Of a stretch of 64,000 nt of DNA, positions 1 to 64,000 are shown piece by piece. Position numbers and translations under genes: made by a program. The DNA comes from Salinivirgaceae bacterium (GTDB taxonomy: Bacteria; Bacteroidota; Bacteroidia; Bacteroidales; SZUA-534). Numbering within the stretch: the stretch's first letter is position 1; every line of letters begins with the position of its first letter. The stretch is taken from positions 853 to 64,852 of the forward strand of contig JAFZKK010000123.1 in assembly GCA_017551905.1 (NCBI GenBank), in the 5' to 3' direction. The notes beneath the pieces were generated by a model. It worked only from the letters and a program-made list of their open reading frames with translations. It searched no databases and had not been told where the DNA came from.

Positions 1-78
1 CGTGTCGATGCCGTAGCCCTGAGCGCCCATCAGCGACTCGCCGCTGAGTTTCAATAAAATGCGTTTATATTTTGCCAT
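1..78 (-). CDS. pyrH: UMP kinase, N-terminal part (runs off window start)
   Basis: Reverse complement reads [26 protein letters not shown]; the KLSGE motif is characteristic of UMP kinase. Not in the ORF track. Confidence 0.9.
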
Positions 79-314
79 ATCTTTTGTAATAAAAACGTGT
101 GAAGGTAAGTAAAAAATGAAACAATTCTATTTCGGAATGCAAAAGTTAGCGGCAAACACATTTAAAATCCCTTTACCGAAGCCAAAAACGCACAGCGCCC
201 ATATCGTTTTTTCACACTCCAATCGGTTAATAAGTTATGTAGAATTTTTGGCGGCGCGCTAAAAAAGCACTCTTTCGTCATTGTATTTTTATTGATAATT
301 TTTTCGGAACAGAT

Positions 315-1340
315 ATGTCGAAACAAATCAAAACACTTATAGCGATGACAGTTGTCGGGCTTGCAGCCTGCGTGCCGTCAAAACAATTTCAGGAGCTGAA
401 GGAGAAAAACGAGGCGATAGTTGCCGAACGCGACTCCGTTAAAAGTCTGAACGAAGACCTAACCGTAAAATCGACCGAGCTTGAAGCCCAGGTTGAGGAA
501 CTGAACAAGAAGTTGGAAACCGAAGCCGGAACGAAAGCCGTCATCCGCGACTCGGCGATGTTCTACCGCAAACAGTACAAGGTGTTTAAAACGATGTACG
601 ACGACTTGAGCGACGAACAGGAGAAACAGTCCACAAAAGACGAGTCGGAGATGCGTGAGTTGCTGGCCGACCTGCAGGTAAGCAAACAGGATTTGCTCGA
701 GAAAGAGCGCGACCTGAAAGCCAAGCAACAGGAGCTTGACGAGCGCGACGCCATTCTGGTGGCTCTCGACTCAAACCTCAACATGCAACGCCGCGAACTG
801 GCAGAGAAAAACCGCCGCGTTCAGGAGTTGGAAAATATTCTGAATCAGAAAGATTCATCAGTCAGAGCGCTGAAACAGAAAATCAGCCACGCGCTTTTAG
901 GATTTGAGGACAAAGGTCTGACCGTTGAGCAACGCAACGGCAAGGTGTATGTCACTATGGATGAGAAACTTCTGTTCAAATCGGGCAAGTGGGATGTTGA
1001 CCCGAAAGGCCAGGCCGCGCTGAAACAAATTGCCGAAGTGCTTGCCGCCAACACCGATGTCAACATAATGATTGAAGGCCACACCGACGATGTCCCGATG
1101 AAAGGCACCGGCGACATTCAAGACAACTGGGACTTGAGCGCCAAACGCGCCACAACTATTGTCAAATTGCTTGTCAACGAAGGCAAGATTGACGGCAAAC
1201 GAATTTCGGCTGCCGGACGCTCGCAGTATTCGCCCATCGACCCGGCAAAAACCTCTGAGGCACGCGCCAAAAACCGCCGCACAGAAATAATTCTCACTCC
1301 AAAACTCGACGAGATATTCCGAATTCTGGAAACGAATTAA
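315..1340 (+). CDS. OmpA/MotB-family peptidoglycan-binding lipoprotein with long coiled coil
   Basis: Lipobox LAAC; about 170 aa coiled coil; C-terminal IEGHTD...NWDLSAKRA...NRRTEI motifs. Confidence 0.85.
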   Translation: MSKQIKTLIAMTVVGLAACVPSKQFQELKEKNEAIVAERDSVKSLNEDLTVKSTELEAQVEELNKKLETEAGTKAVIRDSAMFYRKQYKVFKTMYDDLSDEQEKQSTKDESEMRELLADLQVSKQDLLEKERDLKAKQQELDERDAILVALDSNLNMQRRELAEKNRRVQELENILNQKDSSVRALKQKISHALLGFEDKGLTVEQRNGKVYVTMDEKLLFKSGKWDVDPKGQAALKQIAEVLAANTDVNIMIEGHTDDVPMKGTGDIQDNWDLSAKRATTIVKLLVNEGKIDGKRISAAGRSQYSPIDPAKTSEARAKNRRTEIILTPKLDEIFRILETN

Positions 1341-1343
1341 CTT

Positions 1344-1453
1344 AAGGCACAAGGCAATAGGCATAAGGCACTAGTATAATTACGAATTACGAAACGGTTA
1401 TTAAACAGCGAAGCGTTTCAACTTTAAACTTTAAACTCGATAACTTCTAACTT
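1344..1453. repeat. Mosaic 7-bp tandem intergenic repeats
   Basis: AAGGCAC AAGGCAA TAGGCAT AAGGCAC, then AATTACG x2 and ACTTTAA x2. Confidence 0.7.
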
Positions 1454-1455
1454 AT

Positions 1456-2340
1456 ATGGACCTTCTTAAAAACTTTCCGATGCCGTTCTCGGCTGCCGAC
1501 ATTGAGCAAAAGGTGTTTGATGCCAAAACCCGTTCAAAACAGCTTTTCGATGTTGAGCATTTGAAACTTGCGCTCAGCCTTATCGATTTGACTACGCTCA
1601 ACTCGGTTGACACGCAGGAAAAAGGCGCACGTTTTGCAAACAATGTCAACAACTTCCACGACAATTTCTCGGGCATACCTGATGTAGCCGCAATATGCGT
1701 CTATCCGTCGCTTGTTAAGACTGTGGCCACAACGCTGAAGCGTCCTGGTGTGGGCGTAGCTTCGGTTGCGGCTTGCTTCCCAGCATCGCAGTCGTTCATC
1801 GAGGTAAAGGCTCTGGAATGTAAAATGGCCGTTGAAGCTGGTGCCACCGACATCGATATCGTGATTTCGCAGGGCGCATGGCTTGCAAACGACTATCAGA
1901 CGGTGTTTGATGAGATTAAAGCCATAAAGGCCGCCGTTGGAAAGGCCCACCTCAAGGTGATTCTTGAAACTGGTGTGTTGCGCTCAGTTGAGGATATATG
2001 GAACGCAAGTATTGTTGCAATGGAGGCTGGCGCCGATTTCATAAAGACTTCTACCGGAAAACTTGAACCCGCCGCCACTCCGCAGGCTGTTTGCGTAATG
2101 TGCGAGGCCATAAAGGCTTACGCTGCAAAAACCGGACGCAAGGTGGGAATAAAACCTGCTGGCGGAATGTCAATTTCAGAAGACGCCTTGCTTTATATGG
2201 CTATTGTAGAGAATCTGTTGGGAGCCGAATGGCTTAACAATAAAATGTTCCGCTTGGGCGCAAGCCGTATGGCAAACAACATTCTAAAGGACATTGTCAG
2301 CATTGAGTCGGGCAAGGTTCAGGATGTTAAGTATTTCTAA
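1456..2340 (+). CDS. deoC: Deoxyribose-phosphate aldolase
   Basis: IDLTTL, LKVILETG, ADFIKTSTGK, GIKPAGG and RLGAS motifs. Confidence 0.95.
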   Translation: MDLLKNFPMPFSAADIEQKVFDAKTRSKQLFDVEHLKLALSLIDLTTLNSVDTQEKGARFANNVNNFHDNFSGIPDVAAICVYPSLVKTVATTLKRPGVGVASVAACFPASQSFIEVKALECKMAVEAGATDIDIVISQGAWLANDYQTVFDEIKAIKAAVGKAHLKVILETGVLRSVEDIWNASIVAMEAGADFIKTSTGKLEPAATPQAVCVMCEAIKAYAAKTGRKVGIKPAGGMSISEDALLYMAIVENLLGAEWLNNKMFRLGASRMANNILKDIVSIESGKVQDVKYF

Positions 2341-2367
2341 GAAACTATTTATTTTTCACACAGACGG

Positions 2368-2404
2368 AAAAGGGATTGCCCTCATTGCAGGACAATCCCT
2401 TTTT
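2368..2404. terminator. Bidirectional intrinsic terminator between convergent deoC and pyrF
   Basis: AAAAGGGATTG...CAATCCCTTTTT inverted repeat with A/T tails. Confidence 0.8.
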
Positions 2405-2424
2405 ATTTTGTGTGCCCGTTAAGG

Positions 2425-3252
2425 CTACTTGCAATATTTCTCCAGCATCACTTTCATCTCCGCTGCCACTGATTTGGCGGCTTCGGCGGCTTTTTCGGCA
2501 AAGTCGGTGCCGTTGCTTGCGTAGATGATGGCGCGCGATGAGTTGACAATCAGTCCGCACTTTGAGTTCATTCCGTAGCGGCAAACCTCCTCGAGAGAGC
2601 CACCCTGCGCACCAATGCCCGGCACAAGCAGAAAATGGTCGGGAACAATGTGGCGGATATCCTCGAACAGCCGGCCTTGGGTGGCTCCCACAACGTACAT
2701 TATCTGGTCGGCGGTGGCCCACGCCTGGCTTGTGCGCAAAACCTTCTCGAACAGACGCTCGCCATTGGCGTCGGCGGTGAGTTGGAAGTCGTGCGAGCCC
2801 TTGTTGCTTGTGAGCGCAAGCAGAATCACCCATTTGCCCTCGTAGGTCAAGAACGGGCTAACGCTGTCCTCGCCCATATACGGTGCCACGGTAACCGAAT
2901 CGATGTTCAGTTCCTCGAAAAACGAGCGGGCGTACATCGCGCTTGTGTTGCCGATGTCGCCGCGTTTGGCGTCGGCAATGATGAACTGGTCGGGATACTT
3001 TTCTTTCAGATATTTAATTGTCTTTTCGAACGAAATCCACCCCCGAACGCCCATACTCTCGTAGAAGGCAAGGTTCGGCTTGTAGGCGATGCAGTAGTCG
3101 GCTGTGGCGTCGATAATGGCCTTGTTGAAGGCGAAAATCGGGTCTTCGTCGCTCAGCAAATGAGCAGGCACTTTCTTAATGTCGGTATCGAGACCAACGC
3201 AAAGGAATGTCTGTTTTTTAGTAATCTGATTTACAATGTCTTGACGTGTCAT
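2425..3252 (-). CDS. pyrF: Orotidine-5'-phosphate decarboxylase
   Basis: [25 protein letters not shown] and [10 protein letters not shown] motifs. Confidence 0.97.
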
Positions 3253-3267
3253 ATTTTTAATTTTAAT

Positions 3268-4269
3268 TTAATATAAATCTGTTTTTTCGCACCAGTCTAT
3301 AAATTCGTCCATTACATCTTGCCAATGCATATTTTCATAATCAGATTTTCCATCAGGAAGAATTTGCTCAAAATTATGCCCGCAACCAATGAATGCGTGA
3401 ATTTTATAGTCGTGCTTGCCTTTCAATTCGAAAAACAATGGCAACAAGTCGCACATAGAAGCGCCATCATCTTCTGTTCCGAATGCAACATAGACAGGCA
3501 TTTTTAAATTGACAATATCGTCTACGAATGGTCTACTGAAACTGCGCCAAGTACGCTTTGTGTTTCCAGTCTCAAATTCAGTCGTATCTCTGCATACATT
3601 TTGCCACCACTCGTATTTTTCATCAATGTTCTTTTGCGCTATACTGTCGGTAATTATGCCATAACGAACAGCATTTCTTTGTTTCAGTATAAATTGGGAA
3701 TAACGGCCAAGAATATTAAAACTCAAACATCCAACAGCGTGAATATCAACATTCTGCAATCCAAGTTTCAATGCTACAAATGAGCCTTGCGAATGTCCGA
3801 CTGTGATTATTTTGTTTTTTTTCACCCACTCTTGCTGACGCAAAAATTTCAAAACAGCATTGCCGCGTTCCACATATTTTTCCAAATAGTCATTCTGCCT
3901 ATATTCCTCAACATAGTTACCTTTGGGCGTGTATTCGTATCTGTTATTAAGTTTTTCCTCATCCACACATATAGGAATGTTAGGCATTGATATTATCACA
4001 TAATGGTATCTGTCAAGATGTGAGAAAAAGTCGAAATTGCTCAAAGCGGATACCCACTTTTCGCCTTGGCTATTTATTACAACGGGGACTGGCAGTGAGC
4101 CTTGACAAAAAATAATAGTCGGCTTTTCTACGTTGTCTTTGGCTATTCTTATGAATGATATGGTGTCATTGCCTTCGGTTATGGAATAATTGGTTATAAA
4201 ATCGGAATCATTGCCACTTGCAAAAAAGTGAAACAATATCAGCAATGCGACAAATATGCTCTTTTTCAT
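3268..4269 (-). CDS. Secreted alpha/beta-fold hydrolase, AT-rich
   Basis: Signal peptide; GHSQG nucleophile elbow; candidate Asp (GTEDD) and His (GCGHNF). Confidence 0.7.
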   Translation of the reverse strand: MKKSIFVALLILFHFFASGNDSDFITNYSITEGNDTISFIRIAKDNVEKPTIIFCQGSLPVPVVINSQGEKWVSALSNFDFFSHLDRYHYVIISMPNIPICVDEEKLNNRYEYTPKGNYVEEYRQNDYLEKYVERGNAVLKFLRQQEWVKKNKIITVGHSQGSFVALKLGLQNVDIHAVGCLSFNILGRYSQFILKQRNAVRYGIITDSIAQKNIDEKYEWWQNVCRDTTEFETGNTKRTWRSFSRPFVDDIVNLKMPVYVAFGTEDDGASMCDLLPLFFELKGKHDYKIHAFIGCGHNFEQILPDGKSDYENMHWQDVMDEFIDWCEKTDLY

Positions 4270-4299
4270 AAGAAACCTATTCCGTTCTTTTGCAATTAT

Positions 4300-5412
4300 T
4301 TACAAATCCGCCTCCTTCAGTCGCTCGGCATTTTCAGCCACAATCAGGTGGTCGATGCAGTCCTGAATGTCGCCGTTCACAAAGGCGTCGAGATTATAGA
4401 TTGTGTAGTTGATGCGGTGGTCGGTGATTCGGCCCTGCGGATAGTTGTAGGTGCGGATTTTGGCCGAACGGTCGCCGGTTGAGACCATTGTCTTGCGGCG
4501 CGAAGCAATGTCGTCGATATATTTCTGGTGCTCCTTGTCGTAGATGAAGGTACGCAGACGGCTCAACGCGCGCTCTTTGTTCTTTGGCTGGTCGCGGGTT
4601 TCGGTACACTCAATCAGTATCTCGTCAACCACACCGGTAATGGGGTTTTTCCAATTGTAACGCAACCGCACACCCGACTCCACCTTGTTCACGTTCTGAC
4701 CGCCAGCGCCGCTCGAACGGAAAGTGTCCCACTTGATTTCGCCTTCGTTAATCTGCACGTCGAACTCGTCGGCCTCGGGCAGCACGGCCACCGTTGCCGC
4801 CGATGTGTGGACGCGACCCTGCGTTTCGGTCACGGGCACGCGCTGAACGCGATGCACGCCCGACTCGTATTTTAGTGTGCCATAGACACTTGTGCCCGTT
4901 ACGCGCGCCACAATCTCTTTGTAGCCGCCGCTCGCTCCCTCGCTGCAACTCGACACCTCGAGTTTCCAGCCTTTCGACTCGCAGTACTTGGTGTACATTC
5001 GGAACAGGTCGCCAGCAAACAGCGCGGCCTCGTCGCCGCCCGTGCCGCCGCGGATTTCAAGAATGGCGTTCTTGTCGTCTTCGGGGTCCGACGGCAGCAG
5101 CAGCAGTTTGATTTCCTCCTCCATTGGCGCCACCTTCGGCTCGTTCTCGTCGAGTTCCATTTTGGCCATTTCGCGCATTTCGTCGTCCTTCTCGGTATTC
5201 AGAATGGTGCGCGCCTCCTCAATATTGGAAATCAGCGTTTTGTATTTCTTGTAAACCTCAACAATTGGCTCAAGGTGCTTGTACTCCTTGTTGAGTTTCA
5301 CAAACCGCTTCACGTCGGCAATAACTTCAGGGTCAGTTATTTGCTGCGCCGTCTCCTCGAACCGGATTTTTATTGCTTCAAGTTTTTCTAAAAGTGTATT
5401 TTCTGTTGCCAT
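4300..5412 (-). CDS. prfA: Peptide chain release factor 1
   Basis: GGQ motif (GAGGQNVNK), PVT recognition loop (RVPVTE), YNYPQGR. Start taken at ATG 5412. Confidence 0.97.
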   Translation of the reverse strand: MATENTLLEKLEAIKIRFEETAQQITDPEVIADVKRFVKLNKEYKHLEPIVEVYKKYKTLISNIEEARTILNTEKDDEMREMAKMELDENEPKVAPMEEEIKLLLLPSDPEDDKNAILEIRGGTGGDEAALFAGDLFRMYTKYCESKGWKLEVSSCSEGASGGYKEIVARVTGTSVYGTLKYESGVHRVQRVPVTETQGRVHTSAATVAVLPEADEFDVQINEGEIKWDTFRSSGAGGQNVNKVESGVRLRYNWKNPITGVVDEILIECTETRDQPKNKERALSRLRTFIYDKEHQKYIDDIASRRKTMVSTGDRSAKIRTYNYPQGRITDHRINYTIYNLDAFVNGDIQDCIDHLIVAENAERLKEADL

Positions 5413-5436
5413 AATCAATTTTGGTTATTAAGCAGC

Positions 5437-5468
5437 CATTCAATTAATCAATCCTTCAGTTAATCAAT
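5437..5468. repeat. 8-bp tandem intergenic repeat
   Basis: CATTCAAT TAATCAAT CCTTCAGT TAATCAAT; a related copy lies at 63484-63515. Confidence 0.6.
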
Positions 5469-6637
5469 CAATAAGTAAACTCCCCAAACTCGCTCTTGAT
5501 TGTGAGCCAGGTGTGGTCCGACGGTTCGATGCGGCCGATGATTTGCGCGTCGATGCCGAACGATTTTGAGATTTCGATGACCTTCTGCGCGTCCGCTGCG
5601 TCGAGATAGACTTCAAGGCGGTGGCCCATATTGAAGACCTTGTACATTTCGCGCCAGTCGGTGCCGCTCTGCTCTTTGATGGTGCGGAACAGCGGCGGAA
5701 CGGGGAACAGATTGTCTTTCACAACGTGCACGCCGTCAACAAAATGCAGCACTTTGGTCTGCGCGCCGCCCGAGCAGTGCACCATTCCGTGGATGGCGGG
5801 GCGCAACTCGTCCAGCAGGCGCTTGACAACGGGCGCGTAGGTGCGTGTGGGCGACAGAACCAGTTTGCCAGCGTCGAGTGGTGAGCCTTCAACCTTGTCG
5901 GTGAGTTTCAGATTGCCGCTGTAAACCAACTCGTCGGGCACGGCGGCATCGTAACTTTCAGGATATTTTTCGGCCAGATATTTGGCGAACACATCGTGGC
6001 GGGCGCTTGTCAGGCCGTTGCTGCCCATACCGCCGTTGTATTCCTTCTCGTAGGTGGCCTGTCCGAACGATGCAAGGCCCACAATCACATCGCCAGCCTT
6101 GATGTTGGCGTTGTTGATGACATCGGCGCGGCGCATACGGCAGGTTACCGTGCTGTCGACAATAATGGTGCGCACAAGGTCGCCCACATCGGCAGTCTCA
6201 CCGCCGGTGGCATACACGCCCACGCCCATTTCGCGCAGTTCGGCAAGCAGTTCGTCGGTGCCGTTGATGATGGCCGAAATCACCTCGCCAGGCACGAGCA
6301 TTTTGTTGCGGCCTATAGTGCTCGATACCAATATGTTATCGACCGCGCCCACGCAGAGCAGGTCGTCGATGTTCATAATCAGCGCGTCTTGCGCAATGCC
6401 CTTCCAGACGCTCAAATCGCCCGTCTCTTTCCAGTACAGGTAGGCCAGGCTCGACTTGGTTCCAGCGCCGTCGGCGTGCATAATGTTGCAGTAGTCGGGG
6501 TCGCCGCCCAAAATGTCGGGGATAATCTTGCAGAAAGCCTTGGGATACAGGCCTTTGTCGATGTTTTTGATGGCGTTGTGCACGTCTTCTTTCGATGCCG
6601 AAACGCCGCGCAGATTGTATCTTTCAGAATTGCTCAT
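5468..6637 (-). CDS. purM: Phosphoribosylformylglycinamidine cyclo-ligase (AIR synthase, Bacteroidetes type)
   Basis: HADGAGTKS, GGETADVG, GSNGLT and VFNMGHR motifs; conserved purM-prfA-pyrF context. Confidence 0.92.
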   Translation of the reverse strand: MSNSERYNLRGVSASKEDVHNAIKNIDKGLYPKAFCKIIPDILGGDPDYCNIMHADGAGTKSSLAYLYWKETGDLSVWKGIAQDALIMNIDDLLCVGAVDNILVSSTIGRNKMLVPGEVISAIINGTDELLAELREMGVGVYATGGETADVGDLVRTIIVDSTVTCRMRRADVINNANIKAGDVIVGLASFGQATYEKEYNGGMGSNGLTSARHDVFAKYLAEKYPESYDAAVPDELVYSGNLKLTDKVEGSPLDAGKLVLSPTRTYAPVVKRLLDELRPAIHGMVHCSGGAQTKVLHFVDGVHVVKDNLFPVPPLFRTIKEQSGTDWREMYKVFNMGHRLEVYLDAADAQKVIEISKSFGIDAQIIGRIEPSDHTWLTIKSEFGEFTY

Positions 6638-6659
6638 ATCGATATTAAATCAAGTTATC

Positions 6660-7637
6660 TTATTGAAAATGAACCATAAGGAATGTGCTGATAATCAGCA
6701 GCAGGAACGCCAGTTCGCCCAAAGCGTTGCGCCTTATCTGCATAAAATAGAGCGATGCGATGAAGGCTAACGACATTGCGGGGAAAACGGCCATTGTGAG
6801 TCCCGCGCACGGTATCAGGAAAAATCCCGCTACCGAAATGATTATCAGCCAGATAAACAGCGTGAAATACTTGCGCGTCGTCACCTTGTACATACGGATG
6901 TACTGCGTCATTGTGAGCAGCGCCACAAGCGTGAAAAGCGCCATAAATCCGACCGCCGAATATTGCACAATCGACAGTTTTACAGTGAAATGCTGCGTTA
7001 TGCCAATCTGTTCCATTCGCTGCCAGAACTGTGCGGGCTCGTCAATCATAAACATTCCGAAAAGGTAGAAGACGAACGGCACCACAAAGCCCAAAACCGA
7101 CGCCAGAAACTCGCGGATGTCGAAGAACCGCATTATGAACTGCGTGGCGAAGATGAAGAGAGTCATTGCCACCAGCGGCGGGAACAGCAGCGTGCCGATG
7201 CCGATAAGCAGCCCCGCCTCGAAGTAGAGCCGTTTCTGTTCGGGAACGCGCTCGCTGTCGAGTGTGCGCACCATTGCCATAAGCAGGAAAAGGTTGCCCA
7301 AAAGCGCGGGCAGCAGGTTGTAGTTGCGCGAGAAAAGGCTGATTATCAGCACGAAAAACAACGGTGGCATAATCACCTTGTCCTCGACAATGATGAACCG
7401 CAAGTCGATGCGCAGCAGCAGAAACGCCTCAATCAGCATTAGCGCGAAGGCAATCATTTGCGACACCCACGGATTTGGCAGCAGCCAGCCCTGCAGGTCG
7501 CGGTAGAGCACCGAACCCTCGGCAATGGGCGGTGTCCACTGCGGGTTGCAGAAGATGGGCAGCCACAGCAGCGCCGCCACGATTATCGTGAACAGGTGCA
7601 TTACGGGCGAGTTGCTCTTGTACAGTTTTAATAGCAT
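6660..7637 (-). CDS. Multi-pass membrane protein (DUF6427-like)
   Basis: About 9-10 hydrophobic helices; typical Bacteroidetes gene downstream of purD. Confidence 0.65.
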   Translation of the reverse strand: MLLKLYKSNSPVMHLFTIIVAALLWLPIFCNPQWTPPIAEGSVLYRDLQGWLLPNPWVSQMIAFALMLIEAFLLLRIDLRFIIVEDKVIMPPLFFVLIISLFSRNYNLLPALLGNLFLLMAMVRTLDSERVPEQKRLYFEAGLLIGIGTLLFPPLVAMTLFIFATQFIMRFFDIREFLASVLGFVVPFVFYLFGMFMIDEPAQFWQRMEQIGITQHFTVKLSIVQYSAVGFMALFTLVALLTMTQYIRMYKVTTRKYFTLFIWLIIISVAGFFLIPCAGLTMAVFPAMSLAFIASLYFMQIRRNALGELAFLLLIISTFLMVHFQ

Positions 7638-7640
7638 ATC

Positions 7641-8918
7641 TTACAGATTTTGAAGGTCTTGACCGATGTCGCGGCGGAAATATGCGCCGTCGAATTTGAT
7701 GTTGCCGATGCTGCGGTACGACTTGTCGAGAGCGGGCTGAATGCCGCCTGCAAGCGATGTCACAGCCAGAACGCGGCCGCCGTCGGTGAGCACGCGGCCA
7801 CCTTCGGGCTTGGTGCCAGCGTGGAAAACGGTGCTCTCGGTAACATTCTCAATACCAGTTATTTCGAAGCCTTTCTTGTAACTCTCGGGGTATCCGCCTG
7901 ACACCATAACAACCGTGATGGCCGTCTCGGCTTTCATTGCGGCTTTGCGGCCAGCCAGTTTGCGCTGCGCGGTGGCCTCAAGCAGGTCGAGCAGGTCGCA
8001 GTCCAAACGCGGAATCACAACCTCGGTTTCGGGGTCGCCCATACGGACGTTATATTCAATAACATACGGGTCGGTGCCGCATTTAATCAGGCCAAAGAAT
8101 ATGAAGCCGCGATAATCGATGTTGTCGGCTTGTAAACCCTTGATTGTCGGCTCAATGATGCGCGTGATGACCTTCTGTTTGAACTCGTCGGTGCAGAACG
8201 GAACGGGCGAAACGGCGCCCATACCGCCTGTGTTCAGGCCCGTGTCGTGCTCGCCAATGCGCTTGTAGTCTTTGGCCTCGGGCAGCAGCACGTAGTCGCG
8301 GCCGTCCGTCAGCACAAAGAACGAGCACTCGATGCCCGACAGAAACTCTTCAATCACAACCTTTGCCGATGCCGACCCGAACTGTCCGTCCAGCATTTCG
8401 GCAAGCGACTGTTGCGCCTCTTTCAAATCGTTGATAATCAGCACACCTTTGCCCGCTGCCAGACCGTCGGCTTTCAGCACGTAAGGGGCTTTCAGCGTCT
8501 CAAGAAAACGTTGGCCGTCGGCTAAAGTTTCCTTTGTGAAACTGCGATAGGCGGCCGTCGGGATGCCGTGGCGCTGCATAAACTGTTTGGCGAATTCCTT
8601 GCTGCCTTCCAATTGTGCGCCCTCGGCCGAAGCGCCCACCACGCCAACGTTCTTTGTGGTGGCGTCGTTGGCCAGAAAATCGGCGATGCCCTTCACGAGC
8701 GGCTCTTCGGGTCCGACAACCACAAGGTCGATTTTCGAGTCAACCACAAACTTCTTAATAGCCTCAAAATCAGTGGCTTTTATTGCAACATTGGTGCCCA
8801 CGGCAGCCGTTCCCGCGTTGCCAGGCGCAATGAATAGTTGACTGATGCGTTTGCTTTGCGCGATTTTCCACGCAATGGCGTGCTCGCGGCCGCCAGAACC
8901 GATTACTAAAACGTTCAT
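7641..8918 (-). CDS. purD: Phosphoribosylamine--glycine ligase
   Basis: GSGGREHA, LEGSKEFAK, KADGLAAGKGV, NTGGMGA and EYNVRMGDPE motifs. Confidence 0.97.
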   Translation of the reverse strand: MNVLVIGSGGREHAIAWKIAQSKRISQLFIAPGNAGTAAVGTNVAIKATDFEAIKKFVVDSKIDLVVVGPEEPLVKGIADFLANDATTKNVGVVGASAEGAQLEGSKEFAKQFMQRHGIPTAAYRSFTKETLADGQRFLETLKAPYVLKADGLAAGKGVLIINDLKEAQQSLAEMLDGQFGSASAKVVIEEFLSGIECSFFVLTDGRDYVLLPEAKDYKRIGEHDTGLNTGGMGAVSPVPFCTDEFKQKVITRIIEPTIKGLQADNIDYRGFIFFGLIKCGTDPYVIEYNVRMGDPETEVVIPRLDCDLLDLLEATAQRKLAGRKAAMKAETAITVVMVSGGYPESYKKGFEITGIENVTESTVFHAGTKPEGGRVLTDGGRVLAVTSLAGGIQPALDKSYRSIGNIKFDGAYFRRDIGQDLQNL

Positions 8919-9671
8919 TTACTTATTTTTAAATAGTTTGAGAATTTGTTCAAGGTCTTCGGGCGTGTCAACCGACAGCCCCTCGTCGTTGGTCTTTGCC
9001 GTCTGAATCTGATAGCCGTTTTCGAGCCACCGCAGTTGCTCAAGCGATTCGGCCGTCTCAAGGCTACTCTTGCCCAACTTTGTGATTTCCAGCAAGATGT
9101 CTTTCCGATAGCCGTACATTCCGATGTGTTGGAAGAAAGCGTGTTTCGACAGCCACTCTTTCGGCTCGCAGCCGCGGATGTGCGGAATGGTCTGACGGCT
9201 GAACAGCAGCGCGCGTCCGTTCTTGTCCACAACCACCTTCGGCTTGTTGGGGTTGAAGAGAGTCTGTTCGTCCTCAACGGGCTTGATGAGCGTGGCAATC
9301 TGCACGTTGGCGTCGTCGAACAATCCCGCCAGCAGGTTAATCTGCCTTTCGGCGATGAATGGCTCGTCGCCCTGAATGTTGATGACCACGTCAACCGCCT
9401 GCCCGTACGATTGCTCGTATTTGAGCACGGCCTCGGCGCAGCGGTCGGTGCCGCTCGGGTGCTTGTCCGACGTCATAACAACACGGCCGCCAAACGCCAC
9501 CACAGCGTCGTAGATGCGTTGGTCGTCGGTGGCCACAACCACATGCTCAAGCGCCTTCGACGCCTGTTCAAAGACACGCTGCACCATTGGTTTGCCGCCA
9601 ATGTCGGCCAACGGCTTGCCCGGAAACCGCGACGACGCGTAACGGGCGGGAATGATACCTAAAATGACCAT
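8919..9671 (-). CDS. kdsB: 3-deoxy-manno-octulosonate cytidylyltransferase
   Basis: IIPARYASSRFPGKPL, SGTDR, NIQGDEP and LEQLRWLE motifs. Start at ATG 9671 is supported by the upstream promoter element. Confidence 0.96.
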   Translation of the reverse strand: MVILGIIPARYASSRFPGKPLADIGGKPMVQRVFEQASKALEHVVVATDDQRIYDAVVAFGGRVVMTSDKHPSGTDRCAEAVLKYEQSYGQAVDVVINIQGDEPFIAERQINLLAGLFDDANVQIATLIKPVEDEQTLFNPNKPKVVVDKNGRALLFSRQTIPHIRGCEPKEWLSKHAFFQHIGMYGYRKDILLEITKLGKSSLETAESLEQLRWLENGYQIQTAKTNDEGLSVDTPEDLEQILKLFKNK

Positions 9672-9689
9672 ATTCCAGATAGTTTGGTG

Positions 9690-9697
9690 CAAAAGTA
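9690..9697 (-). promoter_or_regulatory. Bacteroidetes -7 promoter element for the kdsB-purD-purM-prfA-pyrF run
   Basis: TACTTTTG on the minus strand matches TAnnTTTG, 18 nt before the kdsB ATG. Confidence 0.6.
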
Positions 9698-9831
9698 GAA
9701 AATATTTGGGTATTAGGTGTTGGGTATTGGGTGCTGAGACATAAGGATATTTATCAACCGGATTTCAATCTTTTCAAAGCCGATAATCGTTTGCGATTGA
9801 AAAATACTTAGATTTGTAAGATTAATACTCG

Positions 9832-12156
9832 ATGAAGTTGTCGAAAAAATTGATTATGAGCAACTTAGAAGCGAACAATATCTTGAATGGCTATCGGCGT
9901 TTGAAAATCTTTTTCATCTTGCTGGCGGCTATAGTGTTCATGTTGCCGCAAAACGCTTATTCTCAAGAAGAAAATGCTGACAACGAAGACACAATCGACC
10001 TCGTCCAGCATAATATCGACAGTTTGCTTAGCTTAATCACCCCCGAAACGCCAAGTCTAACGAAAGCACAGTATTACAACGAGATAGCCGCAATAACTGG
10101 TAGTATTGACACTGTGGTAAAATACTCTTTCCTCTCGCTTGATTTCTGCAAAAAAACCGATACCGCTTTAATAGCCACCAACTATAGATTCATTGCATGG
10201 GCATACTATATGTTGGACGAAACTAAAACCGGATTGCCGTATGGTGAGAAAAGCACTAACATGTTTGAAAGCATTAAAGACTCGGCTGGTCTGATATACA
10301 ACTACAGGCTAATGGCGAAGATTTACGAGGATTTGAACAAGACTGACAGCATCAAATATTACCTTAACAAGGCTTTGGAGATTAGCATTAAAACGAAAGA
10401 CACGGCAGCAATTACGCAATGCTACAAGTTTTTGGGCATAATGCACTGCAACAAAGGTTTTTACAACGAATCGGTAAATTATTACAAAAAAGGAATAGAA
10501 CTTGACTCGATGATAGGTGACGCGCTGGAGTACGCCTACGGCTACTATCGCATTGGCGAGGTTTATACACTGACACACGACAACATATCCAACACTTACA
10601 AGGCAAAAGACTATCTCACGAAATCAATCAGCATCCAAGATTCCATAAACTCAAAAATTGCATATTACATAAACAATAAATATTTGGCATACAGCTCATT
10701 AGCCGACGTTTATATCAGCCTTGCTCAAAACACCGGCAACAACAAATACGCCGACAGCTGCTATTACTACACAAATAAGACGATTGATTATTTCACTAAG
10801 CAGGGACGCACAAGCAACGCCACCGTCTGCGGCTACACCTATGTGAAATATCTGAAATACTACAAGCGCTACAGCGAAGCTCTGGCTTTTATGAAGAGGT
10901 TGAAGCAGCACTTCGGCGACGAGACAAACCAATATGCGTTTATGGAGTACTACACTTGTCTGAAAGACATTTACATCTGCTTGGGCGATTATAAAAACGC
11001 ATACGAATGTTTCGAGAAAGCGAGCAAATGCCGCGACGAGATTGTGAACGACAGCGTCATGTTCGCGTTGGCCGACGCCAAAACCGACCAGGCCATGATG
11101 ATTGAGCGTATGGACCGCGAGAATGCCGAAAAACTATTTGCCGCCGATAAACGCCGGATGCGTGTGGTCATCATTTCACTCTGGGTTGGATTGGGCTTGG
11201 TTATGGTTGTTGTCGGATTGATAATAAGGGTTTTGATTGTCAAGAAACGCTCCAATGCCGAGCTATTGCAGAAAAACGCGGCCTTAGCCGAACAGAAAGA
11301 GGAAATCCGCGTCCAGCGCGACGAGATTGAGGAGCAGCGCGACACTATAAAGGCGCAAAGCGATGAGATTCAGGCCAGTATCAACTACGCACAACGCATC
11401 CAAAACTCGCTGCTGACACCCGCCGACACCATCGACGCTATCTTCCCCGACCATTTTTTGCTCTACAAGCCACGCAACATTGTGAGCGGCGACTTCTACT
11501 GGGTTGGCCAGTTTGGCGACAACAAAGTGTGCATAGTGGCCGACTGTACCGGTCACGGCGTGCCGGGAGGCTTTATGAGCATGTTGGGAATGACCAACCT
11601 CAACTATATTGTCGGTCAGGAAATTGCTCCCGACGTCATACTGAACAAATTGCGCAACGCTATAATCGCAAACCTGCGTCAAAACAAGTCTGACACCACC
11701 GCGCAAAATGCCGACGAGTTTATCGGTAACAGCCATTACGACTATGTGCTCGACGGCATGGATGTGACGGCCTTTGTGGTGAACGAGCGCCAGATGACGC
11801 TGACCTTTGCCGGCGCCAACAATCCGCTTGTGCTAATCCGCGACAATGCCATTGCTGTGATAGAAGCCGACAGCATGCCCGTTGGCATATCGATGAAGAT
11901 GGAACCGTTCAAATCAGTAACCATGGAGCTGCGCAAAGGCGACTGCCTCTATGCCTATTCCGACGGTTTCCAAGACCAGTTTGAGCACGGCTCGGACCAG
12001 AAATTCAAAAAAAGCCGTCTGCGCCAACTGCTTCTCGAAATCCACCAACAACCGATGCCGGAGCAATTGGATATTCTGAACCGCACATTTGAGGAGTGGC
12101 GCGGCCCAGCCGAAAACCAGACTGACGACGTGGTGATTATGGGGGTTCGTATCTGA
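9832..12156 (+). CDS. TPR-sensor, single-TM SpoIIE/PP2C (RsbU-like) phosphatase, paralogue 1
   Basis: Signal-like N-terminus, TPR-like helical repeats, TM (VVIISLWVGLGLVMVVVGLII), heptad coiled coil; PP2C motifs VSGDFY, ADCTGHG, DGMD, SDGFQDQF, QTDDV. Start codon uncertain. Confidence 0.88.
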   Translation: MKLSKKLIMSNLEANNILNGYRRLKIFFILLAAIVFMLPQNAYSQEENADNEDTIDLVQHNIDSLLSLITPETPSLTKAQYYNEIAAITGSIDTVVKYSFLSLDFCKKTDTALIATNYRFIAWAYYMLDETKTGLPYGEKSTNMFESIKDSAGLIYNYRLMAKIYEDLNKTDSIKYYLNKALEISIKTKDTAAITQCYKFLGIMHCNKGFYNESVNYYKKGIELDSMIGDALEYAYGYYRIGEVYTLTHDNISNTYKAKDYLTKSISIQDSINSKIAYYINNKYLAYSSLADVYISLAQNTGNNKYADSCYYYTNKTIDYFTKQGRTSNATVCGYTYVKYLKYYKRYSEALAFMKRLKQHFGDETNQYAFMEYYTCLKDIYICLGDYKNAYECFEKASKCRDEIVNDSVMFALADAKTDQAMMIERMDRENAEKLFAADKRRMRVVIISLWVGLGLVMVVVGLIIRVLIVKKRSNAELLQKNAALAEQKEEIRVQRDEIEEQRDTIKAQSDEIQASINYAQRIQNSLLTPADTIDAIFPDHFLLYKPRNIVSGDFYWVGQFGDNKVCIVADCTGHGVPGGFMSMLGMTNLNYIVGQEIAPDVILNKLRNAIIANLRQNKSDTTAQNADEFIGNSHYDYVLDGMDVTAFVVNERQMTLTFAGANNPLVLIRDNAIAVIEADSMPVGISMKMEPFKSVTMELRKGDCLYAYSDGFQDQFEHGSDQKFKKSRLRQLLLEIHQQPMPEQLDILNRTFEEWRGPAENQTDDVVIMGVRI

Positions 12157-12210
12157 CTATAATGCAGACACTGACGCTGACGCTAACACTAACACTGACA
12201 CTGACATAAA
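12157..12210 (+). repeat. Hexamer tandem repeat after phosphatase 1
   Basis: CTATAA TGCAGA CACTGA CGCTGA CGCTAA CACTAA CACTGA CACTGA CATAAA. Confidence 0.85.
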
Positions 12211-12312
12211 TCACAAACCATCAACTCTTATTTTGCTATCTCCAATAGTTTTATAACTTTACGTTTCCTTTTCGGGAAAAAACGTTAACAGACAACTTCC
12301 GAAATCGAGTTT

Positions 12313-14661
12313 ATGGGACGCAAAATGTCAGTAAAAATCGTTTTTGCCTTGCTGGCGGCGGCTTCTATGCTGCCGCAAGCGGCTTATTGTCAAGACGAAG
12401 GTCCCGACACTATCGGTTTTGCCGAGCCTGAGCAGCCCAATCACAAACCCGTTGAGATAAAACAACGCCAGCCCGACATTGAAAAGGCAAAGCAATACTG
12501 CGAGTTGGCATCACAATCCGACAATGTCGACACCATAATGAAATACGCGGCACTCTCGCTTGAGTACTGCAAATCGACCGATTCGGCATTGATATCGTCG
12601 GATTACTACGAACTCGGTTACGCCTACTACATGAAAGACGAAGCCCGCGACGCATTGGATTACACATTTAAAGCAATACATGTGTACGACGACTCCACCA
12701 AAAACAAATACGTTGCACAGGCATTTCTTGGCGTGGGGCTTTGCTACGAGGATTTGAACGAGCCCGACAGCATTTTCCTCTATTTCAACAAGGCTCTGCA
12801 AATATACATCACGCTGCGCGACACAGTAGGCGTCGCCGTAACCTACAAAGATTTGGCCGATGTGTATATGCACATGAAAATGTACGCCAACGCCGAAAAC
12901 AACTACCAGAAAGCGTTGCAGTACGCCACCCTTTTAAACGACACGCTTGAAATGGCAAAATTCTACCGATGCGTTGGCCAGCTGCTCTCTAAAAAATCGG
13001 ACACCACAATCAACCGCGCCATCGAGAATCTGAAAAAGTCGATTTACATGTTCGAGTCGAAGAACACCGATATCGAAGATTATATAACCGAGACACACTG
13101 GGCATACACCGACCTTGCCAGAGCATACATCAAAATGGCGAATATGACGGGCAAACGGGCATACGCCGACAGTTGCTATATGTATATCAGCAAGGTGGGC
13201 AACTACAATCTGAAAGTAGGCGATATTTTCAGTTACCTCACCGACCGCTACACTTACATCGACTACCTTGTGTTTTTCCACCGATACGATGAAGCTTTGG
13301 CCAATTTGCTGAAACTTGAGAAATATTTCGACGACGACACCCCCGCCGCCGACTGGAAAACCTATCATTGGCGCCTACACGAAGTGTATCAGTTCCTCGA
13401 AGATTACAAAAACGCGTTAGCCCACTACGAGAAGTTCGACGAATACAAGTCGGCGCAGGTGAACGAGAACACCCTAAACGCAATAAAAAACACCGAGGTG
13501 GAGCGCACACGCATGATTGAAGCGCTAAAACGCGAGAACGAAGCCAAGCTTCATGCCGCCGAACGCCAACGGATGCGTATTGTCAACATCTCGCTTATCG
13601 GCGGACTGGGGCTGTTCCTCCTGCTGATATTTTACATTGCCAGAGTGCTGCAAATCAAGCACAAATCAAACACCGAGCTGGCAAAGAAAAACACACTTTT
13701 GGCCGAAAAGAACGCCATATTAGCCGAGCAGGCCGAGGAGATTCGAGCGCAGAACGACGAGATTATGGAGAAAAATGAGGAGATTATGGCGCAAAACGAT
13801 GAGATTTTGAAACAGAATGAAGAAATTCAAGCGCAGGCCGAAACCATCAAAGAGCAGAGCGAGGAGATTCACGACAGCATCAACTACGCCCGCCGCATCC
13901 AGCGCTCGCTGCTCACACCGTCGAAAACCATCGCAACCATTTTCCCCGATTATTTCATACTCTACAAACCGCGCAATGTGGTCAGCGGCGACTATTACTG
14001 GGTTGGGCAGTTTGGCGACAACAAGGTGAGCATTGTGGCCGACTGCACCGGTCACGGCGTGCCGGGCGGATTTATGAGCGTATTGGGAATGGCAAACCTG
14101 AATTATATTGTTGCACAGGAGATTAGCCCCGACAAGATTCTGAACCACTTGCGCGAAGCCATTATCACAAATCTGCGCCAGCGCCACGATGTCCACACCG
14201 CACTTCACGATGCCGAACACCCCTCAGCGAAAGTCGACACCAACGACCGCAGCCGCGACGGTATGGACATTGCTGTTTATGTGGTGAACGAAAAGATGAT
14301 GAAACTCTCCTACGCCGGCGCCAACAATCCGCTTGTGCTCATCCGCGGTGGCGAGGTGCAAGTGCTGAAGGCCGACCGTATGCCGGTGGGCATCCACGAC
14401 TGCCTCGACCCGTTCCAATGCACCACCATCGACATTCAAAAGGGCGACTGCATCTACACCTTCTCCGACGGTTTCCAAGACCAGTTCAATGCCGAAACGG
14501 GCAAGAAATTTATGAGCCGCCGCCTACGCGATTTGCTGCTCGAAATCCATCAGCAGCCGATGGCCGAACAGAAGAAAATGCTGAACGTTGTCTATGAAGA
14601 GTGGCGCGGCCCAGCCGAAAACCAGACTGACGATGTGGTGATTATGGGTGTTCGTATCTGA
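12313..14661 (+). CDS. TPR-sensor, single-TM SpoIIE/PP2C phosphatase, paralogue 2
   Basis: Same architecture and intact PP2C Asp motifs; longest coiled coil (10 heptads). Confidence 0.9.
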   Translation: MGRKMSVKIVFALLAAASMLPQAAYCQDEGPDTIGFAEPEQPNHKPVEIKQRQPDIEKAKQYCELASQSDNVDTIMKYAALSLEYCKSTDSALISSDYYELGYAYYMKDEARDALDYTFKAIHVYDDSTKNKYVAQAFLGVGLCYEDLNEPDSIFLYFNKALQIYITLRDTVGVAVTYKDLADVYMHMKMYANAENNYQKALQYATLLNDTLEMAKFYRCVGQLLSKKSDTTINRAIENLKKSIYMFESKNTDIEDYITETHWAYTDLARAYIKMANMTGKRAYADSCYMYISKVGNYNLKVGDIFSYLTDRYTYIDYLVFFHRYDEALANLLKLEKYFDDDTPAADWKTYHWRLHEVYQFLEDYKNALAHYEKFDEYKSAQVNENTLNAIKNTEVERTRMIEALKRENEAKLHAAERQRMRIVNISLIGGLGLFLLLIFYIARVLQIKHKSNTELAKKNTLLAEKNAILAEQAEEIRAQNDEIMEKNEEIMAQNDEILKQNEEIQAQAETIKEQSEEIHDSINYARRIQRSLLTPSKTIATIFPDYFILYKPRNVVSGDYYWVGQFGDNKVSIVADCTGHGVPGGFMSVLGMANLNYIVAQEISPDKILNHLREAIITNLRQRHDVHTALHDAEHPSAKVDTNDRSRDGMDIAVYVVNEKMMKLSYAGANNPLVLIRGGEVQVLKADRMPVGIHDCLDPFQCTTIDIQKGDCIYTFSDGFQDQFNAETGKKFMSRRLRDLLLEIHQQPMAEQKKMLNVVYEEWRGPAENQTDDVVIMGVRI

Positions 14662-14741
14662 CGATAACTATAACGCTGACACTAACATTGACACAGACGC
14701 TGACAGAAAACGTAAACTAAAACACTACTTTTGCGCCCAAA
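14662..14741 (+). repeat. Hexamer repeats plus conserved promoter block upstream of paralogue 3
   Basis: CGATAA CTATAA CGCTGA CACTAA CATTGA CACAGA CGCTGA, then CAGAAAACGTAAACTAAAACACTACTTTTGCG, which also precedes paralogue 4. TACTTTTG at 14726-14733. Confidence 0.85.
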
Positions 14742-16976
14742 ATGAGACACGTTATGCGGTTGAAACTTTTATTTGTTTTGCTGGTGACTACGGCTTTGTT
14801 CACACTGCCGCAAAACGCTTATTCTCAAGCATCTGGCACCGACGACTATATCGACCCGCATCAAACTATAATCGACAGCCTGCTTGCGCGAATCAACCCC
14901 GACACTCCCGATAACACCAAGGCAAAGTATTACAGCAAAATAGCATCGGTTGCGGTAATATCGGACACTATACAGAAATACGCCCGTCTGTCGCTCGATT
15001 TATGCAAAAGCACCGACAATCTTCTGCTCGCTCAAAATTATCAGCTTTTAGGTCAGGCATACGACAGAAACGAGGAGTTCAGAAAAGCCCTGCCGTATTA
15101 CCAAAAATCCATTCAGATTTCTTTAAAAATCAACAGTTCGAAGCTTACGGCAAAAACATATCAGATGTTGTCGCTCGTTTATGCCGGTTTAAACAAAATC
15201 GACAGCGCCACATTTTATATGAACCAGGCTCTGGATATAAGCAAAAAGAACAACGACACCACTCTTTTAGTTGACTGTTACCGCTATTTAGGCAATATAT
15301 ATTGTGATATAAAAATGTTCAAAGAAGCGGAGAGTTATTTCAAAAAAGCGTTTGAAATCGATTCGCTTTCGGGAAACAGCCATGAATACGCCTTCGACCT
15401 ATATGAGCTCGCCCAATTGATTGATGGACAAGAAAATTGCTCGACACAGGACTTAATAACCGCTACCGAATATCTTGCAAAAGCGGCCTGCGTTTTTGAA
15501 GCCAGCAATTCTTACACAAAATTCTACGTATATCGCATATTTTCATCGGTTTACATCAAACTGGCACAAAAAACCGGCGAAAAGAAATATGCCGACAGCT
15601 GCTTCTACTATCACCAAAAAGCCGACACCTACTTTATTAAAAACGCGCCGACAAGCGAATTCCGCAGTTTTTACTATGTCTATGTCGATTACATGATTTT
15701 TTATAAGCGATACAGCGAAGCGGAGTTCTTTATGATTAGCCTGGGGAACAGCTTCAACGAAGAAACTTCGCCTTTGGAATATGAAGAGTATCATAGGAAA
15801 TTTAAGGAAGTCTATCTTCTGCTCGGCAACTACGAAAAAGCCTACGAACACTCGGAAAAACAGCGCGAATATGCGTGGAAAAACCTGAACGACAACACAA
15901 TATCAGCCATTGCCGACATCAAAGCCGAGCAAGCTGTTGTTGAGGATAAAATGAAGCGCGAGAAAGCCGAAATTATGCACGCCGCCGAAAAAAAACAGAT
16001 GAAAATAGTCATATTCTCGCTCATCGGCGGTTTGGTTCTGGTTTTGCTGTTGGTGTTCTATATATTCAGGGTGCTGAAAATCAGAAAGAGAGCCAATGCC
16101 GAACTGTCGGAGAAAAACTCGCTTCTGGCCGCACAGAATGAAGAGATTGAAGCGCAACGCGACACCATCAAAGCGCAGAGCGACGAGATACAGGCCAGCA
16201 TCAACTACGCACGCCGCATACAACGCTCAATGCTCCCACCTAACGAGACCATTACGAGCATCTTCCCCGACCATTTTCTGCTCTACAAACCACGCGACAT
16301 TGTCAGCGGCGACTACTACTGGGTTGGCCAGTTTGGCGACAACAAAGTCTGCATTGTGGCCGACTGCACTGGGCATGGCGTGCCTGGCGGATTCTTGAGC
16401 GTAATGGGAATGTCGAACTTGAATTTTATTGTAGGACAGGACGTCGGCCCCGATGCCATTCTGAACCGGCTGCGCGAAACCATAATAACAAATCTGCGCC
16501 AACGCGACGATGCCACCTCTGCCCTCCAAGACGAAAGTAGCTCGGCTACAGCCTTCTACCGCAGTTGCGACGGCATGGACGCTGTGGTTTATATTGTCAA
16601 CGAGCGGCAGATGACGCTCACGTTTGCCGGAGCCAACAATCCGCTTGTGCTCATACGCGGCAACGAAATCCAAGTGCTGAAAGGCGACCGAATGCCTGTG
16701 GGTATCTACGCACGGCTCAATCCGTTCCAAAGCACCTCCGTCGACATTCAAAAAGGCGACTGCATCTACACCTTCTCCGACGGCTTCCAAGACCAGTTCG
16801 AAAACGGAGGTGTCAATAACAAATTCACAGCCCGCCGTCTGCGCCAACTGCTTCTCGAAATCCACCAACAGCCGATGGCTGAACAAAAAGAAATACTAAA
16901 CCGCACATTTGAGGAATGGCGCGGCCCCGCTGAAAACCAGACTGACGATGTTGTGGTTATGGGAGTGAGAATCTAA
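14742..16976 (+). CDS. TPR-sensor, single-TM SpoIIE/PP2C phosphatase, paralogue 3
   Basis: Same architecture; 5 heptads. Start may be the second Met (14754). Confidence 0.9.
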   Translation: MRHVMRLKLLFVLLVTTALFTLPQNAYSQASGTDDYIDPHQTIIDSLLARINPDTPDNTKAKYYSKIASVAVISDTIQKYARLSLDLCKSTDNLLLAQNYQLLGQAYDRNEEFRKALPYYQKSIQISLKINSSKLTAKTYQMLSLVYAGLNKIDSATFYMNQALDISKKNNDTTLLVDCYRYLGNIYCDIKMFKEAESYFKKAFEIDSLSGNSHEYAFDLYELAQLIDGQENCSTQDLITATEYLAKAACVFEASNSYTKFYVYRIFSSVYIKLAQKTGEKKYADSCFYYHQKADTYFIKNAPTSEFRSFYYVYVDYMIFYKRYSEAEFFMISLGNSFNEETSPLEYEEYHRKFKEVYLLLGNYEKAYEHSEKQREYAWKNLNDNTISAIADIKAEQAVVEDKMKREKAEIMHAAEKKQMKIVIFSLIGGLVLVLLLVFYIFRVLKIRKRANAELSEKNSLLAAQNEEIEAQRDTIKAQSDEIQASINYARRIQRSMLPPNETITSIFPDHFLLYKPRDIVSGDYYWVGQFGDNKVCIVADCTGHGVPGGFLSVMGMSNLNFIVGQDVGPDAILNRLRETIITNLRQRDDATSALQDESSSATAFYRSCDGMDAVVYIVNERQMTLTFAGANNPLVLIRGNEIQVLKGDRMPVGIYARLNPFQSTSVDIQKGDCIYTFSDGFQDQFENGGVNNKFTARRLRQLLLEIHQQPMAEQKEILNRTFEEWRGPAENQTDDVVVMGVRI

Positions 16977-17081
16977 CGTAAACGAAAACTAAAAACGCAA
17001 ACACTGACTATAACGATGACGATAACTATAACGCTGACGCTAACAGAAAACGTAAACTAAAACACTACTTTTGCGGCCAAA
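16977..17081 (+). repeat. Hexamer repeats plus conserved promoter block upstream of paralogue 4
   Basis: CACTGA CTATAA CGATGA CGATAA CTATAA CGCTGA CGCTAA, then the same block as before paralogue 3. TACTTTTG at 17066-17073. Confidence 0.85.
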
Positions 17082-19328
17082 ATGAGATACAGAATGAAAT
17101 ACTTTTTTGCGTTACTGATAGCAGTTTTTACGCTGCCGCAATTCGCTTGCTCTCAAGAAGAGAGTGCTGCTAATATGCCGGAAATAGACAGTATTCTGAA
17201 TCTCATTGCCCGACAAACCAACGACGAGGAGATTGCCAAACTCTACAACGACATTGTGCATCTTCCGGGTGCGTCATTCAATACAATGATAAAATATGCG
17301 CTCCTTTCGCTTGAGCACTGTCCGTCCAAAAATATTGAACTCCTTGCCGACAACTACAACCGCATAAGTTATTCCTACATTAATTTAGGCAATCCGGAAA
17401 AATCGCTTGAATACACCCGCCCGCTAATAAAGTTTTACACGATACTTAAAAATAATGACCGTATGGCTATCGCTTATGACCGTATGGCCAACATTTTTTC
17501 ATACTTGAATCAGCCCGACAGTATTTTCCATTATTACAACAAGGCTTTGCAAGTGTATGAGAATAATAACGATACACTGGATGTTGCCGAATGTTACTAC
17601 TGCATTGGTGTAACCAACTTAGGTTTGTCGTTCAACAAAACCGCCGAAGAGTATTTTCGCAAAGCACTTGCTATGGATTCTGCCATCGGCAACGAAATAG
17701 GAATAGCGCGCGATTATATGGGAATAGGAAGCAGTATTTATAATTCAGAAGATATAAAAGAAAGCGAACAAGCTTTACTCTATTTAAAAAAAGCAGCCGA
17801 CGGATTTGAAAAAGCCACTATTGATGAGAACGACATCCAAAATATAATAAACAAATATATGTCGTTCCAATCCTTATCAGAAGCATATATAAAATATGCC
17901 GAAGTGGGTGGTAAGGCGTATGCCGACAGTTGCCGCATATATTTGGACAAGATTGGCAGTTTCTTTGAGGATATAGAATTTGAGGGAATGGTTTGGAAGA
18001 AACAATATGCGCAAGTTAAATATTTGGCATTCAACCAAAAATATGATGAAGCCTTGCGCATAATGCTCGATTTGGAAACCCGCCTCGATAATGGAGAACT
18101 TGACAGAGAAATATCTTATTTTTTCGATGAACTCTACCATTTGTATATCAAAAAAGGCGATTACCAGAATGCTTGCATAGCGCAGCGTAAACACTATGAA
18201 AAACGACTGACCGAGGTGAACGACGACGCGCTGGCAAGTGCTGCAAACGCAAAAACCGAGCAAGCACTGATGTACGAACGCAAAATCACCACCGCCGAAA
18301 AGCAAAAGATGCGCATAGTAATATTCTCGCTTATCGGTGGATTGTTTTTGATTTCGCTTTTGGTATTCTATATTTTTAGAGTGCTGAGTATCAAAAAGAA
18401 AGCCAACGCAGAATTGCTTGAGAAAAACGCCATTCTGATTGAACAAAAAGAGGAAATCAGTGCTCAACGTGACGAGATTGAGGAGCAACGCGATGAAATA
18501 GAGGCTCAGCGCGACCATATCGAGGAGCAAAGCAAGGAGATTCAGTCCAGCATTAACTACGCACGCCGCATACAACGCTCAATGCTCCCTCCCAACGAAA
18601 CCATCACGAGCATCTTTCCCGAGCATTTTCTGCTCTACAAACCGCGCGACATTGTCAGCGGTGATTATTACTGGGTTGGCCAGTTTGGCGACAACAAAAT
18701 CTGCATTGTGGCCGACTGCACAGGCCATGGTGTGCCCGGCGGATTTCTAAGTGTATTGGGAATGTCGAATCTGAATTATATTGTGGGCCAGGATGTGAGC
18801 CCCGATGCCATTCTGAACCGCTTGCGCGAAGCAATAATTTCGAACTTGCGGCAAAGCGACAATTCTCCTTCGGCGCTTCAAGAGGAGGAAGATTCCGCAT
18901 CAGACTTCTTCCGCAGCAGCGATGGCATGGACGCTGTGGTTTATATTGTCAACGAGCGGCAGATGACGCTCACGTTTGCCGGAGCCAACAATTCGCTTGT
19001 GCTCATCCGCGGCGACGAGGTTCAAGTGCTGAAAGGCGACCGCATGCCTGTTGGTATCTACGCACGGCTCAACCCGTTCCAAAGCACCACCATCGACATT
19101 CAAAAAGGCGACTGCATATACACCTTCTCCGATGGTTTCCAAGACCAGTTCGAAGACGGAGGCGTCAATAACAAATTCACGGCCCGCCGTCTGCGACAAC
19201 TGCTTCTCGAAATCCACCAACAGCCGATGGCTGAACAGAAGGAAATCATGAATCGCACATTTGAACAATGGCGCGGTCCTGCTGAAAACCAAACTGACGA
19301 TGTTGTGGTTATGGGAGTTAGGATTTAA
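17082..19328 (+). CDS. TPR-sensor, single-TM SpoIIE/PP2C phosphatase, paralogue 4
   Basis: Same architecture; 7 heptads. Start may be the second Met (17094). Confidence 0.9.
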   Translation: MRYRMKYFFALLIAVFTLPQFACSQEESAANMPEIDSILNLIARQTNDEEIAKLYNDIVHLPGASFNTMIKYALLSLEHCPSKNIELLADNYNRISYSYINLGNPEKSLEYTRPLIKFYTILKNNDRMAIAYDRMANIFSYLNQPDSIFHYYNKALQVYENNNDTLDVAECYYCIGVTNLGLSFNKTAEEYFRKALAMDSAIGNEIGIARDYMGIGSSIYNSEDIKESEQALLYLKKAADGFEKATIDENDIQNIINKYMSFQSLSEAYIKYAEVGGKAYADSCRIYLDKIGSFFEDIEFEGMVWKKQYAQVKYLAFNQKYDEALRIMLDLETRLDNGELDREISYFFDELYHLYIKKGDYQNACIAQRKHYEKRLTEVNDDALASAANAKTEQALMYERKITTAEKQKMRIVIFSLIGGLFLISLLVFYIFRVLSIKKKANAELLEKNAILIEQKEEISAQRDEIEEQRDEIEAQRDHIEEQSKEIQSSINYARRIQRSMLPPNETITSIFPEHFLLYKPRDIVSGDYYWVGQFGDNKICIVADCTGHGVPGGFLSVLGMSNLNYIVGQDVSPDAILNRLREAIISNLRQSDNSPSALQEEEDSASDFFRSSDGMDAVVYIVNERQMTLTFAGANNSLVLIRGDEVQVLKGDRMPVGIYARLNPFQSTTIDIQKGDCIYTFSDGFQDQFEDGGVNNKFTARRLRQLLLEIHQQPMAEQKEIMNRTFEQWRGPAENQTDDVVVMGVRI

Positions 19329-19350
19329 TCCAAACAGAAAACGTAATCGG

Positions 19351-19381
19351 AAATAGAATTGACTTCTATTTTGTAATTTTG
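19351..19381 (+). promoter_or_regulatory. Inverted repeat plus -7 promoter element upstream of paralogue 5
   Basis: AAATAGAA-TTGAC-TTCTATTT immediately followed by TAATTTTG (19374-19381). Confidence 0.5.
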
Positions 19382-19400
19382 TACAAAACGTGTTTATGTT

Positions 19401-21407
19401 ATGATTAGATTTTTAACCATCATATTTGCAATAATGGTATTGATTCTGCCAGCAATGGCCAATACTGACAACGCCTATCATTTAGAGTTGTTGGAAAAAA
19501 GCGATGATTTCATAGACAACAATGATTTCCACGGAGCAATAGCTTGTCTTAAAGAAGCCCTGCCGCTCATTCCTTCAGACTCAATAATATCATTATCATC
19601 AGCTTACAATAGTCTATCCTATTCATATTTTCGTTTGGGAGATTATATAAAAGCCACCGATATTGGGAAAAAAGCTTTGGAATTTGACCAACAAATAGGC
19701 GATTCAGCCAACATATCAAAATCTTTGGCACTACTTGCGGCCATTTTTACACACCAACGGCTATTTGGCGATGCCGAACACTATATGCGCGATGCTATTG
19801 AGATGGTTCCTCACAACAATTCAAATATGTTGGCGGCCCGCTATGCCACGCTTGGAGAAATTTTGGCAGTCCAACAAAAGTGTGATGAGGCCTATGACTA
19901 CATTCTTAAAGCTTATGTTCTCGACACAACCGCTCATCGAGCCTCGAAGGCTGCCATCAGGCTTTCGCAACTTGGTTCTACGCTTGTGTATATGAAAAAC
20001 TATTCGAAGGCGGCGGATGTTTTGGCTCAAGCTTCAACCGAATTGAAGGCTGCCGGAAATATTTCGAGCTTGTGTATAAATATGATAGCTCAAATAAAAA
20101 CATACACTTCTTTGAATAGAAGACTCGATGCTGAGAGAATTGCCGAAGAATGCATCCGCCTAAGCGACAACATAAATCAGCGCAAAACCAAGCTCGATGC
20201 TTTAAAACTTTTGGCCAGTTTGCGCAAAAGCCCTGAGCTCTACCAACAAGCAATGAATTTGAATGATTCGCTATATAATGAGCAGATTCAAAACCAGATA
20301 GCTGAATTCGAGGTCCAGTATGCCAAAGCCGAAGCAGACAAAGCTGCAGCTGAAGAACGAATCAGACACGCCGCCGAAAAACAAAAAATGCGCATTATAA
20401 TTCTCTCGCTCATCGGAGGATTGTTTTTGATTTCGCTTTTGGTGTTCTACATCTTTAGAGTGCTGAGTATCAAAAAGAAAGCCAATGCAGAATTGCTTGA
20501 GAAAAACGCCATTCTGTCGGAGCAGAAAGAGGAGATTCGCGCACAACGTGACGAGATTGAGGAGCAGCGCGACGAAATTATGGCGCAACGCGACCACATT
20601 GAGGCGCAGAGCAAGGAGATTCAGGCCAGCATCAACTACGCACGCCGCATCCAACGCTCAATGCTGACTCCGGCCGAAACCATTTCGAGCATATTCCCCG
20701 ACTACTTCTTGCTCTACATGCCACGCAACGTTGTCAGCGGCGACTATTATTGGGTTGGCCAGTTCGGCGACAACAAAGTCTGCATCGTGGCCGACTGCAC
20801 AGGACACGGCGTGCCGGGCGGTTTTCTAAGTGTATTGGGAATGTCGAATCTGAATTATATTGTAGGTCAGGATGTCAGTCCCGACACTATTCTGAACCGC
20901 CTGCGCGAGGCCATAATATCAAATCTGCGCCAGAACGACAAGTCTCCTTCCGCCCTTCAAGAGGAAGATGATTCCGCTTCGGACTTCTTCCGCAGCAACG
21001 ATGGCATGGACGCAGCCGTTTATGTCGTCAACGAACGGCAGATGAAACTCACGTTTGCCGGAGCTAACAATCCGCTTGTGCTCATCCGCGGCGACGAAGT
21101 TCAGGTGCTGAAAGGCGACCGAATGCCTGTGGGCATCTATGCACGGCTCAACCCGTTCCAAAGCATTACCATCGACATCCAAAAAGGCGACTGCATCTAC
21201 ACCTTCTCCGACGGTTTCCAAGACCAGTTCGAAGACGGAGAAGCTTATAACAAATTCACCGCCAGCCGCTTGCGCGATTTGTTACTCAAAATCCACCAGC
21301 AACCAATGGCCGAGCAGAAGGAAATCCTGAACCGCGAATATGAGCAATGGCGCGGTCCCGCCGAAAACCAAACTGACGATGTGGTGGTTATGGGAGTGAG
21401 AATCTAA
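19401..21407 (+). CDS. TPR-sensor, single-TM SpoIIE/PP2C phosphatase, paralogue 5 (different, shorter sensor)
   Basis: TM, coil and PP2C nearly identical to paralogue 4; the sensor looks unrelated and lacks the YADSC motif. Confidence 0.9.
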   Translation: MIRFLTIIFAIMVLILPAMANTDNAYHLELLEKSDDFIDNNDFHGAIACLKEALPLIPSDSIISLSSAYNSLSYSYFRLGDYIKATDIGKKALEFDQQIGDSANISKSLALLAAIFTHQRLFGDAEHYMRDAIEMVPHNNSNMLAARYATLGEILAVQQKCDEAYDYILKAYVLDTTAHRASKAAIRLSQLGSTLVYMKNYSKAADVLAQASTELKAAGNISSLCINMIAQIKTYTSLNRRLDAERIAEECIRLSDNINQRKTKLDALKLLASLRKSPELYQQAMNLNDSLYNEQIQNQIAEFEVQYAKAEADKAAAEERIRHAAEKQKMRIIILSLIGGLFLISLLVFYIFRVLSIKKKANAELLEKNAILSEQKEEIRAQRDEIEEQRDEIMAQRDHIEAQSKEIQASINYARRIQRSMLTPAETISSIFPDYFLLYMPRNVVSGDYYWVGQFGDNKVCIVADCTGHGVPGGFLSVLGMSNLNYIVGQDVSPDTILNRLREAIISNLRQNDKSPSALQEEDDSASDFFRSNDGMDAAVYVVNERQMKLTFAGANNPLVLIRGDEVQVLKGDRMPVGIYARLNPFQSITIDIQKGDCIYTFSDGFQDQFEDGEAYNKFTASRLRDLLLKIHQQPMAEQKEILNREYEQWRGPAENQTDDVVVMGVRI

Positions 21408-21513
21408 CGTAAACGAAAACTAAAAACGCAAACACTGGCGCAAAACGCTGACACTAACGCAAGCTTTGTGTTCCCACTTATTACTTAAAACTACGAAAAC
21501 TTAAAACTTCCAT

Positions 21514-22422
21514 TTACTTGTCGTCCCTCGCCTTGCTCTTGTTGACAACGCCCACGCCCACAAAAACCAGCGCGGCGGCAAGCACTTTGCCCACCGTAAG
21601 AGTGTCCATGCCGACGCAGATGCTGGCAATGGCGGCGATAATGGGTTGCAGATAGCTGTACATTCCCACAAGCGTGGGGCGTATGCGTTTTTGTCCGAAG
21701 GGTATCAGGAAGTAAGAGATGAATGTGGCGAAAATGACAAGGAATCCGATGTCGGCAATCAGCTTGCCCGAAAACTGGCTGTAGTTGGCCGTCAGCAAAT
21801 CGGATGCACCGAAAGGCAGAGCCGCAACCATCGAGAACGTGAACATCCACTTCATGAACGTCACCACATTGTAGCGCGATATGAGCGGTCGGAAAATGCC
21901 CAGATACATGGCGAAAAACAGGCCGTTCAGAATCATGAGGCCAATGCCCAAAGGTGTCGATTTGTCGACTGCGCCCGAATCGTAAACCGAATTGAATATC
22001 AGAAAAATAACACCGGAAAAACTAATCGCAACACCAAGTATTTTCTTCAGCGTGATGGGTTCTTTGATGAATATGGCCGACACAAACATTGTCATAATCG
22101 GCGTCATGGTGGCCACAATGGTGGCGTCCATCGGAGTGGTGATGGTGATGGCCTTCAGGAACGAAATTTGCGTCAGGAAAAGACCGAGCATCGAGGCGAT
22201 GAAGATGGCTCCCAAATCGCGCAAAGGCACTTTTTCCTTTGGCGTGAAGGCCGATAAAAGCCAGAACAGCGCCGCAGCGCCAATTGAGCGAATGCAGAAA
22301 AGCGCAATGGGCGATAATAGGGCAAAGTTGGCAATGTCTTTGCACACAATGGTGTTGAGGCCAAAAATAACGTATGCGAAAAAAGCCGCTAAATGTCCTA
22401 ATATCAGGTCTTTGGATTTCAT
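21514..22422 (-). CDS. DMT/EamA family transporter
   Basis: About 10 TM helices with internal duplication; FIKEPIT and YSYLQPI motifs. Start taken at MKSKDL. Confidence 0.9.
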   Translation of the reverse strand: MKSKDLILGHLAAFFAYVIFGLNTIVCKDIANFALLSPIALFCIRSIGAAALFWLLSAFTPKEKVPLRDLGAIFIASMLGLFLTQISFLKAITITTPMDATIVATMTPIMTMFVSAIFIKEPITLKKILGVAISFSGVIFLIFNSVYDSGAVDKSTPLGIGLMILNGLFFAMYLGIFRPLISRYNVVTFMKWMFTFSMVAALPFGASDLLTANYSQFSGKLIADIGFLVIFATFISYFLIPFGQKRIRPTLVGMYSYLQPIIAAIASICVGMDTLTVGKVLAAALVFVGVGVVNKSKARDDK

Positions 22423-22504
22423 TGTCGCCTGTCGGTTTTGTGCGGCAATGTTAATCGGATTTTCGCAAATATTCATCATCTTGTGACATTATCGCTTTAA
22501 ATGC

Positions 22505-22512
22505 TACTTTTG
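22505..22512 (+). promoter_or_regulatory. -7 promoter element for the TonB-dependent receptor
   Basis: TACTTTTG 20 nt upstream of the ATG. Confidence 0.55.
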
Positions 22513-22532
22513 CCGCTATAAAACTCGACTTA

Positions 22533-25034
22533 ATGTATTTGAAAAAAACTATTCTTGCTGCGTTATGCTGCGCGGCTTTGTGCGCCAATTCACTTGCACA
22601 GAGCAAGATAACTATCAGCGGCCACATCACAGACCGTAAATCGGCCGAGACAATCATCGGGGCAACCGTGTTCGACAATGAAACACAACGCGGCACCGCC
22701 ACCAATGTTTTTGGATTCTACTCAATAACTCTGAACGCCGGACGGCACAGCCTAACATACTCCTACGTGGGCTGCCAGCCGCAAACAGTCAAATTTGAGA
22801 CAACACGCGACACGGTTATCAATATCAGCCTTTCGGGGAATATTGATATTGAAGAAGTTTTGGTAACGGCCAAAAGTCATGAGTCGGGCATCGAATCCAC
22901 CAAAATGGGCAGTATCGATGTGCCTGTCAAGTTAATAGAGCATACGCCGTCGTTGCTGGGCGAGACCGATGTTCTGCGTACCATTCAGCTGACACCGGGT
23001 GTGCAGCAAGGTGTGGGTGGCGCGTCATCGCTCTATGTAAGGGGCGGCAATGGTGACGAGAATCTGGTATTGCTTGACGGTGCTCCGGTCTATAAAATAG
23101 ACCATTTGTTCGGCTTCTTTTCAGTGTTCACGCCCGAGGCAGTTAAGAAGGTGACGTTCTATAAGACATCTTTTCCGGCACGGTACAATGGGCGCACATC
23201 ATCGGTTATCGACGTGCGCACCAAAGACGGTGATATGAACGAATATCACGGCTCGGCATCAATAGGATTGCTCACATCGCGCATCAATCTTGAGGGCCCC
23301 ATTATCAAAGGAAAAACATCGTTCAGCTTGTCGGGGCGCACAACCTATATTTCGGCTCTCACACGGCCGTTTATGAAAGATTACTCATTGAGCTACTGGT
23401 TCTACGATGTGAATCTGAAACTGAACCACAAATTCTCCGACAACGACCGTATCTACTTCGCGCTCTACAACGGTCTCGACAAGCTGTACAGCTACGAGGA
23501 TATGTATGAATATTCATCTCACCGCCTTGATATTTTAGATGAAAAAGGAGAGTTTATTTACGTTCCGGCGAGTTACACTTACGACGAGAAGCTGCAATGG
23601 ACAAACTTCATTCCGTCGCTGCGGTGGAATCACGTCTTCTCGCAGAAACTCTTCGCCAACACCACCATTAATTACAACCGCTACAAAATGCTTGTCTCGT
23701 CGTACGAAAAAATGGAATGGCACTATCAGGATTTAGGTGCGGAAAATTATAGCTCGCAACGTTATGATTCTGAAATAAAAGATTTTGGAGCGATTATCGA
23801 TTTTGATTATCTGCCTGCGCCGGAGCACACCGTAAAATTCGGCGCAAGCTACACCTGCCACGATTTTGTGCCCGAAACCACCAGCTCAAGATACAAAAAC
23901 ACCGATGAAAATGAGAGAGCCGACACCTCAACTTTCCACAGAGGAATGGCGGTTATGGCCAACGAGGCTTCAGCTTACGCCGATGACGATTGGCAGATTT
24001 TACCGAATCTGGATGTGAATGTTGGTCTGTCGTACACGCTTTTCGCGCTGAAAGAGCGGAAATACCATAACGTTCAGCCGCGCCTGTCGGTCAAATACAC
24101 ACCGTTGAGTTATCTCTCATTCAAGGCCGCCTATTCACGTATGAGTCAGTGCGTTCACTTGCTCACATCGTCGCCAATCTCTTTGCCAACCGACCTCTGG
24201 GTGCCTATCACTAAAGACATTGAACCTGAAACGGCCGACCAATACAGCGTTGGTGCTTATTGCACGGTGCTGCCAGGCTGGGAGTTTTCAGTTGAGGCTT
24301 ATTACAAGGAACTCAACAACGTGCTCGAATACAAAGACGGAATGAGTTTTATGGGTTTTTCGAATTCGTGGACCGACCTTGTGGCTGCCGGACGCGGATG
24401 GTCGAAAGGCATTGAGCTGATGGTGCAGAAAACCGAAGGCAACCTTACGGGAATGGTGTCCTATACGCTGTCGAAGACCGACCGGCAGTTCAGCCGCAAT
24501 TCGGGCGTGAACGACGGCCGTCGCTTCCCGTTCACCTACGACCGCCGGCACAATTTCAATATTGTGGCCAACTATCAGTTGAACAGCAACATAGATATTG
24601 ACGCCTCGTGGACATTCTATAGCGGCGCACGCGTCACACTTACCAACACCAAACAACAGATTCTCAACCCTGATGATTATGCGCTATCTTCCAACTACGA
24701 CAAGTTCTCTTACGATTTAATCGGTTACAACTATTACGAAGAATCTTATACAAACTATCATTATACATACGATGCCGATTATGTTCCCAATCGCAACAAC
24801 TACCTTCTGCCTTGCACCCATTTGCTTTGCGTGGGAGCCAATTTTCACAAACAGAAAAAGCGTTTCGAGCGGGTATTTAACATCTCGGTTTACAATGCCT
24901 ACAACGCTATGAATCCCTCGTTAATCTTTTATTATAATGATTACGATGAATGGAGAGGAGTTGACAACTCAAAATTGAAAAAAATCACTATTCTTCCTTT
25001 AATACCATCATTAACACTGACATATAAATTCTAA
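22533..25034 (+). CDS. TonB-dependent receptor with N-terminal carboxypeptidase-regulatory-like domain
   Basis: Signal peptide; TNVFGFYSITL; plug motifs LYVRGG..DENLVLLDG and HLFGFFSVF; terminal YKF. Confidence 0.92.
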   Translation: MYLKKTILAALCCAALCANSLAQSKITISGHITDRKSAETIIGATVFDNETQRGTATNVFGFYSITLNAGRHSLTYSYVGCQPQTVKFETTRDTVINISLSGNIDIEEVLVTAKSHESGIESTKMGSIDVPVKLIEHTPSLLGETDVLRTIQLTPGVQQGVGGASSLYVRGGNGDENLVLLDGAPVYKIDHLFGFFSVFTPEAVKKVTFYKTSFPARYNGRTSSVIDVRTKDGDMNEYHGSASIGLLTSRINLEGPIIKGKTSFSLSGRTTYISALTRPFMKDYSLSYWFYDVNLKLNHKFSDNDRIYFALYNGLDKLYSYEDMYEYSSHRLDILDEKGEFIYVPASYTYDEKLQWTNFIPSLRWNHVFSQKLFANTTINYNRYKMLVSSYEKMEWHYQDLGAENYSSQRYDSEIKDFGAIIDFDYLPAPEHTVKFGASYTCHDFVPETTSSRYKNTDENERADTSTFHRGMAVMANEASAYADDDWQILPNLDVNVGLSYTLFALKERKYHNVQPRLSVKYTPLSYLSFKAAYSRMSQCVHLLTSSPISLPTDLWVPITKDIEPETADQYSVGAYCTVLPGWEFSVEAYYKELNNVLEYKDGMSFMGFSNSWTDLVAAGRGWSKGIELMVQKTEGNLTGMVSYTLSKTDRQFSRNSGVNDGRRFPFTYDRRHNFNIVANYQLNSNIDIDASWTFYSGARVTLTNTKQQILNPDDYALSSNYDKFSYDLIGYNYYEESYTNYHYTYDADYVPNRNNYLLPCTHLLCVGANFHKQKKRFERVFNISVYNAYNAMNPSLIFYYNDYDEWRGVDNSKLKKITILPLIPSLTLTYKF

Positions 25035-25039
25035 TCTAA

Positions 25040-26383
25040 ATGAAAACTTCAATATTAACCCTTTCGGCTTTTGCCTTTTTGTGCGTTGCTTGCGTAAACG
25101 ACCTTACTCCAAATTTCAGCGATATGGAGGGCGAACTTACCATCAACGCCTTCCTCTTTACCGACCGCGACACCAATTATGTCTATGTGTCGGAAACCCG
25201 GCAAATCGCCCCGCAGCCGGTTAACAACGCCACCATAGAGATGCGCGTCAACGGCTCTTTGGTTGAGACGGTTGACTGTGTTACACCAACTGTCAAAAGA
25301 GAAGTTAAGATAGATGAAGGTGTTACTTTATACGATTCTCTTGAGCAAACTTTAAATGGTGCATACCGGCTGACCAAGCGCTTTGGCGAGGGTGATGTTG
25401 TGCGCATCGATGTCTATTCGAACGGCCGCCACGCTTGGGCCGAAGAGACCGCGCCGCGCAAGATTAAAAATCCGAAGGCCGATTTCAAGATTGCCAATCA
25501 CACAACGTATGAATATGGAGAACAGGAAACCAAAACGTATGCCGATTTCACTATCAGTTTAGATGACATATCACAAGATGCTGAATATTATAGAATTTCC
25601 GCTTATGCAGATTATAATCATACCTCAACCCAATGGATGGAATATTGGTCGTTCTTCTATCAGGAATATGATAATATTGACAGCGTTTATGCTCGGCATA
25701 ATAATATCGACAGCATTTGTGATGAACTGCGAAAAGATTATAAAATGGTTGTGCCTGTAGATTTCACTGATAATGATGGTAATAAGAAAGTTGACATTTA
25801 TTTCTTAAGGAATGAACATAGCCAATACTGGAACCCTGGCAGATGCATTGATTACAGTTATGGTAACGACCCGATTCTATCGGAAGGCGAGATGCCAAAA
25901 TCATCAGACGAAGACGATGCAGACTTTTTAGTTTCTAACATAATCAACAAGCATAAGGTATTTACTGACCGCTTATTTAATAACTCTACCGCCGAAATCA
26001 ACATATCGGTAAATTTGCCTTTCGGTAACATTTTCTTACCCGATAAAATCTACGTATACGACTTTTTGGAACATCTGTCAGAGGACTATCTGCTTATGTC
26101 GGGCACTGTTTACAATATGAAAGTCAAGCTGTCGATAGAAAGCATCAACGAGAACCAGTATTACTACCTGAAGGCGCTGAACGTTTTTGAATCAGACGGT
26201 TATGTGGATATTGCCACATTGTCGGGCGCCCTTAAAATTCCATCGAATGTAAAAGGCGGCTGCGGCAATATCTGCCTGACAACCAACTCGGTGCTCGAAT
26301 TAACAATCTTTGACAATTATGTTGGCGAGCGCGTCATTGTAAATAATGCGGGAAATTACTATGATGGAAGGCTTGAGTGGTAG
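25040..26383 (+). CDS. DUF4249-family lipoprotein, partner of the receptor
   Basis: Lipobox CVAC; C-terminal PSNVKGGCG motif; 5 bp downstream of the receptor. Confidence 0.75.
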   Translation: MKTSILTLSAFAFLCVACVNDLTPNFSDMEGELTINAFLFTDRDTNYVYVSETRQIAPQPVNNATIEMRVNGSLVETVDCVTPTVKREVKIDEGVTLYDSLEQTLNGAYRLTKRFGEGDVVRIDVYSNGRHAWAEETAPRKIKNPKADFKIANHTTYEYGEQETKTYADFTISLDDISQDAEYYRISAYADYNHTSTQWMEYWSFFYQEYDNIDSVYARHNNIDSICDELRKDYKMVVPVDFTDNDGNKKVDIYFLRNEHSQYWNPGRCIDYSYGNDPILSEGEMPKSSDEDDADFLVSNIINKHKVFTDRLFNNSTAEINISVNLPFGNIFLPDKIYVYDFLEHLSEDYLLMSGTVYNMKVKLSIESINENQYYYLKALNVFESDGYVDIATLSGALKIPSNVKGGCGNICLTTNSVLELTIFDNYVGERVIVNNAGNYYDGRLEW

Positions 26384-26406
26384 GATGATAAAACCACTCC
26401 GCTCCG

Positions 26407-27477
26407 TTATTTTCCTCTCTCCAACTCAAACCTGAACGGCTTATCAAAATTGCGGTGCCAATAATATGTGACTGAGGGCTTTGTGAGGTTCATCACCATT
26501 GTCCACTGCGTGCCGCCAACAAAATTTTTGCCCCACGGCTGCTGTGCGACTGAAAAAATGGCCTCGTTGAACTGCTGCTGGTCCATAACACCTTGCGACT
26601 CATCGTAAAGCTGGCAAAGACGGTCGTAGCGCAAGTCGCCGAAAATCCAACCGGCATTGAGTTTCTGCTGGCACAGATAGTGGTTGGCGACAGCGTGCGT
26701 CTCGGTCACAACCATCTGATTATCGACATATTCCACAACAACGCTGCGGCCTTTGGCGTCGGACATTGCATAGTGGTGAGCCGCGCCAATGTCGGAGTGC
26801 ATATCTATTGTGCCAAGCAAATCGATGGCCTCGTCAACCGTGGCGGCCTTTTTCAACAGATAAGCGATGGCCGAAGTGGTGGTAAGAGCCGGCTTGCCCG
26901 TGTTCTGGTGAGTCTCGACAGCGTCGCCAGCCATCAGGTCGGCAATGGCGAAACCACGCTCGTTGATGCCGTCGAGCGCAAGGAACAATCCGCTCAGCGC
27001 AATATATTGATTGACAAAACCTTCAGGCACCCAACCTTCGCTGAATCCGTAAAATTCCACATTGAATGTCGATATGTACTCATAGCCGCGTTTGGGCTTG
27101 GTGCGCAGAATTACGGCTGTAGCCGATGGATAGTCGAAATTTCTGCCCATCAGCACGTTGCCATTGTCGGAGCTGGCAGTGAGTGTCGAGCAACCGAATT
27201 TTGCCGTGTCGGGCGTTCCGTCCGGTGAGTAGTATCCTTTCGACAGAAATTGATTGATGTACGACACCACCTCCTGTGAATTTTTGGCGCCGCCCTGCTC
27301 CAGAAACTCGTCGAAGCCGTCGTCGCCCTTGTATTCCATATAGTAAAGACCGTCGTCTAACTTAACGGCCGACAACGCGCCTTTCACCATTGGACCAAAA
27401 GCGCTCCAAAAGCACACGCACACGACCACAATCAGGCCGAGGATGCATAACAATGTGATTTTTAATAGTTTTTTCAT
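26407..27477 (-). CDS. Membrane-anchored Ntn-hydrolase (linear amide C-N hydrolase / C45-like)
   Basis: N-terminal TM; nucleophile Cys after a pro-segment (FGCSTL); MGRNFDY, DGINERG and ANHYL motifs. Confidence 0.82.
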   Translation of the reverse strand: MKKLLKITLLCILGLIVVVCVCFWSAFGPMVKGALSAVKLDDGLYYMEYKGDDGFDEFLEQGGAKNSQEVVSYINQFLSKGYYSPDGTPDTAKFGCSTLTASSDNGNVLMGRNFDYPSATAVILRTKPKRGYEYISTFNVEFYGFSEGWVPEGFVNQYIALSGLFLALDGINERGFAIADLMAGDAVETHQNTGKPALTTTSAIAYLLKKAATVDEAIDLLGTIDMHSDIGAAHHYAMSDAKGRSVVVEYVDNQMVVTETHAVANHYLCQQKLNAGWIFGDLRYDRLCQLYDESQGVMDQQQFNEAIFSVAQQPWGKNFVGGTQWTMVMNLTKPSVTYYWHRNFDKPFRFELERGK

Positions 27478-27529
27478 ATCAGTTTCAGTTTTTTTGCGCC
27501 ACGAAAATAACAATATATGCGAAACACGT

Positions 27530-27537
27530 TATATTTG
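27530..27537 (+). promoter_or_regulatory. -7 promoter element for the LRR array
   Basis: TATATTTG 32 nt upstream of ATG 27570. Confidence 0.5.
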
Positions 27538-27569
27538 ATTGTTTTTCATCCTAAAATCAATTATTGATT

Positions 27570-30146
27570 ATGAAAAAGACAATCGCTTCAATATTATCCT
27601 TTTTGCTGGCTGTAGGCTCACTTGCGGGGCAAACAACACCTGTAATACAATGGAAAACAGGCGATTTTACAACAGAATGGGCGGAATATACATGGGATTT
27701 GTCGGAATACATTGACAACGATGTGCAAGAATATGCTGTCTTGTTTCGCTACCAAAGCGGCGGTTGCAAACTGATGGCACGTAATGCGGTTGTAAAAGTT
27801 GACGGAGAGACCATTGCCACGTTCAGCGATGAAGTAAGTTCCTGCGGAAGCGACCCATATTCGTGGACTTGGAAATGGCAAATCGGCAACCAACCCCAAA
27901 CAATGACTGTTACGGCGGAAGTCCGAACCGACGGCGGCACAAAATCTAACGGCAATATCTATGTCATAAAAAACGGCAAGCTCATAATAGACAATGTTGA
28001 AACAATCGGAACAAGCCTGTTTAAGAACAGCACAGGGTTCCGCACGGCAACTATTTCGGGCAATGTTAAAAAGATTGGAAATCAGGCATTTTATGGTTGC
28101 AACGAACTTGAGAACATTCTGATTGACGACTGTGTTGAAGAAATCGGCGAACGCTCCTTTCAACTGTGCGAAAACCTGAAAAAGGTTGAAATTCCTGGTT
28201 CTGTGAAAACGATTGGTAAATTTGCATTCTCGCATATCAATGATTTGCTGTCAGTTACAATAGCCGAAGGAGTGCGGACGATAGCCGACAACGCATTCCA
28301 GCACGCTGCCACCGACGCGACAATCCACATTCCGAATTCCGTTGACAGCATTGGCACTGGACTATCAAAAAATTTCACAATTTATTGCGATGCAGGAAGT
28401 TACATGCATAAATATTGTGCCGATAACAACCGTAATTTCCAAAAACTAATTTTCACAGGAGTTACGCCCAAATATGCACAAACAGTTACCAACTTGAATC
28501 TTTCCGCACTCGACACAATTGGCACAAACCAATTTGCAAATTGTCCGAATCTGCGTAGCGCCACATTGGGATTGTCGCTTAAAAGCATTGGCTCCGAAGC
28601 ATTTAGCGGCAGTCCGATAGTAAAAATCACGGTGTATCCTGACGTTGTTGAAATTGGCGAAAAAGCATTCCACGAGGCGACAATTATCCGAACCGTTGCC
28701 GATTCCTACGCTGAAAAATGGTGCCTTGCTAACGATTATGTTTTGAGCGGTGCAATGGCTGATTTCCACGAATATACGCTCCGCACTTCCTACGAACAAC
28801 ATATAGCGGAACAAAAAGAAGCGTTCAACCAACTGAAACAAACGAATCCTGACTGTCAATATATTATTTTCTCGGAATTGGCTGATTTACAACGCATTCT
28901 CACCAAAGATGATACGCAGGAAAACATGAAAACATATAGTTTTTGGACAAACGATATGATAATAGCCAAACGCTTGTCGGACAGCAAGATAGAAATCACT
29001 TCGTATCTGCTTGAACCCGTAAAAAACGTAACACTCACGTATGTTGGCAATGGTCAAAATCGAGAAATCGCCGTGTTCGACGAAATTCAACCATTGTCAC
29101 GCATTACGCTGAATGTCAGCAATATAAAAGAAAATTCTTTTCAGATTTCGTCGGACGACCAACTGTACAAAAAAGTGAAAGCGATACGGATGCACACGGA
29201 GATTTCGTTTATCCTGCCTGAATCCGCACCCGACGATGGTGCTTTGGGACATATTCCGCTCACACCAGTCCACGCCCGAGAGTGGATTTTCCTTTTAACA
29301 AATTATGCAAACCTCATAAGCACAGCGGATTACGAGGAAATGCTCTATTCTATGCAAGGACAACTCTTCGACGATGCACAACGGTCACATTACCTATCGG
29401 AAGATGAACTTCGGCAACTTTATGCTAATATTTTGAACTATCCGCATTTGAATGTGGGCATTATGCAAGGGGCAAACGGTCTGGCTTCGAGCAATGCACA
29501 GACGCTTGCTATAAAAGAACGGGCTTTACTCACCTTCCATAAAAAAGGCGGTGCGTTGGCGCTGGTAACGCATGAATTATCGCATTGTTTGGGCTACAAG
29601 CACGAGGACGGAAATATGGTGGTAGCCGTGAACGAGGCTGGTGAACGGGTTTCTGTAACCGATGCGGTAAATTTTTCAAGCACAGCCGATTACACCGTTA
29701 ACGAAATTGGCGACAAATGTTGGCGCATTTATCCTGATTATCACCTACTTGAAACCTACAATTTGTTTTGGAACGATTATTTCCATTTCCCAACGGAAGA
29801 AAACAAAGTTACATACCCTGAACCAAAGGTAACATACGGTGAAACGGAAGAAATCGAGGAAATTTTCATTGAGGATTACAGTGACGAAGATTATAACGAT
29901 GATGCGGACAACAACAACCAAAACCCCGAAACCTCTGTAAACGAACAATTTACCAACATAAATATCTACGCCCACGGTCGCACAATTGTGGTTGAAAACG
30001 CCAGCGATGTAATTTTTGTTTACAATGCCATGGGAAGATTGGTCGGTAGAGACGTTGCGCGCAACGTCTCTACAATAAATATCAATGATTCAGGCGTTTA
30101 TATTGTGAAAATTGGAAACTTGGCGAAGAAAATTATTGTAGAATAG
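27570..30146 (+). CDS. T9SS cargo 1: beta-rich domain + BspA-type LRR + metzincin-like protease + acidic linker + CTD
   Basis: LRR_5-type repeats (IGNQAFYGCNELENILI); HELSHCLGYKHEDGNM at 29571; CTD YNAMGRLV...GVYIVKIG..KKIIVE. Confidence 0.85.
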   Translation: MKKTIASILSFLLAVGSLAGQTTPVIQWKTGDFTTEWAEYTWDLSEYIDNDVQEYAVLFRYQSGGCKLMARNAVVKVDGETIATFSDEVSSCGSDPYSWTWKWQIGNQPQTMTVTAEVRTDGGTKSNGNIYVIKNGKLIIDNVETIGTSLFKNSTGFRTATISGNVKKIGNQAFYGCNELENILIDDCVEEIGERSFQLCENLKKVEIPGSVKTIGKFAFSHINDLLSVTIAEGVRTIADNAFQHAATDATIHIPNSVDSIGTGLSKNFTIYCDAGSYMHKYCADNNRNFQKLIFTGVTPKYAQTVTNLNLSALDTIGTNQFANCPNLRSATLGLSLKSIGSEAFSGSPIVKITVYPDVVEIGEKAFHEATIIRTVADSYAEKWCLANDYVLSGAMADFHEYTLRTSYEQHIAEQKEAFNQLKQTNPDCQYIIFSELADLQRILTKDDTQENMKTYSFWTNDMIIAKRLSDSKIEITSYLLEPVKNVTLTYVGNGQNREIAVFDEIQPLSRITLNVSNIKENSFQISSDDQLYKKVKAIRMHTEISFILPESAPDDGALGHIPLTPVHAREWIFLLTNYANLISTADYEEMLYSMQGQLFDDAQRSHYLSEDELRQLYANILNYPHLNVGIMQGANGLASSNAQTLAIKERALLTFHKKGGALALVTHELSHCLGYKHEDGNMVVAVNEAGERVSVTDAVNFSSTADYTVNEIGDKCWRIYPDYHLLETYNLFWNDYFHFPTEENKVTYPEPKVTYGETEEIEEIFIEDYSDEDYNDDADNNNQNPETSVNEQFTNINIYAHGRTIVVENASDVIFVYNAMGRLVGRDVARNVSTININDSGVYIVKIGNLAKKIIVE
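30046..30073. repeat. GTAG-type REP-like perfect palindrome inside the CTD coding region
   Basis: GTAGAGACGTTGCG|CGCAACGTCTCTAC is its own reverse complement (28 bp). Confidence 0.85.
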
Positions 30147-30149
30147 AAC

Positions 30150-33100
30150 ATGAAAAAGATATTCGCTTCAATACTATCGTTTTTGCTGGCAGTTTGCTCG
30201 CTTTCGGCACAAACGATTATCGACAGCGTTCTGTATATTGCCGAAGGCACAAAAACAATTGTGACCGATGCCTATCGCGAGAACAACGATTTCAACAAAG
30301 TGGTGATTCCTCAATCGGTTACGAAGATTCAGGGCAATGCGTTTTTCAAATGCGAAAATCTTCGGGAAGTTGTTATTCCTGATGGAGTTACGTCGATGGG
30401 ACAACAGATTTTCTGGGGTTGCAAATCGTTGGAGAAAGTGAACCTTCCGACAGGCATAAGCGAGATTCCGCTGCGGTGCTTTCAAGGCTGTACGTCGCTG
30501 AAAACCATTGCGATACCCGATAATATCAAAACTATTGGAAGCCACGCCTTCTATAATAGTGGTATCGAGCAACTTACAATCCCCGAAAGTGTTACCGCAA
30601 TCAACAAGAATGCCCTCAACACTTCGAGCCTGAAAACCATTGAAATACCCGAATCGGTGACGGAACTTGGCGAACTTGTGTTCAACAAAAATACGGTAAT
30701 CAGCACCAAGAACGAATATGTGCGAAACTATGTGCTTGAAAACGAATATCAACTCGCTGATAGTTATACGATTACCGATGGCGTGCTTGTCGTCCAAGAA
30801 GGAATAAAAACAATTTCTGAAAACATGTTCCGTGGCAACCGCGAGATTACAGAAATCAAGCTGCCGCTGACGTGCGAAAAGATTTGTCAATATGCGTTCG
30901 CTGAAATGCCGTTCCTCATGAAAATCAGCGGATTGGACAACGTGAAAACCATTGAGCGGAGCGTGTTCTACAAATGTTGGAATCTTGCCGAGGTATCGAC
31001 TTTGCAAAAAGTTGAATCTATTGGAATCAATGCGTTCAAACATTGCACACGGCTACGCAGTCTGTACGTGCCGCCAACGCTTACCTCAATCGGTAGCGAG
31101 GCGTTTTATGGCAACACGGTCATTGTGGCCGATGAAAATTCGTATGTACGGCAATGGTTGTCGGATGCCACAAACTGCCCACATTTCACCATTCTGACGA
31201 AACTTCCTGAAAATGAGCAAGAAAGTGATTCGCGCAATATTGATTTCTTTTGCGAAACTGGTTGGAGCCAGTCCGATTTTTTGCTCGATGCAATTCCGTC
31301 GCCTGGTGTTGAACGGCTTGGCTGTTGGTGTACGGCACTCTCGCAAATGCTTTATAATCTGAAAGTTGTACCAACAGGAACAACAGATTATCTGTATAAA
31401 AATTACGGCACGACAACAACGGTCGATTTCGATGCGGAACAAATTGATTTCTCGAAAATCCTGAAAGAACTCGATGGGAACGCTTCAGTTGAAGAAAAGC
31501 GAATGACCTCGCTCTATTGCTGGTATTGCCTTGCCGCAATGGGTGCGAAACACAATAGTTCGGCGTTTCGCAATACACTCGAAACGTATTATCCTGTCAA
31601 GACTTCGCAAATTTATTCGTCGGCAGGACGAGAGCAAGTCGAGTCGTTTTTGCTTGAACATTTGCAAAATAAGCGTATTGTGATGGCATACCGCGAAGGC
31701 AGTGGCACGGGGCACGCCATGTGCATTGATGGTATCCGCTTTGTTGGCGGCACCACATATGTGCATTTCAACTGGGGTTGGGGACACACAAGCGATGGCT
31801 GGTACGACCTTTGGGATGTGTGGAATACGGCTGTCGTTCTACTCGATGAGCCGTCGTTTTACCTGATGGGAATCGAGAAAAGCGAAGAGAATAATGGCGG
31901 CGGCAACACACAAAATATGGACTATCCAGAACAAAGCTCAACATGTTGGGAATCAGGCGATTTTACGATAGATTGGACTACCTATATTTGGAAATTCAAC
32001 AACAACGATTTGGTCAAAGGCGAAAATCTTATCAGTTTCACATATACCGATGGCAACACATTGAGCATGAAAGATGCCGAAATTTATGCCGACGGCAAAC
32101 TAATCTCATTTGATGAGGCAGAATACACTGCCGACAAAAAACAAACGATACTGTATAATTTCACATTGGGATTTATTCCTAACCAAATCATTATCAAGGC
32201 ACAAGCCCACACCAACGATGGGATAAACTCAAGTGGAACTATCGGCATGAATTTGCCAGAATACAGCGCTCCTGCCGATAAAGTAATGAAGTTCCAACAA
32301 TTCAAAACCGCCGACGGGAAGGGCGTAATTGGCTGTTACACAAATATTCCGCTTTACACGGAATATGAGCAGATTGAGCGTTTGGTGATTAACTGCCACG
32401 GTTCGCCACCATTGCCCGATGAATTTTTCAAAACAGCCTACGAGCAACTTGCCTCATACGGTTCCAATTGTTTGCGGACGTCGTTGATTGTCGCTCCGTG
32501 GTTCTATTCAAAAGCAACAATCACAACTGATTGGCTCGATAACATGATTTTCTTTGCTGGCGAGCAATCGTCGGGAGCGAGCAATTCTATGTTGATAGAC
32601 GAAACGCAAATCAATCTTTCGGCATTCGATTATCTCGACCAAATTATTGAATATGTGCTGTCGTCGAGCGATTTTCCGAATGTCAAGGAAGTTTGGGTGA
32701 TGGGAATGAGTGCTGGCGGACGGCTGATGCAACGCTACTCAATGCTGAACGCCGTTCAAAACAATTATCCGACGATTGATTTCAAATATGTGTGCAAAGC
32801 CATTCCCGACTATCTGCACCCCAACAAGGACGCACTTTCCACCTCTGAAATACAGAGTTATATGGAACGAAACAATTTGTCGCCCGAAAACGTGATTGAG
32901 CAATATAAAACGAGAAAAATCCTTTACATAACTGGCACAAAAGACAACCAACAGTATTTGGACAATATGGATGCTTTTGAGCTGAACGTCAAAGAATTAT
33001 GTGGTGATAATTACAACGAAACAAAGTTGTTTTACAAACTTGACGGTGCTGGTCATTCCGAGCCTTCGCTGACTAAAAGTGAGTTGGTTAAAGAATTTTT

Positions 33101-33359
33101 GTGGGGAGAAAACAGCGAGGAAAACAACAAGCCAAACCCCGAAACCTCTGTAACCGAACAATTTGCCAACATAAATATCTACGCCCAAGGCCACACCATT
33201 GTTGTTGAAAATGCCACCGACGAAATCCGCGTTTATGATGTTATGGGGCGGTTGGTTGGTAGAGACGTTGCGCGCAACGTCTCCACAATAAATATCAATG
33301 ATTCAGGTGTTTATATTGTGAAAATTGGTGGATTGGCGAAGAAGATTATTGTAGAATAA
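30150..33359 (+). CDS. T9SS cargo 2: two LRR blocks + peptidase C10 + beta-rich domain + alpha/beta hydrolase + CTD
   Basis: C10 motifs WSQ, LGCWCTALSQ, GHAMCIDG, HFNWGWG; hydrolase motifs GMSAGG, GTKD, GAGH; CTD. Confidence 0.85.
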   Translation: MKKIFASILSFLLAVCSLSAQTIIDSVLYIAEGTKTIVTDAYRENNDFNKVVIPQSVTKIQGNAFFKCENLREVVIPDGVTSMGQQIFWGCKSLEKVNLPTGISEIPLRCFQGCTSLKTIAIPDNIKTIGSHAFYNSGIEQLTIPESVTAINKNALNTSSLKTIEIPESVTELGELVFNKNTVISTKNEYVRNYVLENEYQLADSYTITDGVLVVQEGIKTISENMFRGNREITEIKLPLTCEKICQYAFAEMPFLMKISGLDNVKTIERSVFYKCWNLAEVSTLQKVESIGINAFKHCTRLRSLYVPPTLTSIGSEAFYGNTVIVADENSYVRQWLSDATNCPHFTILTKLPENEQESDSRNIDFFCETGWSQSDFLLDAIPSPGVERLGCWCTALSQMLYNLKVVPTGTTDYLYKNYGTTTTVDFDAEQIDFSKILKELDGNASVEEKRMTSLYCWYCLAAMGAKHNSSAFRNTLETYYPVKTSQIYSSAGREQVESFLLEHLQNKRIVMAYREGSGTGHAMCIDGIRFVGGTTYVHFNWGWGHTSDGWYDLWDVWNTAVVLLDEPSFYLMGIEKSEENNGGGNTQNMDYPEQSSTCWESGDFTIDWTTYIWKFNNNDLVKGENLISFTYTDGNTLSMKDAEIYADGKLISFDEAEYTADKKQTILYNFTLGFIPNQIIIKAQAHTNDGINSSGTIGMNLPEYSAPADKVMKFQQFKTADGKGVIGCYTNIPLYTEYEQIERLVINCHGSPPLPDEFFKTAYEQLASYGSNCLRTSLIVAPWFYSKATITTDWLDNMIFFAGEQSSGASNSMLIDETQINLSAFDYLDQIIEYVLSSSDFPNVKEVWVMGMSAGGRLMQRYSMLNAVQNNYPTIDFKYVCKAIPDYLHPNKDALSTSEIQSYMERNNLSPENVIEQYKTRKILYITGTKDNQQYLDNMDAFELNVKELCGDNYNETKLFYKLDGAGHSEPSLTKSELVKEFLWGENSEENNKPNPETSVTEQFANINIYAQGHTIVVENATDEIRVYDVMGRLVGRDVARNVSTININDSGVYIVKIGGLAKKIIVE
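33259..33286. repeat. GTAG-type REP-like palindrome inside the CTD coding region
   Basis: GTAGAGACGTTGCGCGCAACGTCTCCAC, one mismatch from the 30046 copy. Confidence 0.85.
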
Positions 33360-33362
33360 AAC

Positions 33363-35660
33363 ATGAGAAAGATATTCGCTTCAATACTATCCTTTTTGCT
33401 GGCAGTTGGCTCGCTTGTGGCACAAACGATTATTGACAGTGTTCTCTATATTGACGAAGGCACAACCGAAATTCCAAACTGGGAATATCGTGGACAAACT
33501 GACTTCACAAGCGTTGTATTGCCGTCGTCATTGACACGAATCGGGCAAAATGCGTTTCGCGAAACAAATTTGAAAACGGTAATCGTCCCCGAAGGTGTGA
33601 AAACGGTTGACAATCAAGCATTTTATCAATGCAAGGAGTTGGAAGAAATTTCGTTTCCTTCAACGGTTGAAGCCATTCCGTATGCGTGTTTCACAAGTTC
33701 CGAAAAGTTGAGCAAAGTCATTATAAATGAAGGAGTTAAAGAGATTGGCGAATATGCTTTCAATAATTGTGTTTCGCTTACGGAAATAAAAATCCCTGGC
33801 AGTGTAAAGAAAATTGGCGACATGGCTTTTAGAAATTGCACTGGCATTGAAGGACTTACATTGGACGAAGGCATTGAGGAAATTGGTCGTGAGGCGTTTT
33901 CGTCGTGCAGTAACTTGATGGAAATTGTGATTCCCGAAAGTGTGAAAACCATTGGTTATTTGGCATTTTCGAAAAATACGACACTCATTGTAACCGCTGG
34001 TTCCGAGGCTCACAAGTACGCCGTGGAAAACAATTACAAATTCGAGGCTGTGGGCGACGGTGAACTGAATCTTGAAGAATTAACCTTAACAGTTGATAAG
34101 TTACTGGCAGACAATGAATTTATGCATTTCGCCAATGTGCATACGCCACAATCGGAGACTGTGTATGCTGTGGGCGACAATGGCCCTGGCGGAGGAAAAA
34201 TATTTTATGCTAACGAGGCTAACAGCACTTATCTCGAAGTGAAACTGTTGGATGGAACTTTCGATTGGGATGCAGCAAAAACTGCCGCTTTGAACGAAAA
34301 CGGCGGCGGATTTTCCGATTGGCGGCCACCTTCGTCCGAAGAATTAACGCTGATTTACAACGAGAAAGACAATCTTGGGATTGATTTTGGCTCAACACGT
34401 TACTGGTCATTGACTCGCGACGGGCTGAAAAACTCGCCATACGTCTGGTTCATGGATTTTGCCGATGGGAAAACATATCATAACAGTACCGATGGACTTT
34501 CGGCGCAATATGGAGTGGCAATTGTCCGCACAGTTTCCGAAAATCTTGTCGCGGAAGCTGACGGCGACCGCTATGAATTGAGTCCGTATCTGGGCATGTG
34601 GAATCATACCGACGCTCTTGTGGTTGCCCAAGCCTACTCTCAAATAACTGGCGAAGAATGGACTTTGCCGACGGTCAATCAAATGTCAGTTTTCAAAAAA
34701 ACGGGTGTGGTTTCGGAACCGCACAATGGCTCGTACTGGATGAACAATGGCGACAGCGAGAACTCGTCGTATTTTGAATTGCCAAACGGAACATACGGCA
34801 AAAGTGCGTCGGAGAAGGTTAGGTACATTCGTTTGATAAAAGTTTCAAATGCTTCTGATGTAAGCAATTGCGTATTTTTGAATTTAAAAACGCATTGGAA
34901 CCAAAATGGTGACTACAGGCTTGCCTTTACCGATGACACATTTATGGGTTGCGGCAACCTTGCCATTGCGCAAATTCTTCTGTATCACAAACTTCTGCCG
35001 AAAAACATGACAATCGACCTATCGAAAGTTGAGAACGAACTGACGGAGAACACGCCGCAGGAAAACAAACTTGAAACTTCACGTTACATTTATGCCGTGT
35101 CGTCGAAAAAAGTGGTTGAGAACTTCGATGTTGAGCGCAATGTTTATGAATATCCGTCGGAAATTAAGAAGGCAGAAATGGAGCAACTAATTGATAATGA
35201 GATTTCTGAAAACCGTCCGATGATGATTCATTGCTACACTGCCGACAAGAGCCGCGACCACGCCATAGTGGTTGACGGCGCACGATATGTTGGCGGCAAA
35301 TTTCAGGTTCATTTGCTCTTTGGTTGGGACGGCGACTACGATGGCTGGTTCTACCTTTGGGAACCGATAAACACCACAATGATGAATCTTGACAACGAGT
35401 ATCGCGGAATTGAAACGTATGTGCCGAAAAATGGCACCGAAACCTCTGTAACCGAACAATTTGCCAATATAAATATCTACGCCCATGGCCGCACCATTGT
35501 GGTTGAAAACGCCCAAGACGAAATCCGCGTTTATGATGTTATGGGGCGGTTGGTTTGTAGGGATGCGATTCATCGCGTCTGCACACGAATAACCGTCAAT
35601 GATTCAGGCATTTATATTGTGAAAATTGGTAATTTGGCGAAGAAAATCCGTATAGATTAA
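33363..35660 (+). CDS. T9SS cargo 3: LRR + DUF1566/Lcl-like (CLec-type) domains + peptidase C10 + CTD
   Basis: YAVGDNGPGGGKIFY, DWRPPSSEEL and YWS motifs; C10 motifs WNQ, MGCGNLAIAQ, DHAIVVDG, FGWDGDYDGWF; CTD. Confidence 0.82.
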   Translation: MRKIFASILSFLLAVGSLVAQTIIDSVLYIDEGTTEIPNWEYRGQTDFTSVVLPSSLTRIGQNAFRETNLKTVIVPEGVKTVDNQAFYQCKELEEISFPSTVEAIPYACFTSSEKLSKVIINEGVKEIGEYAFNNCVSLTEIKIPGSVKKIGDMAFRNCTGIEGLTLDEGIEEIGREAFSSCSNLMEIVIPESVKTIGYLAFSKNTTLIVTAGSEAHKYAVENNYKFEAVGDGELNLEELTLTVDKLLADNEFMHFANVHTPQSETVYAVGDNGPGGGKIFYANEANSTYLEVKLLDGTFDWDAAKTAALNENGGGFSDWRPPSSEELTLIYNEKDNLGIDFGSTRYWSLTRDGLKNSPYVWFMDFADGKTYHNSTDGLSAQYGVAIVRTVSENLVAEADGDRYELSPYLGMWNHTDALVVAQAYSQITGEEWTLPTVNQMSVFKKTGVVSEPHNGSYWMNNGDSENSSYFELPNGTYGKSASEKVRYIRLIKVSNASDVSNCVFLNLKTHWNQNGDYRLAFTDDTFMGCGNLAIAQILLYHKLLPKNMTIDLSKVENELTENTPQENKLETSRYIYAVSSKKVVENFDVERNVYEYPSEIKKAEMEQLIDNEISENRPMMIHCYTADKSRDHAIVVDGARYVGGKFQVHLLFGWDGDYDGWFYLWEPINTTMMNLDNEYRGIETYVPKNGTETSVTEQFANINIYAHGRTIVVENAQDEIRVYDVMGRLVCRDAIHRVCTRITVNDSGIYIVKIGNLAKKIRID
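35557..35584. repeat. Second type of GTAG REP-like imperfect palindrome at the same CTD position
   Basis: GTAGGGATGCGATTCATCGCGTCTGCAC; stem GGATGCGAT/ATCGCGTCT with G-T pairs. Confidence 0.65.
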
Positions 35661-35672
35661 TTTCAAGAATAT

Positions 35673-36410
35673 ATGAGACCTTTTAAGAAAGAAAATACAA
35701 TACGCACTATCTCGTTCAAACATGAGAAAATTACCAAAATTGGACTGTTGATTTTGCAGTTATGCTGTTTGGCAATTTTGTTGATTATAAGGCCGCATTT
35801 AGACTCTGATAAACTGGCTTTGGTAATCTATACGACATTTGGATTTGGATGGTTTTCTGGTTTGCTGTTCGGACTTTTTGAGCAAAAAACGGTAAAACTC
35901 TATTCCATTATTTCAATGTGCCTCGTTCTTGTTGTCGTACTCGGAATTTCTCTTTGGGATAGCAGAAGCACAACGTTAGATACGTCTCTGATTATTATTT
36001 TAATGCTATTGTTTGTGTTGGCTTGGAGACTATGTTGGACATTCTTATTGCCTTCGAGCATCGTTCTAGCATCCATATCGTCAATCTCCACGATTTGCCA
36101 AATATTGATTTTATATGGTTTTGGTTTGCCTTCTTCAGTTTATTACGCAGTGGCAACAATAATGCTGGATATTTGGTATCTTTGGCTTATAAGCCAAAAA
36201 GAATCTGGCCTGCATTTTTACTCCAGTGTTGTTGTTTTTATATTATATTATTTGTTCTTTGGGCTCGATGTGCAATTCTATTTAGATTTGCTTCTAACTT
36301 CCTTAATAATTATGATATGTTTCAATGACGAGCTCGATAAGTCATGGTGGATTCTCGGTACAATGCTACTTACTGGAGCAATTTTCGGTGTGGATTATTT
36401 CTTTAGTTAA
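35673..36410 (+). CDS. AT-rich multi-pass membrane protein of unknown function
   Basis: About 8-9 hydrophobic helices, no recognisable motif; starts 12 bp after cargo 3. Confidence 0.65.
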   Translation: MRPFKKENTIRTISFKHEKITKIGLLILQLCCLAILLIIRPHLDSDKLALVIYTTFGFGWFSGLLFGLFEQKTVKLYSIISMCLVLVVVLGISLWDSRSTTLDTSLIIILMLLFVLAWRLCWTFLLPSSIVLASISSISTICQILILYGFGLPSSVYYAVATIMLDIWYLWLISQKESGLHFYSSVVVFILYYLFFGLDVQFYLDLLLTSLIIMICFNDELDKSWWILGTMLLTGAIFGVDYFFS

Positions 36411-36473
36411 GAATTAGATTGCAATATGTATGACGTGGTACGATGTTTCACATAGTGCTAAATATAAATGAAG

Positions 36474-36481
36474 TAACTTTG
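36474..36481 (+). promoter_or_regulatory. -7 promoter element for cargo 4
   Basis: TAACTTTG 25 nt upstream of ATG 36507. Confidence 0.5.
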
Positions 36482-36506
36482 GATGATTTATTTTAAGAGG
36501 TTGGAA

Positions 36507-39494
36507 ATGAAAAAGATATTCGCTTCAATATTATCCTTTTTGCTGGCAATTGGCTCGCTGCATGCGCAAACCATTATCGACAGCGTTCTCTATATCGCCG
36601 AAGGCACAACCGAAATTGGTTACAAAGCCTATTACGGCAACAATGAAATCAAAAAAGTGGTGATTCCTTCGACGGTTACAAAAATCGGCGGTCTTGCATT
36701 CCACAACTGTACAAATCTTGAAGAAATCGACATTCCCGCATCGGTTACAACTATTGGCGATGCCGCATTCCAGAACGATTCCTCGCTTACGAAAGTTACT
36801 CTGCACGAAGGTCTTACCAATTTGAGTTACAGGCTTTTCAAAAGCTGCGTGAGCCTCACGGAAATCACCATTCCGTCAACCGTCACCAAATTTGGCGATT
36901 ATTCGCTTGCCGAGTGCGACAATCTGACAACAATCAGGGTTGACCGATACTCCGAGGCGCACACATATTTCTGCAAAGATTCACGTCTTGCATTTACCGA
37001 CAATGAGCCGAAACAGAGCCACGAGCAATGGCTTGCCACAGCCACACGCGACATTATCGAGGACAGCGTTCTCTACATAAAGCCAGGGACAACTGTCATT
37101 AATGGCGACGCCTACATTTATGCCAAAGCCTTTACAAAGGTTGTCATCCCAAATACCGTTACAGAAATCGGAAAACAAGCATTCTTTGGTACAAATGTCC
37201 GTGAAGTTACCATTCCTGGAAGTGTCCAAATCATTAAAAATTCGGCATTCTATTGCTCACACCTCGAGAAAGCCATACTCGAAGAAGGCGTGAAAGAAAT
37301 TGACTCTTACGCATTTAACACTTACCGAAAACTATATATCTATGTGCCGAACTCGGTGGACACTTTGGCCGCCAACAATGGAGTTACAAATGGTGAGGCG
37401 GTGTGGACGGTTGTGCAGGGCAGCTATGCTGAGGAGTATGTGAAAAGCCGTTGTTCGTACAACATTGATTACACACAACCGTATTCCGACTATTCGGGCG
37501 AAACGGCGTTGAAAATCAGTATAAATGGAAATATTCCTGCCGATTATTTCAAGAACTGCCCCAATCTGCAATCGGTTGACATAGGGCCTGATGTTACCGA
37601 AATCCTTTCTGGCATATTTGCCGATAATCTGACCTTGCGGGCGAAACGCAACACCTACGCCGACACGTGGGCGAAACAAAACGGCTACTATCTGAGCGGC
37701 GTGCTTGCCGATTTGAACGTTTACACCAAAGACGCATCGAAAAAGATTGAGGAGGATTTCACCCGAATCTTGTGCGATGATGATTCGTATGCCAATTGGA
37801 CTTCCTACAAATTTGTGATACAGCAACCGCTGAAATTGGAGGAGGTTGACAACAAACTTGTTCTTACATCGTTTATGCTCTATCCATGTGAAAATGTTAC
37901 AGTTACCGCAAAAGACGGCAAACCACTAATCAGCAACAAGACAATCCAACCGCTGACACGCACCGTTTTGTGCGATTTCGATTTTCTTACCGACAGCGTT
38001 GAAAACTTCACGCTTACCACCGACGATGCGTTTTATAAACGGCTCGTTTCCATTCCTACAGAATGGTCAATATCGTACGACGGACGCATTTATCGACCAG
38101 GAAAATATGAGAACGATTTAATTAGACCGATGCAACCTGTCTTTGCGAGGGAATATATTGCCGGCATATACAATGTGGCGTATATAGCCGGAAGTCCCGA
38201 ATACGCCGCGCGCTGTTATCAAGCGGTAGAAGAAAAAAAACTTGTAACAAACGAGGAACTCACTGAATTTCTTACGAAAGAGCAAATGGACAATCTTTTG
38301 AAAAAAGCATCAAAATGGTCAATTATGCTCGGAAGATGTCAGGGTGGATTGAGTGTGGCAGGGGGACAAGCAATATGGTTGGATAACTCGTGGCTTTTAG
38401 GTCTTTCTTGTGGGACACCGAATAGTTTTTGGCACGAGCACTCGCATAATATGGGTTGGGGGCACGAGGACGGAAATATGTGCAACGATGGTCGCCCTGC
38501 ACCATATAATTTGGATTGGCCTGGAATCGGCAACCAAGTATATAAGGAGGAATTTCAAAAGGGAACTCCGCCCTATCTGGAAGGCAAGTTATTTTTCAAC
38601 TCAAATTTATTCTCCTACAATGAACTTCATTTGCCCGACATTCCCGACGATGTTGTCATAGACAGCATTCTATACATTACAGAGGGTGTCCCTCTTGCTG
38701 ATTCGCATAAGGAACAGACTGATTTTACAAAAATTGTTATTCCGTCGTCAGTCGAAGTAATCACAAGTTCAGCCTTTTACGGAACAAAAATCGAAAATGT
38801 GGAAATTCCTTCAACTGTTACGATAATAAAGAAATTGGCATTTCATTCATGCGAAGAATTGAAATCGGTAACCATTCCCAACAGCGTGAAGTCAATAGGC
38901 GATGCGACATTCCAGAACTGCACATCGCTTACTTCGGTTGAAATTCCCAACAGCTTGCGCGAACTGAACACCAAGCTTTTCAAAGGTTCGGGTCTGACCG
39001 AAATCACCATTCCTGGCACTGTCAAAGTTATTGGGAAAGAGGCCTTTGCCGATTGCCAGAATTTGAAAACCGTGGTTATTGAGGACGGTGTGCGGAAAAT
39101 CGACAACAATGCGTTTTACAACACAGGAATCGACACGATTGAAATTCCCGAAAGTGTTACCATTCTTGGCAAAAACATAACTTCGAAAGGCGTTGTCTGG
39201 GTGGTTGAAAAAGATAGTTATGCACACACTTATGCAATCGAAAACAATATAACATTCAAAATAGAAAACAGTGAAGGCAACGACACCGAAACCTCTGTAA
39301 CCGAACAATTTACCAATATAAACATCTACGTCCACGGTCGCACCATTGTTGTTGAAAATGCCACCAACGAAATCCGTGTTTATGATGTTATGGGGCGGTT
39401 GGTTGGCACAACCTCAACAAGAATAACCGTCAATGATTCAGGCGTTTATATTGTGAAAATTGGTGGCGCGGCAAAAAAGGTTTTTGTGTGGTAA
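36507..39494 (+). CDS. T9SS cargo 4: LRR blocks + metzincin-like protease + LRR block + CTD
   Basis: Signal peptide shared with the paralogues (start taken at MKKIF); HEHSHNMGWGHEDGNM at 38433; three LRR blocks each opened by an (I)DSVLYI-type cap; CTD without the palindrome. Confidence 0.85.
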   Translation: MKKIFASILSFLLAIGSLHAQTIIDSVLYIAEGTTEIGYKAYYGNNEIKKVVIPSTVTKIGGLAFHNCTNLEEIDIPASVTTIGDAAFQNDSSLTKVTLHEGLTNLSYRLFKSCVSLTEITIPSTVTKFGDYSLAECDNLTTIRVDRYSEAHTYFCKDSRLAFTDNEPKQSHEQWLATATRDIIEDSVLYIKPGTTVINGDAYIYAKAFTKVVIPNTVTEIGKQAFFGTNVREVTIPGSVQIIKNSAFYCSHLEKAILEEGVKEIDSYAFNTYRKLYIYVPNSVDTLAANNGVTNGEAVWTVVQGSYAEEYVKSRCSYNIDYTQPYSDYSGETALKISINGNIPADYFKNCPNLQSVDIGPDVTEILSGIFADNLTLRAKRNTYADTWAKQNGYYLSGVLADLNVYTKDASKKIEEDFTRILCDDDSYANWTSYKFVIQQPLKLEEVDNKLVLTSFMLYPCENVTVTAKDGKPLISNKTIQPLTRTVLCDFDFLTDSVENFTLTTDDAFYKRLVSIPTEWSISYDGRIYRPGKYENDLIRPMQPVFAREYIAGIYNVAYIAGSPEYAARCYQAVEEKKLVTNEELTEFLTKEQMDNLLKKASKWSIMLGRCQGGLSVAGGQAIWLDNSWLLGLSCGTPNSFWHEHSHNMGWGHEDGNMCNDGRPAPYNLDWPGIGNQVYKEEFQKGTPPYLEGKLFFNSNLFSYNELHLPDIPDDVVIDSILYITEGVPLADSHKEQTDFTKIVIPSSVEVITSSAFYGTKIENVEIPSTVTIIKKLAFHSCEELKSVTIPNSVKSIGDATFQNCTSLTSVEIPNSLRELNTKLFKGSGLTEITIPGTVKVIGKEAFADCQNLKTVVIEDGVRKIDNNAFYNTGIDTIEIPESVTILGKNITSKGVVWVVEKDSYAHTYAIENNITFKIENSEGNDTETSVTEQFTNINIYVHGRTIVVENATNEIRVYDVMGRLVGTTSTRITVNDSGVYIVKIGGAAKKVFVW

Positions 39495-39518
39495 AGGATT
39501 TTTTCCGTTCCCGCTAAA

Positions 39519-40349
39519 TTACAACTCCACCTCATCCGGATGCTGCCCCGACCAGCCGAAGCACGGCATTTGGTCGATTGTCTGCATATCGGCGGATGAG
39601 AGTTCGAAATCGAAAACCTCAAGGTTGTTTTTTATGCGCTCCGGCGTTACCGATTTGGGCAGCGGCACTATGCCCTTCTGCAAGCACCAACGGATGCAAA
39701 TCTGCGCCACACTTTTGCCATACCTTTTGGCAATAGCCATCAGCGTTTCGTTCTTAAAAACTATACCGCGCCCAAACGGACTCCACGCCTCAACGGCAAT
39801 CCCATTTCGCTGGCAGAAATCTACTGTCGGCTGTTGCGCGTAGCCAGGATGAATCTCTATCTGGTCAACCATTGGTTTTATGCGGCAGCTGTCTAATAAC
39901 GGTTGCAGGTGATGCTCCAAAAAGTTGCTCACTCCAATGGCTCTGGCACGACCATCGGCATATAGTTTCTCCATTGCGCGCCAAGTGTCGGCGTTACGTT
40001 GGCGCCAGTCGGCATAATTCGGTGCCGGCCAATGAATCAAGTATAAATCGAGATAATCGAGCCCAAGACGGCGCATTGAAGCGTCGAAGGCACGCAGAAG
40101 GTTGTCGTAGCCGCACTCGTTGGGCCAGGCCTTGCTTGTTATCCAAAGCTGGCTGCGCTCAACTCCGCAAGTGGCAATGGCTTGCCCCACGCTTGTCTCG
40201 TTCTCGTATCGCGATGCTGTGTCGATGTGCCGGAAGCCACACTCAATGGCCGTGCGCACGGCGGCAATCGCCTCATCGGAATCGGGTATCGCCCATGTAC
40301 CAAAACCGATGCCGGGTATTTCAGTGCCGTTGTTCAGCTTGAAATGCAT
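39519..40349 (-). CDS. Aldo/keto reductase (2,5-DKG reductase-like)
   Basis: IGFGTW, GFRHIDTA..Y, LDYLDLYLIHWP, IGVSNF and LPKS motifs. Confidence 0.95.
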   Translation of the reverse strand: MHFKLNNGTEIPGIGFGTWAIPDSDEAIAAVRTAIECGFRHIDTASRYENETSVGQAIATCGVERSQLWITSKAWPNECGYDNLLRAFDASMRRLGLDYLDLYLIHWPAPNYADWRQRNADTWRAMEKLYADGRARAIGVSNFLEHHLQPLLDSCRIKPMVDQIEIHPGYAQQPTVDFCQRNGIAVEAWSPFGRGIVFKNETLMAIAKRYGKSVAQICIRWCLQKGIVPLPKSVTPERIKNNLEVFDFELSSADMQTIDQMPCFGWSGQHPDEVEL

Positions 40350-40518
40350 AAATTGAGTAATGATTAAAGAGTAAAGTGGAATGATTAAAGATTAATGATT
40401 AAAGAGTAATGATTTGATTATCAGTCTGTAATTAATAATTCTAAATTCTAATTACTTATGCCTTATGCCTTTTTTATCTTTACTCTTTACTCCAAATACT
40501 TTACTCTCAATACCAATT
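40350..40518. repeat. Mosaic 7-bp tandem intergenic repeats in both orientations
   Basis: AATGATT / AAAGAGT / AAAGATT units, then AATTCTA x2, TTATGCC x2 and TTTACTC units. Confidence 0.75.
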
Positions 40519-42504
40519 TTATCTGCGTCGTTTAACCTTTGGCACATAGTCGCGGCCGGTAAGACCGAAGTCGGTGCGGCGGTTAATCTGGTGGCAGATT
40601 TCTTTTTGTTCCTCGTCGGGCAACTTATTGATAAACTGTTCGGTAAGCACATCGCCTTCTCTCAGGAACGGATATTTGCGAGCCAAACTCTTGTCAATCT
40701 CTTTCGGCCATGTCTCGCCGTAACCTCTCGATGTAAGTCGCTCTGCGTCAATACCGTATGTTATCAAGAAATCGACAACCGACTGGGCGCGTTTCTTCGA
40801 CAGCTCCATATTGGCGGCGTCGCTTCCGCGGAAGTCGGTGTGCGAGCCAATCTCGATAGTGATATTGGTGTTGTCGTTCAGAATCTCGACAAGTCCCTCA
40901 AGCGCTGCGATTGATGTCGGGCGCAGTGTCCATTTGCCGAAATCGTATTCTATGCCGTCAAGGTCCATACGCGAATCGTCGGGCGACAGGTTGATGTTGG
41001 CCTCAATGGCGGTGCTGGTTGTCAAGCCTTTGGTTGTCACTTTGTCTTTTGAGTTAAGGAAGCCGCCGCGTTTCACAACCACGCGATAATCGGTGTTTGG
41101 TGTCAGCTTGAAGTTGTACGAACCGTTGGTCTCAGTTTTGGCGCTGATGTTGGTACCGTCGCTACCGATAAGATTGACTTCGGCTCCGGCAATAATCGCC
41201 TCGGTCTTGCTGTTGCGGACAACGCCCGTCAGCGTGAACTCGATAGGCGGAAGCGAGAATTGGTAGATGTCATCGCTGCCCTTGCCGCCCGGACGGTTCG
41301 AAGAAAAATATCCGCGTTCCAACTCTGCCTCAAAGCAAATGCCGAAATCGTCGGCGGGGCTGTTGATAGGATATTTCATGTTCTCAACTTTCCAGCCCGA
41401 TGCGCCTTGCCGCGCGCTGAAAATGTCGAGTCCGCCCATTCCAGGATGACCGTTCGACGAAAAATATAGCGTTCCGTCGGGATGAATGAACGGGAACATC
41501 TCGTCGCCTTCGGTGTTAATCTCCGGACCCATATTGACGGGCGCGCCCCATTCGGCTGTCTTGTTTGCGCGTGTCGATTTCCAGAGGTCTTTTCCTCCGT
41601 AGCCGCCTTTCATGTCGGCAACAAAAATCAGTGTCAGCTCATCGTCGCTCACAGCCGGATGCCCCACGGCGATGCTGTCGGGTGCAAGATTTAGCTCTTT
41701 CGGCTCGCCCCATTCGGCATTTTCTTTTGTCGAACAGAATATCTTGCAGACCATATTTCTGTCTTTATTTTCACGGAAGCTGGTGAAATACAGCGTATTG
41801 CACTTCTTGTTGGTGCAAGGCGCGCCTTCGTCATATTCAGTGTTTATGACCTCCTCAAGCGGAACAGGGTCCGACCATTTTCCCTTGCGGTCGGCGCGAG
41901 TGCGGAAAATGTCGCTGTAGTATTCGCCCGTCACACCACTGATTTTGCCGCCCGTTGCGCTCTCGCGTGCCGAAGCGAATATCACCATATTGTAATCGTC
42001 TTTGGCGAAAGCCGGCGCATAGTCGCTGTATTTGCTGTTGAAATAATGCATGTTCTCAACCTTGTAACGGGTTGGCTGCGCCATCCACTCAATGGCCATA
42101 GCGCACGACTCGACACCTGCCGGTCCGCGGTCGTCGGCGGGAGCCATTTTGCTGTAGTTCTGATATTCGGTCAGCGCCTCGTCGTAGTTGCCCTGGGCGC
42201 GCAGTGCGTTGGCTAAATAGAGCGTCGCCAGCGGCTCGGTGTAACCTTTCTTGATGGTTTTGCGATACCAAACCTCAGCCTGATGGTTGTTCTGCACCAT
42301 GCGGTAGCATTCGGCAACCATAAAGGTAATTTGATTCTTACGGTCTTTGTCCTTCGCCTTGGCAAAAGCGTATTTATACTCATCAATTGCATCGAAATAC
42401 TTGCCGGCCTCAAAAGCCTTGTCGGCCTTGGCTGTGATGTTCTTCTGCGCATACGATGCCGCCACTGACAGCATTATTACAGTTATTGCGATAATTTTTC
42501 TCAT
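40519..42504 (-). CDS. PorE-like T9SS-associated peptidoglycan-binding protein (TPR + PD40 + CRD + OmpA)
   Basis: TPR N-terminus; PD40 repeats (GGYGGKDLW, GMGGLDIF, GKGSDDIY); OmpA motifs GSHTDFRG and INRRTDF. Confidence 0.82.
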   Translation of the reverse strand: MRKIIAITVIMLSVAASYAQKNITAKADKAFEAGKYFDAIDEYKYAFAKAKDKDRKNQITFMVAECYRMVQNNHQAEVWYRKTIKKGYTEPLATLYLANALRAQGNYDEALTEYQNYSKMAPADDRGPAGVESCAMAIEWMAQPTRYKVENMHYFNSKYSDYAPAFAKDDYNMVIFASARESATGGKISGVTGEYYSDIFRTRADRKGKWSDPVPLEEVINTEYDEGAPCTNKKCNTLYFTSFRENKDRNMVCKIFCSTKENAEWGEPKELNLAPDSIAVGHPAVSDDELTLIFVADMKGGYGGKDLWKSTRANKTAEWGAPVNMGPEINTEGDEMFPFIHPDGTLYFSSNGHPGMGGLDIFSARQGASGWKVENMKYPINSPADDFGICFEAELERGYFSSNRPGGKGSDDIYQFSLPPIEFTLTGVVRNSKTEAIIAGAEVNLIGSDGTNISAKTETNGSYNFKLTPNTDYRVVVKRGGFLNSKDKVTTKGLTTSTAIEANINLSPDDSRMDLDGIEYDFGKWTLRPTSIAALEGLVEILNDNTNITIEIGSHTDFRGSDAANMELSKKRAQSVVDFLITYGIDAERLTSRGYGETWPKEIDKSLARKYPFLREGDVLTEQFINKLPDEEQKEICHQINRRTDFGLTGRDYVPKVKRRR

Positions 42505-42639
42505 ATTCGGAATATGCGGATTTCTAAAAAATTACGTGCGAAAATAACTAAAATTGTTCCAATTCATTGATAAAAGTTGAACAATGAGTCTTTGCACCTT
42601 TAATTTCTCACTTTTCAATTGCCATTCGGTTTAAAAACT

Positions 42640-42647
42640 TACATTTG
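42640..42647 (+). promoter_or_regulatory. -7 promoter element for rsfS-ftsH-cdsA-psd
   Basis: TACATTTG 19 nt upstream of ATG 42667. Confidence 0.6.
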
Positions 42648-42666
42648 CACCTTTAAAAAAGCAAGA

Positions 42667-43035
42667 ATGGCAAAAAGCAAACACAATCTCGGCTTGAAGG
42701 AGGCTATAATTGAGGCTATCAAGCAAAAAAAAGGTCACGAAATTGTGGCTATCGATTTGACAGACAATCATCAGGCTGTTGCCGATTACTATATTATATG
42801 CCACGGAAACTCAAGCTCGCAGGTTGAAGCCATTACCGACAACATCGAGCGCTTTGCCCGCACCGAGACAAGCGAGCATCCGTCGCACATTGAGGGGCTG
42901 CAGAACGCACTCTGGGTGCTGATGGACTATGGCAACATCATCGTCCACATTTTCCAAGAGGAAATCCGCAGTTTCTACAACATCGAAGACCTTTGGGCCG
43001 ATGCCAAAAAGGAAATCATTGAAACAGAAGAATAA
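42667..43035 (+). CDS. rsfS: Ribosome silencing factor
   Basis: KKGHEIVAIDL, WVLMDYGNIIVHIF and FYNIEDLWADA motifs; conserved rsfS-ftsH order. Confidence 0.94.
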   Translation: MAKSKHNLGLKEAIIEAIKQKKGHEIVAIDLTDNHQAVADYYIICHGNSSSQVEAITDNIERFARTETSEHPSHIEGLQNALWVLMDYGNIIVHIFQEEIRSFYNIEDLWADAKKEIIETEE

Positions 43036-43040
43036 ACATT

Positions 43041-45089
43041 ATGGATACCGAGAACAACAAAGAAAAAACTAACAACGCCGGCAAAAAACAGGAGGACAAC
43101 GCAACTCAGCCCAAAACACCGGGGAAACGCCCAAAATTCAACACCAACTGGATTTACGGCATAATAGCCATCGCGCTTTTCGGGCTTATGTTTCTGCCCT
43201 CGGGCGACAGCGACCCCAAAGAGGTGACCTGGAACCGCTTTGAGCAAGATATGCTTAAAAACCACGATGTCAGCAAGATAGTGGTTATCAACAAAGAGAA
43301 GGCGATGATTTATATCAAAGCCGACAAGTTGAAGGAAGCACGCTACGCCGACAGCAAGGCAACTCCGGCTTTTTCGTCGAACAATCCGCAGTATTTCTTC
43401 ACGATAGGCTCGGTTGAGTCGTTTGAACAGAATCTGGTCAGAGCTACCGAAAAATATTCGCCCGACGAGCCGATAGACGTCAAGTACGAAACGCGCCAAG
43501 ACCGCCTCGGGCCAATCCTCAACTGGATTATCTTCCCGCTTTTGCTGATAGGCGTTTGGATATTCATCTTCCGCCGGATGTCGGGTGGAGCCGGCAACCA
43601 GATTTTCAACATTGGCAAGTCGCGCGCCAAAATGTTCGACAAAGACGCCACTGACATAAAAATCGATTTCAAAGACGTGGCCGGACTTGAGGAGGCCAAA
43701 GTGGAGATAAAAGAGATTGTCGATTTCTTGAAAAATCCGCAGAAATACACGCAGTTAGGCGGTAAAATTCCAAAGGGCGCACTACTTGTAGGACCTCCGG
43801 GAACGGGCAAAACATTGCTCGCCAAAGCCGTAGCCGGCGAGGCGCACGTGCCGTTCTTCTCGTTGTCGGGTTCCGATTTTGTCGAGATGTTTGTGGGTGT
43901 GGGCGCATCGCGTGTGCGCGACCTGTTCAAGCAAGCCAAGGAGAAGGCTCCGTGCATCATCTTCATCGACGAGATTGACGCCATTGGCCGCGCCCGTGGA
44001 CGCAACAACAGCTGGAGTTCGAACGATGAGCGCGAAAACACTCTGAACCAGTTGCTTACCGAAATGGACGGCTTCGGCACCAACAGTGGTGTCATCATAT
44101 TGGCCGCCACCAACCGCGCCGACATTCTGGACCGAGCCCTGATGCGCGCCGGCCGCTTCGACCGTCAGATTCAAGTTGAACTTCCCGACCTTAACGAGCG
44201 CATGGAGATATTCAAAGTGCATCTGCGCCCGCTCACCAAACTCGCGCAGGATGTGTCGGTAGAGTCGCTGGCCAAGCAAACACCGGGCTTCTCCGGTGCC
44301 GACATCGCCAATGTCTGCAACGAGGCAGCGCTTATCGCCGCCCGCCACGACAAGGCACAAGTTGAAAAACAAGATTTCCTCGATGCCATCGACCGCATCA
44401 TTGGCGGACTTGAGAAGAAAAACAAGATAATATCGCCTGAGGAGAAAAAATCGATAGCATATCACGAGGCCGGACACGCCACCGTAAGCTGGATGTTGGA
44501 AAACGCCAATCCGCTAATCAAAGTTACGATTGTTCCGCGCGGACAGGCTTTGGGCGCAGCATGGTATCTGCCTGAGGAACGGCAACTTACCACCACCGAA
44601 CAACTCATGGAGGAAATGGCCGCATTGCTTGGCGGACGCGCCGCCGAGGAGCTTTTCTTTGGCCGCATATCGACAGGCGCCCTCAACGACCTTGAGCGGA
44701 CAACCAAACACGCCTACGCCATGGTTTGCTACTACGGCATGAGTCCGCGGTTGGCCAACATCAGCTACTACGACTCGTCGGGCCAAACCGAATACGCTTT
44801 CTCAAAGCCATACAGCGAGGAGACGGCCCGCGCCATTGATGAAGAGACGCAACGACTCATTGGCGAGGCATACGCCAAAGCGAAGGAGATACTGACAAAA
44901 TATCAGGAACAGCACCACCAATTGGCCAACCTTCTACTTGAGCGTGAGGTTTTGTTTGCTGAAGACCTTGAGCGCATCTTAGGTCCGCGCCCGGGCGGCA
45001 AAACGCCTTACTACGAGCATCAGACAAAAAATGCCGAACCTGCCGCCGACAACAACGAGGCTAAATCGGAAACCGAAACTACAGAATAA
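43041..45089 (+). CDS. ftsH: ATP-dependent zinc metalloprotease FtsH
   Basis: Two TM helices; Walker A GPPGTGKT; FIDEID; SRH region; HEAGH. Confidence 0.97.
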
Positions 45090-45292
45090 TGGAAGACTGG
45101 ATTTCAATTTATAGCACCAACAGCACGTTCGAAGCTGAGCTTGTTCGCGGCAAACTCGAGAATGCCGGAATTGAAGCTGTTCTGATGAACAAGCAAGACT
45201 CATCGTATTTGTTTGGCGAAATTGAAGTTTACGTGCATCAGCACGAGTCGCAACAGGCTTTAAACATCATAAACAGCCATGAAAATGAATAA
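45089..45292 (+). CDS. DUF2007-like small protein
   Basis: EAELVRGKLENAGIEA...NKQDSSY...EVYV pattern; overlaps the ftsH stop. Confidence 0.75.
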   Translation: MEDWISIYSTNSTFEAELVRGKLENAGIEAVLMNKQDSSYLFGEIEVYVHQHESQQALNIINSHENE

Positions 45293-46097
45293 TTTTTGGC
45301 AACGGCTTACAACTGGCGTCGTCTTTCTGGCGGTGCTTATCTCGTGCATACTGATAAACCAGTGGACATTCGCGCTACTGTTCGCCATTATCGACGCGTT
45401 GGCGTTGGGAGAATTCTACCACATAGCAAAACAGAAAGATTATCAGCCGATTGGTGTTTATGCCATAATAATCGGTGTGGCGGCCTACGCATTGTCATTT
45501 CTATCGACGGCTGGTATCATAGGTTGGCAATACCTTCTGTTGTTGGTGCCGCTTACAGCCTTGATTTTTGTGATTGTGCTGTTCGGCAAAGATTATAAGA
45601 ATCCGATAAACAGCATTGCCACAACCATTTACGGGCTTGTTTACATTGCCGTTCCGTTTGCACTGATAACCCCGCTGGCTTTCTACGGCGGAAGCTATCA
45701 GAGCATAATAATATTGGGAATGTTCATTATTATTTGGACAAACGACACCGGCGCTTATTGCTTCGGAATGTTGCTTGGCAAGCATAAAATGTTTGTCCGC
45801 ATATCGCCTAAAAAGTCATGGGAAGGCTTCGCCGGAGGCGCACTGTCGGCCGTTGGTGCCGCTTTGGTTTTGGCACACTTCTACCCGATTCTTTCACCGG
45901 CGCAATGGGTCATTATGGCGTTGCTCACTATTTGCTTCGGCACTTTGGGCGACCTTGTCGAGTCGCAGTTCAAACGCACCGTCGGCATTAAGGATTCGAG
46001 CAACCTTCTGCCGGGCCATGGTGGCATTCTCGACAGATTTGACAGTATTATATTGGTCATTCCCGTTATTTTGGCATATTTGCAGTTCATTTCATAA
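45279..46097 (+). CDS. cdsA: Phosphatidate cytidylyltransferase
   Basis: NDTGAY, ISPKKSWEG and KDSSNLLPGHGGILDRFDS motifs. Confidence 0.95.
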   Translation: MKMNNFWQRLTTGVVFLAVLISCILINQWTFALLFAIIDALALGEFYHIAKQKDYQPIGVYAIIIGVAAYALSFLSTAGIIGWQYLLLLVPLTALIFVIVLFGKDYKNPINSIATTIYGLVYIAVPFALITPLAFYGGSYQSIIILGMFIIIWTNDTGAYCFGMLLGKHKMFVRISPKKSWEGFAGGALSAVGAALVLAHFYPILSPAQWVIMALLTICFGTLGDLVESQFKRTVGIKDSSNLLPGHGGILDRFDSIILVIPVILAYLQFIS

Positions 46098-46112
46098 CTA
46101 AAAAATCAGACT

Positions 46113-46775
46113 ATGCGCATTCATCATGCAGGCTATATCGTAATATTGAAAGCACTTATTATATTATTGGTAATCAATTTTATAATATATTTTACGGTTG
46201 GATTCGGCCTTGCATTATACATCAGCATAACGGCATCGTGCCTTCTAATGCTTTTCGTTCTACGTTTCTTCCGATATCCACGACGCGCTGTTCCGGCTCT
46301 GTCGGGCGACGAGGTGCTCTGCCCCGCCGACGGTACAATTGTTGCGATTGAAGAGGTTGAACCTTCAAGTTTTGTAAACGAGAGACAGATTCAGGTTTCC
46401 ATTTTCATGTCGTGCTGGAATGTGCATATCAACTGGGTTCCGGTGACGGGCAAAATTAAACAGGTGCTCCACTTCGACGGCGAGTTCACCCGCGCCATTA
46501 CGCCAAAATCGTCTGACCTGAACGAGCATACAGCCGTCGCCATCACTCAACCTGATGGCAGCATTGTGCTTGTGAAACAGGTTGCAGGAGCCGTCGCTCG
46601 CCGCATACTGACATTTGTGAAACAAGACGAAAACCACAGCGCTGGCGAAGAGTTAGGTTTTATCCGCTTCGGCTCGCGAGTCGATTTGTTTATACCGACT
46701 AATTACAATGTGAACGTGAAAATTGGAGACAAAGTAACAGGCTGCCGGACAATTATCGCCCAGCGCGGAAAATAA
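46113..46775 (+). CDS. psd: Phosphatidylserine decarboxylase family protein
   Basis: CPADG, SIFMS..NVHIN and FIRFGSRVD (self-cleavage site) motifs. Confidence 0.92.
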   Translation: MRIHHAGYIVILKALIILLVINFIIYFTVGFGLALYISITASCLLMLFVLRFFRYPRRAVPALSGDEVLCPADGTIVAIEEVEPSSFVNERQIQVSIFMSCWNVHINWVPVTGKIKQVLHFDGEFTRAITPKSSDLNEHTAVAITQPDGSIVLVKQVAGAVARRILTFVKQDENHSAGEELGFIRFGSRVDLFIPTNYNVNVKIGDKVTGCRTIIAQRGK

Positions 46776-46827
46776 GTGCGTTGGATTTATGCCGAAAATC
46801 TGTTGTTGTTACTATTGCTAAATGATT

Positions 46828-46835
46828 TATCTTTG
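46828..46835 (+). promoter_or_regulatory. -7 promoter element for the ferredoxin
   Basis: TATCTTTG 23 nt upstream of the ATG. Confidence 0.6.
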
Positions 46836-46858
46836 ACCGACTTTTAAAAACAATAATT

Positions 46859-47026
46859 ATGGCTTACAAAATTTCAGAAGACTGCTTGGCATGTGGAACA
46901 TGCATGAGCGAATGCCCGGTTGAGGCAATTTCAGAAGGCGATATCTATGTTATCGACCCTGACAAATGCACTGAGTGCGGAACATGCGCTAGCGTATGCC
47001 CGGTTGAAGCTCCGAAACTTGCATAA
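46859..47026 (+). CDS. 2[4Fe-4S] ferredoxin, 55 aa (absent from ORF track)
   Basis: MAYKISEDCLACGTCMSECPVEAISEGDIYVIDPDKCTECGTCASVCPVEAPKLA; two CxxCxxCxxxCP motifs. Confidence 0.95.
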   Translation: MAYKISEDCLACGTCMSECPVEAISEGDIYVIDPDKCTECGTCASVCPVEAPKLA

Positions 47027-47043
47027 GAAACTGCACAACAATT

Positions 47044-47078
47044 AAAAAGGCGACCCCAAAGGCCGCCTTTATTATTTT
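47044..47078. terminator. Bidirectional terminator between ferredoxin and manA
   Basis: AAAAAGGCGACC-CCAAA-GGCCGCCTTT hairpin with A/T tails. Confidence 0.7.
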
Positions 47079-47093
47079 GTATCGATAATAAAA

Positions 47094-48083
47094 CTATCCG
47101 ATATACACTTCAAGTAGTTTGGCCTCGCCGCCAACCGGCTTCAGTTCAATTTCCTTCATCTCCGCCGGAATCAGCACCGTTTCGCCTTTGGCAATGCTTA
47201 CAGGCTCGTCGAGTCCGGGCGCGTGAATCTCCGCCTTGCCGCCAACAGCCATATAAACCACAAACGAGTCGATGCGGCCGTAGTCGATTTCAATATCCTT
47301 ATCGAAATTGAGCAAATTGACCGTAAAGAACGGACAACTGACCACCGACGTGCTTCGGTTCATCTTGATTTCGTAGTCGGTTTTGTACGACGGATGAAGC
47401 GTGTAGTCGATAGCATCAACAGCCAAATCGGTGTGCAACTGGCGCGGCTTGCCGTTGGTGTCGAGACGGTCCCAGTCGTAGATGCGATAGGTGATGTCGG
47501 ATGTTTCCTGAATCTCGGCAAGCAATATGCCCGGGCCTATTGAGTGTATACGACCCGAAGGGATGAAGAACGTGTCGCCATGCTTCACCGGTACCCAATT
47601 GAGGATATCACGCAAATGGCCACTGTTCAGATTATCCAGATATTTTTGCTTGTCCATTTCGCAGTTGAAGCCCGAAATCAGTTTGGCATCGTCTTCGGCC
47701 TCAATCACATCCCACATCTCGGTCTTTCCGTGAAGATTGTGGCGCTGCATGGCCAGCTCATCATTAGGGTGAACTTGAATCGACAGATATTCGTCGGCAT
47801 CGATGAATTTGAACAACAACGGAAATTCAGTGCCGAATTTCGAGAACACCTTGTCGCCAACAATGTCGCCCATATAAACCTCAATCAGTTCCTCAATGGT
47901 GTTTCCCTGCAGGAATCCGTTGCTCACAACCGACACATTATTGGTCACGCCCGACAACTCCCAGCTCTCGCCGATGTTCGGTAGCGCGCCTTGCTTCTTG
48001 TTCAGTTCCTTCGCTATTCTGTTTCCTCCCCAAATTTTCTCCTTCAGAATAGGTTCGAATTTCAACGGATATAGAGTGTTCAT
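47094..48083 (-). CDS. manA: Mannose-6-phosphate isomerase, type I
   Basis: YPLKFEPILKEKIWGG, GESWELS, LSIQVHP, GKTEMW and EIQETSDITYRIYD motifs. Start taken at MNTLYPL. Confidence 0.92.
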   Translation of the reverse strand: MNTLYPLKFEPILKEKIWGGNRIAKELNKKQGALPNIGESWELSGVTNNVSVVSNGFLQGNTIEELIEVYMGDIVGDKVFSKFGTEFPLLFKFIDADEYLSIQVHPNDELAMQRHNLHGKTEMWDVIEAEDDAKLISGFNCEMDKQKYLDNLNSGHLRDILNWVPVKHGDTFFIPSGRIHSIGPGILLAEIQETSDITYRIYDWDRLDTNGKPRQLHTDLAVDAIDYTLHPSYKTDYEIKMNRSTSVVSCPFFTVNLLNFDKDIEIDYGRIDSFVVYMAVGGKAEIHAPGLDEPVSIAKGETVLIPAEMKEIELKPVGGEAKLLEVYIG

Positions 48084-48173
48084 TACTTGCGATTTTTCAC
48101 GAAACAAAATTATCAAAAAATCATTTGATTGTCTGCGATGTTTGATATACGATGCCTCTTTAGCGGCAAATGC

Positions 48174-48210
48174 AAAAGAAAGGCGCCCCAAAACGGAGCG
48201 CCTTTCCTTC
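48174..48210 (-). terminator. groEL terminator
   Basis: GAAAGGCGC...GCGCCTTTC inverted repeat just after the groEL stop, with a T-rich tail on the minus strand. Confidence 0.75.
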
Positions 48211-48228
48211 ATATCCGTAATTAAGCGA

Positions 48229-49872
<1,644 letters not shown>

Positions 49873-49880
49873 TTAGATAG

Positions 49881-50165
49881 TTAGAAGATATAGATAATGT
49901 CTTTTGTGTTGATAAGCATATATTTGGTGCCGTCGATTTCGACTTCGGTGCCCGAATATTTGCCGTACATCACGTTGTCGCCAACCTTCACGTCGATAGG
50001 TGTCTCGTCTTTGAGCGGTGCGCCCAGCAGGACGATTTTGCCCTGTGTCGGTTTGTCTTTTGCAGTGTCGGGAATGTAGATTCCGCCTGCTGTCTTTGTC
50101 TCAGCCTCTGCGGGCAACACCAGCGCTTTGCCTGGAATCACCCTACCTTTTAATACTTGTGCCAT
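49881..50165 (-). CDS. groS: Co-chaperonin GroES
   Basis: Mobile loop ETKTAGGIYIPDTAK; VKVGD..YGKYSGTEV; directly upstream of groEL. Confidence 0.92.
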   Translation of the reverse strand: MAQVLKGRVIPGKALVLPAEAETKTAGGIYIPDTAKDKPTQGKIVLLGAPLKDETPIDVKVGDNVMYGKYSGTEVEIDGTKYMLINTKDIIYIF

Positions 50166-50478
50166 TTTTAAATGATATTTAATTAATAAATGTTTTCAAA
50201 TTCCGGCCCGAAAGCCGACGCCATTTTATCATAATCTGTGCCAAAGCCGATTCGCCTGCTTTTTTGTGCCAAAATTGCCGATTTCTGCCACTACCGTATG
50301 ACACCGCACCACTAACTATCTTCCACGCTATGCTCTAACACGCACAAAACAAAACAATCAGGCATAGTGACAAGTTGGCATTTTATCATCGTTTTCATTT
50401 TCATTATTACTTTTTACATATACCACACTCGTTATTCATCTTTCAAGATTATATTTGTTCAATATTTCTCCAATAAAA

Positions 50479-51366
50479 ATGAATCGAGAGCAACAGATAT
50501 ATCGTGCGACATGGGTGGGCTTTTTTGCCAACTTGCTATTGTCGGTGGGAAAGATTGCGGCGGGAATTGTGGGCCGAAGCGGCGCCATGATTGCCGACGG
50601 CATCCATTCCGTATCTGATTTTGTGACAGACCTTGTGGTTATGATTTTCGTCAAGGTATCAGCAATGCCTAAAGACGAGGACCACGACTACGGCCACGGC
50701 AAGTTCGAGACTTTGGCGACTATCATCATCGGACTGGCGCTGTTTGGCGTGGCTGTCGGCATTTTTTGGAAAAACGTGAACCATGTGGCTGCGGTTGCCA
50801 ATGGGCAGAGTATTGAACCGCCCGAGGCAATTGCATTTGCCGCCGCCGCCATTTCCATTTTGGTGAAGGAAGCTCTCTACCGCTATACCCGCTGGGTTGG
50901 CGAGAAGGTCGATTCGCAGGTGGTTGTGGCCAATGCGTGGCATCACCGCTCCGATGCGCTGTCGTCAATCGCCACACTTCTTGGTATCGGCGGCGCCTAC
51001 TTTATTGGTGATAAATGGTGCATTCTCGACCCCATTGCCGCTATTGCCGTGAGCGTTCTGATAGCCAAAGTGGCTTACGACCTTATCAAACCCGGTATAG
51101 GCGAGATGCTTGAGTGCTCGCTGCCAAAGGAACAGGAAGACGAGATTGAACAGATTGTTCTGAACAACAAGCATTTTAGCGATGTCCACAACCTGAAGAC
51201 GCGCCGCATTGGGTCGGGCATCGCCATTGAGCTGCATGTGCGCGTTCCGGGCAACATGACCGTCAGCGAGTCGCACGATGCCACTGTTGATGTGGAGCGG
51301 CGGTTGCGCGAGCATTACGGACAGCGCACTCAGGTTATTTTGCATGTGGAGCCTGTTAAGGTTTAG
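50479..51366 (+). CDS. Cation diffusion facilitator family transporter
   Basis: ADGIHSVSD, HDYGHGKFE, NAWHHRSDA and HVEP motifs; TATATTTG at 50450-50457. Confidence 0.93.
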   Translation: MNREQQIYRATWVGFFANLLLSVGKIAAGIVGRSGAMIADGIHSVSDFVTDLVVMIFVKVSAMPKDEDHDYGHGKFETLATIIIGLALFGVAVGIFWKNVNHVAAVANGQSIEPPEAIAFAAAAISILVKEALYRYTRWVGEKVDSQVVVANAWHHRSDALSSIATLLGIGGAYFIGDKWCILDPIAAIAVSVLIAKVAYDLIKPGIGEMLECSLPKEQEDEIEQIVLNNKHFSDVHNLKTRRIGSGIAIELHVRVPGNMTVSESHDATVDVERRLREHYGQRTQVILHVEPVKV

Positions 51367-51367
51367 G

Positions 51368-52996
51368 CTACTCAAGACCGAATCCACAAAAATCCTCCTT
51401 ACACTCAATCGTGATTTTTTCGCCTGTGGCGGGATGCGTGAATTCTATCCGCTCGGCATGCAGATAAAGCCTGTCGGCGGGTGAGCCATAGAGATTGTCG
51501 CCGATAATAGGGCAGTTCAACCCCGACGGATGCGCCGCATGAACCCTTAGCTGGTGCGTGCGTCCGGTTTCCGGGAGAAATTCGACAACCGTCAGCTTGC
51601 CATTGCCGCCGAGCACCTTGTAGCGCGTTACGGCTTTCCGTCCGTGTTTAAAATCGACAATCTGACGCGGGCGGTCATCAGGATTCAGACGAAGCGGAAG
51701 GCTGACAATGCCTTGTTCTACCGCCGGAATACCTTCAACAACAGCTACATAACGTTTTTTTACTTGGCGGCGCTCAAACAATTGCATCATAGAGACTTGA
51801 GTTTGTTTGTCTTTGGCGAACAACAACACTCCCGATGTCTGCATATCGAGCCGGTGAACGGGTTGAATGTCAGCCGTTTCACCATAAATTTTCTGCAACT
51901 GTGTCAAAGCCGAATCGGCATTGTCTTTTCCGGGAACCGACAATAATCCGGCCGGTTTATTGACAGCCACAAGCCAGTCGTCGTTATAAATGATGCTAAT
52001 TTGCAATTGGTTTTGTTCCAGCTTATTAGGCTCAACATCAAGACCTTGCAGCATAAAACCAAGCAACGGACGGCAACGGTTGTGGCAAGCCGGATAGAAA
52101 TTGCCGTGCTGGCGGATTTCGCCTTCGGGCGAGTCGCCCCACCAAAACTCGCCCATTGCCAACGGTCGCAAACCGTGTTTGTAGGCGTATTGCAGCATTT
52201 TGGGCGCGGCACATTCGCCGGTGGCTGCAGGCGGCACAGAGCCTCGTTCTTCGGTAAAAATGCGGCCAATGGTTTTGCTTTCGCAGCGGGCGTTGAACAC
52301 CACATACTGCTCAAAAAGCCACTGCTGCAAATCCTCCGACATCAGTCGGCGGCGGTTTTTCAGTTGTTCTATTTCTATCTCAAATGTTGATATTTGGCTT
52401 TTCAGACAGTCGGTTTTAGCCGCCCAGAATTGTTGTAAGCGACGGAGTTCGGCTTTCTCAAACTGGCTTTGGCGCGTTAGTTCGGCAAGTTCGGTGGCTG
52501 TTAATGGTTGTTTGCGTCTGCGGTCGCGCTCGGCTTTGTGTTCTTGGTTGACCGATTTTCTTGCCGCTGTTTCGGCTTCGGCTTGAGCTTCGGTTTCGGT
52601 AAGTTGCCGACGGAGTTCAGTCAGTTGTTGTGAGTTTTGAGCGGCTTCAATCTGGCGGTTCAGCTCCGAAATCTGGCTTTCGGTCTGCTTGAAATGACCG
52701 TCGGTTTGGGTGTAATCAAAGATTGGCGGGACAAAGAATGTATGGTTGCCGCTACCGGCTATCAACCCTGAAAAGGCGGCAATGTAGCCCAGCTGTCCGC
52801 TTTTGTTTTGAGCCACCAGCACACCGAACATTTTTCCGGCTTGCAGCTCTGCCTGCCACTCGGTGCGGGCGGCAATGTGTTTCATCAACTCATCGGCAGC
52901 CAGTTGCACCAAAGGGTGTGGCGTATAGCAAAACGGACATGTGAACTGCTCGGGCAGCCGCACATCGTCTGGCAGGTTGTCGAATGGATGAAACAC
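51368..52996 (-). CDS. RluA-family pseudouridine synthase (long Bacteroidetes form)
   Basis: NKPAGLLSVPG, VHRLD..TSG and TGRTHQLRVH motifs; N-terminal GKMFGVL domain and coiled coil. Confidence 0.92.
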   Translation of the reverse strand: MFHPFDNLPDDVRLPEQFTCPFCYTPHPLVQLAADELMKHIAARTEWQAELQAGKMFGVLVAQNKSGQLGYIAAFSGLIAGSGNHTFFVPPIFDYTQTDGHFKQTESQISELNRQIEAAQNSQQLTELRRQLTETEAQAEAETAARKSVNQEHKAERDRRRKQPLTATELAELTRQSQFEKAELRRLQQFWAAKTDCLKSQISTFEIEIEQLKNRRRLMSEDLQQWLFEQYVVFNARCESKTIGRIFTEERGSVPPAATGECAAPKMLQYAYKHGLRPLAMGEFWWGDSPEGEIRQHGNFYPACHNRCRPLLGFMLQGLDVEPNKLEQNQLQISIIYNDDWLVAVNKPAGLLSVPGKDNADSALTQLQKIYGETADIQPVHRLDMQTSGVLLFAKDKQTQVSMMQLFERRQVKKRYVAVVEGIPAVEQGIVSLPLRLNPDDRPRQIVDFKHGRKAVTRYKVLGGNGKLTVVEFLPETGRTHQLRVHAAHPSGLNCPIIGDNLYGSPADRLYLHAERIEFTHPATGEKITIECKEDFCGFGLE

Positions 52997-53008
52997 TATC
53001 GATTATTT

Positions 53009-53281
53009 CTACAGTAGCCGACGGTCGGCAAACTGCTGCGGATTCTTGCGAATGGTATCAGCCAGAACGCGGAAATCGTCGCTCTCGAACTCCTCTTTTG
53101 TCAGTTCGTAGTAGCTGTGCAAATCCTCGCCCTTATCGTCGGGAATCATCACATCCATAACTACCACACCGCTTTTTTTGTAGACGGTGTAGTTGTGCAT
53201 GAAAAAGTCTATCTGGTTTTTTGAACGCACAACATCCAGCTTCGGATTGCTTGCGCTTGCGCCATTTGCTTCGTTTTCCAT
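53009..53281 (-). CDS. Hypothetical protein, 90 aa
   Basis: Fills the gap between co-oriented genes with a plausible composition; no motif. Confidence 0.6.
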   Translation of the reverse strand: MENEANGASASNPKLDVVRSKNQIDFFMHNYTVYKKSGVVVMDVMIPDDKGEDLHSYYELTKEEFESDDFRVLADTIRKNPQQFADRRLL

Positions 53282-53303
53282 TGTTTTAAGTTTTTATGTT
53301 AAT

Positions 53304-54041
53304 TCATTTTTTTCCTGTTAGTTCGGCGGCTTCGTCAGTATCGTCAAAATCAGGCTCGGTGAGCTCTCCGCTTTGCGGCAGCCTGAATTTCAGATAGTGA
53401 ATGGTGTTGCCGTCGTCGATGTGGAGCTGCTCGTAGTATGTCTTTATGTTGAGCACCTCATCAAGCCAAGGCTCGCTGTAGAGGTCGGCCGATTGCCGCT
53501 CGATTGGCAGATTGTTCACACGCGCCACTTCGCATGTGTAACGATAGAGAAACCGACTGTCGGTCTTCAGATTTACCATTCCGCCGTCAATGAGCAACCT
53601 CTTGTACATCGCCAGAAATGCGCTCGATGTGAGCCGTTTTTTGGCCCGGCGTTTTTTCATCTGCGGGTCGGGGAAGGTTATCCAAATCTCATCAACCTCG
53701 CCCGATGCGAAAAACCTGTCGATTATCTCGATGCGGGTGCGCAGAAACGCCACATTGGGCATCTGCTCGGTGTTCGACTGTTTAGCGCCAGTCCATATGC
53801 GAGCGCCTTTTATATCGACGCCGATGAAATTCTTGCCGGGGAACATACGCGCCATGCCAACCGTGTACTCGCCTTTGCCGCAGCCCAACTCAAGCACTAT
53901 CGGGTTGTCGTTTTTAAAGACACTGCTCCGCCAGTTGCCTTTCATCGGGCTTGTATAGTTCAAAAAATCAGCCACTTCGGGTTGAAAAACATTTTCGAAC
54001 GCCGCGTTCTCCCTGAATTTCGCAAGTTTTCCCTTTCCCAC
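53304..54041 (-). CDS. trmB: tRNA (guanine-N7)-methyltransferase
   Basis: LELGCGKGEY, ITFPDPQ and LKTDS motifs. Confidence 0.95.
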   Translation of the reverse strand: MGKGKLAKFRENAAFENVFQPEVADFLNYTSPMKGNWRSSVFKNDNPIVLELGCGKGEYTVGMARMFPGKNFIGVDIKGARIWTGAKQSNTEQMPNVAFLRTRIEIIDRFFASGEVDEIWITFPDPQMKKRRAKKRLTSSAFLAMYKRLLIDGGMVNLKTDSRFLYRYTCEVARVNNLPIERQSADLYSEPWLDEVLNIKTYYEQLHIDDGNTIHYLKFRLPQSGELTEPDFDDTDEAAELTGKK

Positions 54042-54051
54042 TTTGCCGAAG

Positions 54052-54531
54052 TTAGTTGTTCTTTTCGATTCTGATTCCCGCGCTCAACACGTGCGGCAGT
54101 TTCTCAACGCGCATCGCCTGCTCAATATAGAATGTGTAAGTTCCTGATTTTGGAAATTTTACATTCTTTTTGTAATACACGTTGTTTGTCCAGACATTGC
54201 CAAATCCGCTTCCGAGCCATTTGCCGTGGCTGTCGGCCAGTATGCACTCAAGCGTGTCCACTTGATGCGACTTGTCGGGGGCGGCAATGGTGATGAACAG
54301 ATACATGTTGCTGTACGGATATTGACCTGTTATGCGGTTGTTAAACAGTATGTTATAGGCTTGAAGCGTGTCGGTTACCGGAACGCTGAATTCAAGCACG
54401 CTGTCGCGGAGCCACTCCTCGTCGTCCATTACTCGGTTTTGCTCGTAATAGAGCCGACTGTCGCACGATGCCAGCACAGCCAAAAGACTAATTATCGCCG
54501 CTATTCTTATTGCCTTCATTGCGCTGTGCAT
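54052..54531 (-). CDS. gldH: Gliding motility lipoprotein GldH
   Basis: Lipobox LASC; YPYSNMYL, DTLEC.LAD..GKWLGSG and IEQAMR motifs; follows the PSP1 gene as in other Bacteroidetes. Confidence 0.88.
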   Translation of the reverse strand: MHSAMKAIRIAAIISLLAVLASCDSRLYYEQNRVMDDEEWLRDSVLEFSVPVTDTLQAYNILFNNRITGQYPYSNMYLFITIAAPDKSHQVDTLECILADSHGKWLGSGFGNVWTNNVYYKKNVKFPKSGTYTFYIEQAMRVEKLPHVLSAGIRIEKNN

Positions 54532-55672
54532 TATTGCGGTCGCCGCCGTTTGGACGGTTGCCGTGGCGTTTCTTTTTCTTTTTTCTTTTCGATGAGTCGA
54601 AGCGTGTCAGGCTGTCCTGCCCGACCACTTGCGAGAAATCGATTTCAGCTGACGGACGGTTTTCGGTCTCAACATGAGTGTCGAGTTCCACTTTCTCGCC
54701 GCGCTTGTTCATCTCAAGATACTCTTTCACCTTTTCAACAGGTATCGGTATCATATCCAAGCTGTTAGCATCGCCAACCGAGTACCACATCAAGCGGCGG
54801 AACACATCGGTTTTCTGATGATAAGCCTTGCCGGCGGTGGTCATAATCGATGCCTCCGCTGATGGGAAATCCTTGCGCTCGTCGATGTAGGCGTCAACCT
54901 CGTAGTTGAGGCAGCATTTCAGCTTGCAGCACTGGCCAGCCAGCTTCTGCGGATTGAGCGAAAGTTCCTGATAGCGGGCCGCCGTGGTTGTTACCGACAC
55001 AAAATTGCTCATCCAGGTTGAACAGCAAAGCTGACGTCCGCACGAACCGATGCCCCCAATGCGCCCTGCCTCCTGACGAGCACCTATCTGCTTCATTTCG
55101 ATGCGGATGTGGAATCTGTCGGCCAGAATTTTTATAAGCTGGCGGAAATCGACACGGTCGTCGGCAATATAGTAGAAAATGGCTTTGGTCTTGTCGCCCT
55201 GATACTCCACGTCGCCAATCTTCATATCGAGATGAAGGTCAACGGCAATCTTGCGCGACTCAATCATTGTCTCCTTCTCAAGTGCAATGGCCTCCTTCCA
55301 CTTCTCGATGTCGGTGGCTTTGGCCTTGCGGTATATGGTTTTGAATTCGCCTTTCGGATTGATGTTGTATTTGCTAAGCTGGTTCAGCACAAGCTGGCCT
55401 GCAAGCGATATAATGCCGATGTCGTGGCCAGGCGAAGCCTCAACGGCAACAATGTCGCCAGCGGTCAAGTGTAGCCCGTTCGAGTTGTAGTAATAGCCTT
55501 TACGGGTGTTCTTGAATCTGACTTCGTAAATCTCGTTTTTGTTTATCCCTTCGGGAATGTCGTTAAGCCAGTCGAAGACACTCAGCTTGCCGCAGTACGG
55601 CACCTTTGTGTTTGCCGCGGTTTCGGGGTCGATGCTTTCAATAAAGCACCCTCGTGATATATCGTTGCTCAT
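54488..55672 (-). CDS. PSP1-domain / RicT-like protein
   Basis: EVRFKNTRK, DRVDFRQL, GGIGSCGRQLCC and KLAGQCCKLKCCLNYE motifs. Confidence 0.9.
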   Translation of the reverse strand: MSNDISRGCFIESIDPETAANTKVPYCGKLSVFDWLNDIPEGINKNEIYEVRFKNTRKGYYYNSNGLHLTAGDIVAVEASPGHDIGIISLAGQLVLNQLSKYNINPKGEFKTIYRKAKATDIEKWKEAIALEKETMIESRKIAVDLHLDMKIGDVEYQGDKTKAIFYYIADDRVDFRQLIKILADRFHIRIEMKQIGARQEAGRIGGIGSCGRQLCCSTWMSNFVSVTTTAARYQELSLNPQKLAGQCCKLKCCLNYEVDAYIDERKDFPSAEASIMTTAGKAYHQKTDVFRRLMWYSVGDANSLDMIPIPVEKVKEYLEMNKRGEKVELDTHVETENRPSAEIDFSQVVGQDSLTRFDSSKRKKKKKRHGNRPNGGDRNNAQRNEGNKNSGDN

Positions 55673-55752
55673 AATAAACCTTCCTAAAAAGTCGGTAAAT
55701 ATAGTAAAAGTTGGCAGCTTTGAAAGTTGAGTTTTTCAGACAGCCGCCATTG

Positions 55753-56337
55753 TCAGTTGCCCAACTCCTTCAGAAACGTTGCGAAACGCTCCACAGCAAT
55801 GGCGCGGTGGCTTATTTGGTTCTTCTGTTCCGAAGACATTTCGGCAAAAGTTTTGTCGTAGCCGTCGGGAATAAACACGGGGTCGTAGCCGAAACCACCA
55901 GTGCCCGATGTTTTCAAGGCAATTTGCCCACGGACAACACCCTCAAACAGATATTCGTTGTCGCCGATTATAAGGCAGATGACCGTGCGGAACTGCGCGC
56001 GGCGGTTCTCTTCGCCTTCCATAACACGCAACAGCTTCTCCATATTCTTCTCCGAATCGCACTCGGGGCCGGCATACCGCGCCGTGTAAACGCCTGGCTG
56101 TCCGTTCAGTATCTCAACCTCGAGGCCTGTGTCGTCGGCAAAAACACTGTTGCCGCAATGCTCCTTCACATACCGCGCTTTTATGCGAGCGTTGCTCTCA
56201 AGCGTGTCGCCGGTTTCAGGAATATCATCGGTTATGCCTATATCGTCGAGGTCAACCAAATCGTAAAGGTCGCCAATAAGTTTTTTAACCTCACCAAACT
56301 TATGGGCGTTATGTGTTGCAAAAATCAGCTTATTCAT
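55753..56337 (-). CDS. rdgB: Non-canonical purine NTP pyrophosphatase (HAM1 family)
   Basis: FATHNAHK, ADDTGLEV, GFGYDPVF and KNQISHR motifs. Confidence 0.94.
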   Translation of the reverse strand: MNKLIFATHNAHKFGEVKKLIGDLYDLVDLDDIGITDDIPETGDTLESNARIKARYVKEHCGNSVFADDTGLEVEILNGQPGVYTARYAGPECDSEKNMEKLLRVMEGEENRRAQFRTVICLIIGDNEYLFEGVVRGQIALKTSGTGGFGYDPVFIPDGYDKTFAEMSSEQKNQISHRAIAVERFATFLKELGN

Positions 56338-56370
56338 AATCACTTATGTCTTAAAACTTGTAACAAAAAC

Positions 56371-57789
56371 TCACTGCCTGTTTTTCTGCTGGTCGCGATA
56401 GTATTGCAGGAAGCGCTTCTCAAAATCCTCCGACGGTGAGGCGGCCGGCGACATGCACAGATTACCTTCGGTATCTATCAGATAATAAGACGGATAAGCC
56501 TTTACTTTATAACGGTCGAGTACCGTCGGGTCGCCTTTGTAGTCAAGTAGCATCCAGTTGTAATGGTTGCGCTTGAAGTATTTTTTCACCTTGTCGAAAT
56601 CGTCATCAATCGAGATAGACACAACCTGAATCACATCTTTCGTTTTCTCGTTCATAAGCCTCAGCTGCTCAAGACTTTGCGTGCAGGCGTAGCTGTCGAG
56701 CGAAATGAAGTTGAGGTAGATGTATTTCTCGCAGAACTCATCGACGCTGCGATAGACACCGGCTGTATCGGCAAGGCAGAAGGCCGGAGCGGCGGTGCCG
56801 GCTTTGGCTTTAGCGTTTTTCTGCTCAATATTCTCGGCAATGCACTTATGCTGGTCGATTTTTGTTGTGTTCTTTATCGAGTCGAGAGTGATGAGCAAGC
56901 TGCTGGCCTTGAAGTAGTAGTCGTAGAGTGCGTCGTGTATGCTTTTCAAAAGCACCATTTCCTGCAGCGTGTCGTTGGTTACGGCAAGGCAGTTCGACAG
57001 CGTCTGCTTGGCTTTCACCGGGCTTTTTGACAATATCACATCGGAATAGATGCGCTCACCCTCGCGTGTGTTCATATACATTCGCAGGAAGTTGGTGAAC
57101 ATCTGGTTGAACAAATCCATATAAGCCGGATTCTCATATTCAATCGGCTGATTGTCAAAATATTCGCGCGACATATAACGCCAGTCGCGTATATAGCTGA
57201 TGAATTTCAACCATGCGTATTTGTATTGCCTGTAAACGCTGAAAAACTCGTTAGGGATAGAGTCGAACGAGGTTTCCATTGTTTCTATCAGACTGTCGGT
57301 GAATTGCTTATCCGGATTTTTCAACATTCGGTAGTAGTTGCGCTCAAGGCAGTCTTGGTATGTGTAATCGAACAAATCGACATACATGTTCAGATTGTAG
57401 CGGTCAGGGTTTTTAATTCCGACCAGAAACTCATCGGGTGTGAAATATGGGTTGAGTATATCGGCTTTGCTCAATGGCTCATAATCGGGCAGAAGGACGG
57501 TGTAAGTCATTGAGGTGTCGGCATATAAGATGCCGTTGGCGCGTCCCAGTTTGAGTGTCACTCGGCAAGTGCTGGCTATTTTGAGCGGCAGACGGAAATT
57601 GCCCAGACTGTCGGCTACAGTGCTGCCTACCAGCGTGTTGGCGCCCGATATGTAGTCGGTGCAGGCGTAAGCTTCAATCTTCTGATTCCGATAGGTTGGA
57701 TTGCAACCCTCAACAATTGTTGTCTGTGCGGTTGCGGCGGTTGTGGCGGCAATCAGAATCAGCAATAATATGTTTTTTATCGTCCTCAT
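56371..57789 (-). CDS. Periplasmic protein with C-terminal TlpA/redoxin-like domain
   Basis: Signal peptide; GTAAPAFCL, YLNF, VVSISID and AYPSYYLID thioredoxin-fold motifs. Confidence 0.75.
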   Translation of the reverse strand: MRTIKNILLLILIAATTAATAQTTIVEGCNPTYRNQKIEAYACTDYISGANTLVGSTVADSLGNFRLPLKIASTCRVTLKLGRANGILYADTSMTYTVLLPDYEPLSKADILNPYFTPDEFLVGIKNPDRYNLNMYVDLFDYTYQDCLERNYYRMLKNPDKQFTDSLIETMETSFDSIPNEFFSVYRQYKYAWLKFISYIRDWRYMSREYFDNQPIEYENPAYMDLFNQMFTNFLRMYMNTREGERIYSDVILSKSPVKAKQTLSNCLAVTNDTLQEMVLLKSIHDALYDYYFKASSLLITLDSIKNTTKIDQHKCIAENIEQKNAKAKAGTAAPAFCLADTAGVYRSVDEFCEKYIYLNFISLDSYACTQSLEQLRLMNEKTKDVIQVVSISIDDDFDKVKKYFKRNHYNWMLLDYKGDPTVLDRYKVKAYPSYYLIDTEGNLCMSPAASPSEDFEKRFLQYYRDQQKNRQ

Positions 57790-58280
57790 TTCGATTGGTT
57801 GCGACGTTTTAAAACACCTTCGATATCCATTCCCTCCGGCACAAACTGGCTTACGTTGCCGCCATAGGTCAGAATGTCGCGCACAATGGTTGAGTTGACA
57901 GGTGTCAGTTCCGATGTGGTAAGCAAAAAGACCGTCTCAACCTGCGGGTCCATAAGCTGGTTCATCTGCGATATGGCGCACTCGTACTCGAAATCGGACA
58001 CCGTGCGGATGCCGCGAAGCATGAAGTTTGCGCCGATGCTCTTACAGAAATCTATTGTCAGGCCGTCGTAAGCCGTAACTTCAATCTTGGGCTGGTCGGC
58101 ATACACGCCGCGAATCATCTCGATGCGCTCGTCGATAGTGAAGAAACCGTTTTTCTGAGTGTTTTTACCTATGGCTATCACCACTTTGTCGAAAAGCGGA
58201 AGCGCGCGGGTGACAACCGAATGGTGTCCTAAAGTGAATGGGTCGAACGAGCCCGGAAATACTGCTTTGTTTTTTGCCAT
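57786..58280 (-). CDS. coaD: Phosphopantetheine adenylyltransferase
   Basis: FPGSFDPFTLGH and RGIRTVSDFEYE motifs. Start at MAKNK; TATATTTG on the minus strand at 58302-58309. Confidence 0.96.
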   Translation of the reverse strand: MAKNKAVFPGSFDPFTLGHHSVVTRALPLFDKVVIAIGKNTQKNGFFTIDERIEMIRGVYADQPKIEVTAYDGLTIDFCKSIGANFMLRGIRTVSDFEYECAISQMNQLMDPQVETVFLLTTSELTPVNSTIVRDILTYGGNVSQFVPEGMDIEGVLKRRNQSK

Positions 58281-58380
58281 AGCTATCTGCAATTGCGGGT
58301 GCAAATATAAGGTTTAACGATGGTTATTCAAACGCTGTTTTTGATGGTTTATTTGCAGATTTCTTTCAATTTCACAAATT

Positions 58381-59928
58381 TTATTTTCCCCAATTATCCC
58401 TGTCCAAACTGCGGTATTGGATGGCCTCGGCAAGGTGCTCGGGTTTGATTTCGGGCTCGCCGGCAAGGTCGGCAATGGTGCGCGAAACTTTCAGAATGCG
58501 GTCATAGGCGCGGGCCGACATTCCCGTCTTTTCCATAGCCATTTTAATCATCTTTTGGCATTCTGCATCAAGCACACAGTATTTGCGGATAAGCCTCGCA
58601 TTCATTTGTGCGTTGCAGTGCACGCCTTGGTAATCGGCAAAACGCTCCTGCTGGATGGCACGTGCTTTGGTAACGCGCTCGCGAATTTGGGCGCTCGTTT
58701 CCAATTGCTCACGGCCCGACAGTTTGTCGAACGGCACAGGCACTACCTCAATATGAATATCGATGCGGTCGAGTAGCGGACCCGAAATGCGGCTCATATA
58801 CTTTTGACGCATCATCGGGGTGCAGGTGCACTCTTTTTCGGGATGGTTGTAATAGCCGCACGGACACGGGTTCATACTGGCTACAAGCATAAAACTGGCA
58901 GGATATTCAACGGTGAACCGAGCACGAGAGATGGTTATCACGCGGTCCTCAAGCGGCTGACGCATTACTTCGAGCACAGTACGCTGAAATTCAGGCAACT
59001 CGTCAAGAAACAGAACGCCATTGTGGGCTAACGAAATCTCGCCCGGCTGCGGAAATGTGCCGCCGCCAACAAGCGCTACATCGCTGATGGTGTGGTGCGG
59101 CGAGCGGAACGGACGTTTAGTCATCAGACTGGTGTCCTTGTCAATCTTTCCGGCCACCGAGTGTATCTTTGTGGTTTCCAGAGCCTCGTGTAGCGTGAAT
59201 GGCGGTAGAATCGACGGCAGACGTTTTGCCAACATCGTCTTGCCAGCTCCCGGCGGACCAATCATTATCACATTATGGCCTCCAGCCGCTGCTATCTCCA
59301 TCGCGCGTTTCACGTTCTCTTGTCCGCGAACATCGGCAAAATCTGAATCCCAATGGTTTACGCTATTGGCGAACTCCTCTCGAGTGTTCACAACGGTCGG
59401 CTCAAGCTGTTGCTTACCGTTAAAGAAATCGGCCACTTCGCGGATATTTGACACTCCATAAACTTCAAGATTGTTGACCACAGCGGCCTCGCGGGCGTTC
59501 TGCTTTGGCAAAATAAAACCTTTGAAACCCTCCTCACGAGCTTTGATGGCGATAGGCAGTGCGCCTTTTATAGGCTGTAAACTGCCATCGAGCGAGAGTT
59601 CGCCCATAATCACATAATCATCAAGTTGTGCGGCATCAACTTGCTCCGATGCCGCCAAGATGCCAACGGCAAGCGGAAGGTCGTAAGCCGAACCCTCTTT
59701 GCGGATATCGGCAGGAGCCATATTGATAACTATCTTCTTGTATGGATACTGAAAACCGCTGTTTTTGAGCGCAGCATTAATGCGAGGCTGACTTTCCTTA
59801 ACCGCGTTATCGGGCAGACCGACAAGATGAAAAGCCACACCAGACGATATATTGACCTCAATTGTTATGGTTATGGCATCAATCCCGAAAACAGCCGAGC
59901 CGTATGTTTTTACAAGCGAATCTCCCAT
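58381..59928 (-). CDS. comM: YifB/ComM Mg-chelatase-like AAA+ ATPase
   Basis: VGLPDNAVKES, GPPGAGKTML, PGEISLAHNGVLFLDE, NPCPCG and SGPLLDRID motifs. Confidence 0.93.
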   Translation of the reverse strand: MGDSLVKTYGSAVFGIDAITITIEVNISSGVAFHLVGLPDNAVKESQPRINAALKNSGFQYPYKKIVINMAPADIRKEGSAYDLPLAVGILAASEQVDAAQLDDYVIMGELSLDGSLQPIKGALPIAIKAREEGFKGFILPKQNAREAAVVNNLEVYGVSNIREVADFFNGKQQLEPTVVNTREEFANSVNHWDSDFADVRGQENVKRAMEIAAAGGHNVIMIGPPGAGKTMLAKRLPSILPPFTLHEALETTKIHSVAGKIDKDTSLMTKRPFRSPHHTISDVALVGGGTFPQPGEISLAHNGVLFLDELPEFQRTVLEVMRQPLEDRVITISRARFTVEYPASFMLVASMNPCPCGYYNHPEKECTCTPMMRQKYMSRISGPLLDRIDIHIEVVPVPFDKLSGREQLETSAQIRERVTKARAIQQERFADYQGVHCNAQMNARLIRKYCVLDAECQKMIKMAMEKTGMSARAYDRILKVSRTIADLAGEPEIKPEHLAEAIQYRSLDRDNWGK

Positions 59929-59940
59929 TATTTCTGATTT

Positions 59941-60540
59941 TTATCGCAGGCCGAAAGTCTCGCCTGTTTTATAGTCGTATTGAACCAACCCGATACCCGA
60001 AGCCAGATAGATGCAATAAATCTTCGTATTGACATTGCTAATTGTATCTATTTCAACCTTTAAGACATCGTTATAGGTTTTGCCGCCAATCTGCAATCCG
60101 CTGTAATGCTCGGCACCCACAGGCGCGCCTTCTTTCATTATATCGAACTCGAAATAATCGAGCCCCAGAGGCACATAATAGCTGCTGAGCGTTCCGTAGT
60201 GATAAAACTCTATCATATAATGGGTGCGGAGTTTCAGGTTCTGCGACGAGCAACGAATCTGGATATTGTTCACCGAATCGATATCGGAATTGCTGTACGC
60301 CTTGCATTCGCAGATGGTCGATTCGTTGGTATTTATGGTGTAGTGCGATGTGCTGTAAACATCGTTGAACACAAAAGTTTGTGTGGCATTTCCGCATTCA
60401 AAAGTCCGCTGCTCGCCTTCGGCATAAGGAATCCACGCCATGCGAGCCGATGGGAAAGACGGGCAGTCGGTTCGTTTTGTGCAGGCCGCCGCAATCAACA
60501 CAACAGCGAACGGTAAAATAGTACGTATCTTCATAATCAT
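59941..60540 (-). CDS. Hypothetical lipoprotein
   Basis: Lipobox AAAC; beta-rich; no family recognised. Confidence 0.65.
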   Translation of the reverse strand: MIMKIRTILPFAVVLIAAACTKRTDCPSFPSARMAWIPYAEGEQRTFECGNATQTFVFNDVYSTSHYTINTNESTICECKAYSNSDIDSVNNIQIRCSSQNLKLRTHYMIEFYHYGTLSSYYVPLGLDYFEFDIMKEGAPVGAEHYSGLQIGGKTYNDVLKVEIDTISNVNTKIYCIYLASGIGLVQYDYKTGETFGLR

Positions 60541-61643
60541 TCTTCAGTTAAAAGCGAGCGAATCCATTGCACGTCTTCTTTCAGATGAGTTGCGCCCGAA
60601 ACCGAGTAGCGTTTCGAGAATTTGGCGTCCCAAAACCATTTTTCGAGCGTTTTCTGATGCTCGGGATAGATGGTTCCGCTGCCAGCCGTGAAGAAGTAAT
60701 ACTGCAATGTCGGAATCAGATTATGATAAAAGGCAAGGTCGCCCGAGATGCGCATTTTTTTCAGGAAATCTAGCGTGCTGATAAGCGCCGTCCGTGTGCG
60801 CGGCCATATCTTCTGACAGATGTCGGGAGTGAGTTTTAGCTGATAGAGGCTGCGGGCGTCGTCGAAGGCATTGAGCGTAAGCGACAGCGTGAAGACCTTC
60901 TCGCTCAAGCGGCCAACTTGCTTCATGCGCGCCGGTGTGTTGAAATCGTCGATGTTCTGCTTCAGGTCGAACTTCTCGCTCCAAGTGGTGGCGTGCACAA
61001 GGTCGAAAACGGTTAGGTGCTTGCCGCCTTGGTTGATGCGCTCGAAAATCTCCACCACATCGTCAACATCAGTGTTGGTTGTCAGAACGATACTCATCGG
61101 GTAGTTGACAAAAATGTCGCGGCACTGCTGCCAATTCTCGACAACCTTCTTTTGGTTGCGCATCTTGCTTTTTTCAAGCTCGGCAAGCGTTTCAGTAAAA
61201 GCATCCTTGTCAATTATCCGCCAGGCCGGGATGTTGTATTTCTCGCGCTGGCTTCGTGGTATCAAGAACTCGCACCGCTCCGGATTGAAACATATTGTCG
61301 CATAGTCGACATCGCCCATATTCTTTCCCTTGAGCGCGGCAAAGAGCGACATTATGCGCTGCTGACCGTCCAAAATGAACTGAAAATCGCCCTCGGTTTT
61401 GGTGTCGTCAATGCCATCGATGTCGAACGGACGGATGAAGAAGGCGTATTTGGCCGGAGCCTTCCAAAAGAACAGCGAGCCGATAGGATACTGATTGTAA
61501 ATGGAATTGAGCAACTTCACAACTTTCGATTTCTCCCAGATGTAATCGCGCTGAAAACGAGGAATTTTAATGTTTCCGGCCTGCAACTCATCAAGTAGCC
61601 GCTGCAAAGTCCAGTCGCCTATTATGTTAAGTTTTTGTTCCAT
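60537..61643 (-). CDS. DUF262 (ParB-like, GmrS-type) domain protein without an evident nuclease domain
   Basis: IPRFQRDYIW, YPIGSL, ILDGQQR and IFERINQGG motifs. Start at 61643 or 61664. Confidence 0.85.
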   Translation of the reverse strand: MEQKLNIIGDWTLQRLLDELQAGNIKIPRFQRDYIWEKSKVVKLLNSIYNQYPIGSLFFWKAPAKYAFFIRPFDIDGIDDTKTEGDFQFILDGQQRIMSLFAALKGKNMGDVDYATICFNPERCEFLIPRSQREKYNIPAWRIIDKDAFTETLAELEKSKMRNQKKVVENWQQCRDIFVNYPMSIVLTTNTDVDDVVEIFERINQGGKHLTVFDLVHATTWSEKFDLKQNIDDFNTPARMKQVGRLSEKVFTLSLTLNAFDDARSLYQLKLTPDICQKIWPRTRTALISTLDFLKKMRISGDLAFYHNLIPTLQYYFFTAGSGTIYPEHQKTLEKWFWDAKFSKRYSVSGATHLKEDVQWIRSLLTEE

Positions 61644-61731
61644 TTGAAATGTTTTTTGTTTCACAATTATACGGTTTTATTTTCAAAAGGCGCAAAGAGG
61701 AACGGAAAATGAAAGACATGATTTGAAAAAT

Positions 61732-61775
61732 AAAAAACGCCAACCCGCATCGGTGCAGATTGGCGTTTGTTTTTT
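61732..61775. terminator. secG terminator
   Basis: AAAAAACGCCAA...TTGGCGTTTGTTTTT hairpin 12 nt after the secG stop. Confidence 0.75.
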
Positions 61776-61787
61776 CCGTTTGGATTC

Positions 61788-62129
61788 TTATTCGGCGCTT
61801 TGCTCCATTGCCGGTGCTGTGGCCGGGAAGTTGTTCTGCTGCATGAACGGGTCGGCAGCTTCGTCAATCTTCTCTTGAATGACACTGCTGTTTGCGTCAA
61901 TCTCGTCACGGTTGATTGATGCTGCGGCAAGAATGCAGAGAACAAACAATGTTCCGGCTAATCCCCAAGTGAATTTCTCCAGGAAGTCGGTTGTCTTGCG
62001 GACACCCATAACCTGATTCGCACTTGAAAAGTTTGCGGTCAAACCGCCACCTTTTGAGTTTTGTACCAGAACAGTGAGTATTATCAGAATACAAACCAAG
62101 AAAATAAGAACGGTGATGATTGTAAACAT
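61788..62129 (-). CDS. secG: Preprotein translocase subunit SecG
   Basis: VLVQNSKGGGL and TTDFLEKFTW motifs; two TM helices. Confidence 0.94.
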   Translation of the reverse strand: MFTIITVLIFLVCILIILTVLVQNSKGGGLTANFSSANQVMGVRKTTDFLEKFTWGLAGTLFVLCILAAASINRDEIDANSSVIQEKIDEAADPFMQQNNFPATAPAMEQSAE

Positions 62130-62138
62130 TTCCTTAAA

Positions 62139-62915
62139 TTATTTATTGTTAATGATTTCGTTTATTTCTCGAATTCGAGCCGCAAAGTAAACTTTTTTTT
62201 GTGGATATTTCAAACATAATTTTTCGTAAATCAGCAACGCTTTCTCGTAATGGCCTTGCGACACGTTAATTTTCGCAAGCGTTTCCGTCATAAGACCGGT
62301 GTCGTTGGCCGAGTTGTTATCTGAAATATTGGTGTCAGCAGCTGTTTCTACGCCCGCAACATCAGCCGTTTCTCCCTGATTCTCACCCATTTTGCTCATA
62401 AGCGATTGTTTGAATCCTATTTCAGAGAATTTGTCGAGCAGTTCGTCTTGATGCGATTTCTTTGCGTCGGGGCTAATAGCGTTTTGGGTGGCCTGTTTGT
62501 CCAAATCTTGCTTTTGTTTTACTTCGGCCGCAGCAGCCATAATCAGCTTGTCCAATTCGGCCTTCGCCTTCTCAGCCGCAGTCAGCCTCGGCTTAAAGCC
62601 GGCAGCAGCCTCAAGCGCGCGAAAATCGAAGAACTCCTCCTCTACTGCCCTTTGCGACGGCTCGGCATCGTGCTTTATTATGACGCGCTCGTTGAGCAGG
62701 AAAAACAGCTTTGTGCGGTTGGTCACAAAAATCGCGTTCTCGCGCAGAATCTTGTCGTAGTTAGAATATCCCTGATTACGAAAATTCTTGACATACAGCA
62801 TTCTGGCAGACTGAAAGAACGGATATTCATTAACCATTCCTTCAATCTCAGCAAGCTCGCGGTCGCCCATATTCTCGGGGCTACGCATATATGCCAACAG
62901 TTTCTCCTTATTCAT
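62139..62915 (-). CDS. TPR-containing protein conserved upstream of secG
   Basis: YPFFQSARMLY N-terminus; MTETLAKI..QGHYEKA..Y..L.LKYP.K..YFA C-terminus. Confidence 0.8.
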   Translation of the reverse strand: MNKEKLLAYMRSPENMGDRELAEIEGMVNEYPFFQSARMLYVKNFRNQGYSNYDKILRENAIFVTNRTKLFFLLNERVIIKHDAEPSQRAVEEEFFDFRALEAAAGFKPRLTAAEKAKAELDKLIMAAAAEVKQKQDLDKQATQNAISPDAKKSHQDELLDKFSEIGFKQSLMSKMGENQGETADVAGVETAADTNISDNNSANDTGLMTETLAKINVSQGHYEKALLIYEKLCLKYPQKKVYFAARIREINEIINNK

Positions 62916-62929
62916 AACCAACTCACAAT

Positions 62930-63430
62930 CTACCAGTTAACAACCGATTTTGTAAATATGTCGTCAATCAGGTCTTCTATAATCAACGTAACAAGCTGGT
63001 CTTCAACATCCGACAGGCTGTTCTGGCTGTCGTAGTCCTGATAGCGCGAGAAGCTACTGTCGAAATTCGCCTTGGGGTCCTTATTGTTCACAAATTTAAC
63101 TTTGACCGATACCGAAAGCCTGTTCTGCGAAGCGATGTCACCGCTTTTGATTGCGACTGGCTGTGTGTTATAGTCGGTTATTGTGCCTTCGAAGTAAAGG
63201 TCGGCGTTCTCGTCACCAATCTTCAGCGATGTCTGGTTCACAAACTTATCTTTCAACGCCTCAGTCAGTTCGTTGCTCAGCGACGGATTGACAAGCGGCG
63301 CCATGTTTCTGAAATCGGCAATAAAAACCGTCTTGGCATCGGGCGGAATAGAAGCTCCTGTAAACGAATACTTTATCGTGCATCCCGACGTCATGGCAAT
63401 TATTGATATGAAAAGCAGCAGTTTGCGCAT
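62930..63430 (-). CDS. lptE: LptE-family LPS assembly lipoprotein
   Basis: Lipobox TSGC, YSFTGASI, terminal VVNW; Bacteroidetes sigma54-activator/lptE/TPR/secG synteny. Confidence 0.82.
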   Translation of the reverse strand: MRKLLLFISIIAMTSGCTIKYSFTGASIPPDAKTVFIADFRNMAPLVNPSLSNELTEALKDKFVNQTSLKIGDENADLYFEGTITDYNTQPVAIKSGDIASQNRLSVSVKVKFVNNKDPKANFDSSFSRYQDYDSQNSLSDVEDQLVTLIIEDLIDDIFTKSVVNW

Positions 63431-63483
63431 TTAAGTTATATGTTCTTAAAGTTTTGAGTTATAAGTTTTTAAACTTCGTTTAT

Positions 63484-63515
63484 AATTCAATCATTCAGTT
63501 AATCAATCATTCTGT
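63484..63515. repeat. 8-bp tandem intergenic repeat
   Basis: AATTCAAT CATTCAGT TAATCAAT CATTCTGT; related to 5437-5468. Confidence 0.6.
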
Positions 63516-63523
63516 AATTATCT

Positions 63524-64000
63524 CTATTCCAGATTGTGTTCCCTGATTTTGCGGTAGAGTGTGCGTTCCGAAATTCCCAAATCCTCGGCGGCGTATTTGC
63601 GCTTGCCGTTGTGCTTCTGCAACGCCTTGCGAATCATCTCCACCTCCTTGTCCTCAAGCGAAAGCGACTCCTCAACAAACTCTTCGGTGTCCTGAATATG
63701 CGAGGCTGGGTGCTTATCGTTGTTGTGAGTGATAATTATCTGCGGCTCATCGGCATTGCCAAAGTTGGTTTTGCTATCAGAATAGATGCTTTGGATGATG
63801 CGCGCATGGTCCTTCGACAGCTGCCCGTGGTCGCCGTTTTGCTCCATAAGGTCGTGCACCAGCCGTTTCAGGTCGTTCATATCGTTTTTCATATCGAAAA
63901 GCACCTTGTACAGAATCTCGCGTTCCGAAGCAAACGACTGTTCGTCGGCATGACCGAACACTGCAGGCAGATGAGCGTTCTCACTTTCAGGCAGATAACG
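63524..64000 (-). CDS. Sigma-54-dependent Fis-family transcriptional regulator, C-terminal part (runs off window end)
   Basis: EREILYKVLFDM and Fis HTH ALQKHNGKRKYAAEDLGISERTLYRKI; frame is open to 64000. Confidence 0.85.
   Translation of the reverse strand, partial: RYLPESENAHLPAVFGHADEQSFASEREILYKVLFDMKNDMNDLKRLVHDLMEQNGDHGQLSKDHARIIQSIYSDSKTNFGNADEPQIIITHNNDKHPASHIQDTEEFVEESLSLEDKEVEMIRKALQKHNGKRKYAAEDLGISERTLYRKIREHNLE

Follow-up and report, generated by a model that had tools for sequence, protein, structure and literature searches.

Cargo genes and the palindromes in their sorting domains

The window, meaning the whole 64,000-nt stretch of DNA that was analysed, contains four plus-strand genes for proteins with a T9SS type A C-terminal sorting domain (CTD). 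Cargo 1 (27564..30146) and cargo 4 (36483..39494) encode BspA-type LRR proteins. Cargo 2 (30150..33359) combines BspA-type LRRs with a Peptidase_C10 domain, and cargo 3 (33363..35660) contains LRR_5, Lcl_C, and Peptidase_C10 domains. The CTDs of cargo 1 to cargo 4 occupy positions 29904..30146, 33117..33359, 35418..35660, and 39252..39494 of the same strand, respectively. TIGR04183 covered the last 80 residues with scores of 24.1 (cargo 1) and 24.0 bits, against a cut-off of 23. PF18962 scored the window CTDs at 19-22.5 bits, under the Pfam cut-off of 27, and the domains also touch DUF6383. The same genome encodes T9SS machinery (SprA, 2435.8 bits; GldM/PorM, 356.6 bits).

In all four CTDs, the residues MGRLV directly precede one homologous site, the fixed position that the preliminary description had pointed out. 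In cargo 1, this site is a perfect 28-nt palindrome of the form GTAG...CTAC (30046..30073, plus strand, arm complementarity 100%), a REP of apical type A (core TTGCGCGCAA) that is translated in frame within ORF 27564-30146 as (G)RDVARNVST. Cargo 2 has a type A copy with a single outer-stem mismatch, CTAC to CCAC (33259..33286, plus strand). The copy in cargo 3 (35557..35584, plus strand, translated as (C)RDAIHRVCT) also starts with GTAG, but its core CGATTCATCG is unlike type A, and only about eight inner pairs are left; it is a decayed second type, type B. Cargo 4 is REP-less at the homologous site (39405..39422, plus strand), where a short hairpin-coding stretch (GTTSTR) reads GRLVGTTSTRIT and takes up five alignment columns fewer than in cargo 3. 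RNA fold energies were -19.2 kcal/mol for cargo 1, -13.5 kcal/mol for cargo 3, and -4.6 kcal/mol (z 0.39) for the cargo 4 site, which is without the hairpin. Cargo 4 lacks the palindrome and is five codons shorter than cargo 3, as had been noted earlier. Two 9-nt arms with at most 3 mismatches were matched twice in the window, with 0.00 matches expected from 100 shuffles, and we calculated that chance alone would give about 2e-4 perfect 28-nt palindromes per 64 kb.

The AF2 model of the cargo 1 CTD (pLDDT 84.8) has seven strands, and the five best PDB matches in Foldseek were all T9SS CTDs (E 1.3e-3 to 1.2e-2, none at or below 1e-3). In the model, residues 50-54 and 59-63 form strands that are joined by a turn at 55-58. 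The REP is thus predicted to code for a turn of four residues together with the adjoining ends of the two beta-strands, with the DNA dyad falling on the protein turn. This beta-hairpin is followed directly by the last 23 residues; in cargo 1, the end of the REP and the stop codon are 23 codons apart.

A GTAG-headed REP family and its RAYT genes

REPs are usually regarded as extragenic; the in-frame examples known so far occur here and there and are taken to be neutral. The genome of the window contains 37 strict GTAG..CTAC hairpins, compared with 0-5 for 12 control heads. A genome search split by coding context found about 66 REP-like copies. Fifty-one of them lie outside long ORFs, and the others are in CTDs (10), RAYT genes (2), methyltransferase-like ORFs (2), and one ambiguous place. 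The palindromes in the window are therefore members of a GTAG-headed REP family with extragenic copies, as had been proposed. Its members share conserved arms, GTAGAGACG...CGTCTCTAC, that flank a free, self-complementary apex of 10-11 nt. All 15 sister genomes contained the exact arms pattern, as did 7 of 25 genomes from outside the genus; a reversed control pattern was found in none. REPs were flanked by T at -1 in 64 and by A at +1 in 63 of 120 cases, and the two flanking positions were complementary in only 31 of 120.

In metagenomes, other T9SS CTD lineages and about 18 unrelated protein (Pfam) families also have the exact cargo 1 28-mer in frame. Canonical PF18962 CTDs contain it in the same hairpin in another reading frame (VETLRATSLQ). 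The methyltransferase-like protein with a REP shows the same near-neutral length as the CTDs.

The Y1_Tnp / RAYT-like matches of the genome are on contigs C94, C36, C104, C89, C24, and C105, all other than the window's own contig C136, in line with the earlier statement that the window is free of RAYT genes. For the putative RAYT gene on C104, one REP lies 110 nt upstream, one within the gene, and one 32 nt downstream. The C89 gene resembles it, and the sister-genome homologues show the arrangement of C104, so that the predicted flanking of a RAYT by the same REPs was indeed found. The C104 and C89 genes matched NF047646 with E values of 1.7e-15 and 3e-16, at 57.2 and 59.6 bits below the curated cut-off of 80, the internal REP splitting the match. 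An internal REP is present in 8 of 12 intact homologues. The predicted proteins (194 and 209-215 aa) have the motifs PNHLHL/PNHVHA, AWQ, and YIQNNV/YIENNV, with the final P replaced by V. RAYT subclass 2.4 is described with an NH[IFV]H HUH motif, WQ, YIxNNP, a length of about 194 aa, and a REP inside the RAYT gene (PMC6006769). By sequence, the putative RAYT (TnpA-REP) genes that accompany the REP family in this lineage are thus of the kind published as subclass 2.4. Four of the 15 sister genomes contain REPs and gave no RAYT match with the query used, among them G001 and G014, which are 95% and 98% complete.

Occupancy, turnover, and constraint at the DNA level

In the window's genome, 14 of 24 subfamily CTDs bear a REP. 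In the 15 sister genomes, the fraction was 88 of 91 sampled CTDs, a value that overstates occupancy because the sample was taken from the top of the ranking by a profile for which three CTDs with a REP and one REP-less CTD had been used. Even so, a fixed site and near-universal occupancy are found in the sampled CTDs of the genus. Hairpins without a REP have 9-10 residues, compared with 10-11 residues with a REP. Because the lengths are about the same, there is no clean pair of filled and empty sites that would show an insertion event. The proposal that the REP has been domesticated as part of the sorting signal is not supported, as 10 of the 24 subfamily CTDs lack a REP and have hairpins of about the same length. 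Cargo 4 had been seen as an empty version of the site. However, its orthologue in a sister genome has a perfect REP, making a vacant site less likely than loss, and the cargo 4 copy probably reflects secondary loss. A search of metagenome contigs for alleles of the cargo 3/4 site, using a gapped flank pattern, gave 0 stretches.

The REP type also turns over. We found at least nine apical types, every one self-complementary, and asymmetric types occur in both orientations. All three orthologue pairs compared for G001 differ in REP state, and in CTDs with flanks at least 90% identical the apical 10 nt were swapped. REP types thus differ between orthologous genes. On a tree of the flanks, which is weak owing to its length of about 190 nt, REP type requires 54 changes as against 65 or more in 200 shuffles, a hint that REP type is decoupled from the flanks.

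Codon usage and pairing indicate that the segment is constrained or homogenised as DNA. The second codon of the REP, for Arg, is AGR in 87 of 88 sequences (12% genome-wide), and the Val codon is GTC in 79 of 89 (20% genome-wide). Together with TGT, these rare codons are kept in the REP, while four- and six-fold codons flanking it are diverse. The covariation score was 0.371 compared with 0.212 after shuffling (0 of 500 shuffles reached 0.371) and 0.08-0.14 in slid controls; the set consists of paralogues, so that the counts are not independent events. Of 68 distinct CTD copies, 30 have lost the outer pair 4:27 and 51 the outer pair 5:26, so that many CTD copies may have ceased to be substrates for RAYT. 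The preliminary description had stated that its reading would fall if the lineage had neither extragenic copies nor a cognate RAYT and CTD copies freely lost the pairing while keeping the peptide. Given the extragenic copies, the RAYT genes flanked by the same REPs, and an inner stem that compensatory differences and rare codons preserve, this test fails to refute it.

We considered whether the hairpin might be selected as an mRNA element, for example one that stabilises the 3' end or makes translation pause 69 nt ahead of the stop codon. Such a role could matter especially in tandem arrays, in which genes 3 nt apart, like the cargo genes here, cannot have an intergenic REP between them. Folding gave stable RNA hairpins (-19.2 and -15.8 kcal/mol, z -5.3 and -3.4), synonymous sites are conserved, and published REPs for the most part follow coding regions and are presumed to function at the RNA level (PMC3733652). 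However, on the sense strand G.U pairs outnumber A.C mismatches by only a little (76 vs 64 overall, 50 vs 31 among inner pairs), asymmetric types occur in both orientations, and the hairpin is absent from cargo 4 and 9 other CTDs of the window's genome. Moreover, a hairpin within an ORF would presumably be unwound by ribosomes. We therefore regard an mRNA element as quite unlikely.

Far less probable still is the idea that the palindromes are a by-product of peptide selection or chance, or that the REP family arose in the CTD hairpin. The peptide is a well-predicted beta-hairpin, and type A copies in the window's genome are mostly CTD-borne, as this idea would have it. It is contradicted by the shuffles, by the retention of rare codons, and by the REPs of genomes without any CTD match (8 copies in G026 and 16 in G032). 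In addition, the subfamily CTD profile matches only 5 of the at least 121 metagenome places with the exact 28-mer. We therefore rejected it.

Proposed spread of the REP-bearing sorting domain and comparison with known systems

The explanation that we favor, with a probability of roughly three in four, is that a REP entered a tolerant beta-hairpin of a T9SS type A CTD subfamily, was carried along during the expansion of this CTD with BspA-LRR/C10 cargo genes, and has been kept REP-like by exchange with other REPs. The CTD REP would stay REP-like because this sequence exchange goes on, be it through conversion of short tracts, repair templated by the hairpin, or the action of RAYT; peptide selection would not account for the REP-likeness. 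The same hairpin appears to have been colonised independently in other CTD lineages, which suggests a recurrently permissive site. The REP may also be a fragile point at which CTD tails are duplicated or truncated.

REPINs are inverted doublets of near-identical REPs that form one long hairpin and are regarded as the mobile unit. The preliminary description had suggested a mobilisable or recombinogenic tag that carries export signals onto new cargo. The REP, the last 23 codons, the stop codon, about 28 nt, and a second REP would then be an export cassette, moved or swapped by RAYT or REP-REP recombination so as to replace tails or tag new genes. In favor of this, REPs end 23-24 codons before the stop codon, and the minimal export signal of P. 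gingivalis, its last 22 residues, is enough for secretion (PMC5445135). A second GTAG hairpin is found within 100 nt past the stop codon in 50 of 115 CTD genes (median start +28). Four orphan pieces of REP plus tail, from about three independent events, weakly support the tag. C17:71730-72060 contains three tandem units, the second and third decayed, and the orphan tails on C82 and C93 start within a REP, at the dyad in the case of C82, and are followed by a REP.

These events are few, however, and all come from one genome. No further orphan tail was detected in 163 loci with 200-400-nt flanks, where the sole matches were the palindromes themselves on the other strand, and no non-CTD gene was seen to have gained a tail. 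Inner and downstream REPs usually differ in their apices (one case pairs type A and a GTCATAATATGGC-type), unlike in REPIN doublets, so that we rejected this assignment. A test for a recombination hot spot at the REP was likewise negative. Between adjacent 33-42-nt segments, pairwise identity correlated at 0.37 across the REP (55:11 discordant to concordant pairs), compared with 0.44 (89:16) and 0.31 (28:9) within the two sides, indicating neither decoupling nor an excess at the REP. The orphan pieces thus speak for the tag, the hot-spot test and the lack of any observed new-cargo event against it, and we find it doubtful.

A joint reading would combine both ideas: the CTD REPs would be live DNA sites, at which RAYT or hairpin-driven repair brings about templated REP-to-REP exchange, so that a structural beta-hairpin has its apical 10 nt replaced. 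The REP would also be the 5' edge of a REP-bracketed cassette of about 130 nt that holds the minimal T9SS export signal and is duplicated, displaced, and possibly grafted onto other genes, selfish palindromes thus becoming building blocks of beta-sandwiches. This, too, we consider unlikely. If true, a DNA hairpin that codes for a protein hairpin would be a route for selfish palindromes into beta-sandwich domains.

In some hundreds of paralogues of one rumen Bacteroidales genus, the fold of a secretion-signal domain includes a REP-coded part. The REP is kept REP-like at synonymous sites while its type changes between orthologues. The CTDs are thus a natural system for asking whether the RAYT/REP machinery acts inside genes, how palindromic DNA fits protein structure, and whether REPs help to shuffle T9SS export tags among the growing BspA-LRR/C10 surface families of rumen Bacteroidales. 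For annotation, RDVARNVST, RDAINRV, and VETLRATSLQ should be taken as markers of translated REPs rather than as a protein motif.

The literature searched does not describe REPs in T9SS sorting domains or a secretion tag that is REP-occupied throughout a family of paralogues. The window CTDs resemble the T9SS type A CTD (TIGR04183 / PF18962; RgpB CTD structures) in their C-terminal position and in having GxYxVK and KxxxV-type motifs within the last 23 residues, and their seven-strand model may be a beta-sandwich of the same kind. They differ in that one hairpin is REP-coded and PF18962 stays below its cut-off.

Two analogies concern the tails. As in REPINs, two REPs bracket the CTD tail, about 130 nt apart, but they differ in apex, and the spacer is coding sequence. 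Rhs/CDI loci contain displaced orphan C-terminal modules, and here decayed tail copies are displaced downstream of an intact gene.

Rickettsia palindromic elements (RPE) are inserted in frame within genes, where they add residues. Given the similar hairpin lengths with and without a REP, a residue-adding insertion of this kind was rejected for the CTDs. In-frame carriers of the present family (RAYT, the methyltransferase-like protein, and the other Pfam families from metagenomes) are nevertheless varied, as for RPE and intragenic REPs. In-frame intragenic GTAG/CGTC REPs have been published (Di Nocera et al. 2013, PMC3733652) and are translated in many unrelated proteins, presumably in tolerant loops. 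The published elements of both kinds are scattered single insertions that add residues, whereas here one site of a paralogue family is occupied almost genus-wide, the change is length-neutral, the segment is a structural beta-hairpin, and the apical type turns over.

The closest parallel is with the REPtrons of RAYT subclass 2.4 (Quentin et al. 2018, PMC6006769). Both systems have a common GTAG head and a 28-29-nt palindrome, many copies that are mostly extragenic and after stop codons, and a RAYT flanked by the same REPs with an internal REP. The proteins are also alike, with HUH NH[LV]H, WQ, and YI(Q/E)NN in about 194-215 aa here. In contrast to these REPtrons, the copy number is low (about 66 per genome), the RAYTs score under the NCBIfam cut-off (57-60 bits vs 80), and one-fifth of the copies are in frame, in a single protein-domain family.

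REPs in the cargo genes and in the genome

The four surface-protein genes of the window, all on the + strand (cargo 1, 27564-30146; cargo 2, 30150-33359; cargo 3, 33363-35660; cargo 4, 36483-39494), encode BspA-type LRR proteins, two of them also with a Peptidase_C10 domain. The last 80 residues of the cargos matched TIGR04183 (T9SS type A sorting domain) with 24.1 and 24.0 bits (cut-off 23), and the C-terminal sorting domains (CTDs) of the window fell below the cut-off of Pfam PF18962. SprA and GldM/PorM are encoded in the source genome. The 245-aa ORF that separates cargo 3 from cargo 4 (35673-36410) had no Pfam match at E <=0.01.

Cargo 1 carries a perfect 28-nt palindrome with a GTAG head and a CTAC end (30046-30073, +), read in frame as (G)RDVARNVST. 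The same sequence with a single outer-stem change is present in cargo 2 (33259-33286, +), while cargo 3 has a GTAG start and a different core, with only the inner pairs left (35557-35584, +). At the homologous position, cargo 4 (+) lacks the element and reads GRLVGTTSTR, five columns shorter than cargo 3. RNA fold energies of the four sites were -19.2, -15.8, -13.5, and -4.6 kcal/mol, respectively, and the cargo 4 fold did not differ from shuffles. A two-arm pattern with up to 3 mismatches matched twice in the window, against 0.00 expected.

Strict GTAG...CTAC hairpins occur 37 times in the source genome (3.15 Mb, 161 contigs, of which C136 contains the window), compared with 0-5 for 12 other four-letter heads. 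The preliminary description had taken the palindromes for REPs, and this is borne out by 66 REP-like copies found genome-wide under looser rules, 51 of them outside long ORFs. Ten of the 66 lie in sorting domains (including C91:9197, 23 codons before the stop of a 523-aa ORF), two within genes for REP-associated tyrosine transposases (RAYTs), and two within paralogous 822- and 879-aa ORFs; one is ambiguous in placement. The arms, GTAGAGACG and CGTCTCTAC, are conserved, and the 10-11 nt center, which defines the types (A, B, I, etc.), is variable yet self-complementary. Each of the 15 sister genomes within the genus had the exact arms pattern (1-31 copies per genome), as did 7 of 25 genomes of other genera and families of the order; a reversed control pattern had no copy in any genome scanned.

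A profile built from the four window CTDs, three of them REP-bearing, was run against the 16 genomes of the genus and, at E <=1e-8, matched 401 times, including 24 times in the source genome. We analyzed all 24 of these and the top-ranked 91 of the other 15 genomes (115 in total). REP-derived hairpins were found in 14/24 source-genome CTDs (8 type A, 5 type B, 1 type I) and in 88 of the 91 sister-genome CTDs, the ranking of which is biased towards CTDs with a REP, given the three REP-bearing sequences among the four in the profile. At least nine apical types occurred among the analyzed CTDs. Gap-free alignment in one register was obtained for 84 REP-bearing CTDs; a few REPs were displaced by 1-3 codons, or entered in the other frame with a 29-nt REP. 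Hairpins of REP-less CTDs are about as long as REP-bearing ones (e.g., AKRTANNSR and GRDVARNVS), and the REP takes the place of a hairpin without adding a loop. Outside the genus, a type B REP was found in one CTD of another genus of the same family, whose paralogue had none; the more distant CTDs examined contained no REP. A subfamily CTD also turned up on a 2.5-kb contig (L166) in a record titled Neisseriaceae MAG, a label that is probably a binning error.

The encoded hairpin and constraint on the DNA

An AlphaFold2 model of the CTD based on 95 sequences (mean pLDDT 84.8) has seven strands. The REP-coded residues 52-61 (pLDDT about 96-97) span the last part of strand 50-54, a turn at 55-58 (VARN), and the first part of strand 59-63. 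Because VARN forms the turn in the model, the center of the DNA palindrome is predicted to code for a protein turn. The best five PDB matches of the model were all T9SS CTDs (RgpB and substrate CTDs in translocon complexes), with E values from 1.3e-3 to 1.2e-2, none reaching 1e-3. The distance from the REP end to the stop is 23-24 codons. For P. gingivalis, the available text of PMC5445135 reports that the last 22 residues, which form the final two strands and include the motifs PxGxYVV and KxxxK, are sufficient for secretion.

Codon usage at the REP was compared in 95 CTDs with genome-wide or long-ORF backgrounds. Arginine at REP codon 2 was AGA/AGG in 87/88 cases (12% of Arg codons in long ORFs), cysteine was TGT in 44/48 (29% genome-wide), valine was GTC in 79/89 (20% genome-wide), and aspartate was GAC in 86/93. 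Flanking Gly, Arg, and Val codons had entropies of 1.6-2.4 bits.

Pairing was evaluated in 84 sequences (68 distinct), which are related paralogues, so that the values describe a pattern and not a count of events. Paired cells made up 83.0% versus 74.3% in shuffles, and 121 cells versus 46.6 were changed on both sides. The covariation score was 0.371 versus 0.212 for shuffles, none of 500 shuffles scored as high, and slid structures scored 0.08-0.14. The outer pairs 4:27 and 5:26 were unpaired in 30/68 and 51/68 sequences. Compensatory differences across CTD copies, proposed as a check in the preliminary description, were seen in the inner stem. A role of the hairpin at the mRNA level, the alternative given in the preliminary description, may apply instead but is less probable; G.U pairs outnumbered A.C mismatches only slightly (76 versus 64).

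The best-supported reading is that a resident, in-frame REP codes for a structural beta-hairpin of the sorting domain. The REP would have spread along with the CTD domain family, and either exchange with other REPs or selection acting on the DNA hairpin would keep it REP-like.

Turnover, orphan pieces and other hosts

REP type differs between the window and the syntenic array of the sister genome G001. Cargo 2 has type A and its orthologue type B, cargo 3 has type B and its orthologue type A, and the orthologue of REP-less cargo 4 carries a perfect type A REP. The divergent tract between cargo 3 and its orthologue stops at the 3' edge of the REP; because both G001 CTDs share this tract, the sequences point to conversion between paralogues. 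Among 112 CTDs, six pairs had an identity of 90% or more in each of the four flank segments. REP type differed in four, in the alignment only within the apical 10 nt; since there are only two sequences on each side, these four may represent a single event.

A second GTAG hairpin lies within 100 nt past the stop in 50/115 CTD genes (median start +28). A DNA profile of the REP plus the tail (the last 23 codons) identified four pieces without a CTD head in the source genome, all followed by a REP. On contig C17, 71730-72060 (L009:731-1060) contains three tandem units of REP, 23-codon tail, and TTGATAATATGTT. Unit 1 is the end of a live gene (type A); units 2 and 3, which are two of the four headless pieces, are type B and decayed, and each begins exactly at GTAG. 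The headless orphan tail C82:141-229 begins at the dyad of a REP of type A, and C93:2651-2729, also headless, begins at the right edge of what remains of a REP; both have a type B REP about 30 nt past the stop (C82:141-285 and C93:2651-2790). No further orphan tails were found among 163 loci with short flanks. A test for a recombination hot spot at the REP was negative. "Domestication" of REPs in a secretion signal and the REP-bearing CTD as a "mobilisable tag" are hypotheses with thin support.

The exact 28-mer was found in at least 121 metagenome stretches (L219-L339); among the matches listed, only 5 had a match to the subfamily CTD profile. Again among the matches listed, an ORF of at least 80 aa spanned the REP in 92/121 (slices up to 508 nt), and 29 of these 92 had a Pfam match at E <=0.001, including six PF18962 sorting domains, one DUF6383, RAYT, GH97 (three), GH2, UvrC, AlaRS, AcrB, DHQ synthase, EPSP synthase, HAD, Mur ligase, histidine kinase, AMP-binding, and methyltransferase. 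In this set of listed matches, translation of the 28-mer uses either open frame (RDVARNVST or VETLRATSLQ), and the hosts include housekeeping enzymes (AlaRS, UvrC, DHQ synthase, EPSP synthase, and AcrB, among others); the TAG within GTAG blocks the third frame. The flanks, among the matches listed, showed T at -1 in 64/120 and A at +1 in 63/120, rarely together, which hints at a polar 5'-T junction.

Five metagenome CTDs (L220, L288, L324, L331, L292) carry the REP at the same hairpin, following G(R/K)x(V/I), but read in the alternative open frame as VETLRATSLQ; in others it lies at the CTD start or an earlier hairpin. These would have to be separate colonisations. In a methyltransferase-like protein (822-879 aa), an in-frame REP read as VE[PT]LRATSLQ occupies a variable linker, 85 residues short of the end of the protein (L004:2631-2658 in ORF L004:279-2915, and C77:7365-7392). 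Sister-genome orthologues have other apical types at this site, and homologues outside the genus have an unrelated linker of similar length.

RAYT genes and known REP systems

A Pfam Y1_Tnp search of the genome identified two genes, an IS200-like one on C94 (NF033573, 66.5 bits) and one on C36 that exceeds the cut-off of NF047646 (REP-associated transposase; 95.5 bits versus 80). The IS200-like Y1 gene L010:2025-2501, ending YIKNQKEHH, resembles published subclass 1.2, and the RAYT L011:1511-2335, with YIHNNP, resembles subclass 2.6. Neither is adjoined by a REP of this family, the nearest to the L010 gene being about 2.8 kb off.

Genes at C104:36470-37051 (L003:971-1552) and C89:9078-9704 (L004:3279-3905) matched NF047646 below cut-off (E 1.7e-15 and 3e-16) and contain the motifs PNH(L/V)H, WQ, and YI(Q/E)NN. 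One REP type is found 110 nt upstream (inverted), within, and 32 nt downstream of the C104 gene, confirming the proposed REP-RAYT link. REPs also lie upstream of the C89 gene, and inside it is a REP doublet that recurs about 450 nt upstream of the gene. In both genes, the internal REPs are translated just past the HUH strand. The protein search further points to a third copy, on C24, and to a fragmentary one on C105.

By protein search, RAYT-like genes were present in 11/15 sister genomes and not found in G001, G005, G010, and G014 (95, 83, 82, and 98% complete). By a motif filter, 12 of 14 RAYT loci had an intact ORF, 8 of these 12 with an internal REP at one shared place. The internal REP equals the flanking REPs in type, suggesting local homogenisation.

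In-frame REPs and RAYT-internal REPs are already known. Intragenic GTAG REPs are published for several species, as stated in the available text of PMC3733652. The available text of PMC6006769 describes RAYT subclass 2.4 (NH[IFV]H, WQ, YIxNNP, 194 aa) from Cyanobacteria and Bacteroidetes, with REP insertions inside the gene as its "remarkable and unique feature"; the C104/C89-type genes match this description in motifs and in the REP within the gene. None of the papers identified in the literature searches describes REPs within T9SS sorting domains.
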